This document shows, in pieces, positions 1-64,000 of a stretch of 64,000 nucleotides of DNA. The position numbers and the translations under genes are program-made. The stretch comes from a virus. The stretch lies in the IMG/VR virus record IMGVR_UViG_3300008997_000008; one strand, 5' to 3'. Every line of letters begins with the position of its first letter. The first letter of the stretch is position 1. The notes under the pieces are model-generated. The model did no database searches. It saw only the letters and a list, made by a program, of their open reading frames with translations, and was not told where the DNA came from.

Positions 1-191
1 GCGTCCTCCTCGGGATTTCCGTAGGAGAGACCCAGTTCCTCAAAGGTCTGGCCTGACTCGGCAGGGAACGGGACAGGGATGACCACCGTGTTGGCCTGCT
101 TGAGACCAGCGAGGATCTCCCGTCGTTCCACGGAACCCTTGGGAAAAGAGGCAGCCCTCTGGATCAGGGAAGAACGTTCGTCAGGAGACAT
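1..191 (-). CDS. 5' part of a hypothetical protein running off the window edge (MSPDERSSLIQRAASFPKGSVERREILAGLKQANTVV...), possible head-internal protein
   Basis: Translated by hand: ATG at 189-191, GAGG upstream, no stop before position 1. Not in the ORF track. Leader resembles that of 4162..4665 and is followed by K-Q-A. Confidence 0.6.
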   Translation of the reverse strand, partial: MSPDERSSLIQRAASFPKGSVERREILAGLKQANTVVIPVPFPAESGQTFEELGLSYGNPEED

Positions 192-909
192 CTGGACCTC
201 GGGGTTTGCTCTCCCCCTCCCCCTTATAGCCCAACAACCGGAAGAACGGACGCCGGTTCGTGTACCAGACCTTCCATTCCCGAAGCCAGGAGTCTGGGGT
301 TTCGTGCCCTCGTTGGAGGGACTGAAGGAGGCCATCCATCAGCTCCAGCCCGACCCGTTCCGAGTCAATTCCAGAGAAGTCCGGTTCTCCGGGGGCCGTG
401 TCCAGTAGAGCGTCAAGAAACGAGACCAGCTTGTGGAGGCCCTCGGGATTCGACTCTCCTGACTCCGTGAGCTTCCGGAGAGCGGGATACTGGTCTATGG
501 CGTCACCGAATCGGGATACGGCCTCCTTGGCCTTGCGCTCCTGCTGAAGGTCGTGGTAGTCAGGGCCGTGTTCAAGTCGGTCCTGGACTCGCTCAACGAT
601 GGAAACCCAGAGACCACGGGAAGCTTCCCTCATCTCAGGAGTCAGGGGAGGTCGGGTCACACTATCCCTGTAGGCATAGCACTCCCCGCACTCCCGCCAG
701 CTACCAGAGCTCCCACCCCTGCGGGGACACTCATCCGGGATGGGGAACGCCTCATTCCCGCCGAAGAAGCTCAGGCGAACATCGAAGCACGAGACGCACT
801 CGTGGACCATAGAGATCTCTTCCGCCTTGGTGGGGACGGAATCCGGCTTGGCCGTCGCGTTCCAGGCAGCTGAGTGGCACCGACTACGGGTGGGACAGCC
901 CTCACACAC
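181..909 (-). CDS. Hypothetical protein with Cys clusters (CEGC, CVSC, CGEC); start uncertain (GTG 909 or ATG 810)
   Basis: ORF track 181..1038 trimmed because its 5' end overlaps 902..1327. CxxC motifs suggest Zn binding. Confidence 0.55.
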   Translation of the reverse strand: MCEGCPTRSRCHSAAWNATAKPDSVPTKAEEISMVHECVSCFDVRLSFFGGNEAFPIPDECPRRGGSSGSWRECGECYAYRDSVTRPPLTPEMREASRGLWVSIVERVQDRLEHGPDYHDLQQERKAKEAVSRFGDAIDQYPALRKLTESGESNPEGLHKLVSFLDALLDTAPGEPDFSGIDSERVGLELMDGLLQSLQRGHETPDSWLREWKVWYTNRRPFFRLLGYKGEGESKPRGPDVS

Positions 910-1327
910 TCCCAGGTCTATCGGTGATGAAAGGACTCCAGTCTCCGTCATGCGGTTGGATGACATTGACGGCCTTCTTTCCATGGGAGAGGTCCTCGAT
1001 CCACAGGTGGCAGTCCTTGAGAGAACCAGTGAACCCAAGGAAGGGAAGCAGTTCCCGAATGAGGAGCGGAGCCGGCATAGACTCAGCCTCCCCAGTTACC
1101 GTGGAGAAGGATGCGTGACGGACCAAACCGTACTGCTGGTGCTCGAACGTGAGAGTGACCTGCAGCCCACCTGCCAGCCGCACGGTGAGCTCGTTGTTGG
1201 TCGGCGGGAGGACGCCCTTCTCTTTGGCGATCTTCAGGACCTCCCACGAGATAGGTCGGAGGAGAGCCCTCTTCTCGAGATCCTTGAGAACCCTCTCCGC
1301 CTCCGTGATATCCACTACACGTAACAC
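902..1327 (-). CDS. Hypothetical protein, 141 aa
   Basis: Globular composition; fits between the tRNA and the next minus-strand ORF. Confidence 0.6.
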   Translation of the reverse strand: MLRVVDITEAERVLKDLEKRALLRPISWEVLKIAKEKGVLPPTNNELTVRLAGGLQVTLTFEHQQYGLVRHASFSTVTGEAESMPAPLLIRELLPFLGFTGSLKDCHLWIEDLSHGKKAVNVIQPHDGDWSPFITDRPGSV

Positions 1328-1340
1328 ACACCCCCCAAGA

Positions 1341-1419
1341 TGGAACTCCCGACCAGAATCGAACTGGTGACGACCCAGGACTTAAACCCCAGCGCTCTAA
1401 CCAACTGAGCTACGGGAGC
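1341..1419 (-). tRNA. Atypical tRNA with encoded CCA; anticodon ambiguous, best 7-nt-loop register UUA (ochre suppressor-like)
   Basis: Reverse complement folds as GCTCCCG-TA-GCTC-AGTTGGTTA-GAGC-G-CTGGG-GTTTAAG-TCCTG-GGTCGTC-ACCAG-TTCGATT-CTGGT-CGGGAGT-T-CCA. The acceptor, D and T arms are canonical. The anticodon arm is imperfect. Confidence 0.8.
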
Positions 1420-1429
1420 ATATTACTGA

Positions 1430-2119
1430 TTACCGCATGACCGGGAACTCGGAGACCATGTTGGTGCTGGGTTGGCCTACTCCCGAATACCCGAGGGCTT
1501 CCATCAGATCCCCATCGGCTTCCTGGACCCAGCGCTCCTGTTCTGGAGTGAACATGTCCCCGACAAGAGGGTGGTCCCACTCGTTGGTCCGCCCACACTC
1601 TATCAGGGCATCGCGGTGTTCAGGATACAGAGAAGCCCAGCCCTCGTTCTGCCTTGCTGTATCGATGAAGACCGAGGCCCCTTCGTGATACCAGCGGACG
1701 GAGGCGCTCCACAGGCCCTCGGTCCCGGACGTCTGGGATCCCCAGGGGTTCGCCCAAGCATGCCTTTCCATAGGAGACTCGATCTCCCCGGGGTGGGTCC
1801 ACCCGTAGAGGACACGATCCCATCGGTGCGTTCCCCCGCCCCACTTCTTGAGGAAGTCACGGGTCTTCCCCGGAGGGAACGCGACCAATCGGAAGTAGAC
1901 GGACACCATCCAGCTGAAGGGGTCCCGGACAGTAGCCACCCCGACCCGGCCTTCGAGAAGTTCAGGAGGAAGAACACGGAGAGGCATGTGTCCATGGAAC
2001 TCCTTCCCATCTTTGGTGAACATGGTCCGGGCACCGAGGACCCTCGAGAACCGGTGTCTTCGAGCAGTGGATCCTGTTCGAGGCTGGCAGGCAGCGATGT
2101 GCTTATCTGTGTACAGCAT
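1430..2119 (-). CDS. Sulfotransferase-like protein (PAPS-dependent superfamily)
   Basis: 5'-PSB-like QPRTGST and 3'-PB-like VRDPFSWMVSVY. Paralogous to 3483..4178. TGATG-coupled to the baseplate gene. Confidence 0.6.
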   Translation of the reverse strand: MLYTDKHIAACQPRTGSTARRHRFSRVLGARTMFTKDGKEFHGHMPLRVLPPELLEGRVGVATVRDPFSWMVSVYFRLVAFPPGKTRDFLKKWGGGTHRWDRVLYGWTHPGEIESPMERHAWANPWGSQTSGTEGLWSASVRWYHEGASVFIDTARQNEGWASLYPEHRDALIECGRTNEWDHPLVGDMFTPEQERWVQEADGDLMEALGYSGVGQPSTNMVSEFPVMR

Positions 2120-3438
2120 CAGAGGTAGAACTGCGCCGATACATCCTCAGCGGAGACCGTCTTGGGCGACTTGTGGCCGAGCCTATCCACCTCTACCTCA
2201 TAGCTCTGGCCGACCGCGGTGGAAGGCATCCGTCTCTCCACCTGTAGGATCGAAGGGGAGAGACGGACCTGGTCCCCAGACACCCCTGGCTTCCCGACCA
2301 GACCCCCAGTAGAGCCCAGGACAGCGTGGAGACGATAGGTGCCTGCGTTGACACCGTCGAGGATCGTGATCGTAGTGTCGACAGCGAGAGCCCCCCAATC
2401 CCGGGAAGTATCCTCTACCACATCGTCCTCGAGAGCTACCAGAGTCCCTGAGCCCCCGCTGGAGACCGTGTAGGAGGCTGGGGTAGCCGTAGCCCCGCTC
2501 AGGAGAGCACGCGTCCCCACGACCCTGTACGCCCCGGCGTTGGGGCCTGACAAGACCCGCAACACCGCGTTCTTGGTGATAGAAACAAAGGAGAGGGAAG
2601 GATCTGAGAAGAGGGTCCTGTTGGAGAGGGTCTCCCCCGTTCCTGTGATGCCCTTGAATCCATGACACCACTTCCGCATGTCGTCATAGCGGTAGTCCTC
2701 GATCTCCCAGGACTCAGGACCTCCTGCATCATCCGCGATCTGATCGAAGGCGTCGCGGAACAGGTGGCTATATGTGTAGATGACATGGGCAGGCTTCAGG
2801 GCGGAGAGGACCAGGCGCGCGTTTCTCTCCGTGACCGTAGGGTCTCCAGGAAAGCCCCCGGATTCGGTCTCGATGAAGATATCGACTGTGAACTGGTCCT
2901 TGATCGTGTATGCACCGTTCGGGTCCCGAGGGGGGGACGCCAGGTATCTCTCGAGGACAGTAGAGATGAAATCATCTCCCAGAGCGTCCACGCCTCCTTC
3001 CATGGACTCGGTGGTCGCCCCCTTGAGGAGCTGAACCACCATCTGATGGAGGAAATCTCGATACGCCAGATCCGAGCTGATGTCCGGGATCCCAGACCTG
3101 TCGGTAGCTCCGGGGAACACCATCTGCCCCAATACAGACCACAGGAAGTCCGTTCGGGTGAAGTCCCAGTCGGAGTCCTTGTAGATCTCGGAAACCTCCA
3201 GCTGGATATCCGCCAGCTGCTCCGCCATTGCCTGGAACTGCAGAGAGTACCACGGACCGTTGGTTTCCGCCACATAGTTGGAGGGCAAGAGCTTCCGGAA
3301 AGTAGCCATGATCTGGTTGACCAAGGCCTGTTTTTTGTCCTGGTAGTCCTGGCCCTCGAGGGAGGGTCCGGGAGCAGGATTCTGGTCCAGAGAAAACGGA
3401 ACCAGACCGGCGCGAGATTCGTCGTTGTCGTGGGACAT
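2119..3438 (-). CDS. Baseplate wedge subunit (P2 gpI / DUF2313-like)
   Basis: LSALKPAHVIY motif typical of gpI-like wedge proteins, with a beta-rich C-terminus. Start set at ATG 3438, downstream of a late-type motif. Confidence 0.65.
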   Translation of the reverse strand: MSHDNDESRAGLVPFSLDQNPAPGPSLEGQDYQDKKQALVNQIMATFRKLLPSNYVAETNGPWYSLQFQAMAEQLADIQLEVSEIYKDSDWDFTRTDFLWSVLGQMVFPGATDRSGIPDISSDLAYRDFLHQMVVQLLKGATTESMEGGVDALGDDFISTVLERYLASPPRDPNGAYTIKDQFTVDIFIETESGGFPGDPTVTERNARLVLSALKPAHVIYTYSHLFRDAFDQIADDAGGPESWEIEDYRYDDMRKWCHGFKGITGTGETLSNRTLFSDPSLSFVSITKNAVLRVLSGPNAGAYRVVGTRALLSGATATPASYTVSSGGSGTLVALEDDVVEDTSRDWGALAVDTTITILDGVNAGTYRLHAVLGSTGGLVGKPGVSGDQVRLSPSILQVERRMPSTAVGQSYEVEVDRLGHKSPKTVSAEDVSAQFYL

Positions 3439-3482
3439 CGTAGCCCTCTTTGTAGATAGCCCAGCCACGGTACTATTCCCTC

Positions 3483-4178
3483 ATGGCTGTACACACCGCA
3501 TCAGGCCTGGCCTTCTGGCACATGCCCAAGACCGGGGGCTTCTCCGTCTACCAGGCGTTGAGAGAACTCGGAGAGAACCCCCAGGTGTTTCCTGGGGTGG
3601 GAAGGCACCGATCCATATCGGAAGCCCGGAGCATCCTATCCGAGGCTGGGGAGAAGCGTACCTGGTTCGGCGTGGTTCGGAACCCCTGGGACTGGTACTG
3701 CTCCCTGTTCGAACACACTCTCCGTTCGGACCCAGAGGTCATTGATTTCTGGACGGAAGGGACCCGAGAGTTCGCGGACGCTGTGTACTACTGGACGCAT
3801 CCGTGGATGGTGGTTGCACCGATCCCCAATGTATGGTGTCCTCAGATCTCCAGCGCTCCCAAGATGTCCTTCTTCGATCTGCAGGACTCGAGCCAGGGAT
3901 TGGCCACCTGGATGTTCCGACACGTCTACGGACAGGATGCAGAGACTCCACGTATATGGCTAAACACCCAGCGCCTCAACGAGGGCCTCTCGGAACTCCT
4001 GGGCGCGCCTCTGGGGGCAGTGGGTGCTCTCCCCGCCCAGAACGTATGGCGAGGCCCGGATACTACTTTCGGGCTGGAGGTGAAGCACATGATTGACGAC
4101 GGGGATGGAGACCTCATCCGTCGCTTCGGCTTTCAGTTCGGGAAGAAACCCGAATGGGTTCTCAGTCGAGACGGATAG
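3483..4178 (+). CDS. Sulfotransferase family 2-like protein
   Basis: HMPKTGGFS matches the HIPKTGGTS-type 5'-PSB loop; VVRNPWDWYCSLF matches the 3'-phosphate-binding motif. Confidence 0.7.
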   Translation: MAVHTASGLAFWHMPKTGGFSVYQALRELGENPQVFPGVGRHRSISEARSILSEAGEKRTWFGVVRNPWDWYCSLFEHTLRSDPEVIDFWTEGTREFADAVYYWTHPWMVVAPIPNVWCPQISSAPKMSFFDLQDSSQGLATWMFRHVYGQDAETPRIWLNTQRLNEGLSELLGAPLGAVGALPAQNVWRGPDTTFGLEVKHMIDDGDGDLIRRFGFQFGKKPEWVLSRDG

Positions 4179-4665
4179 AGATCATCCGAGGGAACCTTCT
4201 CTTGGCATCCTTCAGACCGTTCGGGTAGAACCCGCCGGGGGCAGTGTGCTGAGCGAGCACACGTCCGTCGAACTTGACAACGACATACTCTGCGGACATC
4301 ATCGCCGTCTTGCCCCGAGCCCGAAGCTGGCGAACACGAGCGTATCGATGGTCCTCTTCGTACTCGTCTTCCCAGTTGTCGTCGGGCCAGACGTCGAACC
4401 CCACGATGAACACGTCCTTGACGGGATCGTAGCCCATGAAGACTTCCTGGAAGTCCTTCTCGGTGATCGCCCCTTCAGCACGAGCATAGAAGGGGTACAT
4501 TCTCCCGCTGGGGAGAAGAGGCTTGCCCTTGTAGGTGACGTCAGGCCACGCGTCCTGGACCGCGTGCTCGTTGTCCAGATTGTCCAAGAGCTCGAGAGAC
4601 TTGCGAGCCTCTTTGGAGAGAAGCCCCTCGCTGGTGAGGAGGTTGCGTAGAGAGGTGCGATCCAT
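4162..4665 (-). CDS. Hypothetical protein, possible virion-internal protein
   Basis: Leader MDRTSLRNLLTSEGLLSKEA; late-type motif CGTT-N7-CTAT at 4702-4716. Confidence 0.6.
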   Translation of the reverse strand: MDRTSLRNLLTSEGLLSKEARKSLELLDNLDNEHAVQDAWPDVTYKGKPLLPSGRMYPFYARAEGAITEKDFQEVFMGYDPVKDVFIVGFDVWPDDNWEDEYEEDHRYARVRQLRARGKTAMMSAEYVVVKFDGRVLAQHTAPGGFYPNGLKDAKRRFPRMISIRLD

Positions 4666-4717
4666 CTGATTCCCGGAACTCGGTTCAGAGAGGAGCCCAA
4701 CATAGCCTCTCTAACGA

Positions 4718-4745
4718 GTTTCCCTCTGGAATCCGGAGGCGTAAC
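4718..4745 (+). promoter_or_regulatory. Class A promoter-like motif GTTTCC-N16-CGTAAC
   Basis: Exact match, 40 nt upstream of the SLT gene; five exact copies found in the window. Confidence 0.7.
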
Positions 4746-4784
4746 CCCAGTGCTGAACCTGACATACCGCTGCTGGAGTTGCTG

Positions 4785-5297
4785 ATGCGTACCGTGTTGT
4801 TTGCCCTAAGCTTCCTGACCACCATGAACACTGTCGTCTGGGCAGTCCAGGAGAACCCCCTTCCGAACACTCCTGTGGCGCCTCCGGTCGGGAAGTGGAC
4901 CCAGCTGTGCGAATCCCAGAGCTCTACGCACTTGGACGTGTTGATTGAGCAGGTGTCCGAGGAGTTCCAGATTCCGCCTGCCCTTCTTGGGGCAGTGGTG
5001 ACCAAGGAATCCTTCTGCGATCCCGACGCTATCGGCGGAGTCGGGGAGATCGGGCTGGCCCAGATCCATCCGGGCGTCTGGACGGAGACCCTCCAGAATC
5101 TCCATCTGATCCAGGATCCCTCGGACCTGCTGGACCCCCTGACCAACCTCCGATGCTCCGCCTACATCCTGAGCGGACATCTGGGCAGGACGGACGGAGA
5201 TGTGTGGCGCGCTCTCCGCCGCTACAACGGCTCGGGATATGGGGCTGCCGTCTATGCGGACGACGCAACTGCGCTCTTCATGGAGCTTAGCCAGTAG
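4785..5297 (+). CDS. Lytic transglycosylase (SLT domain) with an N-terminal signal peptide/anchor
   Basis: VVTKES (catalytic Glu), GLAQI, LLDPLTNLRCSAYIL and ALRRYNG are SLT motifs; hydrophobic N-terminus. Confidence 0.9.
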   Translation: MRTVLFALSFLTTMNTVVWAVQENPLPNTPVAPPVGKWTQLCESQSSTHLDVLIEQVSEEFQIPPALLGAVVTKESFCDPDAIGGVGEIGLAQIHPGVWTETLQNLHLIQDPSDLLDPLTNLRCSAYILSGHLGRTDGDVWRALRRYNGSGYGAAVYADDATALFMELSQ

Positions 5298-5299
5298 AC

Positions 5300-6100
5300 C
5301 TACGAGACGTGGTTCTCCAAGAGAGTCCAGGTGAAGGTCTCCCCATGGAGCTTCTTCTCGGAGTGGCAGGTCGTCATGAACCGAGCGAAGTCGTCAGGGT
5401 CCGCCATCACCTGACAGCCCGCAGACCACTTCTCCACGTTCGTGGACATGCGGCTCGAGGAAGCGCGGTGGATGTTGATCCCATACCACCCGTCCTCGCC
5501 CTCGGAGCCCTGCTGGTACTCGGCAACGGCGTCGCGGTCCTTGTCCCGCCACACCTTGACCTTGCCGTTCCTCTGGCAAAGCGCCTCGTACTTCCCACCG
5601 TGCTTGTCGATCTTGTAGACGTCGACGTACTGGCCAGGGCACAGGATGGCCGTTCCTCGAGAGTTCCCCGGGTTCTCCAGCCAGTAGGTGCCTGGGTCGG
5701 TAGTGGCCTCGAAGAACGTGACTTTCCAGACACCCCCCTCCTGCCAGAGCATGAAGACGAAGTCATCGAACCTGTTGGGCGTTCCGGGGATGGTCCGGAG
5801 AGAGCCGAAGTTGACCCGACCCCCCGTGTGGAGGATGTAGCCCTTGGCCTGGTACTGGGCGACCAGCCAGTCAGCCGTCCGAGGCTCGGGGTCTGGATTG
5901 ATCGGTTCCCCCGAGTCCTTCTCGAGCGCGCCCCACGTTCCCTTGCCGACGATGCCATCAGCAGAGAGGCCCTTCGACTTCTGGAACGCGATGACGGACC
6001 TCTTGGTCCCGGCGCCAAAGATGCCATCGGCGCCGATGTTGAGGAGCTGCTGTAGACGACGAACTTCGGAGCCTCGAGAGCCCTGACGGAGAACCTTCAT
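5300..6100 (-). CDS. Endolysin: PG_binding_1 domain plus YkuD/L,D-transpeptidase-like catalytic domain
   Basis: LRQGSRGSEVRRLQQLL..ADGIFG..T...V.AFQ..GL.ADGIVG..TW (peptidoglycan binding); GINIH...WSAGCQV (His...SxGC). Confidence 0.85.
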   Translation of the reverse strand: MKVLRQGSRGSEVRRLQQLLNIGADGIFGAGTKRSVIAFQKSKGLSADGIVGKGTWGALEKDSGEPINPDPEPRTADWLVAQYQAKGYILHTGGRVNFGSLRTIPGTPNRFDDFVFMLWQEGGVWKVTFFEATTDPGTYWLENPGNSRGTAILCPGQYVDVYKIDKHGGKYEALCQRNGKVKVWRDKDRDAVAEYQQGSEGEDGWYGINIHRASSSRMSTNVEKWSAGCQVMADPDDFARFMTTCHSEKKLHGETFTWTLLENHVS

Positions 6101-6147
6101 GATGACCTCAGGAGTTGGGCTCCCCCAGGATATAGGGTAACGAGGGC

Positions 6148-6522
6148 ATGGCCTACGACTGGGAGAAATGGGACCCGCTGCTGGGGACAGAGGTGGATAG
6201 AGTGCTCGCGGGACGCATCGGATGTACTGCCTCCACCGTCGCGAGACGCCGGAAAGAGAAGGGCATCAAACCACGTCGGAAACACCCTTCCAGACGGTCG
6301 AAGAAGCCACCCCGCCACCCTTCCCCCGACAGAAGCGGAGAACGCGCCCAGGAGTCGCTCTGGACCTTCCTCGACCGCTACCTGGGCCTGGTATCGGACG
6401 AGGCCCTCTCTCGAGTCGCGAGATGTCCTGTGGAATGTGTAAAAAGCCGCAGAGAAGGCCGCCCACGAGGCGCTCGTTGCCAAGTGTGTCGATGGCAAGC
6501 CCCTCACGGCCACCTTCGCTGA
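6148..6522 (+). CDS. Putative DNA-binding protein with two HTH-like repeats
   Basis: DRVLAGRIGCTASTVARRRKEKGI and DEALSRVARCPVECVKSRR. Confidence 0.5.
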   Translation: MAYDWEKWDPLLGTEVDRVLAGRIGCTASTVARRRKEKGIKPRRKHPSRRSKKPPRHPSPDRSGERAQESLWTFLDRYLGLVSDEALSRVARCPVECVKSRREGRPRGARCQVCRWQAPHGHLR

Positions 6523-6544
6523 GCTCCTCCGCGCGGCCTGAGTC

Positions 6545-6559
6545 CGGTACCTTGGCTAT
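6545..6559 (+). promoter_or_regulatory. Class B (late-type) promoter-like motif CGGT-N7-CTAT
   Basis: CGGTACCTTGGCTAT, 15 nt before ATG 6574; the same motif precedes structural genes. Confidence 0.6.
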
Positions 6560-6573
6560 TCCGGGGGGGTGTC

Positions 6574-7746
6574 ATGACACCCCCCCTACAAGTATGCTCC
6601 CAGCGGGTGGCCGGGCTCCACCAGGCTGCTCTCCAGGGAAACTTCTACCTGTTCCTCCCCCACCTCGTCGACCAGATGCCCGACCTACAGCGTCGGGCGA
6701 TGTACTTCGAGTGGGGAGGGCGTCAAGCGAACAACAGCCTCCTCCCGGTGAGACCCGCGAAGTCCTATGTGCGATGGCGTCGGAATGTCGGAGTGCGCTC
6801 TTTGGCAGGGATGGACAACTACATCTACATGTATCGAGGGCTCAAACTGTTCGACGGCAGTGAAAGAGACTGCTACCGGGCGATCAAAGCGGGAGCCATC
6901 ACGAAGGAGGCCCTCGATCGCTACTGGGGGATGACCTTCCCCGAAGACCACATTCAAATGGCCAAGGTTCTGGCAGGCAAGCTGGATGGCTACACGATGG
7001 GCCGTGATGCCAACACGCTCGGTACCACAGCCAAGAAGTTCCGGGTTCTGTTTGATGGGATCGTAGACAGACACGTCAACTACGTCTGGACCGACATCGT
7101 CCTGAACCAAGGGACGATAGTGGATGGCGCAGCCCAGAGGATCGACGCCGGGCCGGGAGCCGAAGGGTTCACGATGCCAGACTGGGTGATCGACGAGCTC
7201 CTTCGGTACACGAAGAATCCTGGGAAGCGGATGAAGAAACCGGTCAAGGAGTGGCTCCTTGAGAACTCGCCGAAGGACTACACCCAGGTGACCGTGTACC
7301 GGGGATTTGGGACTCAGGTCGATGACTGGGGGGACTACTCCGGCGTCACTATGGCCGATGTCAAGAAGAGACTGTTCCGCCGCACAGGAGTCCGAGACTT
7401 GACCAAGCTCCACGTTGGAGACAAGATCAAGGTGAAGCGGGGGAAGGAGAGCAGCTGGTCCGTATCCGCTCAGGTCGCGACCAACTTTGCGGCGGGCCAA
7501 GCCAAGAAGTCGATCAACTGGTTGGTCAAAGCGGTGGTGCCTGCAAGCAAAGTCGTGATCGACTTCAACGAGCTCCCCCGAGAGCTACGACAGAAGTTCC
7601 CCTTCCATGGTCAAGGAGAGGTCATCGTAGACAAAGGTGTCCACCAGGGGATGGTGTCGATGACCTGGGTCGATCAGGGATTCGAAACGTGGTTGGCTGA
7701 GCACGGGCTGGTGTTCAAGCGCCAGGTGGGCGTCGTCCCCGCGTAG
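6574..7746 (+). CDS. Putative ADP-ribosyltransferase (R-S-E class, QxE loop)
   Basis: VTVYRG (Arg), ESSWS...VATNFA (STS-like) and FHGQGEVIV (QxE) occur in the canonical order. Confidence 0.65.
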   Translation: MTPPLQVCSQRVAGLHQAALQGNFYLFLPHLVDQMPDLQRRAMYFEWGGRQANNSLLPVRPAKSYVRWRRNVGVRSLAGMDNYIYMYRGLKLFDGSERDCYRAIKAGAITKEALDRYWGMTFPEDHIQMAKVLAGKLDGYTMGRDANTLGTTAKKFRVLFDGIVDRHVNYVWTDIVLNQGTIVDGAAQRIDAGPGAEGFTMPDWVIDELLRYTKNPGKRMKKPVKEWLLENSPKDYTQVTVYRGFGTQVDDWGDYSGVTMADVKKRLFRRTGVRDLTKLHVGDKIKVKRGKESSWSVSAQVATNFAAGQAKKSINWLVKAVVPASKVVIDFNELPRELRQKFPFHGQGEVIVDKGVHQGMVSMTWVDQGFETWLAEHGLVFKRQVGVVPA

Positions 7747-7748
7747 CC

Positions 7749-8135
7749 TCAGGCCATGCCGCGTTCTACAGCCTTCTCGGAGATCTGCTGTACGATCTCA
7801 GCGATCTCTTGGCCGTGGCACTTGTAGGGCTTGTCCTCCGTGGTCAACCCTGCCCCGGTGGGAGCACACCAGCAGAGGAGGGTCAGAGACTTCCCTGAGA
7901 GGTGGATACGGGCCAATCGGAGCACCTCTTCAGTCACCGCTGCATCCTTCTCATGTAGCTTGTCCACGAGCCAGGTCCTGAACTTGGGGATGGAGCTTCC
8001 GGGGAGTCCTCCGGGGCGAAACGGATTCCCGAGGGGACTTCCCTCGTAGCCGTTGCACTTCCGCCCTACATAGACACGGGTCTCCTCCCCGGTCCGATGG
8101 TGTTTCCGGACGTTGGCGACTTTGACGAAGCTCAC
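7749..8135 (-). CDS. DUF4326-like protein
   Basis: VYVGR...SPLGNPF...FRTWL...L.GKSLTLLCWCAP...CHGQEI signature. Confidence 0.8.
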   Translation of the reverse strand: MSFVKVANVRKHHRTGEETRVYVGRKCNGYEGSPLGNPFRPGGLPGSSIPKFRTWLVDKLHEKDAAVTEEVLRLARIHLSGKSLTLLCWCAPTGAGLTTEDKPYKCHGQEIAEIVQQISEKAVERGMA

Positions 8136-8674
8136 AGGCCCAGGTCCTTGATGTCCGTGAGGGCATGGAACCGGATGCTGTGATCGTGTAGGAACTCCCG
8201 CGCTCCCATCAGTCGGTCCACGACAGTGAACACGCCCGCGACATCTCCCCCGGCCTTCCGAATCTCCTGAACAGCCTCCAGAGCAGAGCCTCCAGAAGTG
8301 GTGACGTCCTCGAGGACAGCGACCCGAAGCCCATTGATATCGACGCCCTCGATCTTCTTCCCGGTGCCGTGGCTCCGGTCCCCCTTGCGGACGACAAATC
8401 CGTCGATGATTGTTCCCCGGACTCGAGCGCAGGCCAGAGTGGCGGAGACAACAGGGACAGCCCCAAGCTCCAAGCCGCCGATGGCGCTGTAGCGGAGGTC
8501 CAGGTCTGCGAACTTGGACAGCATGGACATCCCAATCAGGTACGCACCCTCGGAGGTCAGCGCCGCCTTCTTGATGTCCAGGTAGACCTTGGATTTGGCG
8601 CCGCTGGTCAGGGTGAAGTCCCCGTGGAGGACTGCGGTTTGGGTCAGGAACTCAGCAAGATTCTGTTTGTGCAT
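8132..8674 (-). CDS. pyrE: Orotate phosphoribosyltransferase
   Basis: GDFTLTSGAKSKVYLDIK, GGLELGAVP, VRKGDRSHG and the PRPP loop VAVLEDVTTSGGSA. GGAG RBS before ATG 8674. Confidence 0.95.
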   Translation of the reverse strand: MHKQNLAEFLTQTAVLHGDFTLTSGAKSKVYLDIKKAALTSEGAYLIGMSMLSKFADLDLRYSAIGGLELGAVPVVSATLACARVRGTIIDGFVVRKGDRSHGTGKKIEGVDINGLRVAVLEDVTTSGGSALEAVQEIRKAGGDVAGVFTVVDRLMGAREFLHDHSIRFHALTDIKDLGL

Positions 8675-8716
8675 GGTATCTCCTGGGGAGGGAGATACCC
8701 CAGATAGGCTGAACAC

Positions 8717-9337
8717 CTATTTCCATTCCGAGGACCGGAGGAAGTTCCTATGGAACGCCTTCCAAGACTCCTCCCCCAGGAGGCCCTTCAGGGCATCGTC
8801 CACATCAGCAAGCCAGAAGGCGTCCAGGCCCTTGTGGTCGTGGAGGAGGGAGATGAGATCCCGGAAGCGGTTGGCCTTCTCCCGGTCCAGAGCCATGCCC
8901 TCCAGCTTCCGGTACGTCTCTGAACCCAGGCTCACCATGGCAACGTGCTGTTCGAGGAGACCGGCGAACCTGCGTCGGTGCACATCCCCGAGCTTCAGGA
9001 GGACCGGGACCGAGGCATAGGTCAGGAGGATGATCCTGGTGTTCAAGTCCTTCGGAGCCCAGGTCTTGGTGAGCTCGATGATCTTGTTGGTATCAGGCCT
9101 CAGACCCCGATGAGCGTTCGCGAACCGAGACCAGAGGTCCTCCTGGACCGGGAAGTGGTAGGTGAAGCCTGGAGGAGAGACGCAGAAGCAGTCCTGGTTC
9201 TCGATCTTGAGGCTCCGCGCTATGGAGATCAGGGCATCCGCCGCTCGGTTCTCCCACCCTTCCTCGGAGGTCCGGAGAATGGAGATGAGGGAGCGAAGGT
9301 CTCTGAGATACATGAGGGGGTCGCGTTCAATCATCAC
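8717..9337 (-). CDS. Hypothetical helical protein, 206 aa
   Basis: ORF track; part of a coupled minus-strand operon. Confidence 0.6.
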   Translation of the reverse strand: MMIERDPLMYLRDLRSLISILRTSEEGWENRAADALISIARSLKIENQDCFCVSPPGFTYHFPVQEDLWSRFANAHRGLRPDTNKIIELTKTWAPKDLNTRIILLTYASVPVLLKLGDVHRRRFAGLLEQHVAMVSLGSETYRKLEGMALDREKANRFRDLISLLHDHKGLDAFWLADVDDALKGLLGEESWKAFHRNFLRSSEWK

Positions 9338-9483
9338 TTCTTCCTCTCGAGCAGACGAATGGCTTGGGAGGTGGGGATCACCCCTACCTCCCCGGTGTGC
9401 TTGTTGATCACGACTACCTTCTGTGGAGTCAAGATCCAGAGGTGTCCGTTGAGTTCAACCTGGATGTAGGAGAAGCCCCTCAC
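9334..9483 (-). CDS. Small hypothetical protein, 49 aa (MRGFSYIQVELNGHLWILTPQKVVVINKHTGEVGVIPTSQAIRLLERKK)
   Basis: Translated by hand; fills the gap and overlaps both neighbours by 4 nt. Confidence 0.45.
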   Translation of the reverse strand: MRGFSYIQVELNGHLWILTPQKVVVINKHTGEVGVIPTSQAIRLLERKK

Positions 9484-9686
9484 TTCGGAGCTTTCTCAAC
9501 TGCGTGCGCCAGGGAAAAGAACCCTGTGGCGCCGGAGACCAACATCAGGATGATTATCAGACCTGTGTGCTGGTGAGGCTCTATGTTCCTCAAACCGGAG
9601 AGCCCAACCAAGTCGAAGGGGAAGCACAGGAAGATCGCGGAGAGGAGGAACCCCAGGCCCGTTTTGTACAGGGTCTTGCCGTCCAT
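9480..9686 (-). CDS. Small membrane protein with two predicted TM helices
   Basis: C-terminal 68 aa of ORF 9480..10250 (MDGKTLYKTGLGFLLSAIFLCFPF...GLIIILMLVSGATGFFSLA); TGATG coupling at 9686. Confidence 0.55.
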   Translation of the reverse strand: MDGKTLYKTGLGFLLSAIFLCFPFDLVGLSGLRNIEPHQHTGLIIILMLVSGATGFFSLAHAVEKAPK

Positions 9687-10210
9687 CACGCCACATCCCA
9701 GGGGATCTTGGCGTGAGACATGACAGCCTCGCGATGCCTGTTGATCTCGCGACCTCGCAGGCGGATGTGATCCAGAGCGGACCTCGACTCCCGGGACTCC
9801 CAGATCTCCTGCATGGTCGCGCGGTGTAGAAGAACCTCGGCCCCGACTTCCTCCGGGATCTGCATAAGATAGAAGATGAAATCGGAGTGTAGACGAACCC
9901 GGTGGGCCTGGACGTAGTGGGCGAGCCCCTCTGGCCAAACCCACGTCCCATCGAACGTGAGGCACTTGGCCTCGTTCCGAACACCGCAGATACGGCACGA
10001 GGAGGGGCCTCTCCACTGGACGAACGTGGCGCCCATTTCCAGGACCCGCGCCGTCTTGTCTGCGAAATCCTGCTCCATATCTGGATCGATAAAGCTCGAG
10101 GGGTCGGGCAGGTTCTTGAGGTTTGGTCCCCGAGGAGGCTTCCAATAGCCGATGAACTTCCGACCCGGAACTGTGAACTTCGGGTCGTCCGGATGCCTTG
10201 TAAAGATCAT
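9686..10210 (-). CDS. Conserved-looking hypothetical protein with a CRICG...WPEGLAHY..H metal-binding motif
   Basis: Motif pattern; start trimmed to ATG 10210, which is coupled to the upstream stop. Confidence 0.65.
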   Translation of the reverse strand: MIFTRHPDDPKFTVPGRKFIGYWKPPRGPNLKNLPDPSSFIDPDMEQDFADKTARVLEMGATFVQWRGPSSCRICGVRNEAKCLTFDGTWVWPEGLAHYVQAHRVRLHSDFIFYLMQIPEEVGAEVLLHRATMQEIWESRESRSALDHIRLRGREINRHREAVMSHAKIPWDVA

Positions 10211-10644
10211 CCGTGGCCTCCGCAGGGCATCCGGAAGTACATCCGGACACCCATCGTCCCAGCCATCCGAACGCGGTGGACTCCGAAGGGCTCCCAGCCG
10301 TCCTGTAGGAGATCCTTGACCTCGGGATCGTTCTCGGGGTTCATCTCCTCCGCACAGTTTACTACCTTCATGTGGTAATGGTCGCTCGAGGGTCCATGCC
10401 ACTTGGTCGGGGTGGTGCGTGGGATCTGCGGAGAGGGATTTCGGGAACCGAAGTGGCGAGCGATCGCCTCCTGAGGGCTCATACCCTCAGGCACCGGGAT
10501 GATTCCGCTGGGACCTGCCAGGAACGCTCCCGACCTCTCCGGAGGGTCTTCCTGCTCTGTGGGGTCCGGGGTAGGCGGCTCCGGCGGCTCGTCCTCCTCG
10601 AAGGTCGCGGCCAGCATCCTGATGATAGTTCTACGGATTCCCAA
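10207..10644 (-). CDS. Hypothetical protein with a Pro/Glu-rich linker
   Basis: TTG start with GGAGG RBS. Confidence 0.55.
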   Translation of the reverse strand: MGIRRTIIRMLAATFEEDEPPEPPTPDPTEQEDPPERSGAFLAGPSGIIPVPEGMSPQEAIARHFGSRNPSPQIPRTTPTKWHGPSSDHYHMKVVNCAEEMNPENDPEVKDLLQDGWEPFGVHRVRMAGTMGVRMYFRMPCGGHG

Positions 10645-10708
10645 GACACCTCCAGAATCTACACCTGATTACCGCGCCGGTAACCGGGCAGCACTACAAG
10701 GAGGGCTG

Positions 10709-11158
10709 ATGCCCGGAACAAGGAAATGGGTAGAGGAACTCGCAGTAGCAAAGATCATCGGATGGGTCTACGAGTACCGGAACCGACGCGAGTTCCAGGA
10801 GCAGGTCGCAGGCCAGGCTCAGATCGCGATCACCATTCAGATGCTCATGGCCAAGTGTCCCTGGATCTACGAGGCGGCGCAGCAGCGGGAAATCTCCATG
10901 AATCGGGGAGACATCCTTGAGGCCCTTCGGACGGACGTCGCGACGTACCGGGACCCGGGGATCAAGCCTCTGGTCCAAGAGTTCGGGGCGGTAGTGATGA
11001 TCTGTCTGAGCACTCCGGGGCAAGCCGACCTTCGGGTGGTGTGTTTCCTCATCAAACACCACCGTTGGCGTCCGTTCACCTTGAACGGGATCCCACATCC
11101 CGGACGGCCGGACATGGTTCAGGAACTGGATCCTGCTCTGGAGGCCATCTTCCGGTAG
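10709..11158 (+). CDS. Hypothetical protein
   Basis: AGGAGG RBS before ATG 10709; in frame with track ORF 10499..11158. Confidence 0.6.
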   Translation: MPGTRKWVEELAVAKIIGWVYEYRNRREFQEQVAGQAQIAITIQMLMAKCPWIYEAAQQREISMNRGDILEALRTDVATYRDPGIKPLVQEFGAVVMICLSTPGQADLRVVCFLIKHHRWRPFTLNGIPHPGRPDMVQELDPALEAIFR

Positions 11159-11167
11159 GGTAGGGGC

Positions 11168-11608
11168 ATGGGCTCCCCTACCAACAGCATCAAGATCCAG
11201 TGGTTCTGCCTTCCCTGTCGAGAGGGGGCGAGAAGGCAGAAGCAGACCGGATACGGAGAAGCACCCTCTGTTCCTCTCTGCCCCAAGTGCGGTGAGAGTA
11301 TGCACCGGTGGCCGTGGCCCGGCAGGTTCCCGAAGAAGAACGCACGGATCTGGCGCCGCCTATCTCTCCGCCACGTCGTATTGGTAGGTCCGCACAGCGG
11401 GGAGGACCTCAGCTACTGGAAGGTCCTCAAGGACGGGGAAGACATACCTCCGTGGGGCCCTCAGGGCTGGAACTGCCACGGGAACTTCCGCCAACGGAAG
11501 ACGGAGAGACGTCGGAAGGAAGCTCTGAAGAGACGGTATGCTCTTCGGAGGCGCTGGGAGCGTTCCGCTGCGCTCAAGGTCATGAAGAGGCTCCTGGAGA
11601 AGGAATGA
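11168..11608 (+). CDS. Basic hypothetical protein with a Zn ribbon (CLPC...CPKCG)
   Basis: Two CxxC pairs. Confidence 0.55.
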   Translation: MGSPTNSIKIQWFCLPCREGARRQKQTGYGEAPSVPLCPKCGESMHRWPWPGRFPKKNARIWRRLSLRHVVLVGPHSGEDLSYWKVLKDGEDIPPWGPQGWNCHGNFRQRKTERRRKEALKRRYALRRRWERSAALKVMKRLLEKE

Positions 11609-12015
11609 GATGCCCCTGCTGTTCCAGAACCCTCGAGCGTGTTGAGAGGGACTTCTACGCCCTGGAGGCGGACGCCCTCAACGCATGGGAGGACTCGAAC
11701 TTCGAGGGCCCCCAGCCGGGGGCAGACAAGAGCACCCACTGGTACTGCTCGAACATGGAGTGCCCGACGGAAGGGAACAACCTCCGGGAGCACCACCCTC
11801 TCGCGGGGATCCTCTCGAGCCCGGGGGATTCCTTTGCGCTGTCCGCAGTAGAAGGGTCGGGCTATCCTCAGTTCTGCTTCCGCTGCGGATCGGAGCTTCT
11901 GTCTGGGAGGGATGGGGAGAAATCCTGCACAGGAGAGAACTGCACGTTCCAGGGTCTCGCCTTCGAAGGCAAGTCTGCGGAAGGAGCCATCTGGACCCTG
12001 GCTTGGATCAAGTAG
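11605..12015 (+). CDS. Double Zn-ribbon hypothetical protein
   Basis: CPCC...CSNMEC and CFRC...CTGENC; ATGA overlap with the upstream stop. Confidence 0.6.
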   Translation: MRCPCCSRTLERVERDFYALEADALNAWEDSNFEGPQPGADKSTHWYCSNMECPTEGNNLREHHPLAGILSSPGDSFALSAVEGSGYPQFCFRCGSELLSGRDGEKSCTGENCTFQGLAFEGKSAEGAIWTLAWIK

Positions 12016-12508
12016 GGAGCTGTCCTCCGTAGCACGGCGGGGGCTGGTGTTCGGAGAACGGACCCATCTTGTTGTTCCGATACGGAGGAAGGGTATCGAC
12101 GCACTCCTCCGGGGTGAACTCCGGGTTCCTGAGGAGGTCTCCGACCGCCCAGACCGCCCGGTAGGGGTCGCCTCGGAGGCTCTCCGGATACGGGATCTCC
12201 ATGATCTCTTCGAAGACCTCGCGGACCGACCCGCTCCGGAAAGTGGAGAGGACCCGTCGGACCTCACGGATCAGGGAAGGGTGTCCCTTCAGGTAGAGGA
12301 CATCCACTGCTCCCATGATGGATGGAGTCTCGATGACGATGGTGTCGTCGGAGCAATGGGTGTCACGGATGATGCCCCGGTAGGCGATGTACACAGCGAC
12401 CGCCAGGGCAGCAGCTTCGCTCGCGTCCCGGTAGTCGGAGAGGAGAGTCCACATGCCGTTGTTGCGGTAGTTGAGACACCAGAGGAAGACGGAGGGGTCG
12501 GGATCCAT
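12008..12508 (-). CDS. Hypothetical protein, 166 aa
   Basis: GGAG RBS and an exact class A promoter upstream. Confidence 0.6.
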   Translation of the reverse strand: MDPDPSVFLWCLNYRNNGMWTLLSDYRDASEAAALAVAVYIAYRGIIRDTHCSDDTIVIETPSIMGAVDVLYLKGHPSLIREVRRVLSTFRSGSVREVFEEIMEIPYPESLRGDPYRAVWAVGDLLRNPEFTPEECVDTLPPYRNNKMGPFSEHQPPPCYGGQLPT

Positions 12509-12528
12509 AGAGGCTCCTTTGCGAAGCA

Positions 12529-12582
12529 GTTACGTCTGGTGCCCCCTTATGGAAACTTCCTCATTCTGGATGTCTACGTAAC
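12529..12582. promoter_or_regulatory. Overlapping divergent class A promoters
   Basis: Minus strand: exact GTTTCC-N16-CGTAAC at 12529-12556. Plus strand: ACTTCC-N16-CGTAAC at 12555-12582. Each -10-like element ends 21 nt from its start codon. Confidence 0.7.
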
Positions 12583-12602
12583 TCTTCCATGGAGGTGTCA
12601 TC

Positions 12603-12896
12603 ATGGGACGTCTGCAGAGAACGCCGGGCTCAAACCAGCTTGAGTTCAACGCTGAGGGTGGGGTCGTATCTCTCACAGGAACGGTGCGGAACTCCCTGAA
12701 GAAGCACACCTGCCGAGACTGTGGTGGGGACTGCGGCAAGAGGTACTGGGACGCCCGCGCCCGCTACTTCTACGATGGTCGGTGGAGATACCTCACCTTC
12801 CGGTTCTGCTTGGTCTGCTACAACAGGGCTCGTTCCCAGGCATGGGACTTCGAGGACAGACTTGCCGAGGAGGACAGCTTCCTCTACGACGAGTGA
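12603..12896 (+). CDS. Small Zn-finger hypothetical protein
   Basis: CRDCGGDC...CLVC; GGAGG RBS. Confidence 0.55.
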   Translation: MGRLQRTPGSNQLEFNAEGGVVSLTGTVRNSLKKHTCRDCGGDCGKRYWDARARYFYDGRWRYLTFRFCLVCYNRARSQAWDFEDRLAEEDSFLYDE

Positions 12897-12922
12897 TCCC
12901 GGTAACCCTCCATGGAGGTGCT

Positions 12923-13234
12923 ATGAGCAGGTACGACAGGTTGGTCCAAGCGGCTTCGGGCCTGCATCAGGATATGCTGGCCCACGCAGAGGAGGTGGCG
13001 GCTCCAGTTGAAGCCGCTGCTCTCAGACACGCCATCAGCTTGGCTGGCCAAGTAGGTAGCATCCTCACAGGGCTCCGCCGCCAACAGTTCCAGAACGGCC
13101 AGCTGGCAAAGTGGGAGTCCGGAGAGCTCATCAACTCCACCCACGCGATGAAACAGCGAGAGCTCGAAGCGCGCGTCAAGGAACTGGAGAACCTCCTGCA
13201 AGAGGCTCTGGATCGAGAAGCGCTCCGTCAATGA
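12923..13234 (+). CDS. Helical/coiled-coil hypothetical protein
   Basis: GGAGG RBS before ATG 12923. Confidence 0.6.
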   Translation: MSRYDRLVQAASGLHQDMLAHAEEVAAPVEAAALRHAISLAGQVGSILTGLRRQQFQNGQLAKWESGELINSTHAMKQRELEARVKELENLLQEALDREALRQ

Positions 13235-13252
13235 TCCGATAGGAGGGGCGTC

Positions 13253-13429
13253 GTGAAAGTAGAACGGGGTCAATGCTCCGCGTGTGGGAAGAAAACCGTC
13301 GAGCGGACAGGAGAGGCTGCTGACGGGCGACCTACGTACCAGTGTCGGAACGGCCGCTGCAACCACTTCTACACCTACGGACACCAGGGAGAGGAATGGG
13401 ACAGCCAACCCAGCAAGCACGGGGCCTGA
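13253..13429 (+). CDS. 58-aa Zn-ribbon microprotein (MKVERGQCSACGKKTVERTGEAADGRPTYQCRNGRCNHFYTYGHQGEEWDSQPSKHGA)
   Basis: Translated by hand; AGGAGG at 13241, GTG start, CxxC...CxxxxC. Below the ORF-track cutoff. Confidence 0.55.
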   Translation: MKVERGQCSACGKKTVERTGEAADGRPTYQCRNGRCNHFYTYGHQGEEWDSQPSKHGA

Positions 13430-13485
13430 TCACGTGGAGCGGGGAGGTGCGCCCAACTATGGGTTCGCGATTGGGAGTAGGGAGG

Positions 13486-13513
13486 GTTTCCCTCCTGCGG
13501 GGCTGGACGTAAC
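13486..13513 (+). promoter_or_regulatory. Class A promoter-like motif GTTTCC-N16-CGTAAC
   Basis: Exact match ending 21 nt before ATG 13534. Confidence 0.7.
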
Positions 13514-13533
13514 GAAGGCGACAGGAGAACAAC

Positions 13534-13953
13534 ATGGCCGCTTCAGAAACCCGCTCCGCCTCCGCCCGTACCGTCCTCGTGAACGGCTTCCCGGTCGAGC
13601 TGACGGGACCCAACGCGCACCCGTTCAAGTGCGCCGGGTGCACGAACTGCTATCGGCAGCACCGCCACGCCGCGCGCTGCTGCAAGGTGGCGTCCGAGGA
13701 TCTCCGCTCCGGCGCGGTCCGGGACTTCTCCGCCGACTTCGAGGCCGAGCAGGTCGCGGCGGACGAGGCTCGCTACGCCGAGACGATGGCGCTCTGCCAC
13801 TACGAGTGCTCCTGCGGCGAGAGCTTCTCATCCATCCGGGCGGCCAAGGCCTGCCGGAAGTGCCGGACCTACACGAAAGAGGGCTACTGCACCGAGATCA
13901 CCGACCGCAACCAGGACCACAAGGTGGTCTGGACCACCAACGACGAACACTGA
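13534..13953 (+). CDS. Multi-Zn-finger hypothetical protein
   Basis: CAGC..C...H...CC and CSC...CRKC...C; strong C-ending codon bias. Confidence 0.7.
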   Translation: MAASETRSASARTVLVNGFPVELTGPNAHPFKCAGCTNCYRQHRHAARCCKVASEDLRSGAVRDFSADFEAEQVAADEARYAETMALCHYECSCGESFSSIRAAKACRKCRTYTKEGYCTEITDRNQDHKVVWTTNDEH

Positions 13954-13974
13954 GCCCAAGCCCCCGAGACAACC

Positions 13975-14196
13975 ATGTTCTACCGTGTCTTCTCACACAC
14001 CTTCGAGTCCGCCGGCCTGGCTACGCTGTTCGCTGAGCTCCTGGAGGAAGCAGGTTGGATCGCCAGCTACTCCCACAACGGGCGGCGAATCGCCGTCAAG
14101 ATGGGCGAGTCCTCCCAAATCGACCCCGAGTACTTCATCCGTGCGGGGTTCGTAGAGCACCCGTCCGACTCAGATACCTGGGCGCTGGTTTCCTGA
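13975..14196 (+). CDS. Small hypothetical protein, 73 aa
   Basis: ORF track; coding-like codon usage. Confidence 0.6.
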   Translation: MFYRVFSHTFESAGLATLFAELLEEAGWIASYSHNGRRIAVKMGESSQIDPEYFIRAGFVEHPSDSDTWALVS

Positions 14197-14198
14197 AA

Positions 14199-15716
14199 CT
14201 ACGAGAGGAACTTGGCCAGCCGGGCTTGAACTCCCTCAGGCTCTGAGTTGACCTCGGACTCCCAGACGACCAGGCACTCGATACCGACCTCTTGATAGGC
14301 GGAGATGAGCTCCTGCTCGTGGGCGAACGGCACCTTTCCCGTGAACATCCGGCTGTGCCAGTAGTCGCCAAACGCTTCTACGACCTTCGTGACTCCCCGC
14401 TTGGGATGGTCCGGATCAGGTCCCGGAACGATGAAATCGGGGTTCTTGTGCTTGGAGAGTGTTGGCAGCCATCTCCAGAACGTGAAATCCCCTGTGAATA
14501 GGAGGGATCCCTCTGGGGCAAGGGCATGAACGGCTTGTTCCAGACCGTTGGGTCCGTCTACCGGAGAGGGTCCCCAGGGATTTCCGTACCGTTCGATCTT
14601 GGTGGCAACCATCCTACTGCTCACCTCCTTGTTTTGCATCGCAAAGGGGTGGCCATACCTCTCCATGTTCGTGGCTTGGAGACGGGCCATGATTTCCACG
14701 TCCTGAAGCACGTGGTCCACGCCATAGCGGGCCTGGGTTGTCCGGACGCGCTTCTCCAGGAACTCTGCGAGCTGAAGAGGATGGTCGACTCCGTATCTCT
14801 CTTGGAACACGGCGACGAGCCTGTCCCACGCCCCCTCAGCCTGCATCCAATGATCGACCCCATACCTCTCTCGGAAAGATGCGAGAATCTGGGCCTTGCC
14901 CTCCTCTGAGGCGAAGTAGTGGGACCCATACCTCTTGTGGTGCGTCGCCAGCTGCTTCGCTCGGACCTCTGGGTCCATGCAGGTCCAGGGGACTCCGTAC
15001 CTCTCCATGTTGGTCTGGCGGGTCCTCTCCCGAAGTTCGGGAGTGCGCTGAGGGACCTCGTCCCCGTAGCGTTCCAGGTTCGTGGCTCGAGCCTTCGCAG
15101 CAATCTCCGGAGAAGCAAGAAGCCTGCCTCCGTAACGGGCCTTGCACGTAGCTGTCGTGCGGGCTCGGATCTCCGGACACTGCTGGGGATTCTCAACTCC
15201 GTACCTCTCGAGCATCGTAGCTCGGATCTTGGCCTGGACCTCCGGGGACTCAAACGGGTTGCCGACCCCATGATTCCTCCGTAGGGTCTCCCGCATCCGA
15301 GCCTGAACCTCCGGAGATGAGGTGACATGCTCTACGCCATAGCGTTCCAGGTTGGTCTGTCGGATCTTGGCCTTGGCCTGCTCTGAGGCTCCCGGATTGG
15401 TGTGTCCGTATCTCTCGAGGTTGGTCGCAGCACGTCGTGCCTGCACAGAAGGGGCCTGAGAACCGTTCTCGACCCCGTGCCTCCGAAGAGAGGTCTCCCG
15501 CTTCCGCGCCTGGGCCACTGCCTTCTTGTCCCGAGACTGCCATGTAAAGCAAGTCCGACGGTGGCGCTTCATCTGGGTAGATGAAGTGGATTCATGGCCG
15601 CACAGGCAGGGGATCGGAGAGGGTGGGTTCGGCCATCCGGCACAGACACGTTTGTGCCTGGAATTGATCGATGTGCCCTTGAATCTACGTGAGCAATGGG
15701 GACAGATGATGGGCAT
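14199..15716 (-). CDS. Free-standing homing endonuclease: Zn fingers, (L/M)ERYGV.(N/H)P repeats and a Vsr/EDxHD-like nuclease domain
   Basis: About a dozen RYG/KRYG repeats; C-terminal NPDFIV...KVVEAFGDYWH...ECLVVWESE. Confidence 0.8.
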   Translation of the reverse strand: MPIICPHCSRRFKGTSINSRHKRVCAGWPNPPSPIPCLCGHESTSSTQMKRHRRTCFTWQSRDKKAVAQARKRETSLRRHGVENGSQAPSVQARRAATNLERYGHTNPGASEQAKAKIRQTNLERYGVEHVTSSPEVQARMRETLRRNHGVGNPFESPEVQAKIRATMLERYGVENPQQCPEIRARTTATCKARYGGRLLASPEIAAKARATNLERYGDEVPQRTPELRERTRQTNMERYGVPWTCMDPEVRAKQLATHHKRYGSHYFASEEGKAQILASFRERYGVDHWMQAEGAWDRLVAVFQERYGVDHPLQLAEFLEKRVRTTQARYGVDHVLQDVEIMARLQATNMERYGHPFAMQNKEVSSRMVATKIERYGNPWGPSPVDGPNGLEQAVHALAPEGSLLFTGDFTFWRWLPTLSKHKNPDFIVPGPDPDHPKRGVTKVVEAFGDYWHSRMFTGKVPFAHEQELISAYQEVGIECLVVWESEVNSEPEGVQARLAKFLS

Positions 15717-15781
15717 GGGTGAGAACCCCCTTGAAGGAAGGTTACCGTACCCTGCGTCCCAAATAAAGCCCTAAAAACCGG

Positions 15782-16672
15782 TTAGATGAATGACCGTGGA
15801 GACAAAATTCCCGCTCCCACATGTGGACCAAAGGCCGACCTCACCCCCCTGCCGAACCTGGGCTGGGCCAAGCCCCGCATGTACTTCTCGGTACGCTGCT
15901 TCGCCTCTGTGAGCTGAGTCCACTGAGCCTCGGCGTCCGCCCGGAGGGCCTGGTACTTGGAGGACTTCTCCAGATCGAGGCTGATTCCTCCGATGCTGTA
16001 GCCGAACTCATTCGCGACCCACTGGAAGCTGAGAGCCTGGGCGGCCAAGACCAGAGCTCCCCACAGGAGAGCTGATCTCCAACCCTGCTTCCCCTTGTAC
16101 ACCTTGTCGACCGTGGTCCACTTGGCAGAAGTGTCCGGAGGGTAGAGGTTCCACTTCCAGAGGGCCATCTCGAGATACTGGGCAAGCTCCTCGTCAGTCC
16201 AGATATAACCAAAGACCTGGTTGTAGCAGCCCACGGTCTCCGTTCCTTCAGGAGGACGGAACTTGTAGTGCTTGTCGGGGCAGTTTGACACCACGACCCC
16301 AGACCCCACGGGAATGAAGTTGTGATCCCCCTCCACGGTGATGTCGAACATGAAGCGCTCGCGAGGGGCAGCCCGGACCTGAGTCACCAGGATCAGCAGG
16401 CCCCCAGACCCCAGCACAGGAGATCCCTTCTCCAGATTCCTCGCCTCTGTCTTCTCAGTGGGTGCCGTGAAAACCCTGTGGTCTTCCGTGAGGATCATAG
16501 ACCCCCTGGAAGTAGAGACCTCCAGGCAATCCAAAGAATCTGGAATCTCCATCTTGGATGCTTTCAGAACACGCTGCCAACGTCCCTTCCCTTCCGGAGA
16601 GACGGTGCGGGTCTTCAGCCGACCCACTGAGAAAGCGGCGCGAATCCTGTTTCTGGTCTCAGAGGTGATCAT
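15782..16672 (-). CDS. IntC (aa 1-130) plus the C-extein of a neck/head-tail adaptor protein
   Basis: Intein block B ILTEDHRVF, block F FDITVEGDHNF, terminal VVVSN followed by Cys+1. The extein has WTDEEL..YL and EFGYSIGGISL, an adaptor-like pattern. Confidence 0.85.
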   Translation of the reverse strand: MITSETRNRIRAAFSVGRLKTRTVSPEGKGRWQRVLKASKMEIPDSLDCLEVSTSRGSMILTEDHRVFTAPTEKTEARNLEKGSPVLGSGGLLILVTQVRAAPRERFMFDITVEGDHNFIPVGSGVVVSNCPDKHYKFRPPEGTETVGCYNQVFGYIWTDEELAQYLEMALWKWNLYPPDTSAKWTTVDKVYKGKQGWRSALLWGALVLAAQALSFQWVANEFGYSIGGISLDLEKSSKYQALRADAEAQWTQLTEAKQRTEKYMRGLAQPRFGRGVRSAFGPHVGAGILSPRSFI

Positions 16673-17704
16673 GGAGCACGTCCTGTTCTGTCCAAATCTC
16701 GAAAGACACCCCCAGCCGCTCTGCTAACCGGCGGTAACGCGCGAGCTTCTGGGCTTTGGGGTGTTCTGGGGGGAGTCTAAGAACCCAACTTGCTTTCACC
16801 TCGACAATCTTCCATGACCCGTCTGTGAAGACCACCTTGAAGTCTGGCAAAATTGTGAGGCCTGCCTCATCCTTGAAAACAGGCTCGTACTCGTAGCTGG
16901 CAACCTGGACATCCCCTTCCAATAGCCGGACAGCAGCGGTCTCAAAGGTGCTTCGAACCCAAAACCTCGCTCTATCCGATTTGGTGCTGCGTACCCGGGA
17001 ACCCTTCCCCCAAGACCATTTCTGGGGATCCGCCTTGATAGCTGCTGCTTGCCGTGCGGATCTCTCCATACGTGTCTTTGGGTCCTGATGGAATCTTTCC
17101 AACTTCTGCCGGAATTCCGGGTTTGCCCAACGTTCCGTCATGGTTCGGCAAAACGCTGCTCTCCTCTCTGGAGTCCAAGAATCCCTGAGAGCTTGCCTCT
17201 CTTCCTCCGAACGCACCCTCCCTCTATGGAAGTCGAATTCTCCCTTCTCCCATCTCTCCTTCATCTGCTTGGAAAACCATGGCTTCTTCTCCCCTTTTCG
17301 GGCCCTGCCAGAACGTGCTCCCGCTTCGCTCAGGTTTTTTCGGGAGGCCACACAACCTACCGCACGGGTGTACCCTCTCAGCTGCCCCGCGCCGAAAGAA
17401 GTGAGAGCTGTCATCTGAGCCCAGGTTTTCCCCTGTTGGTGGAGTTCGGTAACCACTTCGCTTCGAATCCTCTTCACCTCGGGATCACGGACCATCCTGC
17501 GCGAGAACAACTCCCAACTGATCTCATGCTTCTCCAGGTACGGGACGATCTCCGGAGGCGGGTCTTTGGGGGGTGTCGCGGGTCTTGGCATCAGGATGCC
17601 TCTTGCATGGGCATATCCCCAATCGCCTCGTACAAGTCCTCGAGGCTCACCTGGATGATCTCCCCGTCCGCGTCCACTTCCACCAGGGTGTCCCCGCCCA
17701 GGCA
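16283..17704 (-). mobile_element. Split intein plus intervening homing endonuclease ('fractured gene' element)
   Basis: IntN 17591-17704, endonuclease 16659-17591, IntC 16283-16672. Confidence 0.85.
16659..17591 (-). CDS. Free-standing endonuclease with a TnsA-N-like PD-(D/E)XK domain and a basic helical linker
   Basis: RSTFE...YEYEP...LPDFKV...IVEVKA...K...FEIWTE. Start at 17591 by TGATG coupling. Confidence 0.8.
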   Translation of the reverse strand: MPRPATPPKDPPPEIVPYLEKHEISWELFSRRMVRDPEVKRIRSEVVTELHQQGKTWAQMTALTSFGAGQLRGYTRAVGCVASRKNLSEAGARSGRARKGEKKPWFSKQMKERWEKGEFDFHRGRVRSEEERQALRDSWTPERRAAFCRTMTERWANPEFRQKLERFHQDPKTRMERSARQAAAIKADPQKWSWGKGSRVRSTKSDRARFWVRSTFETAAVRLLEGDVQVASYEYEPVFKDEAGLTILPDFKVVFTDGSWKIVEVKASWVLRLPPEHPKAQKLARYRRLAERLGVSFEIWTEQDVLHDHL

Positions 17705-18100
17705 GTTGTCCCTGGTCATGATCCGGAGCTTGTTGATCAGGTCCCGGACCGCCGTCGTGTAGACATCTGCCGTTCCTGAGACATCCGCAACGACGCCAAA
17801 CTCCTGGACAGCACCTTCCTGGGATGAGGAAGCAGTCTCTCGGACCCGCCACCTGATGCGGTAGCAGCCCGCCACGGCAGAGTTGGGAATCCGGACCGCA
17901 GCGTAGTATTCCCCGACCTCAGGATTCACCGGCGTTCGGGTATCCGGACCGATGAGAACTTCAGCCCCGTTGTCCGAGTCCACGTAGTAGATCGAGTATG
18001 AAATCTCGTAGACATTGACTGGGTTCCCGTCGGAGTCTTCGGTGAAGATATCCAGGTCTCCACGCCCAAGTTCCTGGCCTTGCTCGAAGACGGTTCCCAT
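17591..18100 (-). CDS. N-extein of the neck protein (aa 1-132) plus IntN (aa 133-169)
   Basis: LRIMTRDN is followed by intein block A CLGGDTLV...VSLEDLY and then a stop; AGGAGG RBS. Confidence 0.85.
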   Translation of the reverse strand: MGTVFEQGQELGRGDLDIFTEDSDGNPVNVYEISYSIYYVDSDNGAEVLIGPDTRTPVNPEVGEYYAAVRIPNSAVAGCYRIRWRVRETASSSQEGAVQEFGVVADVSGTADVYTTAVRDLINKLRIMTRDNCLGGDTLVEVDADGEIIQVSLEDLYEAIGDMPMQEAS

Positions 18101-18142
18101 GAGGACCTCCTATCAGGGGGGAGAGATAGCTTCTCTACTCCA

Positions 18143-18370
18143 CTACTCCCGATAGACGGAACGCTTGAGATCCTTGATCGCCTGAACAAAGGAGAGGGCA
18201 GGGACCCGCGCCGTATCCGCGTAGAACTGATGACGTAGAGCCCCGAGGACATCCCGACCTGGATGTTCGAAGACCCAGGTGACTTGAGCCCCCTCTCGCT
18301 CAGTCCCCACATAGGTGAGGGCGGCGACCTTCAGGTACGCGGCGAAGTACAGATCCTTGGTCCTGAACAT
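18143..18370 (-). CDS. DUF5659-like small protein
   Basis: FRTKDLYFAAYL...VTWVF...FY pattern. Confidence 0.6.
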   Translation of the reverse strand: MFRTKDLYFAAYLKVAALTYVGTEREGAQVTWVFEHPGRDVLGALRHQFYADTARVPALSFVQAIKDLKRSVYRE

Positions 18371-18465
18371 TCAGCCTCCCAAACGCAGAGTCGCGTCCAC
18401 GAACCGGAGAACGCAGACGCGACAGGCCAAGGAGGACGGGGCAACGTCCTCAAAGGAGAACTGGA

Positions 18466-19137
18466 TCAGGCGGAGAGGACGTTGCCCTCGTGGTCGTACA
18501 CGACCAGGGCAGCACCCGCAGTCCCGCTGTACGAGAAGGCCGCCGCCGCAAAGGTGGCGATCCGACCCGAGCCGCAGGAGATCTGCAGGGCGCTCGTTCC
18601 GTACAGCTGACGGTAGGCGTCGTCGTCGAAGGAGCCGAGCTCCGCAGCAGCGGAGAGGCCACCGACCGTCGATCCGGAGGGCAGGGTGTACTTACCGCCG
18701 CTCATGATCTTCAGAATGTCCTTGACACTCCCCGAGGAGCTGTTTGCGTTGATGTCGGTGCCCGCTCCTGCTCCGCCCGTGGCGATCAGGTCAGCGTTGA
18801 TGGCAGCCTCGGTCAGCGCAGAGCCGGCATCCAGCAGAGCGATGAGGCCAGCAGCCCCGTCGTTGGCGACCGTCACCGTGATCGTGACGTTGGAGGTGCC
18901 GTCGATGACGTTGTCGATGAGGTACGCGGCGAGACCCTTGTACACAGCAGCGGTGTCCGTGCCGCCGGTCAGGGCAGCAAGGGTGTCGTTCTCGACCCGG
19001 TCCCCGAGGTAGCCGGACTGACCGACGGGCTCGAGAGTGAGGTTGCGGCTGGAGGTGTTGGGCTGCAGATCGAGCAGCTGGAGAGTGCCGGCAGGGATAT
19101 CGGTCCGGAGCCGGCAGACGTATGCGGTGTTGGCCAT
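18466..19137 (-). CDS. Probable virion structural protein (Ala/Gly/Thr-rich)
   Basis: Composition, capsid-like codon bias and position in the structural strand. Confidence 0.6.
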   Translation of the reverse strand: MANTAYVCRLRTDIPAGTLQLLDLQPNTSSRNLTLEPVGQSGYLGDRVENDTLAALTGGTDTAAVYKGLAAYLIDNVIDGTSNVTITVTVANDGAAGLIALLDAGSALTEAAINADLIATGGAGAGTDINANSSSGSVKDILKIMSGGKYTLPSGSTVGGLSAAAELGSFDDDAYRQLYGTSALQISCGSGRIATFAAAAFSYSGTAGAALVVYDHEGNVLSA

Positions 19138-19213
19138 TGTTGGAATACTCCGTGGAGACGTGCAGGGCTCGGACCCTACCTTGAGATGCGGTATTTCCTA
19201 TCTATTGGAAGAG

Positions 19214-19900
19214 TCAGCTCTGGATTCCGCTAACAAGGACAGCAGTGATCTGGAATCCAACGGCAGCTGAGTCTCCTCTGATGTAGAGAGGGCCCGCTCT
19301 GCCCTGGTAGATCGTGATGTCTTCACCAGCAGAGATTTCCCGCTCCGGGAGACCCGGGCCCGGAGACACGAACAGAGAGTTCGTTCCATCGGTGTTCTGG
19401 ATGTTGAGCTCATCGATGAACTTTGGGAAGTCGATGATGAGCGCATCAGGCGGGGGGAGATTGTTTGCGAGACCGGACACGTCAGGTCCAGTTCCCGGCA
19501 GGAAGAGGGTGTTGCGGCCACTGGCGAAGAATCCTGCGGGAGGCACTACCAGGACAGGGCCTTCTCCGAGATCGTTCCCTCCAAGGTCAACTTCGGACAC
19601 ACGGATGAACGCGATCTCTTCGTCGCTGGGGACGGTCGCGGAGACGAAATCCTCAGGGGCATACGCGAAGCGGGTCAGGTTCCGGATGGACATGGCGTCC
19701 ATCCCCCGACGAGTTCTCCGGAGAGTACGGCTCCGGACATGGCGCCCAGACCGAACCGTCGCGAGTTCAGTGGTCCCCGTGAACGCCGCATCCAGAGAAC
19801 GGGCCGCCCCAACCTTGTACGAGTAGACTCCAGCCCGACGACGGATCGTGAGGTCGATGACCCCAACATATCTCTTGATCAGATTGGGCGAGACCGTCAC
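19214..19900 (-). CDS. Probable structural protein, beta-rich
   Basis: Exact class B motif upstream. Confidence 0.55.
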   Translation of the reverse strand: MTVSPNLIKRYVGVIDLTIRRRAGVYSYKVGAARSLDAAFTGTTELATVRSGRHVRSRTLRRTRRGMDAMSIRNLTRFAYAPEDFVSATVPSDEEIAFIRVSEVDLGGNDLGEGPVLVVPPAGFFASGRNTLFLPGTGPDVSGLANNLPPPDALIIDFPKFIDELNIQNTDGTNSLFVSPGPGLPEREISAGEDITIYQGRAGPLYIRGDSAAVGFQITAVLVSGIQS

Positions 19901-19931
19901 GGGCTCTCCTACTCAGGAAACTTGGGATGCG

Positions 19932-19946
19932 ATAGGGGGTCCACCG
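19932..19946 (-). promoter_or_regulatory. Class B motif CGGT-N7-CTAT
   Basis: Exact match, 32 nt before GTG 19900. Confidence 0.6.
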
Positions 19947-19950
19947 GAGT

Positions 19951-20334
19951 TCAGGAAGAGGACTTCTCCGAAGCCGCCTTCTTCTCGTATCCCGAGGTGC
20001 CCAACCCCTTGGACTTGGCGAGCTTCCCAGCATCGGACCAAGACTCGGTCCGCTCCCCGCCGACATTGGGGACCAACTTGGGCCCCGAGGAGGAGCGACG
20101 GCGGTCCGCTGCCTTGGCATCAAGACGCTGGTTCTTCTTGGCCATCTGGCGCTTGATCTTGAGGTTCTTCCCTGTCCAGCCATCTCCCTTGAGGACGAAT
20201 CCTACAGGAGATACAGTCTTCCGAGCGGCCCCTCCACACTCCGGACAGTCCTGAGGATCCGCATACTGGGACATCCGAAGGATCTTCTCGAAGGGGTGGT
20301 CACAGGCATCGCAGTGGTAGGTATAGGTCGGCAT
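19951..20334 (-). CDS. FmdB-family Zn-ribbon protein
   Basis: MPTYTYHCDACDHPFE...CPECGG...GFVLKGDGW. Confidence 0.75.
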   Translation of the reverse strand: MPTYTYHCDACDHPFEKILRMSQYADPQDCPECGGAARKTVSPVGFVLKGDGWTGKNLKIKRQMAKKNQRLDAKAADRRRSSSGPKLVPNVGGERTESWSDAGKLAKSKGLGTSGYEKKAASEKSSS

Positions 20335-20363
20335 GAGGTCTCCAGAGACTCCAAGATACCCAG

Positions 20364-22223
20364 CTACCTGAGAAGCCACTCATAGAAGGCGTCCTGGGTT
20401 CTCTTGCTGGCCTTCTGTTCCAAAGCATCCTCATAAGAGAGCGTTCGGATAGTCCGGGGGGTGGTGACATAGAGATCGGGAGGAAGTTCTTTCTGGCGGG
20501 ACTTCTCGAACTCTGAGAGCACCACTCGGAAGAAGGCGTCCCACTGGGCACGGTTCCCCTTCTCTCCGTCCGCCAAGCTCACAGATTGGGTATTGGAAGC
20601 GGACATCCATCCATCTTCGTGAAGAGCCCGAGAGGCCCATTCCCGGAGATCCATCCCAATCCTCTGACGCTCCTTTTTCCAGAACTTCCGACGAGCCTTG
20701 TTGGCTGGGGAGTCTTCCAGGACCCGTGTCTCCTTTGAGAATACGGACCCGTGCTCCTGATGCGCCCGCTCGATGAACTTCTCTTCCTCTCGGGAGAGCC
20801 TTTCATGAGGGAGCCAATAGCCCTTGCCCAGGACATCCATCCATCTTTGACGAGACTTGAACCGACGAGAGTTCAAGACAGAGGAGTTCAACTGGAGGAC
20901 CTCGGTTCCGACCAACCCGGGAGTGTCCTGTCTCTCAACAATTCTTGAATCACGGGTCAAGGATGGAAGGATGTCCTCCATGTATCCAGCAGGGGCTTTG
21001 TAGTGGGAGGGCCATTCCTCCAGGGCATACGAGAGAAGGATATCTGGGTGATTCTTCCAAGCCCAACGACCGTGATCCCTGATTTCGATGAACCGACCCG
21101 AGGGGGAGATCCAAGCCCAGGAATGCTCCATCCTCGAGATAGCAAACCGGATAGCAACGCGCTTGGGACAGGGCAGGGCATGGAAGGAAGCTGTCTTCCC
21201 CCGCACCTCTGGATACATCCGGAGAGCGGCAGCTACGTGCTTGCAGCACCAGTTCTGCCCCTTGGGATCTCTCTTGTCGGGACGGGTTGCTGTTCCTCGG
21301 GGATCTCCCAGAAGATAGCCGCCATTCTTGGCCCAGAACTCGGGTCCCTGGTATTGCCAGAAGGGGCACGAGCAGGCACACCAGACGTGGTTCCGGGAAG
21401 TCCGGATCTTGACCGTATGTGTGCCGCTGCTCCCGGCTGCTCGGAGGGTGTAGACGCCGTCCCGCTCCCCCGAGGCTACCGGGGTGAGCCGAACCCTGCG
21501 CGCGCTGTCCAGGACCTTTCTGGACGTCCTATCCAGTATGTCCCGAGAGGTCGCGGCTGTCCGGGTTGAGGATCGGATTGTCCTCCCAACCACGGCCCCT
21601 TCCTCAGGATACATCTCCCACACCACCTCAACAAAATCGAGAGGTAGGGGAGAGGGCATCTTGATGTATCCGTCCCGTTCCTTTCTCATATCCGGATGGC
21701 GCCGGACCCCCACAAGATACGTGTTCTGGTTGGTATTGCGAGGGTCGTCACGACCAAAGTTCACATAGGACTCGGCATCTCGCGGGTCCTCCGCAAAGTT
21801 GGTGCCCTCCCCCTCCAGGGAGAATCTTCCAGTACTCCAGATAGGTTTGAGAGACCCCACGGTGTTCTTGAACTCCGCCTGGGTCATTCCCCGCCACACC
21901 AGGTTCCGAGGCCAAGACCCCATTTCCTGGAGGGCTTCGCTCCCAAGTGCTCTCCACCCTTTGGGGCGGAACACCAGGCTCGACTTGCGACGAAGACCTC
22001 TCCGAATGACCTCCCGAACCTGGGACACCCACGCGGGATTCAGCTCGAGCTTGAAGCCATGCTTGAGGTGGTCGGGGATCACTTTCGACGAGGCGGGGTT
22101 CATGCTGTCGTGAGCGGGGGAATTCCCACCAGAGTTCCCAGGGGCCTCTCCTTGGGGGAACGGGTTCCCAGCCTTCTCAGGCTGGTCGGGAGACTCCCGA
22201 TCATACAGGAACGTGTGGCTCAT
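20364..22223 (-). CDS. Multidomain ('polyvalent') protein: ART-like domain, SWIM Zn finger and WISPxG domain
   Basis: VWRGM...GTNFAEDP..AESY; CACSCPF...CCKHVAA (SWIM); WAWISPSG...H. Confidence 0.6.
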   Translation of the reverse strand: MSHTFLYDRESPDQPEKAGNPFPQGEAPGNSGGNSPAHDSMNPASSKVIPDHLKHGFKLELNPAWVSQVREVIRRGLRRKSSLVFRPKGWRALGSEALQEMGSWPRNLVWRGMTQAEFKNTVGSLKPIWSTGRFSLEGEGTNFAEDPRDAESYVNFGRDDPRNTNQNTYLVGVRRHPDMRKERDGYIKMPSPLPLDFVEVVWEMYPEEGAVVGRTIRSSTRTAATSRDILDRTSRKVLDSARRVRLTPVASGERDGVYTLRAAGSSGTHTVKIRTSRNHVWCACSCPFWQYQGPEFWAKNGGYLLGDPRGTATRPDKRDPKGQNWCCKHVAAALRMYPEVRGKTASFHALPCPKRVAIRFAISRMEHSWAWISPSGRFIEIRDHGRWAWKNHPDILLSYALEEWPSHYKAPAGYMEDILPSLTRDSRIVERQDTPGLVGTEVLQLNSSVLNSRRFKSRQRWMDVLGKGYWLPHERLSREEEKFIERAHQEHGSVFSKETRVLEDSPANKARRKFWKKERQRIGMDLREWASRALHEDGWMSASNTQSVSLADGEKGNRAQWDAFFRVVLSEFEKSRQKELPPDLYVTTPRTIRTLSYEDALEQKASKRTQDAFYEWLLR

Positions 22224-24448
22224 GATTCCTCTCTGTGGCTCACTTGGCCATAGAACAGGTGGGAGGAGAAGTCGATATCCTCAACATCCACGTTCTCCGG
22301 AGGGGCAGGGGCCAGGTGAGCCCCGTCGATCAGAGCATCTGCGATCAGCTCGATGTTGGCAGGCTGGAGATCTTCGAGACCCAGCCCGTCCGTGAACGGA
22401 GCGCATTTGGCCGAGAACTCTTCGGAAGCCACGTCATAGCCCTGGATCTGGGCGCAAGCCAAGAGACCCTCGTGGTCCAGATCCTCATAGGCATCCAGAC
22501 CGATTTCGGTCTCTACGAGCTCCATGAAGGCCAGGGTATCCGCATCCGACATGAAGGTCGCTACGCGGAGGAGGACCTCTACAGGGAGGGACGCGATGGG
22601 AGACACATCCCGCTCATGGACCTGGAAGGTGACGACGCCGGTCAGGGGAGAGACCGAGTGAACGTGGCAGAGGAGGTGCTCCGGACCCAGGACGAAGGTG
22701 ATCTGCGGAATCGTGAGGACCGAAGCGTTCTTGGGCGCACGTCTCTCGTAGCGTCCCGGGTTCTTCCGGTACATCTCGCGTCGCTTCATACAACGAGGAT
22801 TCTTCTTGCACTTCAGGTGGTAGCGACGACGGGACTTCAGCCGGTTTTGGTTCTTGTTCTTTCGATACCGAATCTGGTCCTTGCGCTTGTCCGTGGTGCG
22901 CTGTCGACGTTGGGGGCGTCCGTTCTCCCCACCCCGCTCTGTAGGAACCGCATAGTTGGAAGCCAGGAGAGCCACCCGGCGGATGTTGACGGAGAAGCGA
23001 GAGCCAATCATCTTCCGGTTCTGCTTCTTCCGCCGCGCCTCGCTCCGCTTCCGAGCAGGGTTGTTCTTCCAGGAGCTCTTGGACCGACGACGCCTCTGCT
23101 TCCGAAGGAGCTTCGCCCGGTTCTTGCGGTAGTAGGCGCGACTCTTGGCTCGAGCCTGTCCCCTCTGCTTCCGCCGCCGTTTGCCGGGCTTCCACCTCTG
23201 CTTCCACACGGCCAGACGGAGGAAGGCCCTTCGGGACAGGAGCGCATCGAAGAACTCGTCCTGAGCCTTCTGCCCGCCGATTTCCTTGACGAACTCCTCG
23301 AGAGGGATCCTTCGGGAATCCGAGGCGTTTCCCTTCTCCTGGTCCAAGAAGACAGTCTTGGAGGGGTCTACAATCGCAGAGCCTGCACAGTCATTGATGA
23401 GCTCCAGGAGCCCCTGACGTGCCCCTGGGGAGAGGTCCTTGAGGCCCCCGCCGATCTGTATTGCGTACAGATTCGTGACAGCCACCCAACCTGTAGATAC
23501 AAGCCAATCACGAGGAGACTTCCCGAACTTGGGCTTGGGCCCTCGCCAGGCCAGGAACTGAGGATCCTTCTCGAAACGATTGAGAGCCCATACTCCGTGA
23601 TCTACATGGATGCGATGAATCACTCCCTTCGGTGAGATCCATCCCAGGGAGTGTCCCATCGTACAGGAGCCGGAAGCTTGGGGTCTACGGGTCACGATTC
23701 CATCCGTAGTGTCGTTGACAGGGTGCTCGGTTGTCTGAGCACCAGGGACACCCAGAGTCCGGGGCTGGAGGTCGCGGTCCATATCCGGAGTGTTGAAGTT
23801 GGTGGGACCGATTGCCCGGCCGTGGGCTCCCGGATGGGCAGCATCCGGGGGGAGAGCCGAATATGACACCTCATCAGACCCATTGTTCCCGGTGGGGAGG
23901 CCCATCTCCGAGTTGTGGGTCACGTGCGTCTTGGTGCCGAAGTCGTTGGGGTCTCGAGTCTCTGCGAACTTCAGAAGCACACGGAGCGCCGACGTTTTCT
24001 CAAAATCAGTGCGCCACATGTGGAGAGGAGCAGGCTTCTTCAGAGCTTGCTCCAGGGCTTCCTTGACTTCCTTGCGCGCGGGACCGATGCTCCCCGGCTC
24101 CTTCCACTGGGCGACCCAGGCCTCGTATCCCCCACAGTCCCGCATCTCGTCCAGCGCCTTGAGAGCTTCCTTCAGGAGTGGCTTTGGCACCGCAGCGTAG
24201 AGGGAGTCTGAAGAGAGGAACAGAGCGCCCAACCAGGTCCAGTACTCGAACACGTTGTCTCTCTCAGGATCCTCGCTCTGCTTCCGGATGCGGGTCAGCT
24301 CCTTCTTGAGGTAGTCGAAGGCCGGCTTGGACTTCACCTTGTTTAGGACACGCCAACGCTCATCATGAGGACCATCACCTTCCCAGGGGAGGTATCCCCA
24401 TGACCCAGCAATGACGGCGCGGACAGCTTGGCGGCGTGAATCAGTCAT
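22220..24448 (-). CDS. Multidomain protein with a WISPxG domain and long Arg/Lys-rich tracts
   Basis: GWISPKG...H..WA; two highly basic segments; class B-like motif upstream. Confidence 0.65.
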   Translation of the reverse strand: MTDSRRQAVRAVIAGSWGYLPWEGDGPHDERWRVLNKVKSKPAFDYLKKELTRIRKQSEDPERDNVFEYWTWLGALFLSSDSLYAAVPKPLLKEALKALDEMRDCGGYEAWVAQWKEPGSIGPARKEVKEALEQALKKPAPLHMWRTDFEKTSALRVLLKFAETRDPNDFGTKTHVTHNSEMGLPTGNNGSDEVSYSALPPDAAHPGAHGRAIGPTNFNTPDMDRDLQPRTLGVPGAQTTEHPVNDTTDGIVTRRPQASGSCTMGHSLGWISPKGVIHRIHVDHGVWALNRFEKDPQFLAWRGPKPKFGKSPRDWLVSTGWVAVTNLYAIQIGGGLKDLSPGARQGLLELINDCAGSAIVDPSKTVFLDQEKGNASDSRRIPLEEFVKEIGGQKAQDEFFDALLSRRAFLRLAVWKQRWKPGKRRRKQRGQARAKSRAYYRKNRAKLLRKQRRRRSKSSWKNNPARKRSEARRKKQNRKMIGSRFSVNIRRVALLASNYAVPTERGGENGRPQRRQRTTDKRKDQIRYRKNKNQNRLKSRRRYHLKCKKNPRCMKRREMYRKNPGRYERRAPKNASVLTIPQITFVLGPEHLLCHVHSVSPLTGVVTFQVHERDVSPIASLPVEVLLRVATFMSDADTLAFMELVETEIGLDAYEDLDHEGLLACAQIQGYDVASEEFSAKCAPFTDGLGLEDLQPANIELIADALIDGAHLAPAPPENVDVEDIDFSSHLFYGQVSHREES

Positions 24449-24535
24449 GACACCTGACCAAATCTATAGTCGCGATATTGCCTAACAATGCATTGCGATA
24501 CGGTAACCAGAAGGGCAATCCACCCTGGAGGACCC

Positions 24536-26893
24536 TTGTCGACCAGATTCATTCGCACTGCAAGCTCCCTGTTCCTGCTGAAGCCGCTCACCCCTGAGAC
24601 CCCTCCGACCCCCTCGGCCACCGTGGGCCACCACATCATGGTCATCGACCGCTCCGGCTCAATGTGGGGCGACATCGAGAAGCTCAAGCAGAGCCTCGAG
24701 CAGTCCCTCGCCGTCGAGTCCATGACCAACGAGGGGGTGCTCACCACCCTGATCTCGTTCTCGACCCACGGCGACGTCACCGAGCACTGGGTTCGCATCC
24801 CCGTGTCCGAGGTCCTCAAGCTGGACAACCCCTACCTCAAGAAGCTCCGGGCCATCCGGGCCAGCTTCCTGACCGGGATCAGCCAGGCCCTCAACCTCGG
24901 CCTCAAGCACGTCCGGAAGGGCGAGACCACCGGCATGAGCCTCTTCACCGATGGCTACGCCAACTCCCCCTCCTCCTACCAGGAGAACCGGAACCTCGAC
25001 CGATTCGTCTCCGACGCCCGGAAGGTGGGTGGTCTGTTCCTGAACTGCATCGGCTACCGATCCTGGTGCGACTGGCCCCGGATGAACGCGATGTCCAACG
25101 CGCTCTCCGGCACCACCGTCCGTGCCCGATCCTTCCGGGAAGTCCTCACTGTGATGAAGGACACCCAGACGCTGCTCTCCGCAGGCGTCGCCCCGGCTAC
25201 GACCATCACCCCGCAGAACGACGGGCTCCTCCTGGCGATCAACCGCACCACTGGCCAGGTCAACGCCTCCCACAGCGAGCTCAACCTCGCAGGTGTCGGC
25301 GCCAACGAGGTGGTGGACATCTACGAGATCACCGAGGTCCCCGCGACGACCAAGGCTGCCAAGGGTGTCCACGCCGTCTCTCGGGAGGACACCTACCTCC
25401 ACGGGGCCCTGACCATGGCGCTCACCAGCCTCCAGGATCTCCGGAAGGCGAAGGAGGTCCTGTTCGCCAGTGGCAACAAGACGCTGTGGGATGCGCACCA
25501 GAGCGCTATGACCCCCTCCACCCTGTCCGACATGCTCGAGGACCTCATCGCCTGGGTCCTCGCGGGCAACAGTGACGCCTACGAGATGGGCCGCAACGTC
25601 CGGCCCCAGTACAACCTGTTCACACTGGCTGACGTTCTCAACGGGCTCCCCGCCCGCAGCGTTGGCCTGGACACCGACCGCTTCCTCTCCTCCTACCGGC
25701 GGCGCTCTCTGCGTCGCATCCCGGGTCGCCGGGACCCGGAGGGGAACGTCATCCCGCTGGCCGCCTCCCTACAGCCACGAGGAAACCGGGTCTTCATCCG
25801 CGGGATGAAGTTCAACACGACCGACGCCTCCGTGCAGCTGGAGACGGTCCGGGATGTCGATCTCAAGCTGTCCGAGGGCGAGATCGTCCGGGAGGTCCAG
25901 TTCGTCGACGTGAGCCGCCTTCAGGACTTCCGGTCCTACACGGTGATCTCCAGCGGCGAGCGCAACGTGGACAAGATCCCCCTGCGGATCTACACGGAGC
26001 AGGCCTGGACCGCCCTGACCCCGTTCATGATCCCGAGCGAGGTGGCCAAGGGCTTCCGGCCCGGGCAGCTGGTGCACATCGAGATGCGCCGCTTCCGGCT
26101 CGAGTCGGACACCTGCCCGACTCCCTCCGACATCCTGGCCCTGGTGAGCTCGCGGAACCAGGCCATGGCCCGCTCCAAGGCCCTCTCCGCAATGGTCAGC
26201 AAGGGACAGGCCTCTCCGTACAGCGGAACCCAGGTCGCCGCCCTCAAGGCTGTTCACCTGACCCCCGCCCTGTACTTCTCTCCCCCAACCATGTACGAGT
26301 ACACGGACCGGGACGAGGCTGTGCGCAAGGGCGAGATCGACGCCTACACACGGTATCGGGTCAACTTCGGCACCGTGGGCATCCTGAGCAAGAAGAAGTT
26401 CAAGTCTGGGAACGCCTTCCTGAAGAAGCGGTACAAGGTCGCCAACGGGGAGACGGCGATCGCCAAGCCGACGCTGCAGGGCTACCAGAACGGGGACACC
26501 TACACCGTCAAGCCACGGGGACGCGGGGCCTGGACCGATGCCGACGACCTGATGGCCACCGCCTTCGACGCCCTCCTGCTCTCCGACGAGCGGGCCTCCA
26601 ACGAGGAGATCGTCGCCTACCTCGACGTGGCGACGAACACCATCAACGAGGCCAACGACGCCCTCCAGGGTCTGGTCATGGAAATCGGTTGTACCGGCCT
26701 CCTGCCCCGCGCTCTCGAGGCTGTCGCCACCCGCTACGAGGCGGATGAGTTCGCCACTCAGTTCGGTGTCAAGCTGGGCAAGGACGAGAAGGAGGGCATC
26801 TTCTTCACGTTCTCTGGGGGTCTGGTGGTCAACATCGTCCCCGAGACCTCCTGGTACACCGTCCAGAAGCCCCAGGCGGCAGCGGCCAAGTAG
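24536..26893 (+). CDS. Large VWA (MIDAS) domain protein
   Basis: HHIMVIDRSGSM (DxSxS), ISFST, LFTDG; TTG start after GGAGG; very strong C-ending codon bias. Confidence 0.85.
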   Translation: MSTRFIRTASSLFLLKPLTPETPPTPSATVGHHIMVIDRSGSMWGDIEKLKQSLEQSLAVESMTNEGVLTTLISFSTHGDVTEHWVRIPVSEVLKLDNPYLKKLRAIRASFLTGISQALNLGLKHVRKGETTGMSLFTDGYANSPSSYQENRNLDRFVSDARKVGGLFLNCIGYRSWCDWPRMNAMSNALSGTTVRARSFREVLTVMKDTQTLLSAGVAPATTITPQNDGLLLAINRTTGQVNASHSELNLAGVGANEVVDIYEITEVPATTKAAKGVHAVSREDTYLHGALTMALTSLQDLRKAKEVLFASGNKTLWDAHQSAMTPSTLSDMLEDLIAWVLAGNSDAYEMGRNVRPQYNLFTLADVLNGLPARSVGLDTDRFLSSYRRRSLRRIPGRRDPEGNVIPLAASLQPRGNRVFIRGMKFNTTDASVQLETVRDVDLKLSEGEIVREVQFVDVSRLQDFRSYTVISSGERNVDKIPLRIYTEQAWTALTPFMIPSEVAKGFRPGQLVHIEMRRFRLESDTCPTPSDILALVSSRNQAMARSKALSAMVSKGQASPYSGTQVAALKAVHLTPALYFSPPTMYEYTDRDEAVRKGEIDAYTRYRVNFGTVGILSKKKFKSGNAFLKKRYKVANGETAIAKPTLQGYQNGDTYTVKPRGRGAWTDADDLMATAFDALLLSDERASNEEIVAYLDVATNTINEANDALQGLVMEIGCTGLLPRALEAVATRYEADEFATQFGVKLGKDEKEGIFFTFSGGLVVNIVPETSWYTVQKPQAAAAK

Positions 26894-26903
26894 GAGATCC
26901 CAG

Positions 26904-27260
26904 ATGCCCAACTTCAGCCAGGACAAGGATCGGGAGCTCAGCCGGCAGGAACTCCTCCATCAACTCGGGGAGGGGATCAAGTCGACTGAGGAAAAGCTCA
27001 CCCGGAGATTCCCAGAGGTCTCTGCTGATGTCACCCTGAAGAACGGCAAGAGTCTGTACTTTGCCAACCATCGACAGGAATGGGGTCTCTACATCCGACG
27101 CACGGACAGGGTATTCGTGAGGCTCTTCGAAGCGACCATCGCGGAGAAGATCCAGGCATCGGCCGGATTGCCCAATCTGGTGGAAGCCTTGGAGAGCACG
27201 TCCACTCGGAACAACAAGGCCATCGCGCAGGCAGCAGCGCAGTTCCGAGCCGTCCGGTAG
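26904..27260 (+). CDS. Hypothetical protein
   Basis: AGGAG RBS immediately after the VWA stop. Confidence 0.6.
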   Translation: MPNFSQDKDRELSRQELLHQLGEGIKSTEEKLTRRFPEVSADVTLKNGKSLYFANHRQEWGLYIRRTDRVFVRLFEATIAEKIQASAGLPNLVEALESTSTRNNKAIAQAAAQFRAVR

Positions 27261-27277
27261 TTCAAGGGCCTGGCTGG

Positions 27278-27305
27278 GTTTCCCTGGGTTCGGGGTGGGC
27301 GTAAC
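27278..27305 (+). promoter_or_regulatory. Class A promoter-like motif GTTTCC-N16-CGTAAC
   Basis: Exact match upstream of ATG 27336. Confidence 0.7.
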
Positions 27306-27335
27306 TCCCCCGAACCCAGTCGCATTTGGAACCCT

Positions 27336-27830
27336 ATGTCTCGTCGCTGCCCCCGCTGCAACACTCCCTACTTGGGAGAAATCGAAACAGCCCCGATCTG
27401 GGTGGTCCGGAAGTACACGGCACAGTGGCGAGAGAGCCTCGGACGAGGCGGCCACCAAGTCGTGTCCGCTCGAGGCGGCAAGGGTCGTACCTGCAAGCCC
27501 TGTGCAGAGGCTCGGCGAGATGAGCTCACGCAGAGGGCCAAGCGAGAAGAAGCAGTCCGGCAGGCCCGTCTACAGGAAGTGGGGGCCTGCCGTCGTGCTG
27601 TCCTTGACCGGACCCTCTCTCTTCGCAAGCTCCACGAGCGCATCGGCCGCATTCTCGCCGAGAACGATCGTCGGAACTGGTCCGAGCGGAACGATCTCCC
27701 GGTCATCCTCGTTGTTCGCAATGGGGACGAGAGGACCGAAATCGCACTCACCCACGCAGGAGGCCCTCTGTGCCAGACCCTCGGTGGGGACACCATTGCC
27801 CTCGTTGGCACCAAGCTGGAGGATATGTAG
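27336..27830 (+). CDS. Zn-finger hypothetical protein
   Basis: CPRC...CKPC. Confidence 0.6.
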   Translation: MSRRCPRCNTPYLGEIETAPIWVVRKYTAQWRESLGRGGHQVVSARGGKGRTCKPCAEARRDELTQRAKREEAVRQARLQEVGACRRAVLDRTLSLRKLHERIGRILAENDRRNWSERNDLPVILVVRNGDERTEIALTHAGGPLCQTLGGDTIALVGTKLEDM

Positions 27831-27832
27831 TC

Positions 27833-28141
27833 ATGAGCGAACTCACCGTAGAGAACCTGGCCCCCCGCTTCCCCCCAGGAGCCCAGGTCACGATCTCCGA
27901 GGACCATCCCTACGCCGAGGTGAGGTGGGGGGTGTTCAGGGCCCTGGTGACGGAGAAGAAGTCACCGCGCTTCCCCCTCCCCTACGGGGTCTGCATCTTC
28001 ATCGACGGCCTCGATGCGGGGTGTCCCTTGGGACACGTCCAGGAAGTCACCCTCCGTCTCGCCATCCTGAAGGCCCGCCAGAAGGCCGGTTCCCGGCTCC
28101 GGGAAATGTCCGAAGACCTCTACATCATCGATCTCGCCTGA
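27833..28141 (+). CDS. Hypothetical protein, SH3-like beta pattern
   Basis: ATG 27833 follows the upstream stop; RFPPGAQVTI...G...V pattern. Confidence 0.55.
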   Translation: MSELTVENLAPRFPPGAQVTISEDHPYAEVRWGVFRALVTEKKSPRFPLPYGVCIFIDGLDAGCPLGHVQEVTLRLAILKARQKAGSRLREMSEDLYIIDLA

Positions 28142-28148
28142 GGATATC

Positions 28149-28436
28149 ATGACCCCCGAAGACATCAAGACCCTCCGCAGTCTGGCCCCACCACTTGTGC
28201 AGGCTCGAGTAGACCATCTTCCCGATTTCCCGGAAGCAGTTCTCTGCTGGGACAACTTCAGCATCTATCTGAGGGACCACGGACCTGAGAAAACCCTCCG
28301 ATACACAGCGAAGGTGTGGTTCAGCGGCAAGCCTATTGGAGAGGCCTCCCGGTGCGCCCTCAAACAGGCAGTCCGGGACGCTCGGTATCTGGCCCACACC
28401 CACCTCCAGGACCTCTCCCGGAACATCAAGCCGTAG
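28149..28436 (+). CDS. Small hypothetical protein, paralog 1 of a tandem family
   Basis: WDNF...RDHGP...RY...VWF.G is shared with 28444..28740. Confidence 0.65.
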   Translation: MTPEDIKTLRSLAPPLVQARVDHLPDFPEAVLCWDNFSIYLRDHGPEKTLRYTAKVWFSGKPIGEASRCALKQAVRDARYLAHTHLQDLSRNIKP

Positions 28437-28443
28437 GGGCCTC

Positions 28444-28740
28444 ATGAGCTACATGTGTAGCCAGGTCCTCCAGGCGATCCAGGAGATCTCCCCCCACCCC
28501 GAGCACCTGTGGTCTGACCCCTACAGGAATCCCCCCGAAGCTGGGACCTACTGGGGCAACTTCGGGCTCAAGGTGCGAGACTACGGTCCGGACAAGAAGG
28601 CTCGATACAGCGTGGAGGTGTGGTTCAACGGTCTCCACCTCGCAGAGTTCTCCGGGAACTCTCCGCGAGAAACCATCGAGCGGGCTCGAAGAGAGGCGGC
28701 GAGGATTCTCCGAGAGCGAGCCAAAGAAATCGACCCGTAG
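28444..28740 (+). CDS. Small hypothetical protein, paralog 2
   Basis: WGNF...RDYGP...RY...VWFNG...ERARREAARIL. Confidence 0.65.
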   Translation: MSYMCSQVLQAIQEISPHPEHLWSDPYRNPPEAGTYWGNFGLKVRDYGPDKKARYSVEVWFNGLHLAEFSGNSPRETIERARREAARILRERAKEIDP

Positions 28741-28743
28741 AGG

Positions 28744-28771
28744 GTTTCCTCTGGGGCGGCCTCGACGTAAC
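28744..28771 (+). promoter_or_regulatory. Class A promoter-like motif GTTTCC-N16-CGTAAC
   Basis: Exact match upstream of ATG 28801. Confidence 0.7.
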
Positions 28772-28800
28772 AGTATCGAGGAAAGGACCCGAGGAACCCC

Positions 28801-29097
28801 ATGACTATCGACCGCACCGCCTTCGCCGCTTGCTTCCCCGCCCACGCCAACATCGACGTCTCCGACGACGCGGCCACCGGCTGGGCCTTCTGGGATGGCT
28901 TCGAGGCCACGACCACCATCAACCCCGGTAGTCTCAACCTCGTCACCACCACCATCCGCTTCGGCGTCCAGGGTGTCGAGCTCTCCCTGAGCTCCGTCAA
29001 CTCCAGCACCGTCGAGAGGGCTATCCGCCGCGCCCGCCGCGAGGCCGCGCGCACCCTCCAGGACTGGGCCCGTCCCGTCGACGTGGAAGGGCGGTAA
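28801..29097 (+). CDS. Small hypothetical protein, distant paralog 3
   Basis: FWDGF...ERAIRRARREAARTL; strong codon bias. Confidence 0.65.
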   Translation: MTIDRTAFAACFPAHANIDVSDDAATGWAFWDGFEATTTINPGSLNLVTTTIRFGVQGVELSLSSVNSSTVERAIRRARREAARTLQDWARPVDVEGR

Positions 29098-29123
29098 CTT
29101 CGGTGGCCAGCCACCAGGTGACC

Positions 29124-30089
29124 ATGCCATTCTTCTTCGAAGAGAACGACGACTACGCGCACATTCTGATCGACGGCCAGCACCTGGTCCATCGCTCCGC
29201 CTATGCGCACTCGGAACTCTCGTTCGTCAACGATGAGGGGCGAGAGATCTTCACGGGAGTGATCTACGGGTTCCTCTCGGTCGTCGGCCGTGTTTGGAAG
29301 AGGTACGCCGACAGGCCCTGCTCAGTCACTGTGTGCTGGGAAGGAGGCTACACTCACCGAACGGCCCTCTATGAGGGATACAAGGCCAGCCGCCGAGTGC
29401 CCCCGGACCCGGAGAAGCAGGCGCAGATGGACTCCATGTTCGCCCAGCAGAGAGTCCTTCGGAGACTCCTGGGAATCCTCGGCTGGAGTCAGGCCCGTGC
29501 CTCCGGATTCGAAGCGGACGACGCGATGGCTACCCTCGCGGCGCGCTACGGGAGCCAGGGTTCCCGAGTCGCGCTCTACACAGGGGACAAGGATCTCCAC
29601 CAGTGTGTCACGGACAAGGTCCACGTCATCTCAGCCCGTCCCAAGGACAGCGACGCGATCTGGACCCCAGACACCGTGCGCGAGCGTTGGGGAGTCGGTC
29701 CGGAGAGAGTCGCCGAGGTTCTGGGCCTTGCGGGGGACGGAGCGGATGACATCCCAGGATGCCCTGGATGTGGGCCTGGGTGGGCGAAGAAGCTCCTCGC
29801 AGGACCGCCCAGAAGCATCCCCCAGCTCCTCCAGGACGCTGAGGCGGGGATACTGACGGGAGAGTTCCAGGGCAAGCGGTGGAGGTCCCCAAGCCTCTCC
29901 AAGAAGCTCCGAGAGAACGCCCAACAGGTACGGGTATCCTGGGAGCTCGCGAAGACCGTATCAGATGCCCCCGTCGAGATAGACAAGGGCGCTCGGGACA
30001 TCGGTCTTCTTCGCCATGCCCTGGAGCAACTCCGGATGTGGAGTCTCCTCGAGGGCAAGTCCTGGGAGAGAATCTCCCAGGTCAGATAG
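29124..30089 (+). CDS. 5'-3' exonuclease / flap endonuclease (Pol I N-terminal / T5 D15 family)
   Basis: LIDGQHLVHRSAYA, GFEADD, TGDKDLHQ, LAGDGADDIPGCPGCGPGWAKKLL. Confidence 0.92.
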   Translation: MPFFFEENDDYAHILIDGQHLVHRSAYAHSELSFVNDEGREIFTGVIYGFLSVVGRVWKRYADRPCSVTVCWEGGYTHRTALYEGYKASRRVPPDPEKQAQMDSMFAQQRVLRRLLGILGWSQARASGFEADDAMATLAARYGSQGSRVALYTGDKDLHQCVTDKVHVISARPKDSDAIWTPDTVRERWGVGPERVAEVLGLAGDGADDIPGCPGCGPGWAKKLLAGPPRSIPQLLQDAEAGILTGEFQGKRWRSPSLSKKLRENAQQVRVSWELAKTVSDAPVEIDKGARDIGLLRHALEQLRMWSLLEGKSWERISQVR

Positions 30090-30678
30090 AGAAGGGCCTC
30101 TCGGGGACGATGTCCCGAGACTTCCTCATGTGGACTTTCCAGAGGCCCGTGCTGGGGTCTGGCATCCAACGGATCCGCATACTCGCGTGGTGTCGCCAGG
30201 TGCCGTTGGGGGGTTCGTCGTTGAACCGAGGCTCCGAGAAGAATCCGACCACGCAGGCGTTCGCCGTCATGACTCGAGCCTGGATTCGGGGGAGAGCATC
30301 GGTCCAGAGGGCGAACTGGGGAGTTCCAGGGGTGTGTGCCACGTAGTCCGGGTGGTACATCAGGACGATCCGCGGTCCGTCGGGGTCGGACAGGTGCTGC
30401 TCGATGAACGCTTCGGTGTCCAGTACGGTTCCCGGGGAGCAGTAGATGAGCGCATCATCCGTGAACCGAAGCCCATGCTTGGCGAGAGCCTCGCTGGAGA
30501 GAGCCATCACGTAGTCGAGGAACAGGACCCGGTGCCCGTGGTCGATGGCTGTCTTGAGAACCTGGACCGCGACTTCCGAGAAGCCGGTTCCCAGAGGAGC
30601 CCACATCTGAGTGATCCCCGGTCGGGGAAACCCCTTGGCGTGGTGGTCGAGCGTAGTGAAGCCTGTGGGAACGATCAT
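30082..30678 (-). CDS. RecA-fold protein with degenerate Walker motifs (paralog B)
   Basis: VPTGFTTLD...GFPRPGITQMWAPLGTGFS...VLFLD...AL...GL...C.P parallels the RecA core, but GKT is absent. Confidence 0.7.
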   Translation of the reverse strand: MIVPTGFTTLDHHAKGFPRPGITQMWAPLGTGFSEVAVQVLKTAIDHGHRVLFLDYVMALSSEALAKHGLRFTDDALIYCSPGTVLDTEAFIEQHLSDPDGPRIVLMYHPDYVAHTPGTPQFALWTDALPRIQARVMTANACVVGFFSEPRFNDEPPNGTWRHHASMRIRWMPDPSTGLWKVHMRKSRDIVPERPFSI

Positions 30679-31268
30679 GCAAGGATCCTCTCTGTTCTGC
30701 CCATGGAGTCGGAGACCATGGATTTACGGATGGTTGCGTAGACACCGTCTTCCCGGTCTTCGATGTTGGCCCAGAGGGAGGAAGGGGAACGCCAGGTGCG
30801 ATCCACCTCGATTTCCGAGAGAGGTGGAAGGATAATCAGCAGAATAGACTCCCGCTCCTGAAGGACCTTCCGGAGATCCTTCAGGAACCCAGCCCATGAG
30901 AAGTCCTCGTTGTAGAGAGCTCGGTCCGGCCGGTTGAGGATCAACAGGGACCTCTTTGGGGCCACAACTGCCATCTTTGAAGCCAAGACAGGGCACCGAG
31001 TCTGCAGGACCGAAACCATCTCTTGATAAGGGCCCCCGATGGCTTCATGGGAGAAGTCTTCCGCGAAGTCAATCGCCAGAGCCTCCCGGCTTCCGGCCAG
31101 AGCCTTGAAAATGCAGACCGTAGCCAGGACGCTTGGGGTGCTTCCCTCTCCGGAGAACACCGATATCCTCCCGATGGGGAGGCCCGGGCAGTTGTCCCGT
31201 GCGCCTGAGATGAGGGCATCCAGGGCCTCGTTGGTCGTCGAGAGAGCGTCGTATTTGATGGGTTCCAT
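30675..31268 (-). CDS. RecA-fold protein with degenerate Walker motifs (paralog A)
   Basis: LSTTNEALDALISG...GLPIGRISVFSGEGSTPSVLA...ALAID; GAGG RBS before ATG 31268. Confidence 0.6.
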   Translation of the reverse strand: MEPIKYDALSTTNEALDALISGARDNCPGLPIGRISVFSGEGSTPSVLATVCIFKALAGSREALAIDFAEDFSHEAIGGPYQEMVSVLQTRCPVLASKMAVVAPKRSLLILNRPDRALYNEDFSWAGFLKDLRKVLQERESILLIILPPLSEIEVDRTWRSPSSLWANIEDREDGVYATIRKSMVSDSMGRTERILA

Positions 31269-31350
31269 GACCTCGATTACCGGTTTCCCAAACGCCCTCC
31301 GAGACGGTATCTGATATATGGGAGGACTCTCCCGAAGGAAGGTGTCGGAC

Positions 31351-32052
31351 ATGGGCAAAGAACTCTTCACCACTGAGTCGGGCAAGACTTTCCGGATCGA
31401 GAGCCTCGCCTTCGCGAACTGGCTCCGTGGGATGGGCGTCAAGCCCGGCATGGATCTGGGGATGTATCTCCGGGGAGACAAGAGCATCCCCGACGCCTGG
31501 GTGAATCAGAGTTCTCCTGTCCGGGGGAAGAGCGTCACCCTGAAGGATCTCGGCGCCACCGGCCGGGCGATTCCCCGAGCGCCTCGGACGGGCCCCTCCA
31601 AGCGCGGGCCGGACATCCCCAAACTCTGGGAGAAGCTTCTCCAAACCATCTGGAAGGAAGTCGGCAAGCCGGACCCTGCCTATGCCGCAGACCTCTACGT
31701 CAACATGGACGTGAGCGGGATGTACCAGGACAGAGCCGATGAAGATGCCTTCCCCGGCTACCTCGAGGGCATCTCCGCCGACGTAGGGCAGAACTGGGAG
31801 TGGAGCCTTCCCGGCAAGGTGCAGGCTCTGTGGGATCGCCTCTCCATGGCTCTGGACTCTGGGACGCACAAGCCCATGGAGTACTACGAGCGCCACCAGC
31901 CCTACTACACGACCCGGCAGGCACGAGCGGCTCTGCGGGAGATCTACGCCAGCGCCTGGCATGATGGCATGCAGAAGGGCTGGCAGCAGCTCAAGAAGAA
32001 CCCGGCAGAGATGGCCCGCCTCAACAAGATGAGGGCGGAGCACTCCCGTTGA
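31351..32052 (+). CDS. Hypothetical protein, possibly late-expressed
   Basis: CGGT-N7-ATAT at 31305-31319; AAGG RBS; coding-like codon usage. Confidence 0.65.
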   Translation: MGKELFTTESGKTFRIESLAFANWLRGMGVKPGMDLGMYLRGDKSIPDAWVNQSSPVRGKSVTLKDLGATGRAIPRAPRTGPSKRGPDIPKLWEKLLQTIWKEVGKPDPAYAADLYVNMDVSGMYQDRADEDAFPGYLEGISADVGQNWEWSLPGKVQALWDRLSMALDSGTHKPMEYYERHQPYYTTRQARAALREIYASAWHDGMQKGWQQLKKNPAEMARLNKMRAEHSR

Positions 32053-32231
32053 GCGTCGTCCACGCGGCGCAAGACCAGGACATCCAAGGACCTCCCGGTA
32101 AAAGGGTCCGTAGAGCTTGGTGTGGGGAAATGGTCTCGGTACACAGAGCAACCGAGAACCCCAACAACCGGAGAGTGACCTGCCCCCGCTGCCGGGAGAG
32201 GCTCACCAAGGATGGCGTCTATCTGCCCTGA
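32049..32231 (+). CDS. Small Zn-binding hypothetical protein
   Basis: H...WCG...VTCPRC; overlaps the upstream stop. Confidence 0.5.
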   Translation: MSVVHAAQDQDIQGPPGKRVRRAWCGEMVSVHRATENPNNRRVTCPRCRERLTKDGVYLP

Positions 32232-32602
32232 CGCTTCCGCGCGAGACGCTGCTCCCGCTGCTCTTGGCGACGCTCCTCGAGGATCTCCCCGAACGACCGG
32301 ATGCCAATCAGGCTGAGACCCACCTGACGGGCGTACTCCTGAAGCATGTACGGGTGCCAGGTCGCGCCGGCCAAGCGGAGACGACGGGAATCCAGGATAT
32401 CGTATTCCCAGCCATCCTTGGTGATCCCCTCCTTGTCGCGGAACACGAAGATGACCTGGTTCAGCCCACGGGAGACAAACAGGAAGACCTCCCCCTCTTG
32501 CAGATCCCCAGGGTACTCCGGGGACTTCCGGTAGATCTTGAGGTTGGTGGCCTCGCTCCGCTGGAAGGAGCACATGATGATCCCTTTGAGACGTAGCTTC
32601 AC
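32219..32602 (-). CDS. Hypothetical protein
   Basis: GGAGG RBS before GTG 32602. Confidence 0.6.
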   Translation of the reverse strand: MKLRLKGIIMCSFQRSEATNLKIYRKSPEYPGDLQEGEVFLFVSRGLNQVIFVFRDKEGITKDGWEYDILDSRRLRLAGATWHPYMLQEYARQVGLSLIGIRSFGEILEERRQEQREQRLARKRQGR

Positions 32603-33120
32603 GGCGTGTCTCCTCCGAGGTTGAACCTCTGTTTGAATGTGACGGTGGCTTCCCCGCCAGAGATGTTGAGTGTCTCGACCCCAAGAGCCTTCATCCACTG
32701 GTAGGTCTGTTCCAGACGGGACTCCAGGTCATCCGCTGTGGAGGTCAGAACCTCCGTCGGGACTGTGAGGGCGGTCACAGCCTCCGGGCCTGCCCCAGCC
32801 GGGGCTCGCGGTTCCGGATCCGGAGGAGCGGTCTCGGAAGGAGGCATGAGACCATTGAGGGTCTTGTAGCTGAGGGTGACACCATAGAGCTTCTTGATCT
32901 CGATTTGAGCTGCGTTCCGAGTCCTCCCTTCCGAGAGAAGGAACCCAGCCCGCGCCAGGGCCTGTTGTCTGGTGGAGTCCTTCTCCCGCATATCCTTCCG
33001 GTAGTTGGCCAGAGTTTGCGTGGAGATTCCCTTCCCGTACTTCTCCTTGCAGTGTGCTTGGATCTCTTGATTGGTGGCCCCCGCACGGAGCATTCGCAGG
33101 GCATCTGATGCTTTGGACAT
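32599..33120 (-). CDS. Tandem-HTH putative transcription regulator
   Basis: GATNQEIQ...KYG..IS..TL.NY is repeated as GRTRNAAQ...LYG..LS..TL. Confidence 0.6.
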   Translation of the reverse strand: MSKASDALRMLRAGATNQEIQAHCKEKYGKGISTQTLANYRKDMREKDSTRQQALARAGFLLSEGRTRNAAQIEIKKLYGVTLSYKTLNGLMPPSETAPPDPEPRAPAGAGPEAVTALTVPTEVLTSTADDLESRLEQTYQWMKALGVETLNISGGEATVTFKQRFNLGGDTP

Positions 33121-33206
33121 ATCTCCTCCTGGCGCCCATTACCGGGAAACCCTCGGAAAAGAGCTCCCCGCCGGTAATCCCAAGTGAACCCAAACCGAGG
33201 AACCCC

Positions 33207-33817
33207 ATGGCTTCCCTTGCCCGTGCCATCGAACTCTGCGACGAACTCCTCAGCCACGCTGCCTGGCTGAGCCTCTCTGATGGGATGCTTCGCCAGAAGA
33301 TCCGGGCCGTCATTGACGAGGTCCCCCCGCTACGGAACAGGAAGAGGGACCGGAGGATCCGCTGGTCCTCCCCCAGGACTTCACCACCGCCAAGAGCCGG
33401 ATGTTTGGCTCCCTGGGAGGCAAGAAGAACTACGACGTGGTTCCGCTCTTCGCCGAGGGCGTGGCGAACCTCAAGGGCTACCGCCTCTCCGATTCCCAGC
33501 GCGACATCTACTTCTGCCACAAGTGTGGCAGAACTGGTGTCAAGCTCTGGCGGCGGACTCACATCTTCGGGGACAGCGTCAAAGGGTGGTGCTCCTTCTG
33601 TGCGATGGAACAGGCCGGCTACGCAGACACCGTCGACAGCGAGGGCCGGAACCACGAGGGGGAGTACTCAGGTCCTCGAGGGTCGGACCAGATCTACAGT
33701 TCGAAGCAGGGGGTGGGCCTGGCCCCGTGGGTCCCCTGCCCCCATGACGGCACCTGGGGGTACACTTCAGTGCCTGCCGAGGGGTGTCTGTGGTGGAAGA
33801 CCATTCCGACGCGTTGA
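33207..33817 (+). CDS. Zn-finger hypothetical protein, apparently split across two frames at a C6 run
   Basis: GAGG RBS and ATG 33207; downstream coding frame (CHKCGRTGVKLWR...CSFCA) is open from 33317; a -1 shift at 33323-33328 joins them. Confidence 0.5.
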
Positions 33818-34410
33818 AGATCATCTTCCTGGACTTCTACGGGGTCATGGACGGACCTCTCCGTAGAGATCTGGACCGGGATGAACGGCTCGACCCCTTG
33901 TGCGGGGCCCGGATCAAGGACCTCTGCGACGAAACAGGGGCTCGGGTCGTCATCATATCAGACGCTGTCCAAATGTTTGAGGAATCTACATACACCTTGG
34001 AGGAGAAAGTCCAGTTTGCCATACAAGACCTGGAGGAGTGTGGAGTCCCCAACGAGCTCGTCATCGGATACACAGACCAGGGGCCGGAGAGCCTCACCTG
34101 GCCAGACCGCCCCCAACAGATCCGCGACTGGATGAAGGGGCGAGAGATCCTCTCCTACGTGATCTTCGACGACCGAGACCTACCATTCTCAGAGGAGAGG
34201 TGTCAATACACCCGGGAGTGGTTCTCATCCAACTGGGTGGAAGAGTGGGGCCCGTGGGAAGGCTGGGAGGCTCGGATGCCGGAACCAGATCCCGAGAGCT
34301 TCTCCCGGTTCATCCGAGTGAGCTCCCGACACGGACTTCGGGACGAAGACGTAGCCCGCGCTCGAGCTATTCTGGAGCGTCCTGTAGGAGCTTGTAGAGC
34401 CCCTGGTTGA
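33814..34410 (+). CDS. HAD-superfamily protein (HAD_SAK_2 / Swiss-army-knife-like)
   Basis: IIFLDFYGV, RVVIIS, RPQQIRDW and YVIFDD; TTGA coupling. Confidence 0.75.
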   Translation: MKIIFLDFYGVMDGPLRRDLDRDERLDPLCGARIKDLCDETGARVVIISDAVQMFEESTYTLEEKVQFAIQDLEECGVPNELVIGYTDQGPESLTWPDRPQQIRDWMKGREILSYVIFDDRDLPFSEERCQYTREWFSSNWVEEWGPWEGWEARMPEPDPESFSRFIRVSSRHGLRDEDVARARAILERPVGACRAPG

Positions 34411-35392
34411 TCCGGTGGGGGAAGGCCGGGCCTTTGAAGACAAGGGCCGTGAGAAGCTGTACAGCAGCACAACCATCCAGGAGAGCCTTCTGGGTTCGAT
34501 AGGTGGAGTTGATCCCTCCACAGGCAATCACAGGAAGTCGAGTTCCCTGGAGAGCAGCCTGGACCTTCTCCTGGGAGTTGTGGTACAGGTAGGATCCTGA
34601 GACCCCTCCGTGCCCTCGAGGGTTGAGGCCTGAGTGTCCCGAGGTATTCGTCGCGATGATCCCGTGAACTCCGACTCTCTCAGCGGCTTCCAGAACTTCC
34701 ATGTAGGGGAGGGGAGGGAGGTCAGGACTGAGCTTCACGAAGACTCGGACGTGGGGAACTGCCTTTAGGACAGCCCCGACGATCCTCTTGAAGTTCTCCC
34801 GGTGCTGGAGGCTCCGCAGTCCGGGAGTATTCGGGGAGGACAGGTTCACCACGAAGTAGTCGGCGAACTGAGACAGGAAGTTGGCCACTGATGCATAGTG
34901 GAGAGGGGCGTCCTTGGCCTCGACCTCCTTGTTCAGACCGATGTTGATCCCAACAGGAACCGAAGGCCAGAGACCGCAGTCCTGCCAGTGGCGGAAGTTC
35001 CTCTTCACCCGTACCATGCCAGCGCTGGGGAATCCCATCCAGTTCCAGAGCATCTCCTCAGGGAGCCTCTTGATACGCGGGCGCGGATTCCCTTCCTGGG
35101 GGTGGAGGAGGACTGAGCCTATCTCGATGAATCCGAACCCAAGGCGCTCCCATAGAGGGAGGGCGTCCCCGTTCTTGTCCATCCCTGCGGCCAGACCCAC
35201 AGGACCCGGAATCTCGATGTCCCCGATCTTGGATTCTATGCCCTTGGGGAAAGGAGTCATCGGGAGGAACCGGGAGAAGTGTCGAGCGGACCAGAGCATG
35301 GCCTCGTGACATCTCTCAGCATCCAGAGGGAACAGGACTTGTTTGAGCCCGTAGCGATAGATGAAGTCGAGGAAGCTCAGGCTACGGACCAC
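34367..35392 (-). CDS. pyrD: Dihydroorotate dehydrogenase (quinone, class 2)
   Basis: GLAAGMDKNG, GNPRPRI.RL, N.MGF, NLSSPNTPGLR (catalytic Ser), VKLSPD, IATNT, GGVSG, CGGI. Confidence 0.95.
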   Translation of the reverse strand: MVRSLSFLDFIYRYGLKQVLFPLDAERCHEAMLWSARHFSRFLPMTPFPKGIESKIGDIEIPGPVGLAAGMDKNGDALPLWERLGFGFIEIGSVLLHPQEGNPRPRIKRLPEEMLWNWMGFPSAGMVRVKRNFRHWQDCGLWPSVPVGINIGLNKEVEAKDAPLHYASVANFLSQFADYFVVNLSSPNTPGLRSLQHRENFKRIVGAVLKAVPHVRVFVKLSPDLPPLPYMEVLEAAERVGVHGIIATNTSGHSGLNPRGHGGVSGSYLYHNSQEKVQAALQGTRLPVIACGGINSTYRTQKALLDGCAAVQLLTALVFKGPAFPHRINQGLYKLLQDAPE

Positions 35393-36438
35393 GCCAACCT
35401 CCGACCCGCCCAGAAGGGCACCACAGGCTTGTTCCCGATCATGTGGTGTAGGGGGACCACATAGGGTTCCTCCTTGAGGGTGATGCTGTGGGGGTTGAGA
35501 GGGAGTCCATAGTACTCCGCCCCGAATCGAGAGGTGAAGTCCTCCAGTCTCTCGAGGAGACCCACCTGATCAAAGACCTCAGCATAGAGCTGGAGCGCAT
35601 GGGGGGCTGTGTAGCACCCGGCACAACCGTGGTTGTGCTTGGCGTAGACAGTGTGGGGGGCAGAGTCAGTCCCCGCGAAAAACCAGGGCTCCCGGGAGGT
35701 TGCCGCCGACACCAGGGCCTGTCGATCGACTTCGCGCTTCAGGACGGGAAGGCAGAAGTTGTGGGTGTTGGCCCCCTCCCGAAAGAGAGCGTTCCGGTTC
35801 TCCAGGAGATGATGGGCCGTGATCGTTGCAGCGATCTGAGGTACTCCGGGTTTGACATCTTCCGGGAGTTCGGGTTGCACCATCCGAATCCAAGAGGTGG
35901 CTGCTCGGGTCGTGATGTGTTCGAGGACCACCCGAAGGTCGGGGTAGCGGTCCAGGATGGGACGCATGACCGCATGGAGGAATCTCTCCTCGCGGTCGAA
36001 GAAGTCCACCTCACCCATGTAGTCGTGGGTGAGTTCCCCGTGCACCAGGAGAGGGAGCCCGTGCTCCTCCATCACCGCCAGGGCCGGATAGATGTTCTCG
36101 ATCTCGGTGACGCCCTCATCGGAGTTGGTTGTGGCTCCGTGGGGATAGAGCTTGACCCCGTAGATGAATCCAGACTCCGCCGCGTCCTCGATGATCTGAG
36201 GAGTGGTCCCATCCGTCATGTAGAGGGTCATGAGGGGCTGGAAGCCCGTGCCGGCCTCCATGATTTTCGCACAATAGCCGGCGGCATCCCAGTGCGTTAG
36301 CACTGGGGGCTTGGTGTTGGGCATCACGATGCCGCGAGACCAGTGCATCGCCGAATAGGACACCAGATCGGGAAGCATCTCCCCTTGCCGTAGGTGGAGA
36401 TGCATGTCGTCCGGCGCTCGTATCGTGAGCGTTCTCAT
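35377..36438 (-). CDS. pyrC: Dihydroorotase, homodimeric (E. coli-like) type
   Basis: DDMHLHLR, VMPN, KLYPHGATTNS, LVHGE, LEHITT, GTDSAPH, CAGC: all metal ligands present. Confidence 0.95.
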   Translation of the reverse strand: MRTLTIRAPDDMHLHLRQGEMLPDLVSYSAMHWSRGIVMPNTKPPVLTHWDAAGYCAKIMEAGTGFQPLMTLYMTDGTTPQIIEDAAESGFIYGVKLYPHGATTNSDEGVTEIENIYPALAVMEEHGLPLLVHGELTHDYMGEVDFFDREERFLHAVMRPILDRYPDLRVVLEHITTRAATSWIRMVQPELPEDVKPGVPQIAATITAHHLLENRNALFREGANTHNFCLPVLKREVDRQALVSAATSREPWFFAGTDSAPHTVYAKHNHGCAGCYTAPHALQLYAEVFDQVGLLERLEDFTSRFGAEYYGLPLNPHSITLKEEPYVVPLHHMIGNKPVVPFWAGRRLAWSVA

Positions 36439-36518
36439 AGGGTCTCCCGCCAACGGGAGACTTTACCGGCGGGACACGCCTGTTAGAAGGTGATCCGCCA
36501 AGTCAGACTCCATCAAGA

Positions 36519-37664
36519 TCAACGAAACATCTGAGGGTTCGTCCGCAGATTCCTACGTCCCGTCTCCCACAAGGGTATCTGCGGTCTCCAAATGTCTCGG
36601 ATATCTGTCCAGGAGGGCTCGGATTGGACCACCAGGGCTACTGAAGACCCTACCAGAAGGGACAGGGCGTCTATCTTCTCCTGAGCAATCCAAGGGATAT
36701 CGCTCGGTTTAGGTCTCCAACCTTTCAGTTCAACCCAACCTGCAGGGACAAGAACTCGCCCGTCGTGGGACAAAGGTTCCTCAAGGTAGAAGTCTGGGAG
36801 ATAGAGGACCGTGTTCCCCCCTATCTGCAGATTAAAGCACTTCGGCTCATATTGGTAGGGGATCTTGTTGAGGAGGAGAACCCGGGAAAAGTTGGCCTCC
36901 AACGTAGACCTGGTGAAGTGTCCAACATCCTTCCGGATCCCGGATATCCCTCTTCCGTTTGGGAAATAGAGAGTTCCCTCCCGAGCTCTTCTTGCACGAG
37001 ACTCCTTCTGGCCTTTCCGAACGCGCTCCCAATATCCAGGTCTCTGGCGAATCTTCTCAAGAGCACGCCGACCACACTCTGCTCGGATCCTACGCCCCTC
37101 TTCCGATAGGTTGTAGTCGCACCCTGTGACAGCCTTGGATATGGCTTCCCTATGCTCTGGAGATAGCTTCTTCCCCTTCCAGGGAGCTACCTGCTTCAGC
37201 TTAGCGGATTGCTCTGCTCTCTTCTCAGGGTCGGACCACCGACGAGTAGCTCCGGCAGACATCTTGGTGCGGGTCTCTGGAGACTTCTTTCGGATCCCAG
37301 GAACCTCTACGGGTTCTCCTGGATACTTGGCACGATACTGGTCCGGTGTCAACTCATGAGACGCCCTGAGGTGGTTCCGAAGACTCCTTCGGGAGATTCC
37401 ACATAGTGCGCAGGATACCTGGGGTCCTGTGTATGGGGGGACTCGACACTTCTCGCACTTGACGTAGGTCGCACGCGGGGAAACCCCAGGAACGATCTCC
37501 CCGCAGCTTGAGCAGGGAATCTCCCGAGAAGGAAGGGGTTCCTCGAAGACCAGCCCCGGATAGCGCGCAAGGGCCTCAGGCTTCGAAAGAGAATGGGCCT
37601 GTTTCAAGTGGCGCGTGAGTCGTTTGAACCCGTTCCGAGAGCACACAGGACACTGAAGAGGCAT
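36519..37664 (-). CDS. Free-standing endonuclease: Zn fingers, NUMOD3-like segment and PD-(D/E)XK domain
   Basis: Two CxxC...HL...H..YP fingers; KKLSPEHREAISK; RSTLEANF...YEP...YLPDF...VELKGW. Confidence 0.8.
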   Translation of the reverse strand: MPLQCPVCSRNGFKRLTRHLKQAHSLSKPEALARYPGLVFEEPLPSREIPCSSCGEIVPGVSPRATYVKCEKCRVPPYTGPQVSCALCGISRRSLRNHLRASHELTPDQYRAKYPGEPVEVPGIRKKSPETRTKMSAGATRRWSDPEKRAEQSAKLKQVAPWKGKKLSPEHREAISKAVTGCDYNLSEEGRRIRAECGRRALEKIRQRPGYWERVRKGQKESRARRAREGTLYFPNGRGISGIRKDVGHFTRSTLEANFSRVLLLNKIPYQYEPKCFNLQIGGNTVLYLPDFYLEEPLSHDGRVLVPAGWVELKGWRPKPSDIPWIAQEKIDALSLLVGSSVALVVQSEPSWTDIRDIWRPQIPLWETGRRNLRTNPQMFR

Positions 37665-37744
37665 ACAACCAGGATACCCTGAGTCGGTGTAGGCCGCTAT
37701 CTATGATATCCCGGTAAACTACCTTGGCCTGTAACCCACTGAAA

Positions 37745-38380
37745 TCAGAAGGTTATTCTCCAGGTAAGGCTCCATCTGGCGGTCGCCGGGATAGAAATCA
37801 CGCCAAACGTCAGATAGTTCACGAGGATGTCGTAGTCATCCACATCCACCGTGACGTCCCGAGTCGGGTACGTGTCGGGATTCAGGTTCTGGACACCCGT
37901 GTTGTCCGAGATGGTGGACATGAGACCCATCTCGTTGAGCGGACCAACCGCCTCTCCCGCTTCGAAGGTCGTGGTCATGTCGAGGATGTCGGTCCGGATC
38001 GAAACCGCGTTCCCGCTGGCGTCACGATAGGTAGTCGAGGAAAACGTCTTCCGAGCGATCTCCGCGTTGAGCTTCCTCTGCTTGGGGTCCGGAGCGTCCG
38101 GAGACAGGACGGCTCCAGTGGCGCCGGTCCCTACGGCCAACATGTTGATGCCGTTCCGAGAGGTCGGCGCAAGCATCAACGTAGAGGCCAAGAGGCCTGC
38201 ATCGAGGGTGATCACATTCTTGATGTGACGCTCTTCGATGAGCTCGCCGGTGTCGGCGTCCTCGACCCGGATGAAGACCTCCCCCTTCTTGGGCGTGGGG
38301 AAGCTATCTTCGTAGACCAGACCCAGGAGCATCCGAACCTGGTCGGAGAAGCTCCGGAACCTTTCCTTGAGGATTTTCAT
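37745..38380 (-). CDS. Baseplate / tail-fibre attachment protein (tail-collar-like)
   Basis: AVGTG...L..EIARK...TTF...EA.GPLNEMGL...TWRITF pattern. Confidence 0.65.
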   Translation of the reverse strand: MKILKERFRSFSDQVRMLLGLVYEDSFPTPKKGEVFIRVEDADTGELIEERHIKNVITLDAGLLASTLMLAPTSRNGINMLAVGTGATGAVLSPDAPDPKQRKLNAEIARKTFSSTTYRDASGNAVSIRTDILDMTTTFEAGEAVGPLNEMGLMSTISDNTGVQNLNPDTYPTRDVTVDVDDYDILVNYLTFGVISIPATARWSLTWRITF

Positions 38381-38407
38381 GTAGAGCTCCAGCAGGGTTC
38401 GCTGTGA

Positions 38408-38422
38408 ATAGCGAAGATACCG
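38408..38422 (-). promoter_or_regulatory. Class B motif CGGT-N7-CTAT
   Basis: Exact match, 28 nt before ATG 38380. Confidence 0.6.
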
Positions 38423-38425
38423 GAC

Positions 38426-39469
38426 CTACAGGAGATCCTCAAGGAACCGACGCGCCTTCTTCTTGACGGCGTTGCTCGAGTCGTTGTCCAGGATCCACTG
38501 GAGGACCTCTTCGTTCTCCGCGTGGTGGCGTACCCGGGACTCACGCGTCTTCCAGTGGAGGGAGAGGTTCCAGACAGGCTCGTCCTGGGGGGCTGCAGGC
38601 TCGGAGGCTGCCGCCTCTGCACGAGACACCATCGTGTTGGTGTCCAGGGTGCGGAAGTGCTTGCCCAGGAGAGTGCGAACCGACTTCATGTCCATCGGCT
38701 GACCATCCCAGGTCTCCCCTTCGAACACCCACTCACGGAGAGCCGCAGTGGCGTCCTTCGGGAGACTGCGACGTCCCTTCCGAGAAGCTGCAGGGCGGGG
38801 GGTAGGGGCAGGGCCTACCTGGGGGGCGGGAGTCCGCTCCTCGCGGGAAACACGGCCGACCACACGTCCGGTCTCCTCTCCTCCAATGGAGCTTCCTCCA
38901 GTGACTGTGACGCCCTCTCGGGGATTGTCCGGCTGAGAGATCCGAGGGGCGACGCGCTCCACACCCCGTCGGGGGTTGTTGTCCAGCTGACGCTTGATCT
39001 GCTGATCGTTCTTGCCCACCTCGACAGTACCGGCCTTGGCCGAGGACTTGAACCGGCCGACCACCTGGCCTTCCTGCTCCTCGACAACAGTGTACTGGCC
39101 CGCGTTCTTGGCCTGGTGAGTCCGGGGGGCGTTGTCGGGGCGGACGCTCTCTACGGTTCCGACCTCCGTCTCTTCCTCGTGGGCGGTGTTCATCTTGATC
39201 GAGGTCCGGTCCCGCCCCCTCGACTCGGGGGAGTGGACCTGGATGGGGGCGGGACGGGAACGGTACTCACCCTGGCCTTGGCTGGCGAGACCCATCCACC
39301 CCAGCTTGATGGCCTGTCGGATACTCCCTGGGTTGGTGAGCCGGATCTCGTCGCCGTTCTCCCGGGTGATCATGCTCCCTTGGAACCGGACGACTTCCCC
39401 CTTGTAGAGCTCTACGAGAGGGTCCTGACCGCCGACGCGGATCTTGGTGTTCACAATGTATTCACTCAC
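38426..39469 (-). CDS. Hypothetical protein with a low-complexity middle
   Basis: AAGGAG RBS; GTG start. Confidence 0.65.
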   Translation of the reverse strand: MSEYIVNTKIRVGGQDPLVELYKGEVVRFQGSMITRENGDEIRLTNPGSIRQAIKLGWMGLASQGQGEYRSRPAPIQVHSPESRGRDRTSIKMNTAHEEETEVGTVESVRPDNAPRTHQAKNAGQYTVVEEQEGQVVGRFKSSAKAGTVEVGKNDQQIKRQLDNNPRRGVERVAPRISQPDNPREGVTVTGGSSIGGEETGRVVGRVSREERTPAPQVGPAPTPRPAASRKGRRSLPKDATAALREWVFEGETWDGQPMDMKSVRTLLGKHFRTLDTNTMVSRAEAAASEPAAPQDEPVWNLSLHWKTRESRVRHHAENEEVLQWILDNDSSNAVKKKARRFLEDLL

Positions 39470-39478
39470 GAGGACTCC

Positions 39479-39754
39479 TTAGGTCTCACCGAGGAGAGGC
39501 ATGACGAGGATCGCTTCCTCCCGGACGAGCCCGGGGACGGCGTTTGCGATCTTCTCTTGGATCGTTGGAAGGAAGGATCTCTGGACACGGATTCTCGACA
39601 CTACCCGAGCGCGGTTCTCAGTAGAGGAGTACACGCAAAAATCCACGAGGACATCAGGACCATCTGAACGCAACCGGATAGCGTTGGCGAACACGCCAAA
39701 CAGATCTGTCGGATCATCGACAGGGCAGGACACGTTCTTGTGGGACTCTGACAC
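39479..39754 (-). CDS. DUF3467-like small protein
   Basis: GVFAN...VLVDF...VVSRIRV pattern. Confidence 0.6.
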   Translation of the reverse strand: MSESHKNVSCPVDDPTDLFGVFANAIRLRSDGPDVLVDFCVYSSTENRARVVSRIRVQRSFLPTIQEKIANAVPGLVREEAILVMPLLGET

Positions 39755-39825
39755 GAGAACTCCAGAGGAGGTACTCTGGCTGTACCCGGTAGAGACGCAC
39801 TATAATGTAGGTGTCGTACAGGAGA

Positions 39826-40002
39826 ATGGTTATGGCCATGACCAAGACAGGGATTGCTTTCCGGAGACCGGTTCAGGTTTACCTCCCTCCTACCAAGAGT
39901 CCCGAGGTGGGGGAGGAGAGGAACGGACGAGTCTGGGACGGAGAGCGCTGGGTCAGTCCTGAGGACTGGGAGCGGGTTCAGAGGGACAGAAGCGAGGGTT
40001 AG
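39826..40002 (+). CDS. Small hypothetical protein, 58 aa
   Basis: TATAAT at 39801-39806 and AGGAG RBS. Confidence 0.5.
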   Translation: MVMAMTKTGIAFRRPVQVYLPPTKSPEVGEERNGRVWDGERWVSPEDWERVQRDRSEG

Positions 40003-43000
40003 TTCGCTGCCTCGATCTGCCCTGTGGTGACAGTAGGTCCCGGGAGCGCAGACCCGCCTGATAGTGTGAGCTCCACCCCGGAGAGAGGGGAGCCCCCTGC
40101 AAGGAGGGACCGAACGGACAGGGCGTCCAGTCCTCCCCAAGGGCCCAGCTTCGAGTAGGTGGCGCCTGCAAAGTCCTCCATCATGTAGACAGCAGCGCCA
40201 TTCCCAGTGGCTCCAGGAGTCCCGTCTGGGTTGGGATCTCCAGACACTGAGCTGGGCGGAACGTTATCTCCCAGCGTGCCTTGGATGCCCCAGGTCTCTT
40301 CCCGAGGGGAGACCTCTTGGATAACGAGGAAGATCTCCTGGTTGAGACCCATGCCTCCAGGAGGAGGATTCCCCGAAGGGCCTCGTGCGTTCGGATACAG
40401 GATCGCGGTTCCGGGGCCCAGAGTGCCTCCCTGAACCACCCCTCCAGAGGCCAGCAGAACCTTGGTCGGATCGAACTGGGAGGCAGACCCCTTGATGAAC
40501 GGAGACTGTTGGCCCCAAGGACCCCCAGGACCTTCCGGAACAGAGAAGGGATCCGTGGTGAACAGGCCCTCGATCGTGATCCCTACCAGACCTGTCTCGG
40601 GTCCAGGGCCGTCGCACATGCTGGAGAGGTGGACGCTCTTCCCTTCCTCAACCTCGCAGAAATCAAGGTCAGCATAACGGGACTCAGGGTCATCCGTGAA
40701 CTTGACATACTGATAGGGATCCGTGAGAATGAGAGACTCAGCGGGATCAAGGTCATCGTCCGGATCATCAATGGGAGTCCCTGCCGTGACGGTTGCGGTG
40801 GCAGGCTTGTCCCAACTCTTCTCGAACGGAGGCGTCCCCTCGTTCAGGAGAATCGAGGAGTTCTCAATAGGCTCTCCACACAGGTACGTCTTCGTAACGG
40901 GACGACCGGGTGCGAAAGTGACCGTAACGGGATGGTTATCCTCAGGAAGAGGGGAGTTCAGGATGAGGTTCTGGCTGTTCTTGTCGAACCCCCAGTCGCT
41001 AACAGGCAGGACCGCTCCATCCACCTGGACCACGAACACCCTGTCCGCGAACATAGCCGAGTCTGGGACGTACACCAGAGTCGAGGTCCGGGAGGTGATA
41101 GTGACTACCTGCGGCGTGGTATCTCTCAGGAACTCACCAGAGGAAGCCGTCACGTATCGGTTGAGGACCATGCCCTGGGGGGCGATCCCTACTCCGTCGA
41201 CTGCGCCTCGGATTCGATAGCGGACAAAATCCCAGCGCTGCTGGCTGATGGAGTTTGGGTCTGGAGCGCCGAACTCCACACAGCCCCTGTCCTGCTTGTT
41301 CACTGGGAGTTGGACGTACTCGACCGTAGCCCACGCAGCAGTGGGGTCCGTAGTCTCCGTCGCGAAGTCCCCCGTTGCAGAGGGGGGCAGAGGGATATCC
41401 GGACGGAAGAGACTCACGCCCCATGTCGGATCCAGATAGAGCCGTGTATGGAGGAAGTTCTGCCAGTCCATGATGACAGGGATCGCGACAGCGGAGGAGT
41501 TCGCCGCCGAGCTCGTATCTGCACGTGGGATCCTGTACCCATCGATCCCCGTTCCCTCTCGTAGCTTGATCCCCAAGGTGCGACCGAGGGAAGAGCCAGG
41601 CAGAGCCACAGGACGAAGAGGTACAGCGCTGGTTGATTCCAGGACTACTTCGCAGACCCCGGAGCCTTCCGCTCCGAGGAACGCCTGGGCAGAACCTGTG
41701 GAGGAAGCGAACCCGCTGAGGGGGGTCCCTCCAATCACCACATCGTCCACCAACAGGACGACCGTATCAGCAACCGGATCGCAGAGAATCCGATAGGTAT
41801 GGGGCTCATCATCCCAGGCATAGGCCAAGGTCCCAATAGTGGCCAGAGAGCCGTCCAAGAGGAGGATAGACCCCGTATCGAATCCAATACGGACGGAGCG
41901 GACAGTGTTTGTCGCGACCGTGACGTCTACTCCGAACAGGAACCCGATCCCTACCGATCCCGAGGTGCTGGATGTCACGGAGAACCGGGCTTCGGAGACC
42001 AGACCCTCATAGGTGACTGACGAGGGATCAGGGAGACTTCGGGACCAGATCCCTGTCTCAGTTGCCGCCTTGGAGATCTCCAAAGTCTGTCCCCGCACGA
42101 ACGGGGGCTGAAGGCCAAACGAGGGGTTCTGTGTCCAGCCTGCATCTACCGGAGCCCGGAGCCCGGAGAGGGAAGCCTTCGGGAGATCCGCGACCAGGGA
42201 CCTCGAGTTGGCATCCTGTGTGTACAGGAGGGTATCCAGGATGATCTCCCGGACCCCGTCCAGTATGGTGACTCGGGCATCGCCGGCTCCCAGAACCCCA
42301 GACTCAACACGGAATCGCGCCTCGAAGTCTGTGGACACCTTGTTGGTGAGGAACGGCTCCACCCTGGAATAGCTGAACGTCAGCCCAATCCCGGGATCCG
42401 AAGAGGTCGCCTTCAGGAGCAGCTCTTCGGTGATGGGGGATACAGCGTAGCCGAACCCTCCGACCTCATACCAGGGATCATTGGGATCATCCGGAGGGAG
42501 AGTGTTCATCTCCGTCTGGACTGTCAACCCCTGAAGGGTCTTCGTGAGCCTCTCCGGTACAGACGAGTAGAGGACCAGGTCCCAGATAGACTGATTGGTG
42601 GCGCGGCGAGATAGGGAACCCCAGAAGGAGACTCCCTTCTTGGTTGCAGGGAGGAACAGCGCCGTCTGGGCAGGGAAGGCCGGGAGGCTCGTAAGGACAG
42701 CGACCTCTCCGGATACAGGACCTCCTACGAGGACAGTGGCCCCGCCAAGCGGGAACTCAGAGGTGGTCCTCACCGAAATGAGATCCGAGTCCCACTTGAT
42801 CTCGAACAGCATCTCGGGCTCGTCATTCCCGAAGCCCGAGATGTCCGCTGGGAGTTCCGGAGAGAACGTGAGCTCATAGGTGAGACCGTCCTCTGCTTGG
42901 ACGACACCACACTCGGATACCGTGTACACCCCGGCCTGATTTCCAGAGGCCACCCGGAAGCGGTTCCCGTCGGAGACTCCAGTGGGGAGATCAGCGAAGG

Positions 43001-45341
43001 GCACTTGGATTGTGCTCTGGCTGGTTGCTGTTCCAGTCACCTGAGGGCCGATATCCCAACTGGCTTCCAGGTGAGGATTCTCCCCATCAAGGAGCACCCC
43101 CAGATGCTGAACACCACCCACCAGGAGAGCACCCACCAGGAGGATCTGGTTCCCATCATGGACACCGAACCCTACTCCAGTGAACACCCCATCTGCCGTG
43201 TATTCCTCGACATAGAACCGGCCGCTCTCCGTGACCTGGGTGGTCATCGAGAGGTCCACATCCCTCTTGTAGTACGCTCCGGCGCCTGTCCCGTAGGAGC
43301 CTGTAGAGGCGTCTACAAGACGGTAGGTCCCGTCCCCTACCAAGGCCCCCGTGTCAGTACCAACAAGGCTCCAGGGGGTGGCTGCGGCCTCTGGAGTTGT
43401 CGTACCGAGGAACCCGCCGCTTTCGTAGAGGGCATCTGCAGAGATCGTCCCTTTGGAGACCGCCGTGGGGCTCTGGTTGAGGAGAAGTGTGGTCGGAGAG
43501 TTGAGGAGGGCAGAGTATCCTCTCTGGAACCCGACGAATCGGTGGCCGATACGCTTCGGAGAGGTGCGCTGGCCTCCTTGAAGAACCACACTCATAGGGA
43601 AGCGAGAGGTCCGGGCAGCCCCTGTCGTTCCGGAGACGCCTCCTGGAGGACGGATACCTGGGCGGGACCACGTGTTCAGGGTGAGACCTGGCGTGTTCAA
43701 ACCAGCCATGGGGAAGACCGGATTGGACGCCCAGATGTAGTCGACGTCGATGCTGAGAGTTCCAGGAGCCGTCCGGGGAATGGGCGTCTCCAGAACGATC
43801 TCCCCAATGTAGGGATTGATCGAAGCTACGGGAACAGATGTCCCTTCAACGCGAACCGTGACGTCTTCTTTCCTCGCGGGAGTAGCGTCTCCCCACCCAC
43901 GAACCAGAGGACCTCGAAGGGTTCGGATCCTATCCTGAGTGAGGACAGAACTCCCCGTGAAGGTGTCGGAGAGGTCGTGGATGAAGTTCCAGGCATCCGT
44001 GAAGACAGTCGCCGAAGCAGATACGTCCACACCACCCAAACGGAACAAGTTGATTTCGGGAGGGGCTGACAGGAGAACCGCTGTCCCTGCCGCATAGACA
44101 GGGGATCCTGTCGGAGCAGACAGAGCAAAGGTGAGCAGTGGCACTCCATCCACGAGGAGAGCGTAGAAAGCTCCCTTCATGTTCCGGACCAAGGAAACCG
44201 TCGTCTCAGCCAGGTCCCAGACAGCAGGGACCTGTAGGGAGAGAGCACCGCTCAGGACAGAGATGACCTTGTTTCCGGACACATCTTCAAGGACCAGGTC
44301 TATCTGGACCGTTCCGTCCGAGACAGAGAACGTGACTACACTGCTGTTCAGGGGGGAGGGAATGATCGAAGCAGAGGAGACGTCGAGAGTGAAGTCCGCG
44401 CGGAAGGACGTGCCCGTCAGGAGTCTCCCGGAGGTGTCCCCCAAGGACCAGCCATAGGAGAAGCCCGCCGACTTCGAGAGAATGAGCCCTGTTCCGGACG
44501 TGCTGGAAGTCCCAGACCCGAGTTCCGCCCCGTCCAGGTTGGGATCTGCGTCTGGAAGTACGGACCCGTCGTAGGTGTATGCCCCAGCAGGGCCTACGGT
44601 CAAGTTGTATGTGGTGGACGTCATCGGGTGGAGATCCAACACCACCCGAGAGAGGACTGAAGAATCTTGAGCTGCGGACCCCAAGGTAGGAGGGGCTGGA
44701 TAGCTGGTCGTGACGCTATAGGAGGCGACGTCATCCACGCCCGGAGAGAACACAGACTCCGCCAACAAGGGCTGTGGGTTCCCGTTGGAGTTCTCGAAGT
44801 CCAAGACGACAGTCCGCCCGTCGTCTGGGGAGGGGAATGAGATCTGGACCTGGGAGACATCCCCGAAGCTCGAGAAGGTAGCGGAGCTCAGGGATATCGG
44901 GTTCCCCGAGAGGTCCTGGACTCCAACCACCGAGACCTGGTACTGCCCGCCCAGAGTGGATCCTGAATGAGTGACGATGACTGATGTGTAGCCCCCATAG
45001 GATCCTGGAGTCCCCAGAGCTACGGAGAGAGGCGTGAGTGGGACCCCGTACACATCAGTGAAGGTGTAGTTGGAAGGGGTGGTCAGTGCAGGATTGGGAT
45101 CCATCTCCTCACTGAAGAAGATCTCAACCCGAAACCCGTCAAGGGAACTGGCAGAGGAGACCTTCGGAGGAATCGCATCCAGAGACCCATAAGGTCCGGT
45201 CCCGTAGGGGGATCCACCATAGCCACTTGTGACGGCAATCGGAGATCTTGGGAAAGCCGCTCCGCCATACGAGGAGTGTCCGTAGGCTGCGCCACCATAT
45301 CCGAGGCCACCGAACGTCAGGCCAGGCAGGTAGACAGGCAT
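39999..45341 (-). CDS. Large baseplate/tail structural protein (1780 aa) with Ig-like and beta-sandwich domains
   Basis: Size, beta-rich composition, Ig-like PPKVSSA...VEIFFSEEM...NYTF and structural context. Confidence 0.7.
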   Translation of the reverse strand: MPVYLPGLTFGGLGYGGAAYGHSSYGGAAFPRSPIAVTSGYGGSPYGTGPYGSLDAIPPKVSSASSLDGFRVEIFFSEEMDPNPALTTPSNYTFTDVYGVPLTPLSVALGTPGSYGGYTSVIVTHSGSTLGGQYQVSVVGVQDLSGNPISLSSATFSSFGDVSQVQISFPSPDDGRTVVLDFENSNGNPQPLLAESVFSPGVDDVASYSVTTSYPAPPTLGSAAQDSSVLSRVVLDLHPMTSTTYNLTVGPAGAYTYDGSVLPDADPNLDGAELGSGTSSTSGTGLILSKSAGFSYGWSLGDTSGRLLTGTSFRADFTLDVSSASIIPSPLNSSVVTFSVSDGTVQIDLVLEDVSGNKVISVLSGALSLQVPAVWDLAETTVSLVRNMKGAFYALLVDGVPLLTFALSAPTGSPVYAAGTAVLLSAPPEINLFRLGGVDVSASATVFTDAWNFIHDLSDTFTGSSVLTQDRIRTLRGPLVRGWGDATPARKEDVTVRVEGTSVPVASINPYIGEIVLETPIPRTAPGTLSIDVDYIWASNPVFPMAGLNTPGLTLNTWSRPGIRPPGGVSGTTGAARTSRFPMSVVLQGGQRTSPKRIGHRFVGFQRGYSALLNSPTTLLLNQSPTAVSKGTISADALYESGGFLGTTTPEAAATPWSLVGTDTGALVGDGTYRLVDASTGSYGTGAGAYYKRDVDLSMTTQVTESGRFYVEEYTADGVFTGVGFGVHDGNQILLVGALLVGGVQHLGVLLDGENPHLEASWDIGPQVTGTATSQSTIQVPFADLPTGVSDGNRFRVASGNQAGVYTVSECGVVQAEDGLTYELTFSPELPADISGFGNDEPEMLFEIKWDSDLISVRTTSEFPLGGATVLVGGPVSGEVAVLTSLPAFPAQTALFLPATKKGVSFWGSLSRRATNQSIWDLVLYSSVPERLTKTLQGLTVQTEMNTLPPDDPNDPWYEVGGFGYAVSPITEELLLKATSSDPGIGLTFSYSRVEPFLTNKVSTDFEARFRVESGVLGAGDARVTILDGVREIILDTLLYTQDANSRSLVADLPKASLSGLRAPVDAGWTQNPSFGLQPPFVRGQTLEISKAATETGIWSRSLPDPSSVTYEGLVSEARFSVTSSTSGSVGIGFLFGVDVTVATNTVRSVRIGFDTGSILLLDGSLATIGTLAYAWDDEPHTYRILCDPVADTVVLLVDDVVIGGTPLSGFASSTGSAQAFLGAEGSGVCEVVLESTSAVPLRPVALPGSSLGRTLGIKLREGTGIDGYRIPRADTSSAANSSAVAIPVIMDWQNFLHTRLYLDPTWGVSLFRPDIPLPPSATGDFATETTDPTAAWATVEYVQLPVNKQDRGCVEFGAPDPNSISQQRWDFVRYRIRGAVDGVGIAPQGMVLNRYVTASSGEFLRDTTPQVVTITSRTSTLVYVPDSAMFADRVFVVQVDGAVLPVSDWGFDKNSQNLILNSPLPEDNHPVTVTFAPGRPVTKTYLCGEPIENSSILLNEGTPPFEKSWDKPATATVTAGTPIDDPDDDLDPAESLILTDPYQYVKFTDDPESRYADLDFCEVEEGKSVHLSSMCDGPGPETGLVGITIEGLFTTDPFSVPEGPGGPWGQQSPFIKGSASQFDPTKVLLASGGVVQGGTLGPGTAILYPNARGPSGNPPPGGMGLNQEIFLVIQEVSPREETWGIQGTLGDNVPPSSVSGDPNPDGTPGATGNGAAVYMMEDFAGATYSKLGPWGGLDALSVRSLLAGGSPLSGVELTLSGGSALPGPTVTTGQIEAAN

Positions 45342-45369
45342 GCAGACTCTCCCTCAGAGGTTCAGAACG

Positions 45370-45384
45370 ATAGGGAGAGGACCG
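45370..45384 (-). promoter_or_regulatory. Class B motif CGGT-N7-CTAT
   Basis: Exact match, 29 nt before ATG 45341. Confidence 0.6.
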
Positions 45385-45394
45385 TTCCGACCCG

Positions 45395-45844
45395 CTACTT
45401 CTTGTCCGTCTCCTTCTTGCTCTCATCCACCTTGGCACGACGAGCCATGGCTTCCTGGGCCTGGAGAGCCCGCTCTGCCTGCTCATCGGAGTTCTGGACA
45501 AGCTCTCCGATAGCGGCAGGGTCGTTGTCCATATCCCTGCTGGGAACCGTTCCGGGAAGACGGGGGATGTCCTGTCCCTCGTTGTTGAGCTTGTCCATGG
45601 TCAGGGTGGGCTGGCTCCGGATAGGTCCGAGCTTCCAGTTCATGACCAGGTCCTTGGGGACGGACCACCGCTCCACACCTACCCAAGCCCCGCCGAAGGG
45701 CCATGAGAGTCCCGTGATACCTACCATCAGGAGATGGGTGGGGAGGAGGGGATCCTGCCTGATCTCCCCACAGCAGACTGTGACTGACCCATTCTTGGGG
45801 TTGTCGGTCTTGAGGACAACAAGGATGACGCGCGTTCCAGCCAT
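45395..45844 (-). CDS. Hypothetical protein downstream of the tail fibres
   Basis: ORF track; GGAG RBS. Confidence 0.55.
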   Translation of the reverse strand: MAGTRVILVVLKTDNPKNGSVTVCCGEIRQDPLLPTHLLMVGITGLSWPFGGAWVGVERWSVPKDLVMNWKLGPIRSQPTLTMDKLNNEGQDIPRLPGTVPSRDMDNDPAAIGELVQNSDEQAERALQAQEAMARRAKVDESKKETDKK

Positions 45845-45936
45845 GTGGGAGATCTCCGGATGAGGGATCTCCCACTCTACCTACGATGAAGGCCCGACGC
45901 AGGGCCGGGCCTTCGAGAGTCTGGGACTCGTCAGGA

Positions 45937-48225
45937 TCAGGTGACGCTGAGGTACTTGACCCGGTAGGTGTGGCCGGAGGCGAAGATGTTCGCTCCGATT
46001 GTCACCCGACCGATCGAGCCCGCTCCCGTGTTGTCGATCTTGTACTGGGTGGCGCCGGAAGGCGAGCCGCCGTTGCCCTGGTTGGCCATGTCCGCGATAC
46101 CGTTGCGGTACACCTCGTTGTAGTTGTCCTCGTTGGTGCCGATGAGGGCAGCCACCGCCAGGTCCTTCGTGGAGGGGTTGGCGTTGGTGAAGGTGCCCGC
46201 CGCGTGGGTCTCCTCGCGGAACCGGATGTTCAGGCGGTCCAGGGAGAGGACGTTCGCGTTGAACTCGGTATCGGTGATCTTGTTGACCTTGACACCAGAG
46301 GCACTGACGGACAGCGTGGTTCCGTCGAGGTTCACACTGAGCGTGGAGCCCGCACCACCGGCGATACCGTTGCCCTGCGCGGCGAGTCGGAGGTTGGCGG
46401 AGCCGTCGGCCTCGAGGCCCGTGCCCGCGATGGCGTTGATGTCGACACCGACACCGTTCGCGACCACGTTGACCGGCTGGATGTTGCCGCCAGTGGTGGA
46501 GTCAGCGTCCACACCGACGGTATCGGCGAGGACGGTGATACCGTTGCCGGCTCCGACATCGAAGGTCTGGCCCGACTTGGTCAGACCCGCACCCGCGTTG
46601 ATCTGGCCGGCACCGGTGAACTGGACCCACGCGGTGTTGTCGTAGGTGTAGCCGAGGTTCTCGTAGTACGAGGCCTCGCCGGTGATCAGCGCCGCGTTGC
46701 CCTCTGCCGGCGCGGTGAGCGTCGGGGTGTTGCTGGTTCCGTCGAAGTCGGCGAGCTTGTTCTCGTCGGTCCCGTCGGAGAGGGGGGCGAAGAGAGCGCC
46801 GGCCGAGACGATGCAGCGAGTGCCGGAGGGCACGAAACCGCCGCTGTGGGAGACGATCTTCTTCCAGTCGGTGCCGTTGTACTCAGCGATGTCGCCGGCC
46901 GCCAGGAGATCCGAGGAGCCCGCCGAGGGGGTTCCTGCGTCACCGGCCACGACCGCCCAGCCCGCCAAGGGGGAGAGGGCGTCGATCTGAGCCACGGTCC
47001 GGGTGCCCTGGTAGTCCAGGACGACAGCCGGGGCCAGCCACTTGAGCCCGGAGGCAGCGGCATCCACATACGCCTTGTTGGCGACGTGGTTGGCGTCGAT
47101 CATGGTGCCGGTGACGAACAGACCCTTGGCAGTGACGCCGTTCGGGAAGGTCCAGTCGGCGCTGGAGTTGAAGGTGACTTCGGAGCCGACGTCAACCGCG
47201 ACATCGTTGGCGTTCGCCACGATGCCCGTTCCGGCGCCAACCGCGAGGACCGTGCCACCACCGCCCGTGAGACCGTTGCCAGCCACGGAGGTGTTGAGCT
47301 GAGTCTCGGTGACACCACCGTCAGCCACCTTGACGCCCGAGACGCCCACTGCGAGAGTCGCACCATCGAGGTCCACGCTCAGGGTCGACCCCGCGCCGCC
47401 TGCGATACCGTTGCCCTGCGCGGCGAGACGGAGGTTCTCCGAGCCGTCATCCTCCAGACCGGTTCCCGCGAAGTCAGAGACGTCGACGTCGAGGGTGACC
47501 GCGGCACCCAGAGCCACCGAGCCGCCCGTCTTCAGACCGTCGCCCGCCGTGACGGTGACGCTGGAGTTGGAGAGCTTGGCGTTGGCGATGGAGCCGGCCA
47601 GCATGGCGTTGGTGATACCGAGCGCCTTGACCCGGACCACGTCAGCGTTGGTCTCGATGGAGGAGTCGTCGACGTTGACATCGAGAGCCGCTCCGTTGGC
47701 GACCAGGCCATCCCCAGCGAGGGTGTCGGAGGTCGCGCCGCCGACCTCGACGACCGTCCAGCCATCGGTTCCGACCGTCGCGCCGCCCTGGTCCGCATCC
47801 ACGCGGAAGAGCTTGTCGACATCGGTGGAGCCCTCGAGGACCTGCACGTACCAGCCAGCTGCCTCAGCGCCGGTGGGAGCGTCCTTGGTCCGGGCCCAGG
47901 TGTTGTCGTCAGTGCCGCCACCGTCGACCGTCATCTCGTAGAGGCCGTCCTGGCTGGCGGTGGACTGGGCGGGAACCAAGATCCGGTCACCGACCGACAG
48001 GGTAACGCCATCAACCGCGTCCGGGGAAGAGCCGCCGGTCAGGTTGATGTTCCCCTGCGCCTTGACGCGGACCGGGGTCTTGAAGGTGTCGTTGTTCGGA
48101 GCGAGCTTGACGCCGTCGGCGTCTCGCGTCATACCGAAACCGATCTTGACCTGCATTCCCCCGGAACCGTCGTCCTCGACGCCAGGGTTGGTGGCCATCC
48201 GAAGCTGCTCGAAGGCGATTGACAT
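45937..48225 (-). CDS. Fibre protein with Gly-rich internal repeats
   Basis: PVRV....NI.L.G...VDGVTL..GDRILV..Q....QDGLY collar-like motif; repeated GL...G..L.V.VD..; capsid-like codon bias. Confidence 0.75.
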   Translation of the reverse strand: MSIAFEQLRMATNPGVEDDGSGGMQVKIGFGMTRDADGVKLAPNNDTFKTPVRVKAQGNINLTGGSSPDAVDGVTLSVGDRILVPAQSTASQDGLYEMTVDGGGTDDNTWARTKDAPTGAEAAGWYVQVLEGSTDVDKLFRVDADQGGATVGTDGWTVVEVGGATSDTLAGDGLVANGAALDVNVDDSSIETNADVVRVKALGITNAMLAGSIANAKLSNSSVTVTAGDGLKTGGSVALGAAVTLDVDVSDFAGTGLEDDGSENLRLAAQGNGIAGGAGSTLSVDLDGATLAVGVSGVKVADGGVTETQLNTSVAGNGLTGGGGTVLAVGAGTGIVANANDVAVDVGSEVTFNSSADWTFPNGVTAKGLFVTGTMIDANHVANKAYVDAAASGLKWLAPAVVLDYQGTRTVAQIDALSPLAGWAVVAGDAGTPSAGSSDLLAAGDIAEYNGTDWKKIVSHSGGFVPSGTRCIVSAGALFAPLSDGTDENKLADFDGTSNTPTLTAPAEGNAALITGEASYYENLGYTYDNTAWVQFTGAGQINAGAGLTKSGQTFDVGAGNGITVLADTVGVDADSTTGGNIQPVNVVANGVGVDINAIAGTGLEADGSANLRLAAQGNGIAGGAGSTLSVNLDGTTLSVSASGVKVNKITDTEFNANVLSLDRLNIRFREETHAAGTFTNANPSTKDLAVAALIGTNEDNYNEVYRNGIADMANQGNGGSPSGATQYKIDNTGAGSIGRVTIGANIFASGHTYRVKYLSVT
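46361..46386. repeat. 26-bp exact direct repeat (second copy 47402-47427) within a duplicated ~50-aa fibre segment
   Basis: gcgataccgttgccctgcgcggcgag seen at both positions; encodes LAAQGNGIA. Confidence 0.9.
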
Positions 48226-48294
48226 GAAGGACTCCGTGAAGGGGGGGGGAGACTGCTCTCGCCCTACGGAGCCCAGATAGGCCCACTATTTATA

Positions 48295-51200
48295 TCAGGT
48301 CTTCGGGTACACGAGCCGATAGTTGTGAGTCTCGATGGTGATGTCGTCACCGATCTCGAGGTTCCCTGCGTTGATCCGATACTCGTATTCGTTGGTCGGG
48401 ACAGCAGGACCGACGTTATCCACCTCAGCGATCCCGTTCTTGTACAGGATGACGAAGCCCGCCAGGTCAGCAGCTGTATCCAGAGTCTCAGTGATCGCCA
48501 CGCTGGACACAGTCCCGTCCCAGGTGAAGGAGGCACTTGGGAAGAGATCCTGCTGAATTCCCGCCAGGATAGCCGCGCTAATGATTGGGTAGACGATCCT
48601 GTATGTGTCGGTGGGATCCAGGGTAACGTCCGCTCCGATCTCCAGGACATTGGAGACGATCCGATACTCAAACTCAGTTGTAGGGGCTGTGGGGCCCACG
48701 TTGTTGATGTCCGAGACGCCGTTCCGAAACAGGACGATGATCCCAGCATTCATGACATTTGAATCTGGGATAGAGGACAGAGTCACCGAGGAGACCGAAC
48801 CGTCCCAGGCAAAGTCGGTGGCCGCAAACACGTCCTGAGCGGCTCCCACAAGGGAGCCCCCGCCACCCCCGCCTCCAGTTACGACGACGTTGGCTTGGCC
48901 TCCTCCAGCGTCCGTAACCGTGACTCCAGAGCCGGTGAAGTTGAGAATCTTGAACGCACCGAGCCCGGTCCCTTCATCCTCTACGGTGATGGACCCAAGA
49001 CCTCCTGTCAGGTTCATTGCCGTAGCTGAGGAGGTCCCATGCTCATGAATGTAGTAAAGGTCCCCCAGGACAGAACCACCAGCTCCGTCCCCAACCCACA
49101 GAACCCCCTTGCCTGAGATGAACGCTGTGGGAGGGGCTTCCGTCTGGATCAGATAGGTGGGGTCGAGGGGACCAGGGACAGTGAGCTTCCCGGTATCTGT
49201 GTTGTAGATCATCGGGTTGGCGTCGCCGACCCCGAAGGTGATCTCATTCGCCGCTGTGACTCGAATCCGCACAGCCTCAGGGAAGGTGCCCGCCGTCATG
49301 GTTTGGCTGGCGAACCCTCCGAGAGCTACGTCCAGGCCTGTGTCTGCATTGAGGAAGAAGACCTCAGCTGTTTCCCCTCGAGAGGCAGTGGTGAGGAGAA
49401 TGACCCCACCGCCTGCGTCTGAGGCAACAAGCTCCAGAGTAGCGTTGAGCTTCCCCAGGACCGCGAACAGGTTGTCAGCCGCGTCTATTGCGACCTCGAC
49501 CGCCCCCATGTCGGTCCCGAACCGCACCGTTCCGGTGACACCCCCGACGAAGGCACCAGATGCTTGGAGAGTCGCAGGAGTGGCGGCCTCCGGACGGACG
49601 AGAACCACGTCTCCAACTGTTCCGGCTTCGGAGTCTCCAGGGACCAGGTACAGGGAGGCTCCATCTCCGCCCCCTGCGGCAGCACCACGACCCGCTTGGA
49701 CATAGACAGAGCCTGCGGGGAGAGGATTCGCGAGGGAATCACCCCCTCGGAGGATCGCTCGACCTACTTGGTTCCCACCAGCCGCAGACTTGGACCCCAC
49801 ACGGATGTTGTAGTTGTGGTGGCTTGGAACTCCTGTAGCGTTCGCCAGGAGGAATGCAGTGGACCCGAAGGGAGCATCAGGAGCCCAGATCTCCTGGCCC
49901 ATGAGGACCTCAGGCCCATTTCCGTACGGGTTGGGACTGAGCTGGAGCTCCGGCTTGTTGATAGCCCCCAGCCTGAAACGCCCGACAATATCGAGGCCCC
50001 CGTCGGTGCTTCCTGGGGGAATGGGATCGGAGGGGGCAGCGGCGTCGACGATCTCGACTGCGCCTTGATCCGCCACGATACGACGACCGGAGCCCGGAGA
50101 GCCCCCGCCATCGTAGGCGTCATCGAGAGTACGAACCGCGACTGCGACTCCCCAAACCTCATCGATAGCGGCCTGTACATTCTCTGCCGCCAGTCCCGTA
50201 GCGGTGTTGTCGAAGAACTGAGTGCTTGAGAGAACCGTAGCTGCGAGGACTCCAGGGTTCCCGGAGGGGAACGAGAGAGCCCCGTGGTCAACACTCCCCA
50301 TAGTGAGAGAGGTGGTCCCTGAGATGCCTGCCGTGTCATACAGAAGAGCGCCGAAGCGGCTCCAACGGATGACTGACACCACATCCCCAGTAACGGCACC
50401 CCCGCCAGGATTGAAGGCTATGTCTTGGGTAGCCGCACCAGAGATCTTCGTGAGCTCAACATCGAGGAAGTCGGCCTCGGAGCGGATCCCATAGGAGCCG
50501 CTCGACGCAATGGAACAGTCCCGGAGCTCGAGGGTCGACCCTGCCCGGGCATGGATCCCCCGGATATCGACGGTCGCATTCCAGAGGGATGCTGTTGTCC
50601 CATCCCCTACGATGAGCGCATAGCTGTCTGCCGAGGCTCCTGAGTTCGAGGAGAGGATTCCACCCCGAACCCGAAGAGCGCTCGTCCCTGCAGTGAGGAT
50701 AGCAGGTCCTTGGGGAGAGGCCCCTCCTTCCGCCGAGACTACACACTGGGACAGGGTGAGGGTTCCTGCCCCGGAAAGGCTGAGTACAGCATTGGCTGAA
50801 GTGTCGGGATTCTCGAAGTACAGATTCGTGAGGTTGACCTCGTCCAAGGATCCCGCAAGGAAGACGGAGTGGGCTGCCGTATCGTTTTGGATACGGACCA
50901 CCTTGGTCTCCCCACCCCCAGGGGCCCCGAAGACGTGAACATGCGAGTAGAAGGTGAGGTCTTCTGTGTAGGTGCCTGGACGGACCAAGACAGCCCACGG
51001 AGCAATCGCCGTAGGGGTCTGTGTCTGAGCGTAGTCGAGGGCCTCCTGGATCGTCTGGTAGTCTCCCTGTGCGGGGTCCACATAGAGGAGCCGCCCTCCT
51101 GACCCCGCCTTGGTGATCAGAGAGAGGAGAGAAAGGAGGTTCCCGTTCTGGTCGTCCGCCCACCCCGCTGCTGTTCCGTCTACTGGAACGGGGACTGCAT

Positions 51201-51549
51201 AGACACCCTCACCCGCAGCAACCAGCTTCAGGTCCCCGAGGGAGGTGAGCGCCCGGAGCCGCACGAACTGTTCGGTGCTTCCTGTTCCGTCTGTAAACAC
51301 CAGACGGATGAGATAGGGCCCCTCGACATCAACGGTGAAGGAACCAGGGCTCTTGGCGACAGCGGATCCCGAGAAGGATGCCGTGGAGCCTTCGGGAGCG
51401 AAGGCAATCGTCCAGGAGTATACGGTTCCCGCGTTGACGGAGTCCAGCAGGACTACATCATTGATCTCAAGGTCGTCCCGAGACGCATTGATGACACTCG
51501 GCTTCGCTACCGGTGCGGTGACAGAGCTCTCGATAGATGCAGTAGCCAT
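48295..51549 (-). CDS. Tail fibre/spike with a pectin-lyase-like beta-helix and a duplicated C-terminal module
   Basis: GDYQTIQEAL...VRPGTYTEDL beta-helix start; two C-terminal copies of F.WDG.VSSV...NG.....NVGP..PT.E.EYRI...LEIG. Confidence 0.75.
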   Translation of the reverse strand: MATASIESSVTAPVAKPSVINASRDDLEINDVVLLDSVNAGTVYSWTIAFAPEGSTASFSGSAVAKSPGSFTVDVEGPYLIRLVFTDGTGSTEQFVRLRALTSLGDLKLVAAGEGVYAVPVPVDGTAAGWADDQNGNLLSLLSLITKAGSGGRLLYVDPAQGDYQTIQEALDYAQTQTPTAIAPWAVLVRPGTYTEDLTFYSHVHVFGAPGGGETKVVRIQNDTAAHSVFLAGSLDEVNLTNLYFENPDTSANAVLSLSGAGTLTLSQCVVSAEGGASPQGPAILTAGTSALRVRGGILSSNSGASADSYALIVGDGTTASLWNATVDIRGIHARAGSTLELRDCSIASSGSYGIRSEADFLDVELTKISGAATQDIAFNPGGGAVTGDVVSVIRWSRFGALLYDTAGISGTTSLTMGSVDHGALSFPSGNPGVLAATVLSSTQFFDNTATGLAAENVQAAIDEVWGVAVAVRTLDDAYDGGGSPGSGRRIVADQGAVEIVDAAAPSDPIPPGSTDGGLDIVGRFRLGAINKPELQLSPNPYGNGPEVLMGQEIWAPDAPFGSTAFLLANATGVPSHHNYNIRVGSKSAAGGNQVGRAILRGGDSLANPLPAGSVYVQAGRGAAAGGGDGASLYLVPGDSEAGTVGDVVLVRPEAATPATLQASGAFVGGVTGTVRFGTDMGAVEVAIDAADNLFAVLGKLNATLELVASDAGGGVILLTTASRGETAEVFFLNADTGLDVALGGFASQTMTAGTFPEAVRIRVTAANEITFGVGDANPMIYNTDTGKLTVPGPLDPTYLIQTEAPPTAFISGKGVLWVGDGAGGSVLGDLYYIHEHGTSSATAMNLTGGLGSITVEDEGTGLGAFKILNFTGSGVTVTDAGGGQANVVVTGGGGGGGSLVGAAQDVFAATDFAWDGSVSSVTLSSIPDSNVMNAGIIVLFRNGVSDINNVGPTAPTTEFEYRIVSNVLEIGADVTLDPTDTYRIVYPIISAAILAGIQQDLFPSASFTWDGTVSSVAITETLDTAADLAGFVILYKNGIAEVDNVGPAVPTNEYEYRINAGNLEIGDDITIETHNYRLVYPKT

Positions 51550-51575
51550 CTACAGGTCTCCTGCAAGATGCTGGA

Positions 51576-54500
51576 TCATACGATGCCCACCCGGATGAGC
51601 GTCAACGCGCGTCCCCGGAAATCTACGTCATGGGCAGACACAGACGCCTGCAGGGACACAACTTCAGAGCCTGTCGTCGTTACAAGGGCGCGTGCCATGA
51701 TGGAGTCGAAATCGTTGGTGGTGATGGAGATTCTGCGAGGATAGCCCTGGGCTGCAGCATCCATGTAGATCTGCACTGTTGTCACAGCGTTGCCGTGGCC
51801 CTCGATCTCCGCATCAAACACCACCAGCCAAGTTCCCGCAGGAGGTGTCCAGGACATCCCAGTCACGATGGACGGGGTTGGAGAGCTGATGTTGCTCAAC
51901 GTATCCGTCTCTATGATGTGGATATCCGCTCTTCGGGGCGCGCTCGCCAGAGTTGCAGGAGTCACAGCCCGAGTGGTGTCAGTTCCTGAGTCCACCTCAG
52001 ATTGCGTCGCGAGCTCTACCTTGCCGGCGACGGTGGTGGACGCCTGCACCACTGTAGGGTTCGGATAGCTGCCTTGCAGATCACCACCGGCCGCCTGTCC
52101 CGACTGGATCACCGTAGCTGCAGCAGCCAGTTTTGCGGGAGTCACGAATCGAGCGTCATCCGTCCCTGTGTCGACCTCCGCCTGGGTAGCGACCTCCGCC
52201 GCGCCTCTGAGAGTCTCCGTCGCCTGTACGACCAGGCCCCCATTGGTTGCGTTCGAATGGTCATGCGTCGCGTTGCTGTGGTCGGTGATCGTCGGATTGA
52301 CAATCGTCTTGTTGGAAAGGGTCTGGGTGGAGTTCGTGTCCACCAAGGTCTTCCGAGAGGACCCATCACCCACCGTGAGGACGTCATCGTCCGAATCCCA
52401 AACTACAGAGCCCTCGGTCGTCTGGACCGGACTCGTGGAAGTCGGAACAACGATCGTGCCTCCGGAAGCATCCAGCGCACCCGTGAGGGCGTTCCGCGCG
52501 GCATTGCCCGCCAGCAACATGTACTGGTTGTGGTCGTCGAGATGCAGGTTTGCCAGCGCCGAATGTTCGGCAGGAGCCGCTGTTGATCCAGGACCTTCCG
52601 CCACAATAGAGGGTCGGATGTCGAGGATGGAAACGATATCCGTCGTTCCCTGCTGGTAGACGAAAGCTGCCAGAGGAAGAGCGTTGGCGTTGAAGATCTC
52701 CGGAGGGACCGCCAGAGAAGCCCCTTCAGCCGCCACTTGAGAGGCGTACTCCGCCTGCGCGTACACGACATGCCAATAGGTCGTGCCTTCGTTGATATTG
52801 ACGTAGACCGCGCACTTGACCCACTGACCTGCAGTGATCGGAGAGAGCCCGGACCCGGCGGGATCGTAGTTGGTAGCGTCCAGAGCAGTGGCGGCGACCG
52901 TGACATCCCAAGTCGCCCCGTCCCGATACCAGTAGTTGAACACGCAGGGAGTGGCGGAAGCAGAAGCTGTGTACTCGACATCCCCTTGGTAGAACCTGCC
53001 CGCCCCTACCTGGAACTGCAGACTGGGTCCTGAGTACTCTGTGACGGCCAGCCCGGTGATCCAAACAGACCCCACAGCTGTCGCCACCCACTCATGACGC
53101 CGCAAACGGAGGAACTGAGAGGGGACGATGTTACGCGACAGGAAGGCAACGACAGAGTCATCGGTACGCCCTGCCGCGAGAAGGACGTTGGTCTCGAGGT
53201 CCGGGGTGGTACCAGCCAGGGAAGCAGTCCCCGCTGAATCCACATAGACGTAGAAGTCGCTATCCGCCGAAGCGATGACCTGCTGCCCGCTCCATACTAC
53301 GTAGACAACTCCAGTCCCCGTGTTGACGAACCCTTTCCCCGCCGCCACGTCCAGGGTGAATCCAGAGTTGATGGTAACCAACCCGCCCTCGACCCAAGCA
53401 GTCGCCGCAGTCTCGCGGGTGTAGGTGGCGAGAGGGACGCGCTCGATGGTCGTGGCGCCGGCCCAGAGCTCCTCGATAGCGTTGAAGCCAGGGAATACGG
53501 ACCCCGTGTCCGTGAAGCTCCCTGCGAAGGTAGCGGCAGCCCCGAGACTAAAAGTGGAGCTGTCCAGCGACACGCCCCGAACAGTCAGGGAAGCCAGCGC
53601 CGTATCGGCCAGTACGATGCTGCTCCCGGTTGTGATGAAGGTGCAGCCCGAAGACTCCAGGGTCCCCCCCGTTGCGGTGATCTCAACACCCGTTGCCACA
53701 CCATTGTGGTAGTTCGCGAAGAGCTGCATTTCGCCGGTGTTCTCGACGTAGCAGGCGTGGGTCGTCAGGTCCCCATTGGTTCGACAGCCCGAAGCTCGGA
53801 GGGTAGAGTTCGCCCCATCGCTGTGGAACACCTTGCCTACAGTGGCGGCAGCCAGAACCAGAGCCCCCTCCACGTTCATCAAGCCGCCTGCAGAGCACTT
53901 GAAGGCGCTGGAAGTCGTCCCTGCAGTGATAAACGGGGTCCTGACGCTGATGCCCGGACTGTTCGCGGAAGCCTCGCTCAGCCAACCGATGTCGCAGTCC
54001 TGAATCCTGCAGTCCTGGAGCTCGATATCCGCCGCTGCGGCGGGAAAGTGGAATCCCGCTGCACCCGATCCGGAAGCCCCCTGGATCTGAACACCAACGA
54101 CATCGGTGTCGTTGGTCAGGACCAAGCCGTGCTGCCCCGCTCCCGAGTTCTGGCAAATGAGCCGAGTGACCGCGTGTCGGCCCGGACAGTTGACACTGAC
54201 GTAGGCGGGGATCGTGAGCGGGTTGTTCTCTGAGTAGTCGCCAGGGTAGATCTCGACCAGGATACGATTGCTGGGGGACGCCACTCCCGCAGCTTCGGCC
54301 AGCGCCGCTTCGATGGTGGTGTGGTCTGCACCTGCAGTTGCTACGGTGATCAGACCCGCCGGGTCATCGATGGCGACATCGATGTCCTCGATCGCTTTCT
54401 GAACATCGTCTGCGGAGATGTGCTGGAGACCTGAGTCGTCGAAGCCAACCCGTTCGGCCTCGTCCATGAAGGTGTCGCCCGCGTCGGTTCCGGAGAAAGC

Positions 54501-55559
54501 CGACAAGGTGGCGACACTGGATGACGCGTCCAGTGTCTTAGACAGAGACGTCCCCGCCGCCCCGGAGATCGCGTCAGTCTGGATGAGGCTTCGGACCTGA
54601 AGATTGAATCCCAGGCTCACCGTACCTTGTAGGTCGATGACCTCCTGACTACTCCCGCCCAGAACCGTCTGGGTGAGATCCATCAGGTGCGCTCCGGCAC
54701 CCGAGAACACGAACAGCGGGTTGGCGCCAGCCTCCGACAGGAGCTTGCTCAGCCGGATCTGCAGGATGTGTACCACCCCCGAGAAGGTGATTGGAGTAGA
54801 CACTCCCGCAGTCATCGCAATCAGAAGGTGCTGGATCCGAGTCAGGTTCGTGATCGCCACCCCGTTGGCGAACTCGACGCGCGGCTGGGCCTCAAAAGCC
54901 GGAAGGAGGACGCCGAAGCCCACGCCCACCCAGGTCGTATCCGCGAAATCGTAGGCCCCCGCAGGGATCGTGCAAGGCGAGGAGATGGAGTTGTCGAAGA
55001 CGAGACGCTTCTTCCCCTCCGCTGCGGTCAGCGCAGCGTACAGGTCAGCGAAGTCCGTGAAGATGTTCCCTGTCTGGGTGCCTCCGGGACGGAACACGAA
55101 CTCAGGGACTCCAGGGCTCGAGGCGAGGGTGACCGCAGTCTCAAGAGCCTTCAGATTGGCGTTCTGCTCGTTCGCCCAACCCTCAGGATCCACATCTACC
55201 GGGATGGTGCCGGTGCCGTCACGACGCTCGCCAGCTGCGACCAGTGTGAGGCCCAACTCTTCGGTGAGTGCTCGGAGCCGGACGTACTGTGTGTCCTCAG
55301 TTGGGAGTCCCGAATCTACGACAAGTCGCACGAGGTACGGGCCGGGGATGTCAACCGTGAACGAGCCGGGACTTACCGCAGTGGTGGTTCCCGAGAACGT
55401 TGCGGCAGAGCCCTCTGGAACGAACACGAGAGTCCAGTTGTAGGTCGTGGCTGAGTCCAGAGAGGACACAACTACAACGTCCGTAGCGACCAAGTCATCC
55501 CGACTGGCTTCATCTACGGCACTTCCACCATTCCGGAGACTTTGGATTCTCGCAGCCAC
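51576..55559 (-). CDS. Long tail fibre: shared N-terminal anchor, beta-helix regions, AT...G..ELAT..E...GT repeats and a C-terminal beta-sandwich
   Basis: DHTTIEAAL...IYPGDYSE; QATETLRGAAEVATQAEVDTGTD and QASTTVAGKVELATQSEVDSGTD. Start moved to GTG 55559, downstream of the promoter motif. Confidence 0.8.
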   Translation of the reverse strand: MAARIQSLRNGGSAVDEASRDDLVATDVVVVSSLDSATTYNWTLVFVPEGSAATFSGTTTAVSPGSFTVDIPGPYLVRLVVDSGLPTEDTQYVRLRALTEELGLTLVAAGERRDGTGTIPVDVDPEGWANEQNANLKALETAVTLASSPGVPEFVFRPGGTQTGNIFTDFADLYAALTAAEGKKRLVFDNSISSPCTIPAGAYDFADTTWVGVGFGVLLPAFEAQPRVEFANGVAITNLTRIQHLLIAMTAGVSTPITFSGVVHILQIRLSKLLSEAGANPLFVFSGAGAHLMDLTQTVLGGSSQEVIDLQGTVSLGFNLQVRSLIQTDAISGAAGTSLSKTLDASSSVATLSAFSGTDAGDTFMDEAERVGFDDSGLQHISADDVQKAIEDIDVAIDDPAGLITVATAGADHTTIEAALAEAAGVASPSNRILVEIYPGDYSENNPLTIPAYVSVNCPGRHAVTRLICQNSGAGQHGLVLTNDTDVVGVQIQGASGSGAAGFHFPAAAADIELQDCRIQDCDIGWLSEASANSPGISVRTPFITAGTTSSAFKCSAGGLMNVEGALVLAAATVGKVFHSDGANSTLRASGCRTNGDLTTHACYVENTGEMQLFANYHNGVATGVEITATGGTLESSGCTFITTGSSIVLADTALASLTVRGVSLDSSTFSLGAAATFAGSFTDTGSVFPGFNAIEELWAGATTIERVPLATYTRETAATAWVEGGLVTINSGFTLDVAAGKGFVNTGTGVVYVVWSGQQVIASADSDFYVYVDSAGTASLAGTTPDLETNVLLAAGRTDDSVVAFLSRNIVPSQFLRLRRHEWVATAVGSVWITGLAVTEYSGPSLQFQVGAGRFYQGDVEYTASASATPCVFNYWYRDGATWDVTVAATALDATNYDPAGSGLSPITAGQWVKCAVYVNINEGTTYWHVVYAQAEYASQVAAEGASLAVPPEIFNANALPLAAFVYQQGTTDIVSILDIRPSIVAEGPGSTAAPAEHSALANLHLDDHNQYMLLAGNAARNALTGALDASGGTIVVPTSTSPVQTTEGSVVWDSDDDVLTVGDGSSRKTLVDTNSTQTLSNKTIVNPTITDHSNATHDHSNATNGGLVVQATETLRGAAEVATQAEVDTGTDDARFVTPAKLAAAATVIQSGQAAGGDLQGSYPNPTVVQASTTVAGKVELATQSEVDSGTDTTRAVTPATLASAPRRADIHIIETDTLSNISSPTPSIVTGMSWTPPAGTWLVVFDAEIEGHGNAVTTVQIYMDAAAQGYPRRISITTNDFDSIMARALVTTTGSEVVSLQASVSAHDVDFRGRALTLIRVGIV

Positions 55560-55586
55560 GATGACCCCTTCTGGGAGGGCTCCTGA

Positions 55587-55601
55587 ATAGGCCAGCAACC
55601 G
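55587..55601 (-). promoter_or_regulatory. Class B motif CGGT-N7-CTAT
   Basis: Exact match, 28 nt before GTG 55559. Confidence 0.6.
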
Positions 55602-55625
55602 CTTCCCTTCTCGGTAGAGTACTAC

Positions 55626-56015
55626 ATGTCACAGAGATACCAAATGATGGCAGCCCTGTTGGACGACCCCACAAACAGGGCAATCATGGAGAGGGAGAGC
55701 CTCCGCCGGGACAGGGGGAAGGTCTTCAAGCCCCTACTCCCTCCGGTCAAGGTAGACAACGGATGGAAGTTCTACGCCTTCCGAGAGTCCGTGTCAAGCT
55801 TGGCCCCCGCCAACCCCAATGCCTTGAGCGAGTTCGAGGTGTTCTCCGACGGGGATAAGTGGTTCATCCAAGACCCCGCCGAGACAGAGATCGGTCCCTT
55901 CGATACCAGCAGGGAGGCTCTCAACGAGGCCCGTGCTATGGCAGAAGCGCACGGGTTCACTCTCTTGAAGAGGCTGCCCTGGGATCAGGAAGACTTGAAC
56001 GGACACCCTATGTAG
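55626..56015 (+). CDS. Hypothetical protein
   Basis: ORF track; divergent from the tail-fibre operon. Confidence 0.6.
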   Translation: MSQRYQMMAALLDDPTNRAIMERESLRRDRGKVFKPLLPPVKVDNGWKFYAFRESVSSLAPANPNALSEFEVFSDGDKWFIQDPAETEIGPFDTSREALNEARAMAEAHGFTLLKRLPWDQEDLNGHPM

Positions 56016-56478
56016 GTTCGGAGTCCGCCAGGCTCTCGAAGAACCGCTCGTGATGCATCCAGCCCTGGCGGGTTAGGAACCCCCACTCCCGAACTGCTCG
56101 GCCGGTGAGGACCAGAGTCCAGACCGGAGTATGCCCGAGAGTGAGCCGGTGAGGACGAGCCGCCGGAATCACGTTGATCGCAGGAGCCTTGAAGAAAGAG
56201 TCCCCTTCGGGAGTCTCCTCCCTGTAGGATCCCTTGAGGATGAGGGATACCATCCCCACCGCATGATCGTGTAGGGGGCGCTTGGGGTCGTCTGAGGCCA
56301 GGATCTTGTGGAGCCGTATCTGGAACAGGAAGGTGCGGAAGTACCACCGCTCCATGTACTCCTGTTCTTCTATGATCAGCTTGTCGTGACAGACCTCGAG
56401 AATCCCACGCCAGCCCAGACGGAGGTACGTGATCCGGCCGAACCCGTGAGAAGGCTTGGTCAACCAGAGCATGGCCAT
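56008..56478 (-). CDS. Cupin-fold protein
   Basis: IRLH...D..R.LHDH...SLIL.G.Y.E...HRL...WTL..TG...EWGF. Confidence 0.8.
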   Translation of the reverse strand: MAMLWLTKPSHGFGRITYLRLGWRGILEVCHDKLIIEEQEYMERWYFRTFLFQIRLHKILASDDPKRPLHDHAVGMVSLILKGSYREETPEGDSFFKAPAINVIPAARPHRLTLGHTPVWTLVLTGRAVREWGFLTRQGWMHHERFFESLADSEPT

Positions 56479-57276
56479 CTACTGGACCTCCATCTCGGGA
56501 GGGAGTTCGATGAGCTGGATCTCCATCACGGTTTCGAGGTCCTCCGCTTTGTAGGAGAGTCGGACTACCTCGATGTCGATCACCAAAGAGAGGATCCGAG
56601 GGAATCCCCCTACCACCACAGATAGGTAGATCTCGTCTGCGTCAGTGGAGCCATCGACGATCTGGCCTCTCACAGTCTTGGCCTCGGTCTTGACATTGAC
56701 GATAGCGCCGATAGGGAGGACCCGAACCCGGACCGCCAACGGGAGTTCTTCAGAGGATCTCTCGGGGATCGCCCGTGTGTCGGAGACCTTCTGTAGGAGG
56801 ATGGGAGGGGCCCCTCCCAGAGAGATCCCGTAGTACTCAGGCTTCCCGCCGGAGAAGGCGATCTGGTCGATAGGTGTCCAATCTCCCACCAGGGTTCGTC
56901 GAAGGGAGATGATGCGGAACTCCCGACCGGATTCCCCCTCCCGCTCCTCGATTGTGACGGGGTACTGGCTGATGGCGTGGCGTCCGTCGACCCACATCTC
57001 TGCGATCTCTCTACGCTGGGGGACTCTGGATTCCTTCCCAGCGTAGACGGTGAGGTAGAACTCCCTCCGATCAAGAGGGATCACCAGATCTCCCGTCTCC
57101 CAGGAGGACCCCCCATAGTCGAACGTCTTCGGGTGTAGAGAGTGGGTAGTCGCGAAGCCAGGGATCCCAGACTTCCTCCCCGTGGTCTGCGTATGGATCT
57201 CCGTCCCGTCCGTGAAGACGATGAAGAGATCCAACCCCGCAGGGAACTCAGGAGGGAGGCAATGGGTAGTGGGCAT
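56479..57276 (-). CDS. Hypothetical protein
   Basis: GGAG RBS before ATG 57276. Confidence 0.6.
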   Translation of the reverse strand: MPTTHCLPPEFPAGLDLFIVFTDGTEIHTQTTGRKSGIPGFATTHSLHPKTFDYGGSSWETGDLVIPLDRREFYLTVYAGKESRVPQRREIAEMWVDGRHAISQYPVTIEEREGESGREFRIISLRRTLVGDWTPIDQIAFSGGKPEYYGISLGGAPPILLQKVSDTRAIPERSSEELPLAVRVRVLPIGAIVNVKTEAKTVRGQIVDGSTDADEIYLSVVVGGFPRILSLVIDIEVVRLSYKAEDLETVMEIQLIELPPEMEVQ

Positions 57277-57328
57277 GGTAGCTCCAGGGTTGGAGTTACC
57301 GCTTGATCCCACAATGCCCAACACAGCT

Positions 57329-57356
57329 ATGGCCGCCCCGGAGAGGGGGCGGCCAT
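57329..57356 (-). terminator. Hairpin downstream of the capsid gene
   Basis: Perfect 11-bp stem ATGGCCGCCCC/GGGGCGGCCAT with a 6-nt loop; weak U tract. Confidence 0.7.
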
Positions 57357-57380
57357 GACGGCGGCCAGGCAGAGCCTGGA

Positions 57381-58253
57381 CTACCGTGCGATCGTCAGGC
57401 GGCAGAGGCCCTTGGGGTTGAAGGCCCCGATGCCCAAGTTTTCGAAAACGCTGAAGCCAATGGTGCGGGCGCGCGGGTCGTCGGCGCTGAGGACCGTGAG
57501 CTCGGTACGGACCGGAATCCGACCGAAGTTCTCGGGCTCGCAGCAGATGTAGACGAATCCGGCCGGCACGAGGCGGCTGACGATGACGCTGGCACCCCAG
57601 AGGCGACCCATGAGGCCGGTCTGGATGAGGTCGCGCTGGGTCTCGACGTCGAGGATGTCCCGGCCGAACTTGCGGATGTCCGCGTAGTCGACGGCGTTCA
57701 TGAACACCCGGGCCACCCGGAGGTCGTGCTGCTCGACCGCGGCGAAGGCGTCCGCGAGGACAGCGCCGGAGATCGGGGCGACGACGGGGATGTCGGGGTT
57801 CTCACCACCGGCGATGGAGTCGAAGCCGTTGGTGGCGATCGAGTCCATGATCGCGAAGACGCGCTCGTCCTCGGCGGCCTGGATCTGGGCACGGGCCAGG
57901 TCCTGGGCGCGCTCGATGAGGTCGAAGCGGCGCTCCTTGATCTGCGTCAGCGGGATCTCCGGGTTCGAGGCGATCTCGAACAGCGGGAAGGACACGCGCC
58001 GGGGCTTGGTGACGGCGACGATGTTCTCGCCTTCCTCACCGACCAGGTACGCGGTGACGTCCGGATCCTTGTCGTAGATGGGCAGCGCGCCATCCGGGAG
58101 CTCTTCCACGAGGAAGGTCTTCCGGCCGACGGCCATGTAGTCCCGGCGGAGCCGGAGGGGCTGGGTCATCGACGCGGCGAGCTTGTGACGGCCAGCCTGG
58201 GTGCCGATGAACTCGCTGATGAGGCGAGCCTTGACTGCGTTGGTTGCGGGCAT
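57381..58253 (-). CDS. Major capsid protein, HK97 fold (compact, encapsulin/linocin-like size)
   Basis: Order protease-scaffold-decoration-MCP, strongest codon bias in the window, and an HK97-like pattern (FPLFEIASNPEI...AEDERVF...LWGASVIVS). Confidence 0.85.
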   Translation of the reverse strand: MPATNAVKARLISEFIGTQAGRHKLAASMTQPLRLRRDYMAVGRKTFLVEELPDGALPIYDKDPDVTAYLVGEEGENIVAVTKPRRVSFPLFEIASNPEIPLTQIKERRFDLIERAQDLARAQIQAAEDERVFAIMDSIATNGFDSIAGGENPDIPVVAPISGAVLADAFAAVEQHDLRVARVFMNAVDYADIRKFGRDILDVETQRDLIQTGLMGRLWGASVIVSRLVPAGFVYICCEPENFGRIPVRTELTVLSADDPRARTIGFSVFENLGIGAFNPKGLCRLTIAR

Positions 58254-58265
58254 TGTAGTCCCTCC

Positions 58266-58922
58266 TCAGACGCGCTGGTCGAAGACGATCTCGGCCTGCG
58301 TAGAGTCCGAGGGCATCTTGAGGACAGCGAGGGTGGTGGCGGTGGTGCGACCGTTGGTGACCTCGGAAGACCAGGCGGCGGTGGCGTTGAGAGCAGCCAC
58401 GGCGGAGTCGTGCGTCGGCACGAGGTAGCCGTTGCGGCTGGCCATCAGGCCCATGCCGGCGGTGTAGGTCAGGTCGTCACCGATGGTGTAGGCACCGGTG
58501 GAAGCGGCAGCCTGCGTCTCGAACAGCTGGGACGCGTGGGTTCCCTGCGCCGAGGTGTAGGGGCCCTTGTTGGAGGCCACACCCGGCTGGTTCTCGAAGC
58601 TGTTGCCGACGGCGGTGTTGATGAACAGGCCCAGCGGCGACGTGTTGAACGCGTCGTGCGCGGAGCCGGCCTCGGACGGGCCGCCGATGTAGTTGTCGCC
58701 CTCGTCGGGGCGGGTGAACGCCACGGATCCGGAGAGGACGCCCAGCACGGCGGTGTCAACGTTGGTCGACACGGTGCTGGAGGTGGTCAGGTTGGGAGGG
58801 TTGGTCTGGGTGAAGGCATCGGCCGCCAGCTGACCCACCGTGTTCCGCACGCCGACGTGCAGAATCCGAAGGGCAGAGGAAGACTCGGTCCATCCACCGC
58901 TCGCCTGTCCAAGCAGAGGCAT
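58266..58922 (-). CDS. Capsid decoration/cement protein
   Basis: Directly upstream of the MCP; PLGLF...G...T pattern; high codon bias. Confidence 0.65.
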   Translation of the reverse strand: MPLLGQASGGWTESSSALRILHVGVRNTVGQLAADAFTQTNPPNLTTSSTVSTNVDTAVLGVLSGSVAFTRPDEGDNYIGGPSEAGSAHDAFNTSPLGLFINTAVGNSFENQPGVASNKGPYTSAQGTHASQLFETQAAASTGAYTIGDDLTYTAGMGLMASRNGYLVPTHDSAVAALNATAAWSSEVTNGRTTATTLAVLKMPSDSTQAEIVFDQRV

Positions 58923-59068
58923 TTGTTCTCCTGCTCATTGTTCACAGAGAGTGGTTGAGGAGGCTTGGGGGGAGGACCCACCCTTCGCCAGAGCCAGTAG
59001 CTCCACCTTCAGGGACGGATATAAATCCGGTATTGGGAGTCTGAAGGAAAAAGAAGTCCTCCAGCATC

Positions 59069-59111
59069 TAAAAAACAGAACTGGCCCGTGGATTGGACTT
59101 CCACGGGCCAG
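59069..59111 (-). terminator. Rho-independent terminator after the scaffold gene
   Basis: Perfect 12-bp stem CTGGCCCGTGGA/TCCACGGGCCAG followed by TTCTGTTTTTT on the minus strand. Confidence 0.85.
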
Positions 59112-59137
59112 CTATCAGGCTCTGTGGCCTGATCCGA

Positions 59138-60310
59138 TCAGATGAGCGCGGAGACGTCGGGAGCCGACTTCCACAGGTTCTCGAGCTGAGCCACGTCGGA
59201 GTCGTTGGACGCCGTCCGGACGTTGCCGAGGCTGGAGGCACCGGTGCTCGCCTTCTTGGGCTGCGGCCGGCGCTCGGGCTCGGTGGCGGCCTCGCGGTTC
59301 GCGCCGGGGGTCTCGCTGTACAGGGAGGCGAGCACGGTGGCGGCCTCCTCGTCCAGGTCGTCGTCGGCGAGGATGGTCATGGGATCCTCCTCAGCGAGAT
59401 CGATCTCGAGCTCGGTGTCGCCGGAGGGCTCGTCCATGGAGGGCTCACCCATGCCGCAGGGCTCGTCCAGCATCCCCTCTTCGCGGAGCATCTCCTCGAG
59501 GAGCAGGTCGTCGGCCTTCTTGTCCAGCATCCCCTCTTCGCGGAGCATCTCCTCGAGGAGCAGGTCGTCGGCCTTCTTGTCCGTGGCGGCAGCCTTCGGG
59601 GCGGGGTCCTCTTCCTCCTCCTCCTCGGCGAGGCGGATCAGAACGCGCTCGAGCCGGGCGATCCGGTCGCCGTCGTCATCCTCGTCTTCCTCAGCCAGCT
59701 TGACGAGGATGCGCTCGAGCCGCGCCACGCGGGTCTCCAGCTCAGCCGAAGCCTTCTTGGTGGCGGCCTCCTCGTCCAGGTCGTCGTCGGCGAGGCGGAT
59801 CAGAACGCGCTCGAGCCGGGCGATCCGGTCGGTGTTCTTGGAGATCTTGGAAGAGGCTTCCTTGTCGGTGTCGTCCTCACCGTCGCCGTCCAGACCGAGC
59901 CGCTTGAGGCTGGCGGTGATGGAAGCGTCGGGGAGGTGCATCAGCTCGATGGCCTGCGCCTCGATGGCGGCGACCTTGGCGGGGCTGTCGGGCTCGCCGA
60001 GCATGGCGGTCGCGATGCGGACGCACTGGGAGGCGCGACGGTTCGTCTCGGGAGAGATCTCGTCGGAGGCGGACTTGCCGGCCGGGTGGTCCGAGCCCTC
60101 GTCGGGCGTGGCGGGGTGGGCGCTGTCCGGGTAGGGGCCGGGGTGCGGGTGCGGGTCAGAGGCCCACGAGGAGGTGTCGCCGTTCTCGTAGGCGTCGGCG
60201 GTGGGGTCCTCACCGTTGCCTGCGGGAGAGGCCGGACCCTCGTCGGGGGTTGCGGGGTGGGCGGAAGCTCGACGAGCTTCCTCGATCCATGAGAGGCGCT
60301 GACGTGCCAT
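59138..60310 (-). CDS. Prohead scaffolding protein (acidic, repetitive, coiled-coil)
   Basis: Lies between the protease and the capsid genes; repeats RIARLERVLIRLA and DKKADDLLLEEMLREEGML; TAATG coupling to the protease. Confidence 0.75.
   Translation of the reverse strand: MARQRLSWIEEARRASAHPATPDEGPASPAGNGEDPTADAYENGDTSSWASDPHPHPGPYPDSAHPATPDEGSDHPAGKSASDEISPETNRRASQCVRIATAMLGEPDSPAKVAAIEAQAIELMHLPDASITASLKRLGLDGDGEDDTDKEASSKISKNTDRIARLERVLIRLADDDLDEEAATKKASAELETRVARLERILVKLAEEDEDDDGDRIARLERVLIRLAEEEEEEDPAPKAAATDKKADDLLLEEMLREEGMLDKKADDLLLEEMLREEGMLDEPCGMGEPSMDEPSGDTELEIDLAEEDPMTILADDDLDEEAATVLASLYSETPGANREAATEPERRPQPKKASTGASSLGNVRTASNDSDVAQLENLWKSAPDVSALI
59465..59582. repeat. Perfect 57-bp tandem duplication inside the scaffold gene
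   Basis: Units start at 59465 and 59522; encodes a 19-aa repeat. Confidence 0.95.
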
Positions 60311-61767
60311 TAGGAACTCCTCGGGGAGGATGACTGCGGGTTGTTGAATTGCTCCCACTGGGAGAGCAGGGAGCCGACCCGGACAACAACCCGGAATTCG
60401 GCGGGACTGATGCGGCGACCCAGGAGGTGCTGCATCCGATTCACGTACTGCTGAGTTCCAGCGTAGCGAGAAGAGGAGCCAGCCTCGAGAGCGGCGCGAT
60501 AGATGGAGACGGGGATCCGGATATCGTGGGCGATGTTGATCCGAGCGACCGAGTCGACGAGAGCGATCTGAGAGGTCGCATGCCGGAGAGCCGTTTCCAC
60601 CGCGATCTTGTAGCGACGGCGGGTGTTGGAGGCTACCCGGGTCCGGGCTTCCCTGTTCAGAGTGTCATTGGGCCAGTCGGAGTCCCCAAGGGTCTTGTCA
60701 CCCTCATCGGAACGCATCTCGGAGCGGAGGCGGTCCTGCACGCGGTCCTTGACTCGGTCAACCAGGTCATCTTCGAGCTTCTGGAGAGTGTCCTTGGTCT
60801 CGGGCTCCGGGGTTGGCTCTGGCTCTTGATCCTCGTTGTCCTCGTCCCCTTGTCCAACCAGGAACCTTTGGGGGTCGAACTTGGCTGCCTTCATCATGGC
60901 AGCCTCCGACCACGAGGGACCTTGACTGGCGAGGATCCGGCGAATCTCGGACTCGCGCTCATCGAGGTTGGCGATCTGCAGGATGTTTCGCATCACCGCG
61001 CCAGTGAAAGCCGGGATCCCAACCCAGCTGGCTTCGATGAAGTTGACACCCCCCGTCTCGTTGTGAGAGATGTGGCCGCAGAGCTCGGCGATGATCCGAC
61101 GCTCGTTCCGCTCGTCGAGGAAGGTGTCGAGCTTGGCAACCTTGACGTGGTCGCAGAGGTCGGTCTCGTCCACCGCCACGTGTCCGCACTTGGTGCAGAT
61201 CGTGAAGTCGGTGGTACAGCCCATCGAGAGGGTGTTGAGACGTCCGGACTTGATGTCCGAGATCAGGGAAGCATGCTTCCGATTGGTCGCGACCAGGATG
61301 TCGATGTAGACCGAGTCCCCAACATCCCGAGCGACCGCATCGATGATCCGGCCCTTGGACTTGGAGGCAACCTGGACATGCTCGAGGAAGTTGTGGCCCC
61401 CGACGAAGGTCGGATAGCTGGCCAGCAGCACTGGGCGAGACCAAGAGTCCCCGTTGTTGTTCACATACTGGGAACTGGTGGGCCTGATGTAGTAGTCGCC
61501 ATAGCGACGGTCAATGGTCGAGTTCCCTACCTTGACAGTGCCCATACGGACACCCGGGACGGGATCGATATCCACCGACGCCACGATGGTGCAGTGCGAG
61601 AAGAGGTACTTGTCGGGATCCAGAGGCCCGCCGAGGATCAGACGAGCCTGATCCGACAGGTTGGCCGAGGAAGCCCCGGACGTCGCCTTCCGACGCATTT
61701 TGCCCCAACCACGCCCGGTGATCCGGGGATGGGTGAGCATCGCATATGCTTTCTTGGAGTGAGCCAT
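60310..61767 (-). CDS. Prohead maturation protease (HK97 gp4/assemblin-like) with a Zn-ribbon insert
   Basis: NFLEH (His), LSMG (Ser), CTKCG...C.H insert, FIEASWV..PAF..A; position upstream of the scaffold. Confidence 0.8.
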   Translation of the reverse strand: MAHSKKAYAMLTHPRITGRGWGKMRRKATSGASSANLSDQARLILGGPLDPDKYLFSHCTIVASVDIDPVPGVRMGTVKVGNSTIDRRYGDYYIRPTSSQYVNNNGDSWSRPVLLASYPTFVGGHNFLEHVQVASKSKGRIIDAVARDVGDSVYIDILVATNRKHASLISDIKSGRLNTLSMGCTTDFTICTKCGHVAVDETDLCDHVKVAKLDTFLDERNERRIIAELCGHISHNETGGVNFIEASWVGIPAFTGAVMRNILQIANLDERESEIRRILASQGPSWSEAAMMKAAKFDPQRFLVGQGDEDNEDQEPEPTPEPETKDTLQKLEDDLVDRVKDRVQDRLRSEMRSDEGDKTLGDSDWPNDTLNREARTRVASNTRRRYKIAVETALRHATSQIALVDSVARINIAHDIRIPVSIYRAALEAGSSSRYAGTQQYVNRMQHLLGRRISPAEFRVVVRVGSLLSQWEQFNNPQSSSPRSS

Positions 61768-61768
61768 T

Positions 61769-62602
61769 CTATGCGCAGCTTGGGTTGTTGACGATGTCGG
61801 AACTCTTCCGCCGAGCCCAATAGGCTCTGAGAGAAGCCGCTATCTTGTTCCGGGTTTCCTCAGAATGCGGTTTCCGAGGCCCCTGCTTCGAGACGGAAAT
61901 CCGCGCACACTGCTCCGGCGTGCGCTTCTGCCCCTGGAGTTTCTCTGAGATCTTGGCTTTGGTCTCAGCGGTGTGAGGGCGTCCAGGCCTCCCCTTTCGG
62001 GCTTCTGACATAGCCTGGCAAATGGCAGGGGATCTCTTCTGTCCTCGGTTGGAGTCAGCTATCTTCGCCACTGTCTCCGGGCTGTGGTTCCATTTCCTAC
62101 GAGACACGGACATCTTCTTCCGGGTTTCTTCGGAAGCCTTGGTCCCGGTACGTGCTTGCCGAATCCTCTCGCAAACCTCAGATGTCCTCTTTCGCCCCTT
62201 GTTGGCGATCGAAATCTTCCTTCGCGTCTCTGCCGACATAGTCTTCCCAAGCCGCGCTGCAGAACGTTTCAAACGAACTTCGTCTGAAACGTAAACCGAC
62301 CCTTCATCTGTCCGGACATCCCCGATATTGTAGCCCTTGTCTCGGTTGTGGGTATCGAAGTGGCCACACCAGAACGCTTCCCTGTGGGCCCGCGTCATCG
62401 CATCCGGGACTACCTCAAGAATCTCAAACTGAAAGGTGGAGGATCCGTAAAGGTTCCAGGACCTCTGGAGATGGTTGTTGCAATGAGACCCCGCCACCAG
62501 CGAACGTTCATGGCCTCGCCACCGGGCCTCCATATTCTTGGATCTCCCGACGTACCTCTTCCCATTCTGGGTGTTGAGGATGGAATAAATGCCCGGAGTC
62601 AT
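61769..62602 (-). CDS. GIY-YIG homing endonuclease with NUMOD3 repeats
   Basis: GIYSI...RYVGRS...RW..H...FEILE...N; repeated S.ETR.K.S...G.K. Confidence 0.92.
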   Translation of the reverse strand: MTPGIYSILNTQNGKRYVGRSKNMEARWRGHERSLVAGSHCNNHLQRSWNLYGSSTFQFEILEVVPDAMTRAHREAFWCGHFDTHNRDKGYNIGDVRTDEGSVYVSDEVRLKRSAARLGKTMSAETRRKISIANKGRKRTSEVCERIRQARTGTKASEETRKKMSVSRRKWNHSPETVAKIADSNRGQKRSPAICQAMSEARKGRPGRPHTAETKAKISEKLQGQKRTPEQCARISVSKQGPRKPHSEETRNKIAASLRAYWARRKSSDIVNNPSCA

Positions 62603-63078
62603 CCCCCACCCCCCATATTGACGATATCAGAACTTTTGATCAGGAAGAGACAGGACTTGCAACCGAGGAGCCGCTCGCTGGCGCCGTCCAACCTTTTGTA
62701 GATGGCGCGGCTGAGCTTGGGCTTGTCCGGGCAGCGAGGGCAGCAGGGACAACCATCGATGATCTCAGGACGAGACATCCGATACTTGCGATCCCGCTGA
62801 GCCCAGTAGAGTGCCACCTTGGTAGAACTCGGTCCGGTGACCGAGTTGGTCTTCGGGGGGTCAGGATCTCCATCAGGAGTGAACTTCTGGAGATCCTCTG
62901 CCGGAAGACGACGGTTCCCCGTCGCGAACTCCACATCCACCATCCCGACGGCAGGCCACACATTGGTGACCCGTCCTGCCTGGTCCACGGAATATCCGAA
63001 GGGGGCAGCGAGGTCCCCTTCGGAGAACTCACGAGCCCGAGACTGGAAGTCGACGAAGTTGGAAGCGGAGCGAGTCAT
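62599..63078 (-). CDS. Hypothetical head-region protein with an SH3-like N-terminus and Zn ribbon
   Basis: GRVTNVWPAVGMVDVEF; CPRC...GCKSC. Confidence 0.65.
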   Translation of the reverse strand: MTRSASNFVDFQSRAREFSEGDLAAPFGYSVDQAGRVTNVWPAVGMVDVEFATGNRRLPAEDLQKFTPDGDPDPPKTNSVTGPSSTKVALYWAQRDRKYRMSRPEIIDGCPCCPRCPDKPKLSRAIYKRLDGASERLLGCKSCLFLIKSSDIVNMGGGG

Positions 63079-63092
63079 CCGATCAGATCGAC

Positions 63093-63983
63093 CTACGCAA
63101 AGAGGTTGAAGGGGCCCGCGACCTTGTCGGTCTGGGAGGCTTCCTTGTCGGTGTCCTCAGCATCCTCGTCATCAGAGGCAGCCTTGGACTGTGCTGCGGA
63201 GAAGGCCTCCATGAAGTCGTCATGGGCCGTGGTGACGCGCTTGGCCGCCCCGGAGACCAGACCGACGGCGTTCTGGACCACCTGAACGATACGCTGCCAG
63301 GTCTTGGACAGGGTCTCCTGGAACCGGGCCAGAAGATCGGCGAGGCCCGCCGTCTTGCCGGAGGCGGTGAGAGCACGCTGCTCGAGCTCGAAGCCCTTGA
63401 AGGCGATCCGCAGGTTCTTCTCGGCATCCCGGAGGGCCGACTGGGTGGTGGCGATGAAGTCAGCGACCTCAGCGCCGTAGCGCTCAGTAACGGCCGTGAG
63501 GAGCTCCCCCTGAACCTGGTTGGGAGTCCGGCGGACCTGGGTGACCTTGAGGCGGGCACGAGCGCCCACCAGAGCTGTCTTGCGCTCGATGATGATGTCT
63601 CCGATCTGCCCCAGGTGCTGCTTGTACCCGTCGACGATGGCCTTGTGGATCTTCTTCTGGCCGGCGTCCAGAACCGAGCCTTCCCGCAGGAGAGGGCCGA
63701 CGGCCTCCTCCACCTGGGCGGAGATCTCAGCAGCCTGGGTCGCGAGGCCCTCCAGCTCACGGATCTGAGCGGTGAACCCTGCGTAGCCGGGGACAGAGGA
63801 AGCGGTGGTGGTCTCTCCGATGACGGAGAGATCCATGTCCGCGTTCTTGGGGAAGTTCTCAGAGGCACGCCGCTCGATGACATCGGAGAGAAGATCGGTC
63901 CGCAGGGCATAGTCCCCGGCGATCTTCGGGTCGATGCCCAGCAGAGCGAAGTGGGTCTGGATCGTATCGGCGACGTTGTCCAT
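63093..63983 (-). CDS. Helical hypothetical protein, possible head-internal protein
   Basis: High codon bias; shares the DTDKEAS peptide and a 20-nt exact sequence with the scaffold gene. Confidence 0.65.
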   Translation of the reverse strand: MDNVADTIQTHFALLGIDPKIAGDYALRTDLLSDVIERRASENFPKNADMDLSVIGETTTASSVPGYAGFTAQIRELEGLATQAAEISAQVEEAVGPLLREGSVLDAGQKKIHKAIVDGYKQHLGQIGDIIIERKTALVGARARLKVTQVRRTPNQVQGELLTAVTERYGAEVADFIATTQSALRDAEKNLRIAFKGFELEQRALTASGKTAGLADLLARFQETLSKTWQRIVQVVQNAVGLVSGAAKRVTTAHDDFMEAFSAAQSKAASDDEDAEDTDKEASQTDKVAGPFNLFA

Positions 63984-64000
63984 CGCCGAAGTCAGGTTCC

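Follow-up and report, generated by a model that had tools for sequence, protein, structure and literature searches.

A putative neck-protein gene of a huge phage, fractured within a split intein around a TnsA-like nuclease gene

The window (the whole stretch of 64,000 nucleotides analysed) belongs to an uncultured phage with a huge genome of at least 339 kb, and carries on its minus strand three adjacent, co-oriented ORFs in which the two pieces of an intein-bearing gene flank the gene of a putative nuclease. The ORF coordinates, the intein blocks, the 310-aa middle ORF and the short overlaps between the ORFs had been described in a first-pass annotation, and all were recovered as claimed, on the minus strand. 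The same N-piece was found, identical in sequence, on 18 contigs of this phage from several samples (ENA ERZ23498905, JGI 3300007765 and SRR9166044). The features of the locus are as follows.

18100-17591, minus strand: N-piece ORF (169 aa), consisting of a 132-aa N-extein and a 37-aa acidic IntN
17705..18100, minus strand: N-extein, 132 aa, ending in ...IMTRDN and matching residues 1-132 of uninterrupted homologs
17594..17704, minus strand: IntN, 37 aa, net charge -10, block A with Cys1 as first residue, followed by the stop codon TGA at 17593-17591
16659..17591, minus strand: free-standing putative homing-endonuclease gene, 310 aa, between N-piece and C-piece
16672-15782, minus strand: C-piece ORF (296 aa), consisting of a 130-aa IntC and a 166-aa C-extein
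16283..16672, minus strand: IntC, 130 aa, blocks B, F and G, ending in Ser-Asn
15782..16282, minus strand: C-extein, 166 aa plus stop codon, opening with Cys+1 (CPDKHYKFRPP...)
14199..15716, minus strand: second free-standing homing-endonuclease-like gene, 505 aa, containing DUF7487 repeats and immediately following the C-piece

The N-piece terminates in ...IMTRDN/CLGGDT...QEAS-stop (slashes mark the extein-intein borders), and the C-piece contains the motifs LTEDH (block B), FDITVEGDHNF (block F) and VVVSN/CPDKHYKFRPP (block G and junction). The split thus falls between blocks A and B, with IntN made up of block A only and IntC of blocks B, F and G. The nuclease ORF starts at the A of the N-piece TGA (TGATG), which gives a 1 nt overlap with the upstream stop codon, and its 3' end overlaps the ATG of the C-piece (16672) by 14 nt. 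An AGGAGG motif is located 6 nt upstream of the ATG of the N-piece, and no sigma-70 promoters or terminators were found between the three ORFs. One gene caller placed the start of the C-piece at Met59 (238 aa, P0006); this was overruled by homologous C-pieces, which define Met1 at 16672 as the start.

Pfam and PHROG scans of the three proteins themselves yielded sub-threshold matches only, the C-piece scoring 21.1 bits against Pfam PF14890 (Intein_splicing), under the cut-off of 35.8, and profiles of relatives were therefore needed. Profile A4 was built from contiguous mini-inteins located at the same site and at a second site of this extein family. Using hhalign, IntN aligned with columns 1-30 of this profile (E 1.5e-8) and IntC with columns 32-160 (E 4e-26). 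Profile A4 in turn matched more than 40 solved inteins, the best match being the Pho RadA intein (E 2.4e-17), and it also matched the PolB16 intein structure 8cpn_A (E 3.5e-6); Pfam Intein_splicing was matched by 15 of its 16 members.

All nucleophiles of a class-1 intein are present, namely Cys133 of the N-piece (Cys1) and Cys+1, as is the terminal Asn. Block B corresponds to T62-E-D-H65 of the C-piece, in which the His is invariant and the Thr nearly so, both in profile A4 and in the alignment of 29 sequences. Cys1, T-x-x-H, block F, the terminal Asn and a Cys or Ser at +1 are conserved in the 29 family representatives, and Cys1 was found in all 23 homologous IntN clusters (23/23), which vary from 30 to 42 aa in length and from -2 to -10 in charge. 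The penultimate residue of the intein is Ser, the usual residue being His; Ser-Asn occurs in 24 of the 29 family members, and the replacement, though the family norm, could slow Asn cyclisation. The two intein halves are complementary in charge, with a net charge of -10 for IntN and of +9 for the first 40 residues of IntC. The proposal of a gene fractured by a split intein, its halves separated by the ORF of a free-standing endonuclease, was borne out by the ORF anatomy and by the matches to the intein profile, and this is a real fractured gene whose products are predicted to be spliced.

The joined extein amounts to 132 + 166 = 298 aa. A ligated product of this length had been predicted, and contiguous homologs were sought and found that align over the junction (67% identity to 298-aa proteins). 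With the uninterrupted protein P0009, identity was 66.6% over 298/298 residues in a single HSP across the junction (E 9e-154), which, together with the intein matches (E 4e-26 and 1.5e-8), is far beyond chance. The contiguous gp319 (283 aa) of the Tunturiibacter phage Tunturi_5 also spanned the junction (E 2e-33), as did phage G gp165, a further contiguous homolog, and the alignment of the joined extein with its uninterrupted homologs showed no gap at this point. The intein-free allele L011/P0007 reads ..TRDN-CPDKNYKF.., with 57 of 72 nt identical around the junction. The insertion motif of the intein, ..RDN/xPDRNY.., is the most conserved motif of the ~298-aa protein. More than 580 homologs of the C-extein were detected, and the extein family was found only on large phage contigs. 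Alignment A2, intended to hold uninterrupted homologs, includes at least seven C-pieces (IntC plus C-extein) of similar length, an admixture that affects its N-terminal columns and HMM coordinates and leaves the C-terminal (adaptor) half unaffected; uninterrupted and split members were therefore classified by their junction motifs.

The AF2 model of the middle ORF (pLDDT 86) had TnsA (1t0f_A) as its best Foldseek match in the PDB (E 9.7e-6). Residues E236, P249-D250 and E264-V-K266, which make up an E/PD/ExK motif, are invariant in the 28 homolog clusters of the nuclease. The window's own nuclease scored 17.9 bits against Pfam PF08722 (TnsA-like), under the cut-off of 26.5, and its ortholog in phage LR745208 scored above that cut-off (39 vs 26.5 bits). 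Sequence searches of the PDB with both exteins and the nuclease gave nothing useful. [quoted passage not shown] Because the nuclease is constantly tied to this intein site (28 nuclease and 23 N-piece homologous clusters were found, some on common contigs), its presumed role is that of a homing endonuclease with site specificity; a literature search found nothing relevant on a TnsA-like nuclease in an intein or in homing. The product of the 505-aa gene next to the C-piece matched PF24308 (E 5.6e-81) and the homing endonuclease family phrog_3339 (E 2.5e-44). A counterpart lies at the equivalent place in LR745208 (L002, 4627-6060), and the gene is probably a separate selfish element adjoining the same host gene.

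The three-ORF layout is also present in the 485 kb phage LR745208, with an extein identity of 46%, and on contig L006, the nearest fractured relatives being 46-65% identical, a distance at which synonymous sites are saturated. The boundaries of the ORFs vary among relatives, as L002 has a 30 nt gap and a 91 nt overlap.

To judge the function of the host protein, the model of the uninterrupted homolog P0009 (pLDDT 80.7) was used, which displays a beta-sandwich at residues 1-104 and a helix at 117-129. The extein would accordingly comprise an Ig/macroglobulin-like N-terminal domain and a helical domain, with the beta-sandwich and the first helix in the N-extein and the bulk of the adaptor-like helical domain, the beta-hairpin and the C-terminal tail in the C-extein. 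Foldseek searches of the PDB and Swiss-Prot with the whole extein were of little use as a guide to function, their results being dominated by the N-terminal Ig-like domain; only the wide search with VIA-align separated out the adaptor domain. In this search, model residues 116-280 aligned with phage portal-adaptor chains at Z 8-10.2, values of 8-10 for a helical domain being within the range that chance may reach. The matches included T4 gp13 (9lu4_D), the PhiM1 portal plus adaptor entry (8vb4_M) and SU10, and all non-Ig matches among the top 50 were phage portal-tail or neck entries that covered the helical domain and the hairpin. PHROG 17327 ('head-tail connector') was matched by five of 51 homologs (best E 8.6e-6) and not by the window's own pieces, and none of the 51 homologs matched a Pfam adaptor family. 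The nearest named Atlas clusters were Mu gp36, T4 gp13, the SU10 adaptor and the gp6-like connector, with adaptor-family scores below 0.9. A search of the literature turned up neither structural nor virion-proteome data for any homolog, and no record that places gp165 of phage G in the virion.

The C-extein had been taken for a head-tail adaptor in the first-pass annotation, an assignment favoured moderately by the fold, by the PHROG match in relatives and by the way gp319 of Tunturi_5 is annotated, but not by the Pfam adaptor families, which were unmatched. Judging mainly from the modelled fold, to which the HMM and language-model matches add weak leads, we consider the extein a probable portal-binding head-to-tail adaptor (neck protein). 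It is unlikely to be some other virion or non-virion protein, in which case assembly of the neck would be independent of splicing. Such a role would fit the lack of Pfam adaptor matches, the low Atlas adaptor scores and the flanking genes, which are without annotation, and Z-values of 8-10 are common among helical folds; yet the non-Ig structural matches in the top 50 were without exception portal-tail or neck entries extending over the whole helical domain and hairpin, the 'head-tail connector' HMM provides an independent match, four named neck or adaptor families are among the nearest Atlas clusters, and the family is confined to large phage contigs.

Even if the host protein is an adaptor, its halves might dock non-covalently via the intein fragments, or the C-piece might shed IntC by Asn cleavage, with no ligation in either case. 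Split phage genes whose products assemble without splicing have reportedly been described, and the Aeh1 nrdA genes-in-pieces are the model for this reading. The Ser in place of the penultimate His at the C-terminal splice junction would be in keeping with this, and so would phage G gp165, where the adaptor domain exists without the N-terminal Ig-like domain, and hence the C-extein might work unligated. We nevertheless regard it as quite improbable, as Cys1, T-x-x-H, the terminal Asn and Cys/Ser+1 have been kept in all 23 IntN and 29 IntC or cis representatives whose identity elsewhere is only 25-45%, host proteins that carry a contiguous intein of this lineage can be released only by splicing, and the interruption falls within the adaptor domain, behind the first helix. 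That the gene is a decaying remnant, with a dead intein, a broken host gene and its function supplied elsewhere, is very improbable. Homing cycles do end in decay, and one N-piece cluster (P0286) looks frameshifted, but the three ORFs are intact both in this phage and in relatives that are 38-65% identical, the catalytic residues of intein and nuclease are invariant, the N-piece does not vary among its 18 contigs, and only a single intein-like locus was found in the 126 kb record, which is itself only ~28% complete. Finally, phage homing endonucleases often reside in group I introns, and removal of a self-splicing RNA intron containing the middle ORF would restore a contiguous mini-intein gene. 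This can scarcely be credited: a group I/II intron was rejected after Rfam gave no match between 15500 and 18400 even at E <= 1, a separate stop codon ends IntN and a separate ATG begins IntC, overlaps such as those of 1 and 14 nt are usual under translational coupling, and the ORF borders vary from one relative to another, as seen in L002.

It is highly probable, in our judgement, that the locus represents a fractured gene whose products are rejoined via a split intein, with the entry of a nuclease gene as its origin and a probable adaptor as host. According to this proposal, a mini-intein would have settled at the conserved RDN motif of the ~298-aa virion neck protein, and the TnsA-like PD-(D/E)xK gene would then have invaded the loop between blocks A and B, so that a single gene became three ORFs linked by translational coupling. 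The N-piece and the C-piece would be translated as separate proteins, and the acidic IntN and the basic head of IntC would pair by charge and fold complementation to form a HINT domain. Splicing would follow the class-1 pathway, from a thioester at Cys1 through attack by Cys+1 to cyclisation of the terminal Asn, and would release a protein of 298 aa joined at ..TRDN-CPDKH... Intein-free alleles in co-infecting relatives are presumably cleaved by the nuclease, which would spread the whole cassette.

Further analysis of the protein family revealed a second intein site and, in relatives, three-piece genes; the second-site cassette in L006 carries a DUF559/Vsr-like nuclease. On balance we lean, by a narrow margin, towards viewing the neck-adaptor family of huge phages as an intein hot spot, in which a single mini-intein lineage would occupy the two most conserved motifs. 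Nucleases of two unrelated families would have split this lineage, in both cases at the block A/B loop, with TnsA-like enzymes acting at site a and Vsr/DUF559-like ones at site b. With two split sites in one adaptor, some phages would therefore make the protein from three polypeptides, joined through a pair of orthogonal trans-splicing reactions. The TnsA-like enzyme would represent an undescribed type of homing endonuclease, and the site-b intein (Ser1, Ser/Thr+1, IntN of ~30 aa) would be a natural, cysteine-free and atypically split one, such as protein semisynthesis calls for. Should the adaptor ring be a 12-mer as well, there would be 24 ligations per virion.

To our knowledge, natural protein trans-splicing has been tied almost entirely to enzymes of replication and nucleotide metabolism and to terminase. 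Here it appears to be needed for the head-tail joint, a structural component that the virion requires in stoichiometric amounts, across a clade of very large environmental phages; selfish elements can therefore settle not only in catalytic motifs but also in conserved structural ones. The family would supply dozens of mutually diverged, natural and atypically split intein pairs with an IntN of 30-40 aa, with properties sought in protein engineering, to which the relatives add a pair that lacks catalytic cysteines as well as natural assemblies of three pieces and two inteins. The TnsA-like PD-(D/E)xK nuclease is likewise a candidate for a new homing-endonuclease type, one whose target site is defined and conserved.

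Fractured genes have been described with DNA-metabolism enzymes and terminase as hosts, GIY-YIG or Vsr-like (EDxHD) nucleases, and split-intein halves of opposite charges, for which the joined split intein of DnaE served as modelling template (Dassa, London, Stoddard, Schueler-Furman, Pietrokovski 2009, PMC2677866), in agreement with the initial statement that they occur mainly in phage replication, nucleotide-metabolism and terminase genes. The present locus shares with them the adjacent co-oriented ORFs, the split-intein halves with opposite charges, the free-standing endonuclease in between and the phage origin, and differs in its neck/adaptor-like host, its TnsA-like PD-(D/E)xK nuclease and the split between blocks A and B. 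In natural split inteins IntN is typically ~100 aa long, and atypically split ones are known (PMC10189870). Like one of these, PolB16 OarG with its 15-aa IntN (PMC10189870), the intein described here combines a short IntN (37 aa) with a long IntC (130 aa) and stems from a phage or metagenome source, whereas it differs in host, in lineage (closest to the Pho RadA mini-intein), in having Cys1 and Cys+1 with a Ser-Asn end and in the retained endonuclease gene.

Contiguous inteins have been reported in phage portal, minor capsid and tape measure proteins, and the part of that report available to us contains no adaptor or neck host and no case of trans-splicing (bioRxiv 10.1101/2025.01.02.630785). 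As far as these accounts were accessible, such inteins also make an essential virion-assembly protein dependent on splicing, but they splice in cis, and most of them contain a LAGLIDADG or HNH domain in frame (bioRxiv 10.1101/2025.01.02.630785; Kelley 2016, PMC5050341). The first-pass annotation had considered an essential structural protein reliant on trans-splicing to be undescribed; this stands as regards the host protein, which is new, but inteins in virion proteins as such had already been reported. Since this is so, and since atypically split inteins were also on record, the novelty is limited to the protein that serves as host, the kind of nuclease and the recurrence of the pattern throughout the family, the principle being known already.

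With the adaptors of the T4 gp13, SU10, PhiM1 and T7 gp11-like types, the predicted protein shares the helical domain, the beta-hairpin and the extended C-terminal tail (residues 116-280), at Z-values of 8-10 that a helical domain may reach by chance; unlike them, it has an extra N-terminal macroglobulin/Ig-like domain and no membership in a Pfam adaptor family. The nuclease resembles Tn7 TnsA (PDB 1t0f, 1f1z) in its predicted PD-(D/E)xK catalytic fold (Foldseek E 1e-5), and PF08722 is matched by its orthologs. In contrast to TnsA, it is located outside any transposon, possesses a helical N-terminal region of ~190 aa and resides inside a split intein, because of which it is presumably a site-specific homing nuclease.

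The three ORFs that the first-pass annotation had described as a fractured neck gene, with an endonuclease between the halves of a split intein, were all found, with every listed feature at the coordinates given there. They are tightly packed on the minus strand of the window:

18100..17591, minus strand: N-piece ORF (169 aa), ending in ..IMTRDN and a 37-residue tail (IntN) that begins with CLGGDT, followed by TGA
17591..16659, minus strand: nuclease ORF (310 aa), the middle one of the three
16672..15782, minus strand: C-piece ORF (296 aa), the first 130 residues being IntC, followed by CPDKHYKFRPP...

The ATG of the N-piece is preceded by AGGAGG with a spacing of 6 nt, the A of its TGA stop is also the A of the ATG of the 310-aa ORF, and the final 14 nt of the latter overlap the start of the C-piece ORF. 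Neither a sigma-70-like promoter nor a convincing terminator was found between the three ORFs, which fits co-transcription and translational coupling. IntC (C-piece residues 1-130) contains LTEDH as block B and FDITVEGDHNF as block F and terminates in ..VVVSN. In 22 homologous C-pieces the first residue coincides with its Met1, so 16672 is the real start. In P0006, a public gene call of 238 aa, the C-piece begins only at Met59, whereby IntC loses its first 58 residues (window 16499-16672, minus strand); such a start would conceal the intein from annotation pipelines.

When the N- and C-exteins were joined (132 + 166 = 298 aa), the product aligned with an uninterrupted 298-aa homolog, P0009, over 298/298 residues with 66.6% identity (E 9e-154). 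Among the 120 best matches to the joined extein, 99 were uninterrupted at the intein site of the window (site a), uninterrupted homologs reading ..TRDN-[N/D]PDRNY.. at the junction. The junction was also crossed in a single HSP in two more distant contiguous homologs, namely gp319 of Tunturiibacter phage Tunturi_5 (E 2e-33; 283 aa, with the annotation head-tail connector) and gp165 of Bacillus phage G, so that the ligated extein proposed in the first-pass annotation does have uninterrupted counterparts. One of the close uninterrupted homologs, P0007 on contig L011, reads ..TRDN-CPDKNYKF.. and is identical to the window at 57/72 nt around the junction; it has the appearance of an intein site that is empty or was vacated. 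The two intein sites of the family coincide with its two best-conserved motifs, ..PDxxYxFxPP.. and ..EFxYSxGGxSL.., and conserved motifs are the usual targets of inteins and homing endonucleases. In another uninterrupted homolog, P0193 (411 aa), the N-terminal Ig-like domain is doubled, extein profile positions 1-104 matching twice. P0022, P0046, P0028, P0033 and about 20 more uninterrupted homologs (316-333 aa) carry a hydrophobic C-terminal extension of approximately 25-30 residues after ..LSPR.F., which the protein of the window lacks.

Because the window's own pieces stay below curated thresholds (21.1 bits for Pfam Intein_splicing, where the cut-off is 35.8), the intein assignment was examined through relatives. 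Contiguous mini-inteins of 144-169 aa occur at exactly site a (P0129, P0132, P0136, P0163, P0203, P0220), and related inteins occupy a second site (b) in the same protein family. A profile, A4, built from 16 of these contiguous inteins, 15 of which matched Pfam Intein_splicing, matched more than 40 solved intein structures, including the Pho RadA intein (E 2.4e-17), PolII, TFIIB, DnaE, gp41-1, NrdJ-1 and the atypically split PolB16 intein. IntN of the window corresponds to A4 columns 1-30 (E 1.5e-8) and IntC to columns 32-160 (E 4e-26); the halves are thus complementary and non-overlapping, and jointly cover the whole splicing domain. Cys1, the block B Thr and His, block F, the terminal Asn and a Cys/Ser at +1 are conserved in 29 representatives and 23 N-piece clusters, and the unusual Ser-Asn terminus, present in 24/29 representatives, is the family norm rather than a local defect. 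IntN has a net charge of -10 and the first 40 residues of IntC one of +9, resembling the electrostatic pairing of halves described for natural split inteins (PMC2677866); IntN homologs are likewise acidic, mostly -5 to -10.

These features suggest that the two pieces of the window would be joined by protein splicing. If the middle ORF instead lay within an RNA intron, the pieces would not be expected each to have their own stop or start codon, with boundaries that differ among relatives, and an Rfam search of 15500-18400 for an intron gave no match. Decay to a remnant locus is difficult to reconcile with ORFs and catalytic residues that are all intact over 38-65% divergence. Docking of the halves without ligation is possible in principle, and both the Ser as penultimate intein residue and a phage G protein without the N-domain would agree with it; what speaks against it is the conservation of the nucleophiles in all members, and that splicing is indispensable in the contiguous relatives.

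The 310-aa protein belongs to a family of 28 homolog clusters with members of about 300 aa, in which E236, P249-D250 and E264-x-K266 are invariant. Its model (pLDDT 86) is helical over the N-terminal two-thirds and alpha/beta in the C-terminal domain, for which the best PDB match was the Tn7 endonuclease TnsA (1t0f_A, E 9.7e-6; also 1f1z), with other PD-(D/E)xK nucleases next. Orthologs pass the Pfam PF08722 cut-off of 26.5 bits (39 and 37 bits), whereas the window's protein stays below it (17.9 bits). Since the nuclease shares contigs with N-pieces (e.g. 102,772, 421,103 and 338,860 bp) and occupies the corresponding position in LR745208 (38% identity) and contig L006 (40%), it is assigned as the nuclease of the cassette, which it may mobilize by homing. 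A literature search for TnsA-like nucleases tied to inteins or homing found no paper. Directly downstream of the C-piece (14199-15716, minus strand) lies a 505-aa DUF7487/phrog_3339 homing-endonuclease-like gene, whose product has about five ERYG-type repeats and a C-terminus (..FGDYWH..) that looks Vsr-like. In LR745208, too, the C-piece is followed by this gene (L002, 4627-6060), and L011 has a DUF7487 gene at a distance of 2.7 kb from its uninterrupted allele. The 505-aa gene is probably a selfish element in its own right, sitting next to the same conserved gene.

The IMG/VR record containing the window (126 kb) is rated 28% complete. Several samples together contained 18 contigs with an identical N-piece; the longest of these (338,860 bp, ENA ERZ23498905) has the same gene order, indicating a huge phage. 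LR745208, an uncultured phage of 485 kb, has the same layout of N-piece, nuclease and C-piece. Of 150 sequences, each representing a cluster at 50% identity, 56 had an intein at neither site, 29 at site a, 55 at site b and 17 at both, counts that are rough as pieces cluster separately. Homology between the inteins of sites a and b extends over the entire IntC (E 2e-9), and both are split at the same loop. In L006 (Logan SRR32540802 contig, 59.8 kb; positions 1-2864), the TnsA-like nuclease of site a is followed by a middle piece (P0182: IntC-a, a 94-aa extein and IntN-b), a DUF559/Vsr-like nuclease (P0276) and IntC-b with the C-extein (P0277), the ORFs overlapping by 1-4 nt each. Here the gene is divided into three pieces, with two split inteins and two nucleases that are unrelated to each other, and at least eight further middle-piece clusters were found (P0190, P0194, P0195, P0205, P0216, P0219, P0230, P0157). 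The site-b intein (..EF|S....AHN|[S/T]YSIGG..; P0130, P0134, P0148, P0149, P0159, P0200, P0192 and others) has Ser as its first residue and Ser or Thr at +1, and hence no catalytic cysteine. Contiguous forms (157-196 aa) exist alongside atypically split ones (IntN ~28-40 aa, IntC ~130-180 aa). It is possibly a natural cysteine-free, short-IntN split intein.

In the AlphaFold model of P0009 (pLDDT 80.7), an N-terminal beta-sandwich (1-104), similar to macroglobulin/Ig-like domains (Z 8-9.5), precedes a helix (117-129), and the intein site is located beyond this helix; the C-terminal part comprises a helical core, a beta-hairpin (226-235), a long helix and an extended C-terminal tail. Among the top 50 structural matches, those of residues 116-280 were solely to chains from portal-tail and neck complexes of phages (KHP30, Pa223, cyanophage A4, GP4, VP1, SU10, T4 gp13 in entry 9lu4 with gp13 and gp14 only, the phage 812 neck, a PhiM1 portal and adaptor entry, DEV, phiCD508), with Z values (7.5-10.2) that are middling for helical folds, the weight lying in the uniformity of the matches. 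Independent, if weak, support came from PHROG 17327 'head-tail connector' (5/51 homologs, best E 8.6e-6), and similarly weak support from the named clusters that lie closest in protein-language features (Mu gp36, T4 gp13, SU10 adaptor, gp6-like connector; scores 0.81-0.89); Pfam adaptor families gave no match to the homologs. The host protein is thus probably a portal-binding adaptor/neck protein, and would be located in the virion. The six upstream ORFs (18143-24448, minus strand; 75, 223, 228, 142, 619 and 742 aa) gave no confident Pfam or PHROG match except for the 142-aa Zn-ribbon protein, a SWIM match in the 619-aa ORF falling below cut-off (18.7 vs 19.6 bits), and gene context therefore speaks neither for nor against a neck module.

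In principle this locus corresponds to the fractured genes of Dassa 2009 (PMC2677866), together with a split site of the atypical kind (PMC10189870). Published fractured genes contain GIY-YIG or Vsr-like nucleases (Dassa 2009, PMC2677866), in contrast to the TnsA-like nuclease of the window, and contiguous inteins have been described for the portal, the minor capsid protein and the tape measure (bioRxiv 10.1101/2025.01.02.630785). What appears to be new is the neck/adaptor-like host protein, the TnsA-like nuclease, and the two-site pattern across the family with its three-piece genes.

Follow-up and report, generated by a model that had tools for sequence, protein, structure and literature searches.

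Next to a 5′–3′ exonuclease gene, on the minus strand of a huge uncultured phage, lie two small genes (A and B) whose products resemble RecA and appear to lack its ATP-binding site. The window analysed here is a stretch of 64,000 nucleotides from the IMG/VR virus record IMGVR_UViG_3300008997_000008. The question raised by this locus is what such proteins may do in a phage that also encodes an intact RecA.

Organization and distribution of the A–B locus

Gene A (P0002, 30675..31268, minus strand) starts from the ATG at 31268 and encodes a probably RecA-derived protein of 197 aa, the length also given by the public gene call. The mechanical reading frame extends further, to 31487 (270 aa), and the extension is antisense to a divergent plus-strand ORF, whose start is most likely at 31351, behind GGAAGG. 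Gene B (P0001, 30082..30678, minus strand) encodes a protein of 198 aa, very probably a core-only RecA homologue. As read directly from the sequence, the stop of A and the start of B overlap in an ATGA on the minus strand (30675..30678), by which the two genes are translationally coupled, and the Shine–Dalgarno-like sequence AGAGAGGA (30686–30693) is located 8 nt upstream of the ATG of B. The first-pass annotation of two ATGA-coupled ORFs of about 198 aa, converging on a 5′–3′ exonuclease gene, therefore stands. The exonuclease gene (29103..30089, plus strand) encodes a 5′–3′ (flap) exonuclease (PF02739, 1.1e-30; PF01367, 5.7e-14), and its 3′ end overlaps that of B by 8 bp.

The promoter of the A–B operon is presumed to lie in the divergent intergenic region of 82 bp (31269..31350), and a promoter scan that included this region found no sigma-70-like sites. 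A terminator scan gave nothing convincing where B and the exonuclease gene converge; the four terminator-like matches, one of them inside gene A (30838–30856), were no more numerous than in shuffled sequences. Both genes have intact frames and a coding-like GC1/GC2/GC3 composition, the same as that of the neighbouring genes, and are real, expressed-looking genes. The scattered decay of pseudogenes, which the earlier description had set against its own reading, was not seen.

A and B are confined to one phage lineage, where they occupy a variable slot. A word-indexed search for orthologues of A and B among 5.8 billion proteins returned only the queries themselves, a pattern scan of IMG/VR with A found only A, and tblastn against GenBank phages with both proteins revealed no orthologue. 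When 1.8 billion representatives were scanned in full by HMMER with B, B itself and one further protein, P0003, matched. The exonuclease gene retrieved one related locus only (L002, the closest relative), in which the same slot is occupied by an unrelated 208-aa gene and by a gene whose 260-aa product matches WGR below threshold. In addition, 23 further huge-phage records, chosen via their RecA, were searched in six frames with A and B. In these related genomes A and B genuinely matched only recA genes; matches of B in two records (G020 and G021) were spurious, being antisense inside a real plus-strand gene. The pair was thus absent from 24 related records, the closest one included, which indicates that it is dispensable for recombination in the lineage.

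Relationship of A and B to RecA

The phage genome contains an intact RecA gene (P0004, 408 aa, PF00154) about 77 kb from A–B, at about 6.5–7.9 kb of G000:C1. Its product carries the motifs GHESAGKT, IDWEND, LIVFDS and ISQ and is a member of a large family of huge-phage RecAs. Based on several comparisons, B is very likely to be derived from RecA. Its N-terminal ~80 residues scored 15.1 bits against an HMM of 120 huge-phage RecAs, a value reached by none of 1000 shuffles, and its C-terminal half was marginal against the same HMM (4 of 1000 shuffles reached its score). By BLASTP and hhalign (probability 85–89%), B is collinear with RecA along 157–192 residues; the BLASTP match to the RecA of the phage itself (3e-4) covers 192 aa. 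Matches were also found to the RecA-like P0003, which has an intact GKT (GPPGTGKT; E = 1.1e-4 in 1.8 billion proteins), to a RecA-like gene of Bacillus phage YungSlug (2e-3) and to RecA chains of the PDB (E about 0.1). The structures were modelled by single-sequence AlphaFold, without a RecA alignment as input, which would have forced the answer. The resulting model of B is of low confidence (pLDDT 50.8), and its top Foldseek matches are RecA, RadA and KaiC (4e-6). With VIA, it gave Z scores of 8–8.9 to XRCC2, RecA, SulA and Rad51, the stated background of this tool being 7–8. For B, the fold search proposed in the first-pass annotation led, through this low-confidence model, to RecA-superfamily folds and not to a non-RecA fold.

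The N-terminal ~80 aa of A share ancestry with the part of huge-phage RecA that contains Walker A, with a score of 12.5 bits against the same HMM (best of 1000 shuffles, 6.6). Comparison of A with phage RecA by BLASTP gave 8e-5 and included the common motif CPG[FL]P.GR, a clade signature that precedes the P-loop, which in both proteins is followed by ALxID; hhalign gave a probability of 78% and E = 1.8e-5. Language-model features of A pointed to the Rad51, RecA_N, KaiC and BcsE clusters (0.90–0.93). Its single-sequence AlphaFold model was not usable (pLDDT 37). The C-terminal half of A by itself was not significant (234 of 1000 shuffles reached its score), and we infer its RecA-like nature from its collinearity with RecA. 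It is likely, with less certainty than for B, that A is RecA-derived over its full length. The RecA core claimed earlier for both proteins is consequently found along the length of B and in the N-terminal part of A, while for the C-terminal half of A it is only deduced.

The two proteins show little mutual resemblance (20% identity over the profile columns that they have in common; BLASTP E = 0.75). The nearest protein to B is P0003, and the nearest to A is huge-phage RecA. A recent tandem duplication is therefore unsupported, and, contrary to what the earlier description of a paralogous pair had implied, A and B are not evidently duplicates of each other. The splitting of a single recA gene in two is ruled out, since A and B each span the same region of the RecA core.

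The Walker A motif is degenerate in both proteins, and the alignments confirm that GKT is missing. In B, the remnant APLGTGFS (residues 27–34; 30577..30600, minus strand) corresponds to GPESSGKT of Escherichia coli RecA and to GPPGTGKT of P0003; the P-loop Lys is replaced by Phe33 and the first Gly by Ala. In A, hhalign and HMM alignments place the remnant SGEGSTPS (residues 39–46; 31131..31154, minus strand) against GHESAGKT of huge-phage RecA, with Gly-Lys replaced by Thr-Pro and a loop shorter by one residue. The Walker B remnants are IVLMYHPD in B (residues 104–111; 30346..30369, minus strand; MAFFT alignment, with a model strand at 104–109) and LLILNRPD in A (residues 108–115; 30924..30947, minus strand; low-mact alignment, with a strand at 108–112 in a poor model). 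Their LLILN and IVLMY segments, described earlier as lacking Asp, fall in the alignment on LIVFD, the Walker B strand of phage RecA, and the position of the Asp (D144 in E. coli) is taken by Tyr108 in B and Asn112 in A. Both proteins have an Asp three residues beyond the strand (NRPD in A, YHPD in B), so that the absence of Asp holds only at the canonical position. The catalytic Glu (E96 of E. coli RecA, in IDAEH) is indeed lost in B, where Val57 (LDYVM) is aligned. In A, this position is Ala69, followed by Glu70 (IDFAED); because this Glu lies one residue past the aligned position, its retention is uncertain.

In comparison with huge-phage RecA (408 aa), to whose core B is collinear, both proteins are half the length and lack the N-terminal ~50 aa. 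They have neither the N-terminal polymerisation helix of RecA nor its C-terminal domain and are trimmed to the core at both ends: B starts at the TG..LD motif (residue 5), A reaches it at about residue 10, and both stop with the core. The Gln of the ISQ/NQ motif is also missing, and the L2-equivalent loops are shorter and acidic. Judged by sequence, A and B are probably RecA core domains without the canonical ATP-binding residues, and catalysis is predicted to be lost.

Comparison with known RecA-fold families

A and B are in register with the RecA/Rad51 superfamily around the P-loop and then along the IDAE strand, as is expected of its members. They do not have the attributes of a functional RecA recombinase, which would include Walker A, the catalytic Glu and Asp, the N-terminal helix, the C-terminal domain and scores above the family cut-offs. 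The Pfam RecA model gave 10.6 bits for B (cut-off 27) and no match for A, and TIGR02012 gave 10.9 against 325. The closest analogues are ImuA/ImuA′, SulA, Csm2–Psy3 and Sak4/RadB, and A–B is assigned to none of them.

Sak4 and the archaeal RadB keep the Walker A motif; A and B, unlike them, have no P-loop Lys. The RadB model (TIGR02237) scored 14.1 bits, its cut-off being 172, and the Pfam family of Sak4 (AAA_24) matched neither A nor B at E ≤ 1. Sak4 is phage-encoded (PMC5928155, PMC2896510) and is reported to have single-strand annealing activity (PMC5928155); like A and B, Sak4 and RadB are core-only proteins, of about 200–230 aa.

Among Rad51 paralogs, the proteins RFS-1 and RIP-1 act as a heterodimer that remodels filaments of Rad51 (PMC4518479, PMC5145814). 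Together with Csm2–Psy3 of the Shu complex, they exemplify Rad51/RecA-fold pairs that act on a recombinase filament and not as recombinases. The model of B gave Z scores of 7.1–8.0 to Psy3–Csm2 (3vu9) and Shu1 (6dex). The Shu complex and the Rad51 paralogs differ from A–B in being eukaryotic and have no sequence kinship to it beyond the superfamily; in addition, no SWIM-domain partner is linked to A–B, unlike the Shu complex. ATPase activity of Shu complexes is described in recent preprints (10.1101/2024.04.22.590616, 10.1101/2025.11.17.685403).

Proposed role of the A–B pair

A–B probably acts by binding a recombinase and not by catalysis. Dead RecA/Rad51-fold regulators of recombinase filaments are known among the eukaryotic Rad51 paralogs and the Shu complex and in bacterial mutasomes (ImuA′). 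In the literature, we found no description of a phage that encodes proteins of this kind in addition to an active RecA. We suggest, with a probability of about 0.4, that A and B are non-catalytic, core-only RecA paralogs whose coupled, ATPase-less complex modulates the filament of a RecA-family protein, likely that of the phage. The two proteins would be made in equal amounts and would form a heterodimer or a short hetero-oligomer devoid of ATPase activity. Because A and B have no detectable similarity to each other, it is only the operon structure that points to heterodimerisation. The complex may dock, through RecA-type contacts (core-to-core or core-to-N-terminal-helix), on the filament of a RecA-family protein, the phage RecA being the likeliest. 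As neither protein has an N-terminal helix to donate, the complex could occupy the end or flank of the filament and could not propagate it. In this way, it may influence how the filament nucleates, how stable it is or how it turns over while recombination-dependent replication and repair proceed, as Rad51-paralog complexes and ImuA do. If A–B does bind a recombinase, the control of RecA filaments by non-catalytic paralogs could be studied with just two proteins of about 200 aa each; the value of such a minimal system is limited by its occurrence in one uncultured phage lineage without orthologues.

The same structural logic, a core with neither a polymerisation helix nor an ATP site, would fit a mimic directed at the host, the second option of the first-pass annotation. 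In this reading A–B acts on the filaments of host RecA, by capping or poisoning them, and thereby prevents SOS, the induction of resident prophages or RecA-dependent defence. Host-interaction genes typically sit in variable accessory slots such as this one, which holds other, unrelated genes in the closest relative, and Myxococcus xanthus ImuA is reported to bind RecA directly and to inhibit recombination (PMC11791113). On the other hand, the clearest likeness of A is to the huge-phage RecA clade, with its clade-specific CPGFPRGR, and not to bacterial RecA; no anti-SOS protein with a RecA fold was found in the literature searched; and, because the phage has an intact RecA, a partner of the phage recombinase is more parsimonious than a poison of host RecA. 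We consider such a host-directed role unlikely. Its more specific form, in which a heterodimer of two independently degenerated RecA cores mimics a filament end, is somewhat less likely still. Such a heterodimer would receive the polymerisation helix of a protomer of host RecA, would have no helix or ATP site of its own to offer, and by capping the filament would silence SOS, prophage induction or defence linked to RecA. Were host RecA the target, A–B would represent an anti-SOS or anti-defence factor of a new type, and its capping an undescribed protein-mimicry route to anti-SOS. It is also improbable, to much the same degree as a host-directed role in general, that A and B are decaying duplicates, recA-like genes acquired or duplicated in the lineage whose frames are open and which have no selected function. 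Their orphan status, their single-lineage distribution and the degradation of every catalytic motif agree with this. It is opposed by two intact frames of near-equal length, each cut back at either end to exactly the core, by the retained ATGA coupling and well-spaced Shine–Dalgarno sequence and by a GC content by codon position that matches the neighbouring genes. Moreover, the divergence from any RecA is extreme (about 20–30% identity), and unconstrained frames would long since have gained stops.

Two further explanations have a lower probability still. Phage-encoded recombinases have been reported as targets of several defence systems and of a phage satellite (PMC11846896), and the dead RecA-like A–B, sitting in an accessory slot, might occupy or titrate host sensors of phage homologous-recombination proteins. 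This suggestion is entirely speculative: PADLOC gave no match for A or B, no other defence-related signal was seen, and a trigger-like protein could equally activate the sensor. Just as improbable is an ImuA- or SulA-like adaptor, whose degenerate RecA fold would bind a translesion polymerase complex or, by binding FtsZ, block host division. ImuA/ImuA′ proteins are, like B, small and RecA-derived, and work by protein binding; ImuA′, a RecA homologue, is bound via a motif of ImuB resembling the RecA N-terminus (PMC11791113). In contrast to what is predicted for A–B, the ImuA of M. xanthus has ATPase activity (PMC11002988). ImuA was the best NCBIfam match of B (NF033429; E = 4.6e-4, 20.1 bits), ahead of RadB (E = 0.031), but this score is well under the cut-off of 150 bits and spans only the generic N-terminal RecA block, and A had no match. 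The genomic context also differs, ImuA belonging to an SOS cassette and A–B to a phage; the partners ImuB and DnaE2 were not found here, and no Y-family polymerase (ImuB) was present in the 126-kb record (G000) or in a 288-kb relative (G001), both incomplete. SulA is not known to have ATPase activity, and as a shortened chain of RecA-superfamily type, with 119 residues in 1oft, it resembles B in size, as does ImuA. It differs in being a host SOS gene product that binds FtsZ and in having no sequence match to A or B (Pfam PF03846, none at E ≤ 1). SulA 1oft was among the top structural matches of the B model (Z 8.6, rmsd 3.5 over 108 residues), a score that ties with those of many other RecA-superfamily chains.

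Organization and motif state of the A-B pair

The IMG/VR record containing the window comprises 126 kb (completeness estimate of 28%). The A and B proteins were found on six public contigs, the longest of 338,860 bp, and therefore belong to a huge uncultured phage. Gene A (30675-31268, minus strand, 197 aa) and gene B (30082-30678, minus strand, 198 aa) overlap in an ATGA read from the sequence, and a Shine-Dalgarno-like site, AGAGAGGA, is located 8 nt 5' of the B start. Thus, the ATGA-coupled pair of ~198-aa ORFs described in the first-pass annotation was recovered, as was its convergence on the 5'-3' exonuclease gene (PF02739, 1.1e-30), whose 3' end overlaps that of B by 8 bp. The mechanical ORF of A reaches 31487; public annotation gives the protein as 197 aa, and the extension runs antisense to a divergent plus-strand ORF, for which the most likely start is at 31351, preceded by GGAAGG. 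The GC3 (0.71 for A, 0.79 for B) and GC2 (0.45 and 0.46) values match those of neighbouring genes.

In P-loop NTPases, the loss of the P-loop Lys abolishes canonical nucleotide binding. Instead of the RecA GxxxxGK[ST], B contains APLGTGFS (Lys to Phe), and A contains SGEGSTPS, one residue shorter and with Gly-Lys replaced by Thr-Pro; both P-loops lack GKT, as first annotated. The catalytic Glu (IDWEND or IDAEH in RecA) is Val in B (LDYVM), also in line with the earlier reading, and Ala followed by Glu in A (IDFAED). The Asp at the end of the RecA Walker B strand is replaced by Tyr in B and Asn in A; the claim that Walker B lacks Asp holds at this canonical position only, since both proteins have Pro-Asp three residues past the strand (YHPD in B, NRPD in A). 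The Gln of the RecA ISQ/NQ motif is Glu in B and Pro in A. The L2-equivalent loops, FNDEPPNG in B and SEIEVDR in A, are acidic and shortened, and both proteins lack the RecA N-terminal polymerisation segment and the C-terminal domain.

RecA ancestry of A and B

Curated libraries gave weak hints for B (Pfam RecA, E 0.38; PHROG UvsX-like, 0.3). PDB RecA chains matched B at E about 0.1 in the correct register; the lower E-values to 3cmu, 3cmt and 3cmv are discounted, since they arise from the repeated RecA units of these fusion chains. When 1.8 billion representative proteins were scanned in full with HMMER, B had one match besides itself, P0003 (E = 1.1e-4, 37% identity across 73 residues), a protein of 344 aa that belongs to the RecA family (Pfam RecA 7.8e-18) and has an intact GPPGTGKT. 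P0003 is unannotated, is encoded on a 2.5-kb Logan contig, has intact Walker A and Walker B motifs and shares a distinctive G[LV]RFTDD motif with B. In GenBank phages, tblastn of B found a RecA-like gene of Bacillus phage YungSlug (2e-3, 138 residues). B also matched the phage's own RecA, P0004, by BLASTP (3e-4, 192 residues), and hhalign gave a probability of 85-89%. The single-sequence AlphaFold model of B was poor (pLDDT 50.8, pTM 0.49), with no alignment to bias it. RecA, RadA and KaiC led the Foldseek search with this low-confidence model (E about 4e-6), an outcome that agrees with the RecA-type fold proposed initially. VIA-align against 48,161 representative chains returned XRCC2, RecA, SulA, Rad51, DMC1, UvsX and KaiC at Z 8-8.9, barely over the tool's stated background. 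For B, these data give reasonable support to a RecA core over the full length.

The BLASTP match of A to the phage RecA (8e-5) spans the clade-specific CPG[FL]P.GR before the P-loop and ALxID after it; hhalign gave a probability of 78% (E 1.8e-5). In six-frame comparisons with whole related genomes, A matched only recA genes (6 of 23 records, plus the nearest relative, G001). A low-stringency collinear alignment pairs LLILN with LIVFD, TWRSPSS with AWKFYSS and KSMVSDSMGRTE with KCKMSRSQGREE. Predicted helices and strands are near-identical in order and position in the two models, that of A being the failed one, and language-model leads were Rad51/RecA/KaiC/BcsE clusters. The length of A, this alignment, the helix/strand order and these leads suggest a full-length RecA core.

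As a control, an HMM was built from 120 huge-phage RecAs, and each protein part was shuffled 1000 times. The N-terminal parts of B (15.1 bits) and A (12.5 bits) were each reached by 0/1000 shuffles, the C-terminal part of B (0.3 bits, alignment in the right register) by 4/1000 and that of A (-2.9 bits) by 234/1000. At the sequence level, these scores and the matches to RecA establish RecA ancestry for both proteins. The original statement that both ORFs follow the RecA core thus stands for their ancestry and is reasonably supported for the core of B, and for A it is an extrapolation over the full length.

A and B do not show the features that define a functional RecA, and their scores lie far under the cut-offs of the ImuA, RadB and RecA families; they belong to the RecA superfamily by descent only. 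They are not obviously duplicates of each other (BLASTP E 0.75; 20% identity in the 45 profile columns that both share): the closest protein to B is P0003 (39%), and A lies closest to huge-phage RecAs (32-33%). The strings h-h-h-h-x-[HR]-P-D and RKS, common to both and very short, may hint at shared descent.

The phage RecA and the accessory slot

P0004 is an intact RecA of 408 aa (GHESAGKT, IDWEND, LIVFDS, ISQ), encoded outside the window at about 6.5-7.9 kb of the whole record (G000:C1; L005:1381-2607:+), about 77 kb from A-B. A and B are therefore extras, not replacements. The P0004 clade is a large, well-conserved huge-phage RecA family (>4000 hits, on contigs as long as 411 kb) with an insertion, GG.KN.FGVAPCPGFPRGR, ahead of the P-loop. 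G001, the nearest relative found (288 kb; exonuclease 61% and RecA 68% identical), encodes a RecA of the same clade (L004:700-1905, minus strand); the gene after it (L004:1917-2717:-) looks RuvC-like by eye (LGLDPS...).

A variable slot (window 30082-32218 versus L002:6934-8710) separates the exonuclease gene from the conserved downstream 159-aa and 173-aa genes (32219-33120). Here it holds B, A and a 233-aa plus-strand ORF without assignment (31351-32052); in G001, it holds an unrelated gene of 208 aa plus a gene for a 260-aa protein whose WGR match is below threshold (E 0.0042, 17.6 bits versus a cut-off of 22). No similarity was found between the slot genes of the two phages, nor were A or B homologues found anywhere in G001 or in 23 further related records; the pair is lineage-specific. 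Weak B-like six-frame matches with an internal TGA occur at G020:C1:253165-253317 and G021:C1:18727-18882; the former is spurious, lying antisense to a real 289-aa plus-strand gene. A HAD-family "Swiss Army Knife RNA repair" type protein (33784-34410, plus strand; PF18143, 1.8e-13) is encoded in the stretch that separates A-B from pyrC-pyrD.

Possible roles of the pair

A and B constitute a co-translated, RecA-derived, ATP-site-dead, core-only pair that occupies an accessory slot in the genome of a phage with its own RecA. We suggest that they act through binding. The most parsimonious partner would be a RecA-family filament, and the phage's own RecA is favoured because A bears the signature of that clade. 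Without the polymerisation helix, A and B could accept a helix and could not donate one, which would seat them at a filament end or flank, where they may affect how filaments nucleate, how stable they are or how they turn over. There are precedents for such binding: ImuA' is contacted by its partner through a motif resembling the RecA N-terminus, and M. xanthus ImuA inhibits RecA (PMC11791113). Filament remodelling by heterodimeric Rad51 paralogs is another (PMC4518479, PMC5145814), and core-only RecA homologues are carried by phages (PMC5928155, PMC2896510).

Other readings can be weighed against the same data. The pair could poison host RecA as an anti-SOS factor; the clade signature of A points rather to the phage RecA. 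It could be an ImuA- or SulA-like adaptor to another partner; however, a search for ImuB in the 126-kb record and in G001 found none. A decoy against recombinase-sensing defences (PMC11846896) is a further candidate. Functionless decay would also account for dead ATP sites, and databases contained no variant sequences of either protein.

We rate the pair among the pseudo-ATPase RecA paralogs, a known class. Literature searches found no phage that encodes two dead RecA cores as a pair, and a comparative review of jumbo phages mentions RecA homologues but not inactive paralogs (PMC7824862). The significance of the pair is moderated by its very narrow distribution and by its function being inferred. 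Just 5' of the divergent ORF at 31351, a CGGT-N7-ATAT sequence (31300-31320, plus strand) is a variant of a proposed late-type motif; should the motif prove genuine, the gene diverging from the A-B operon would be a late one.
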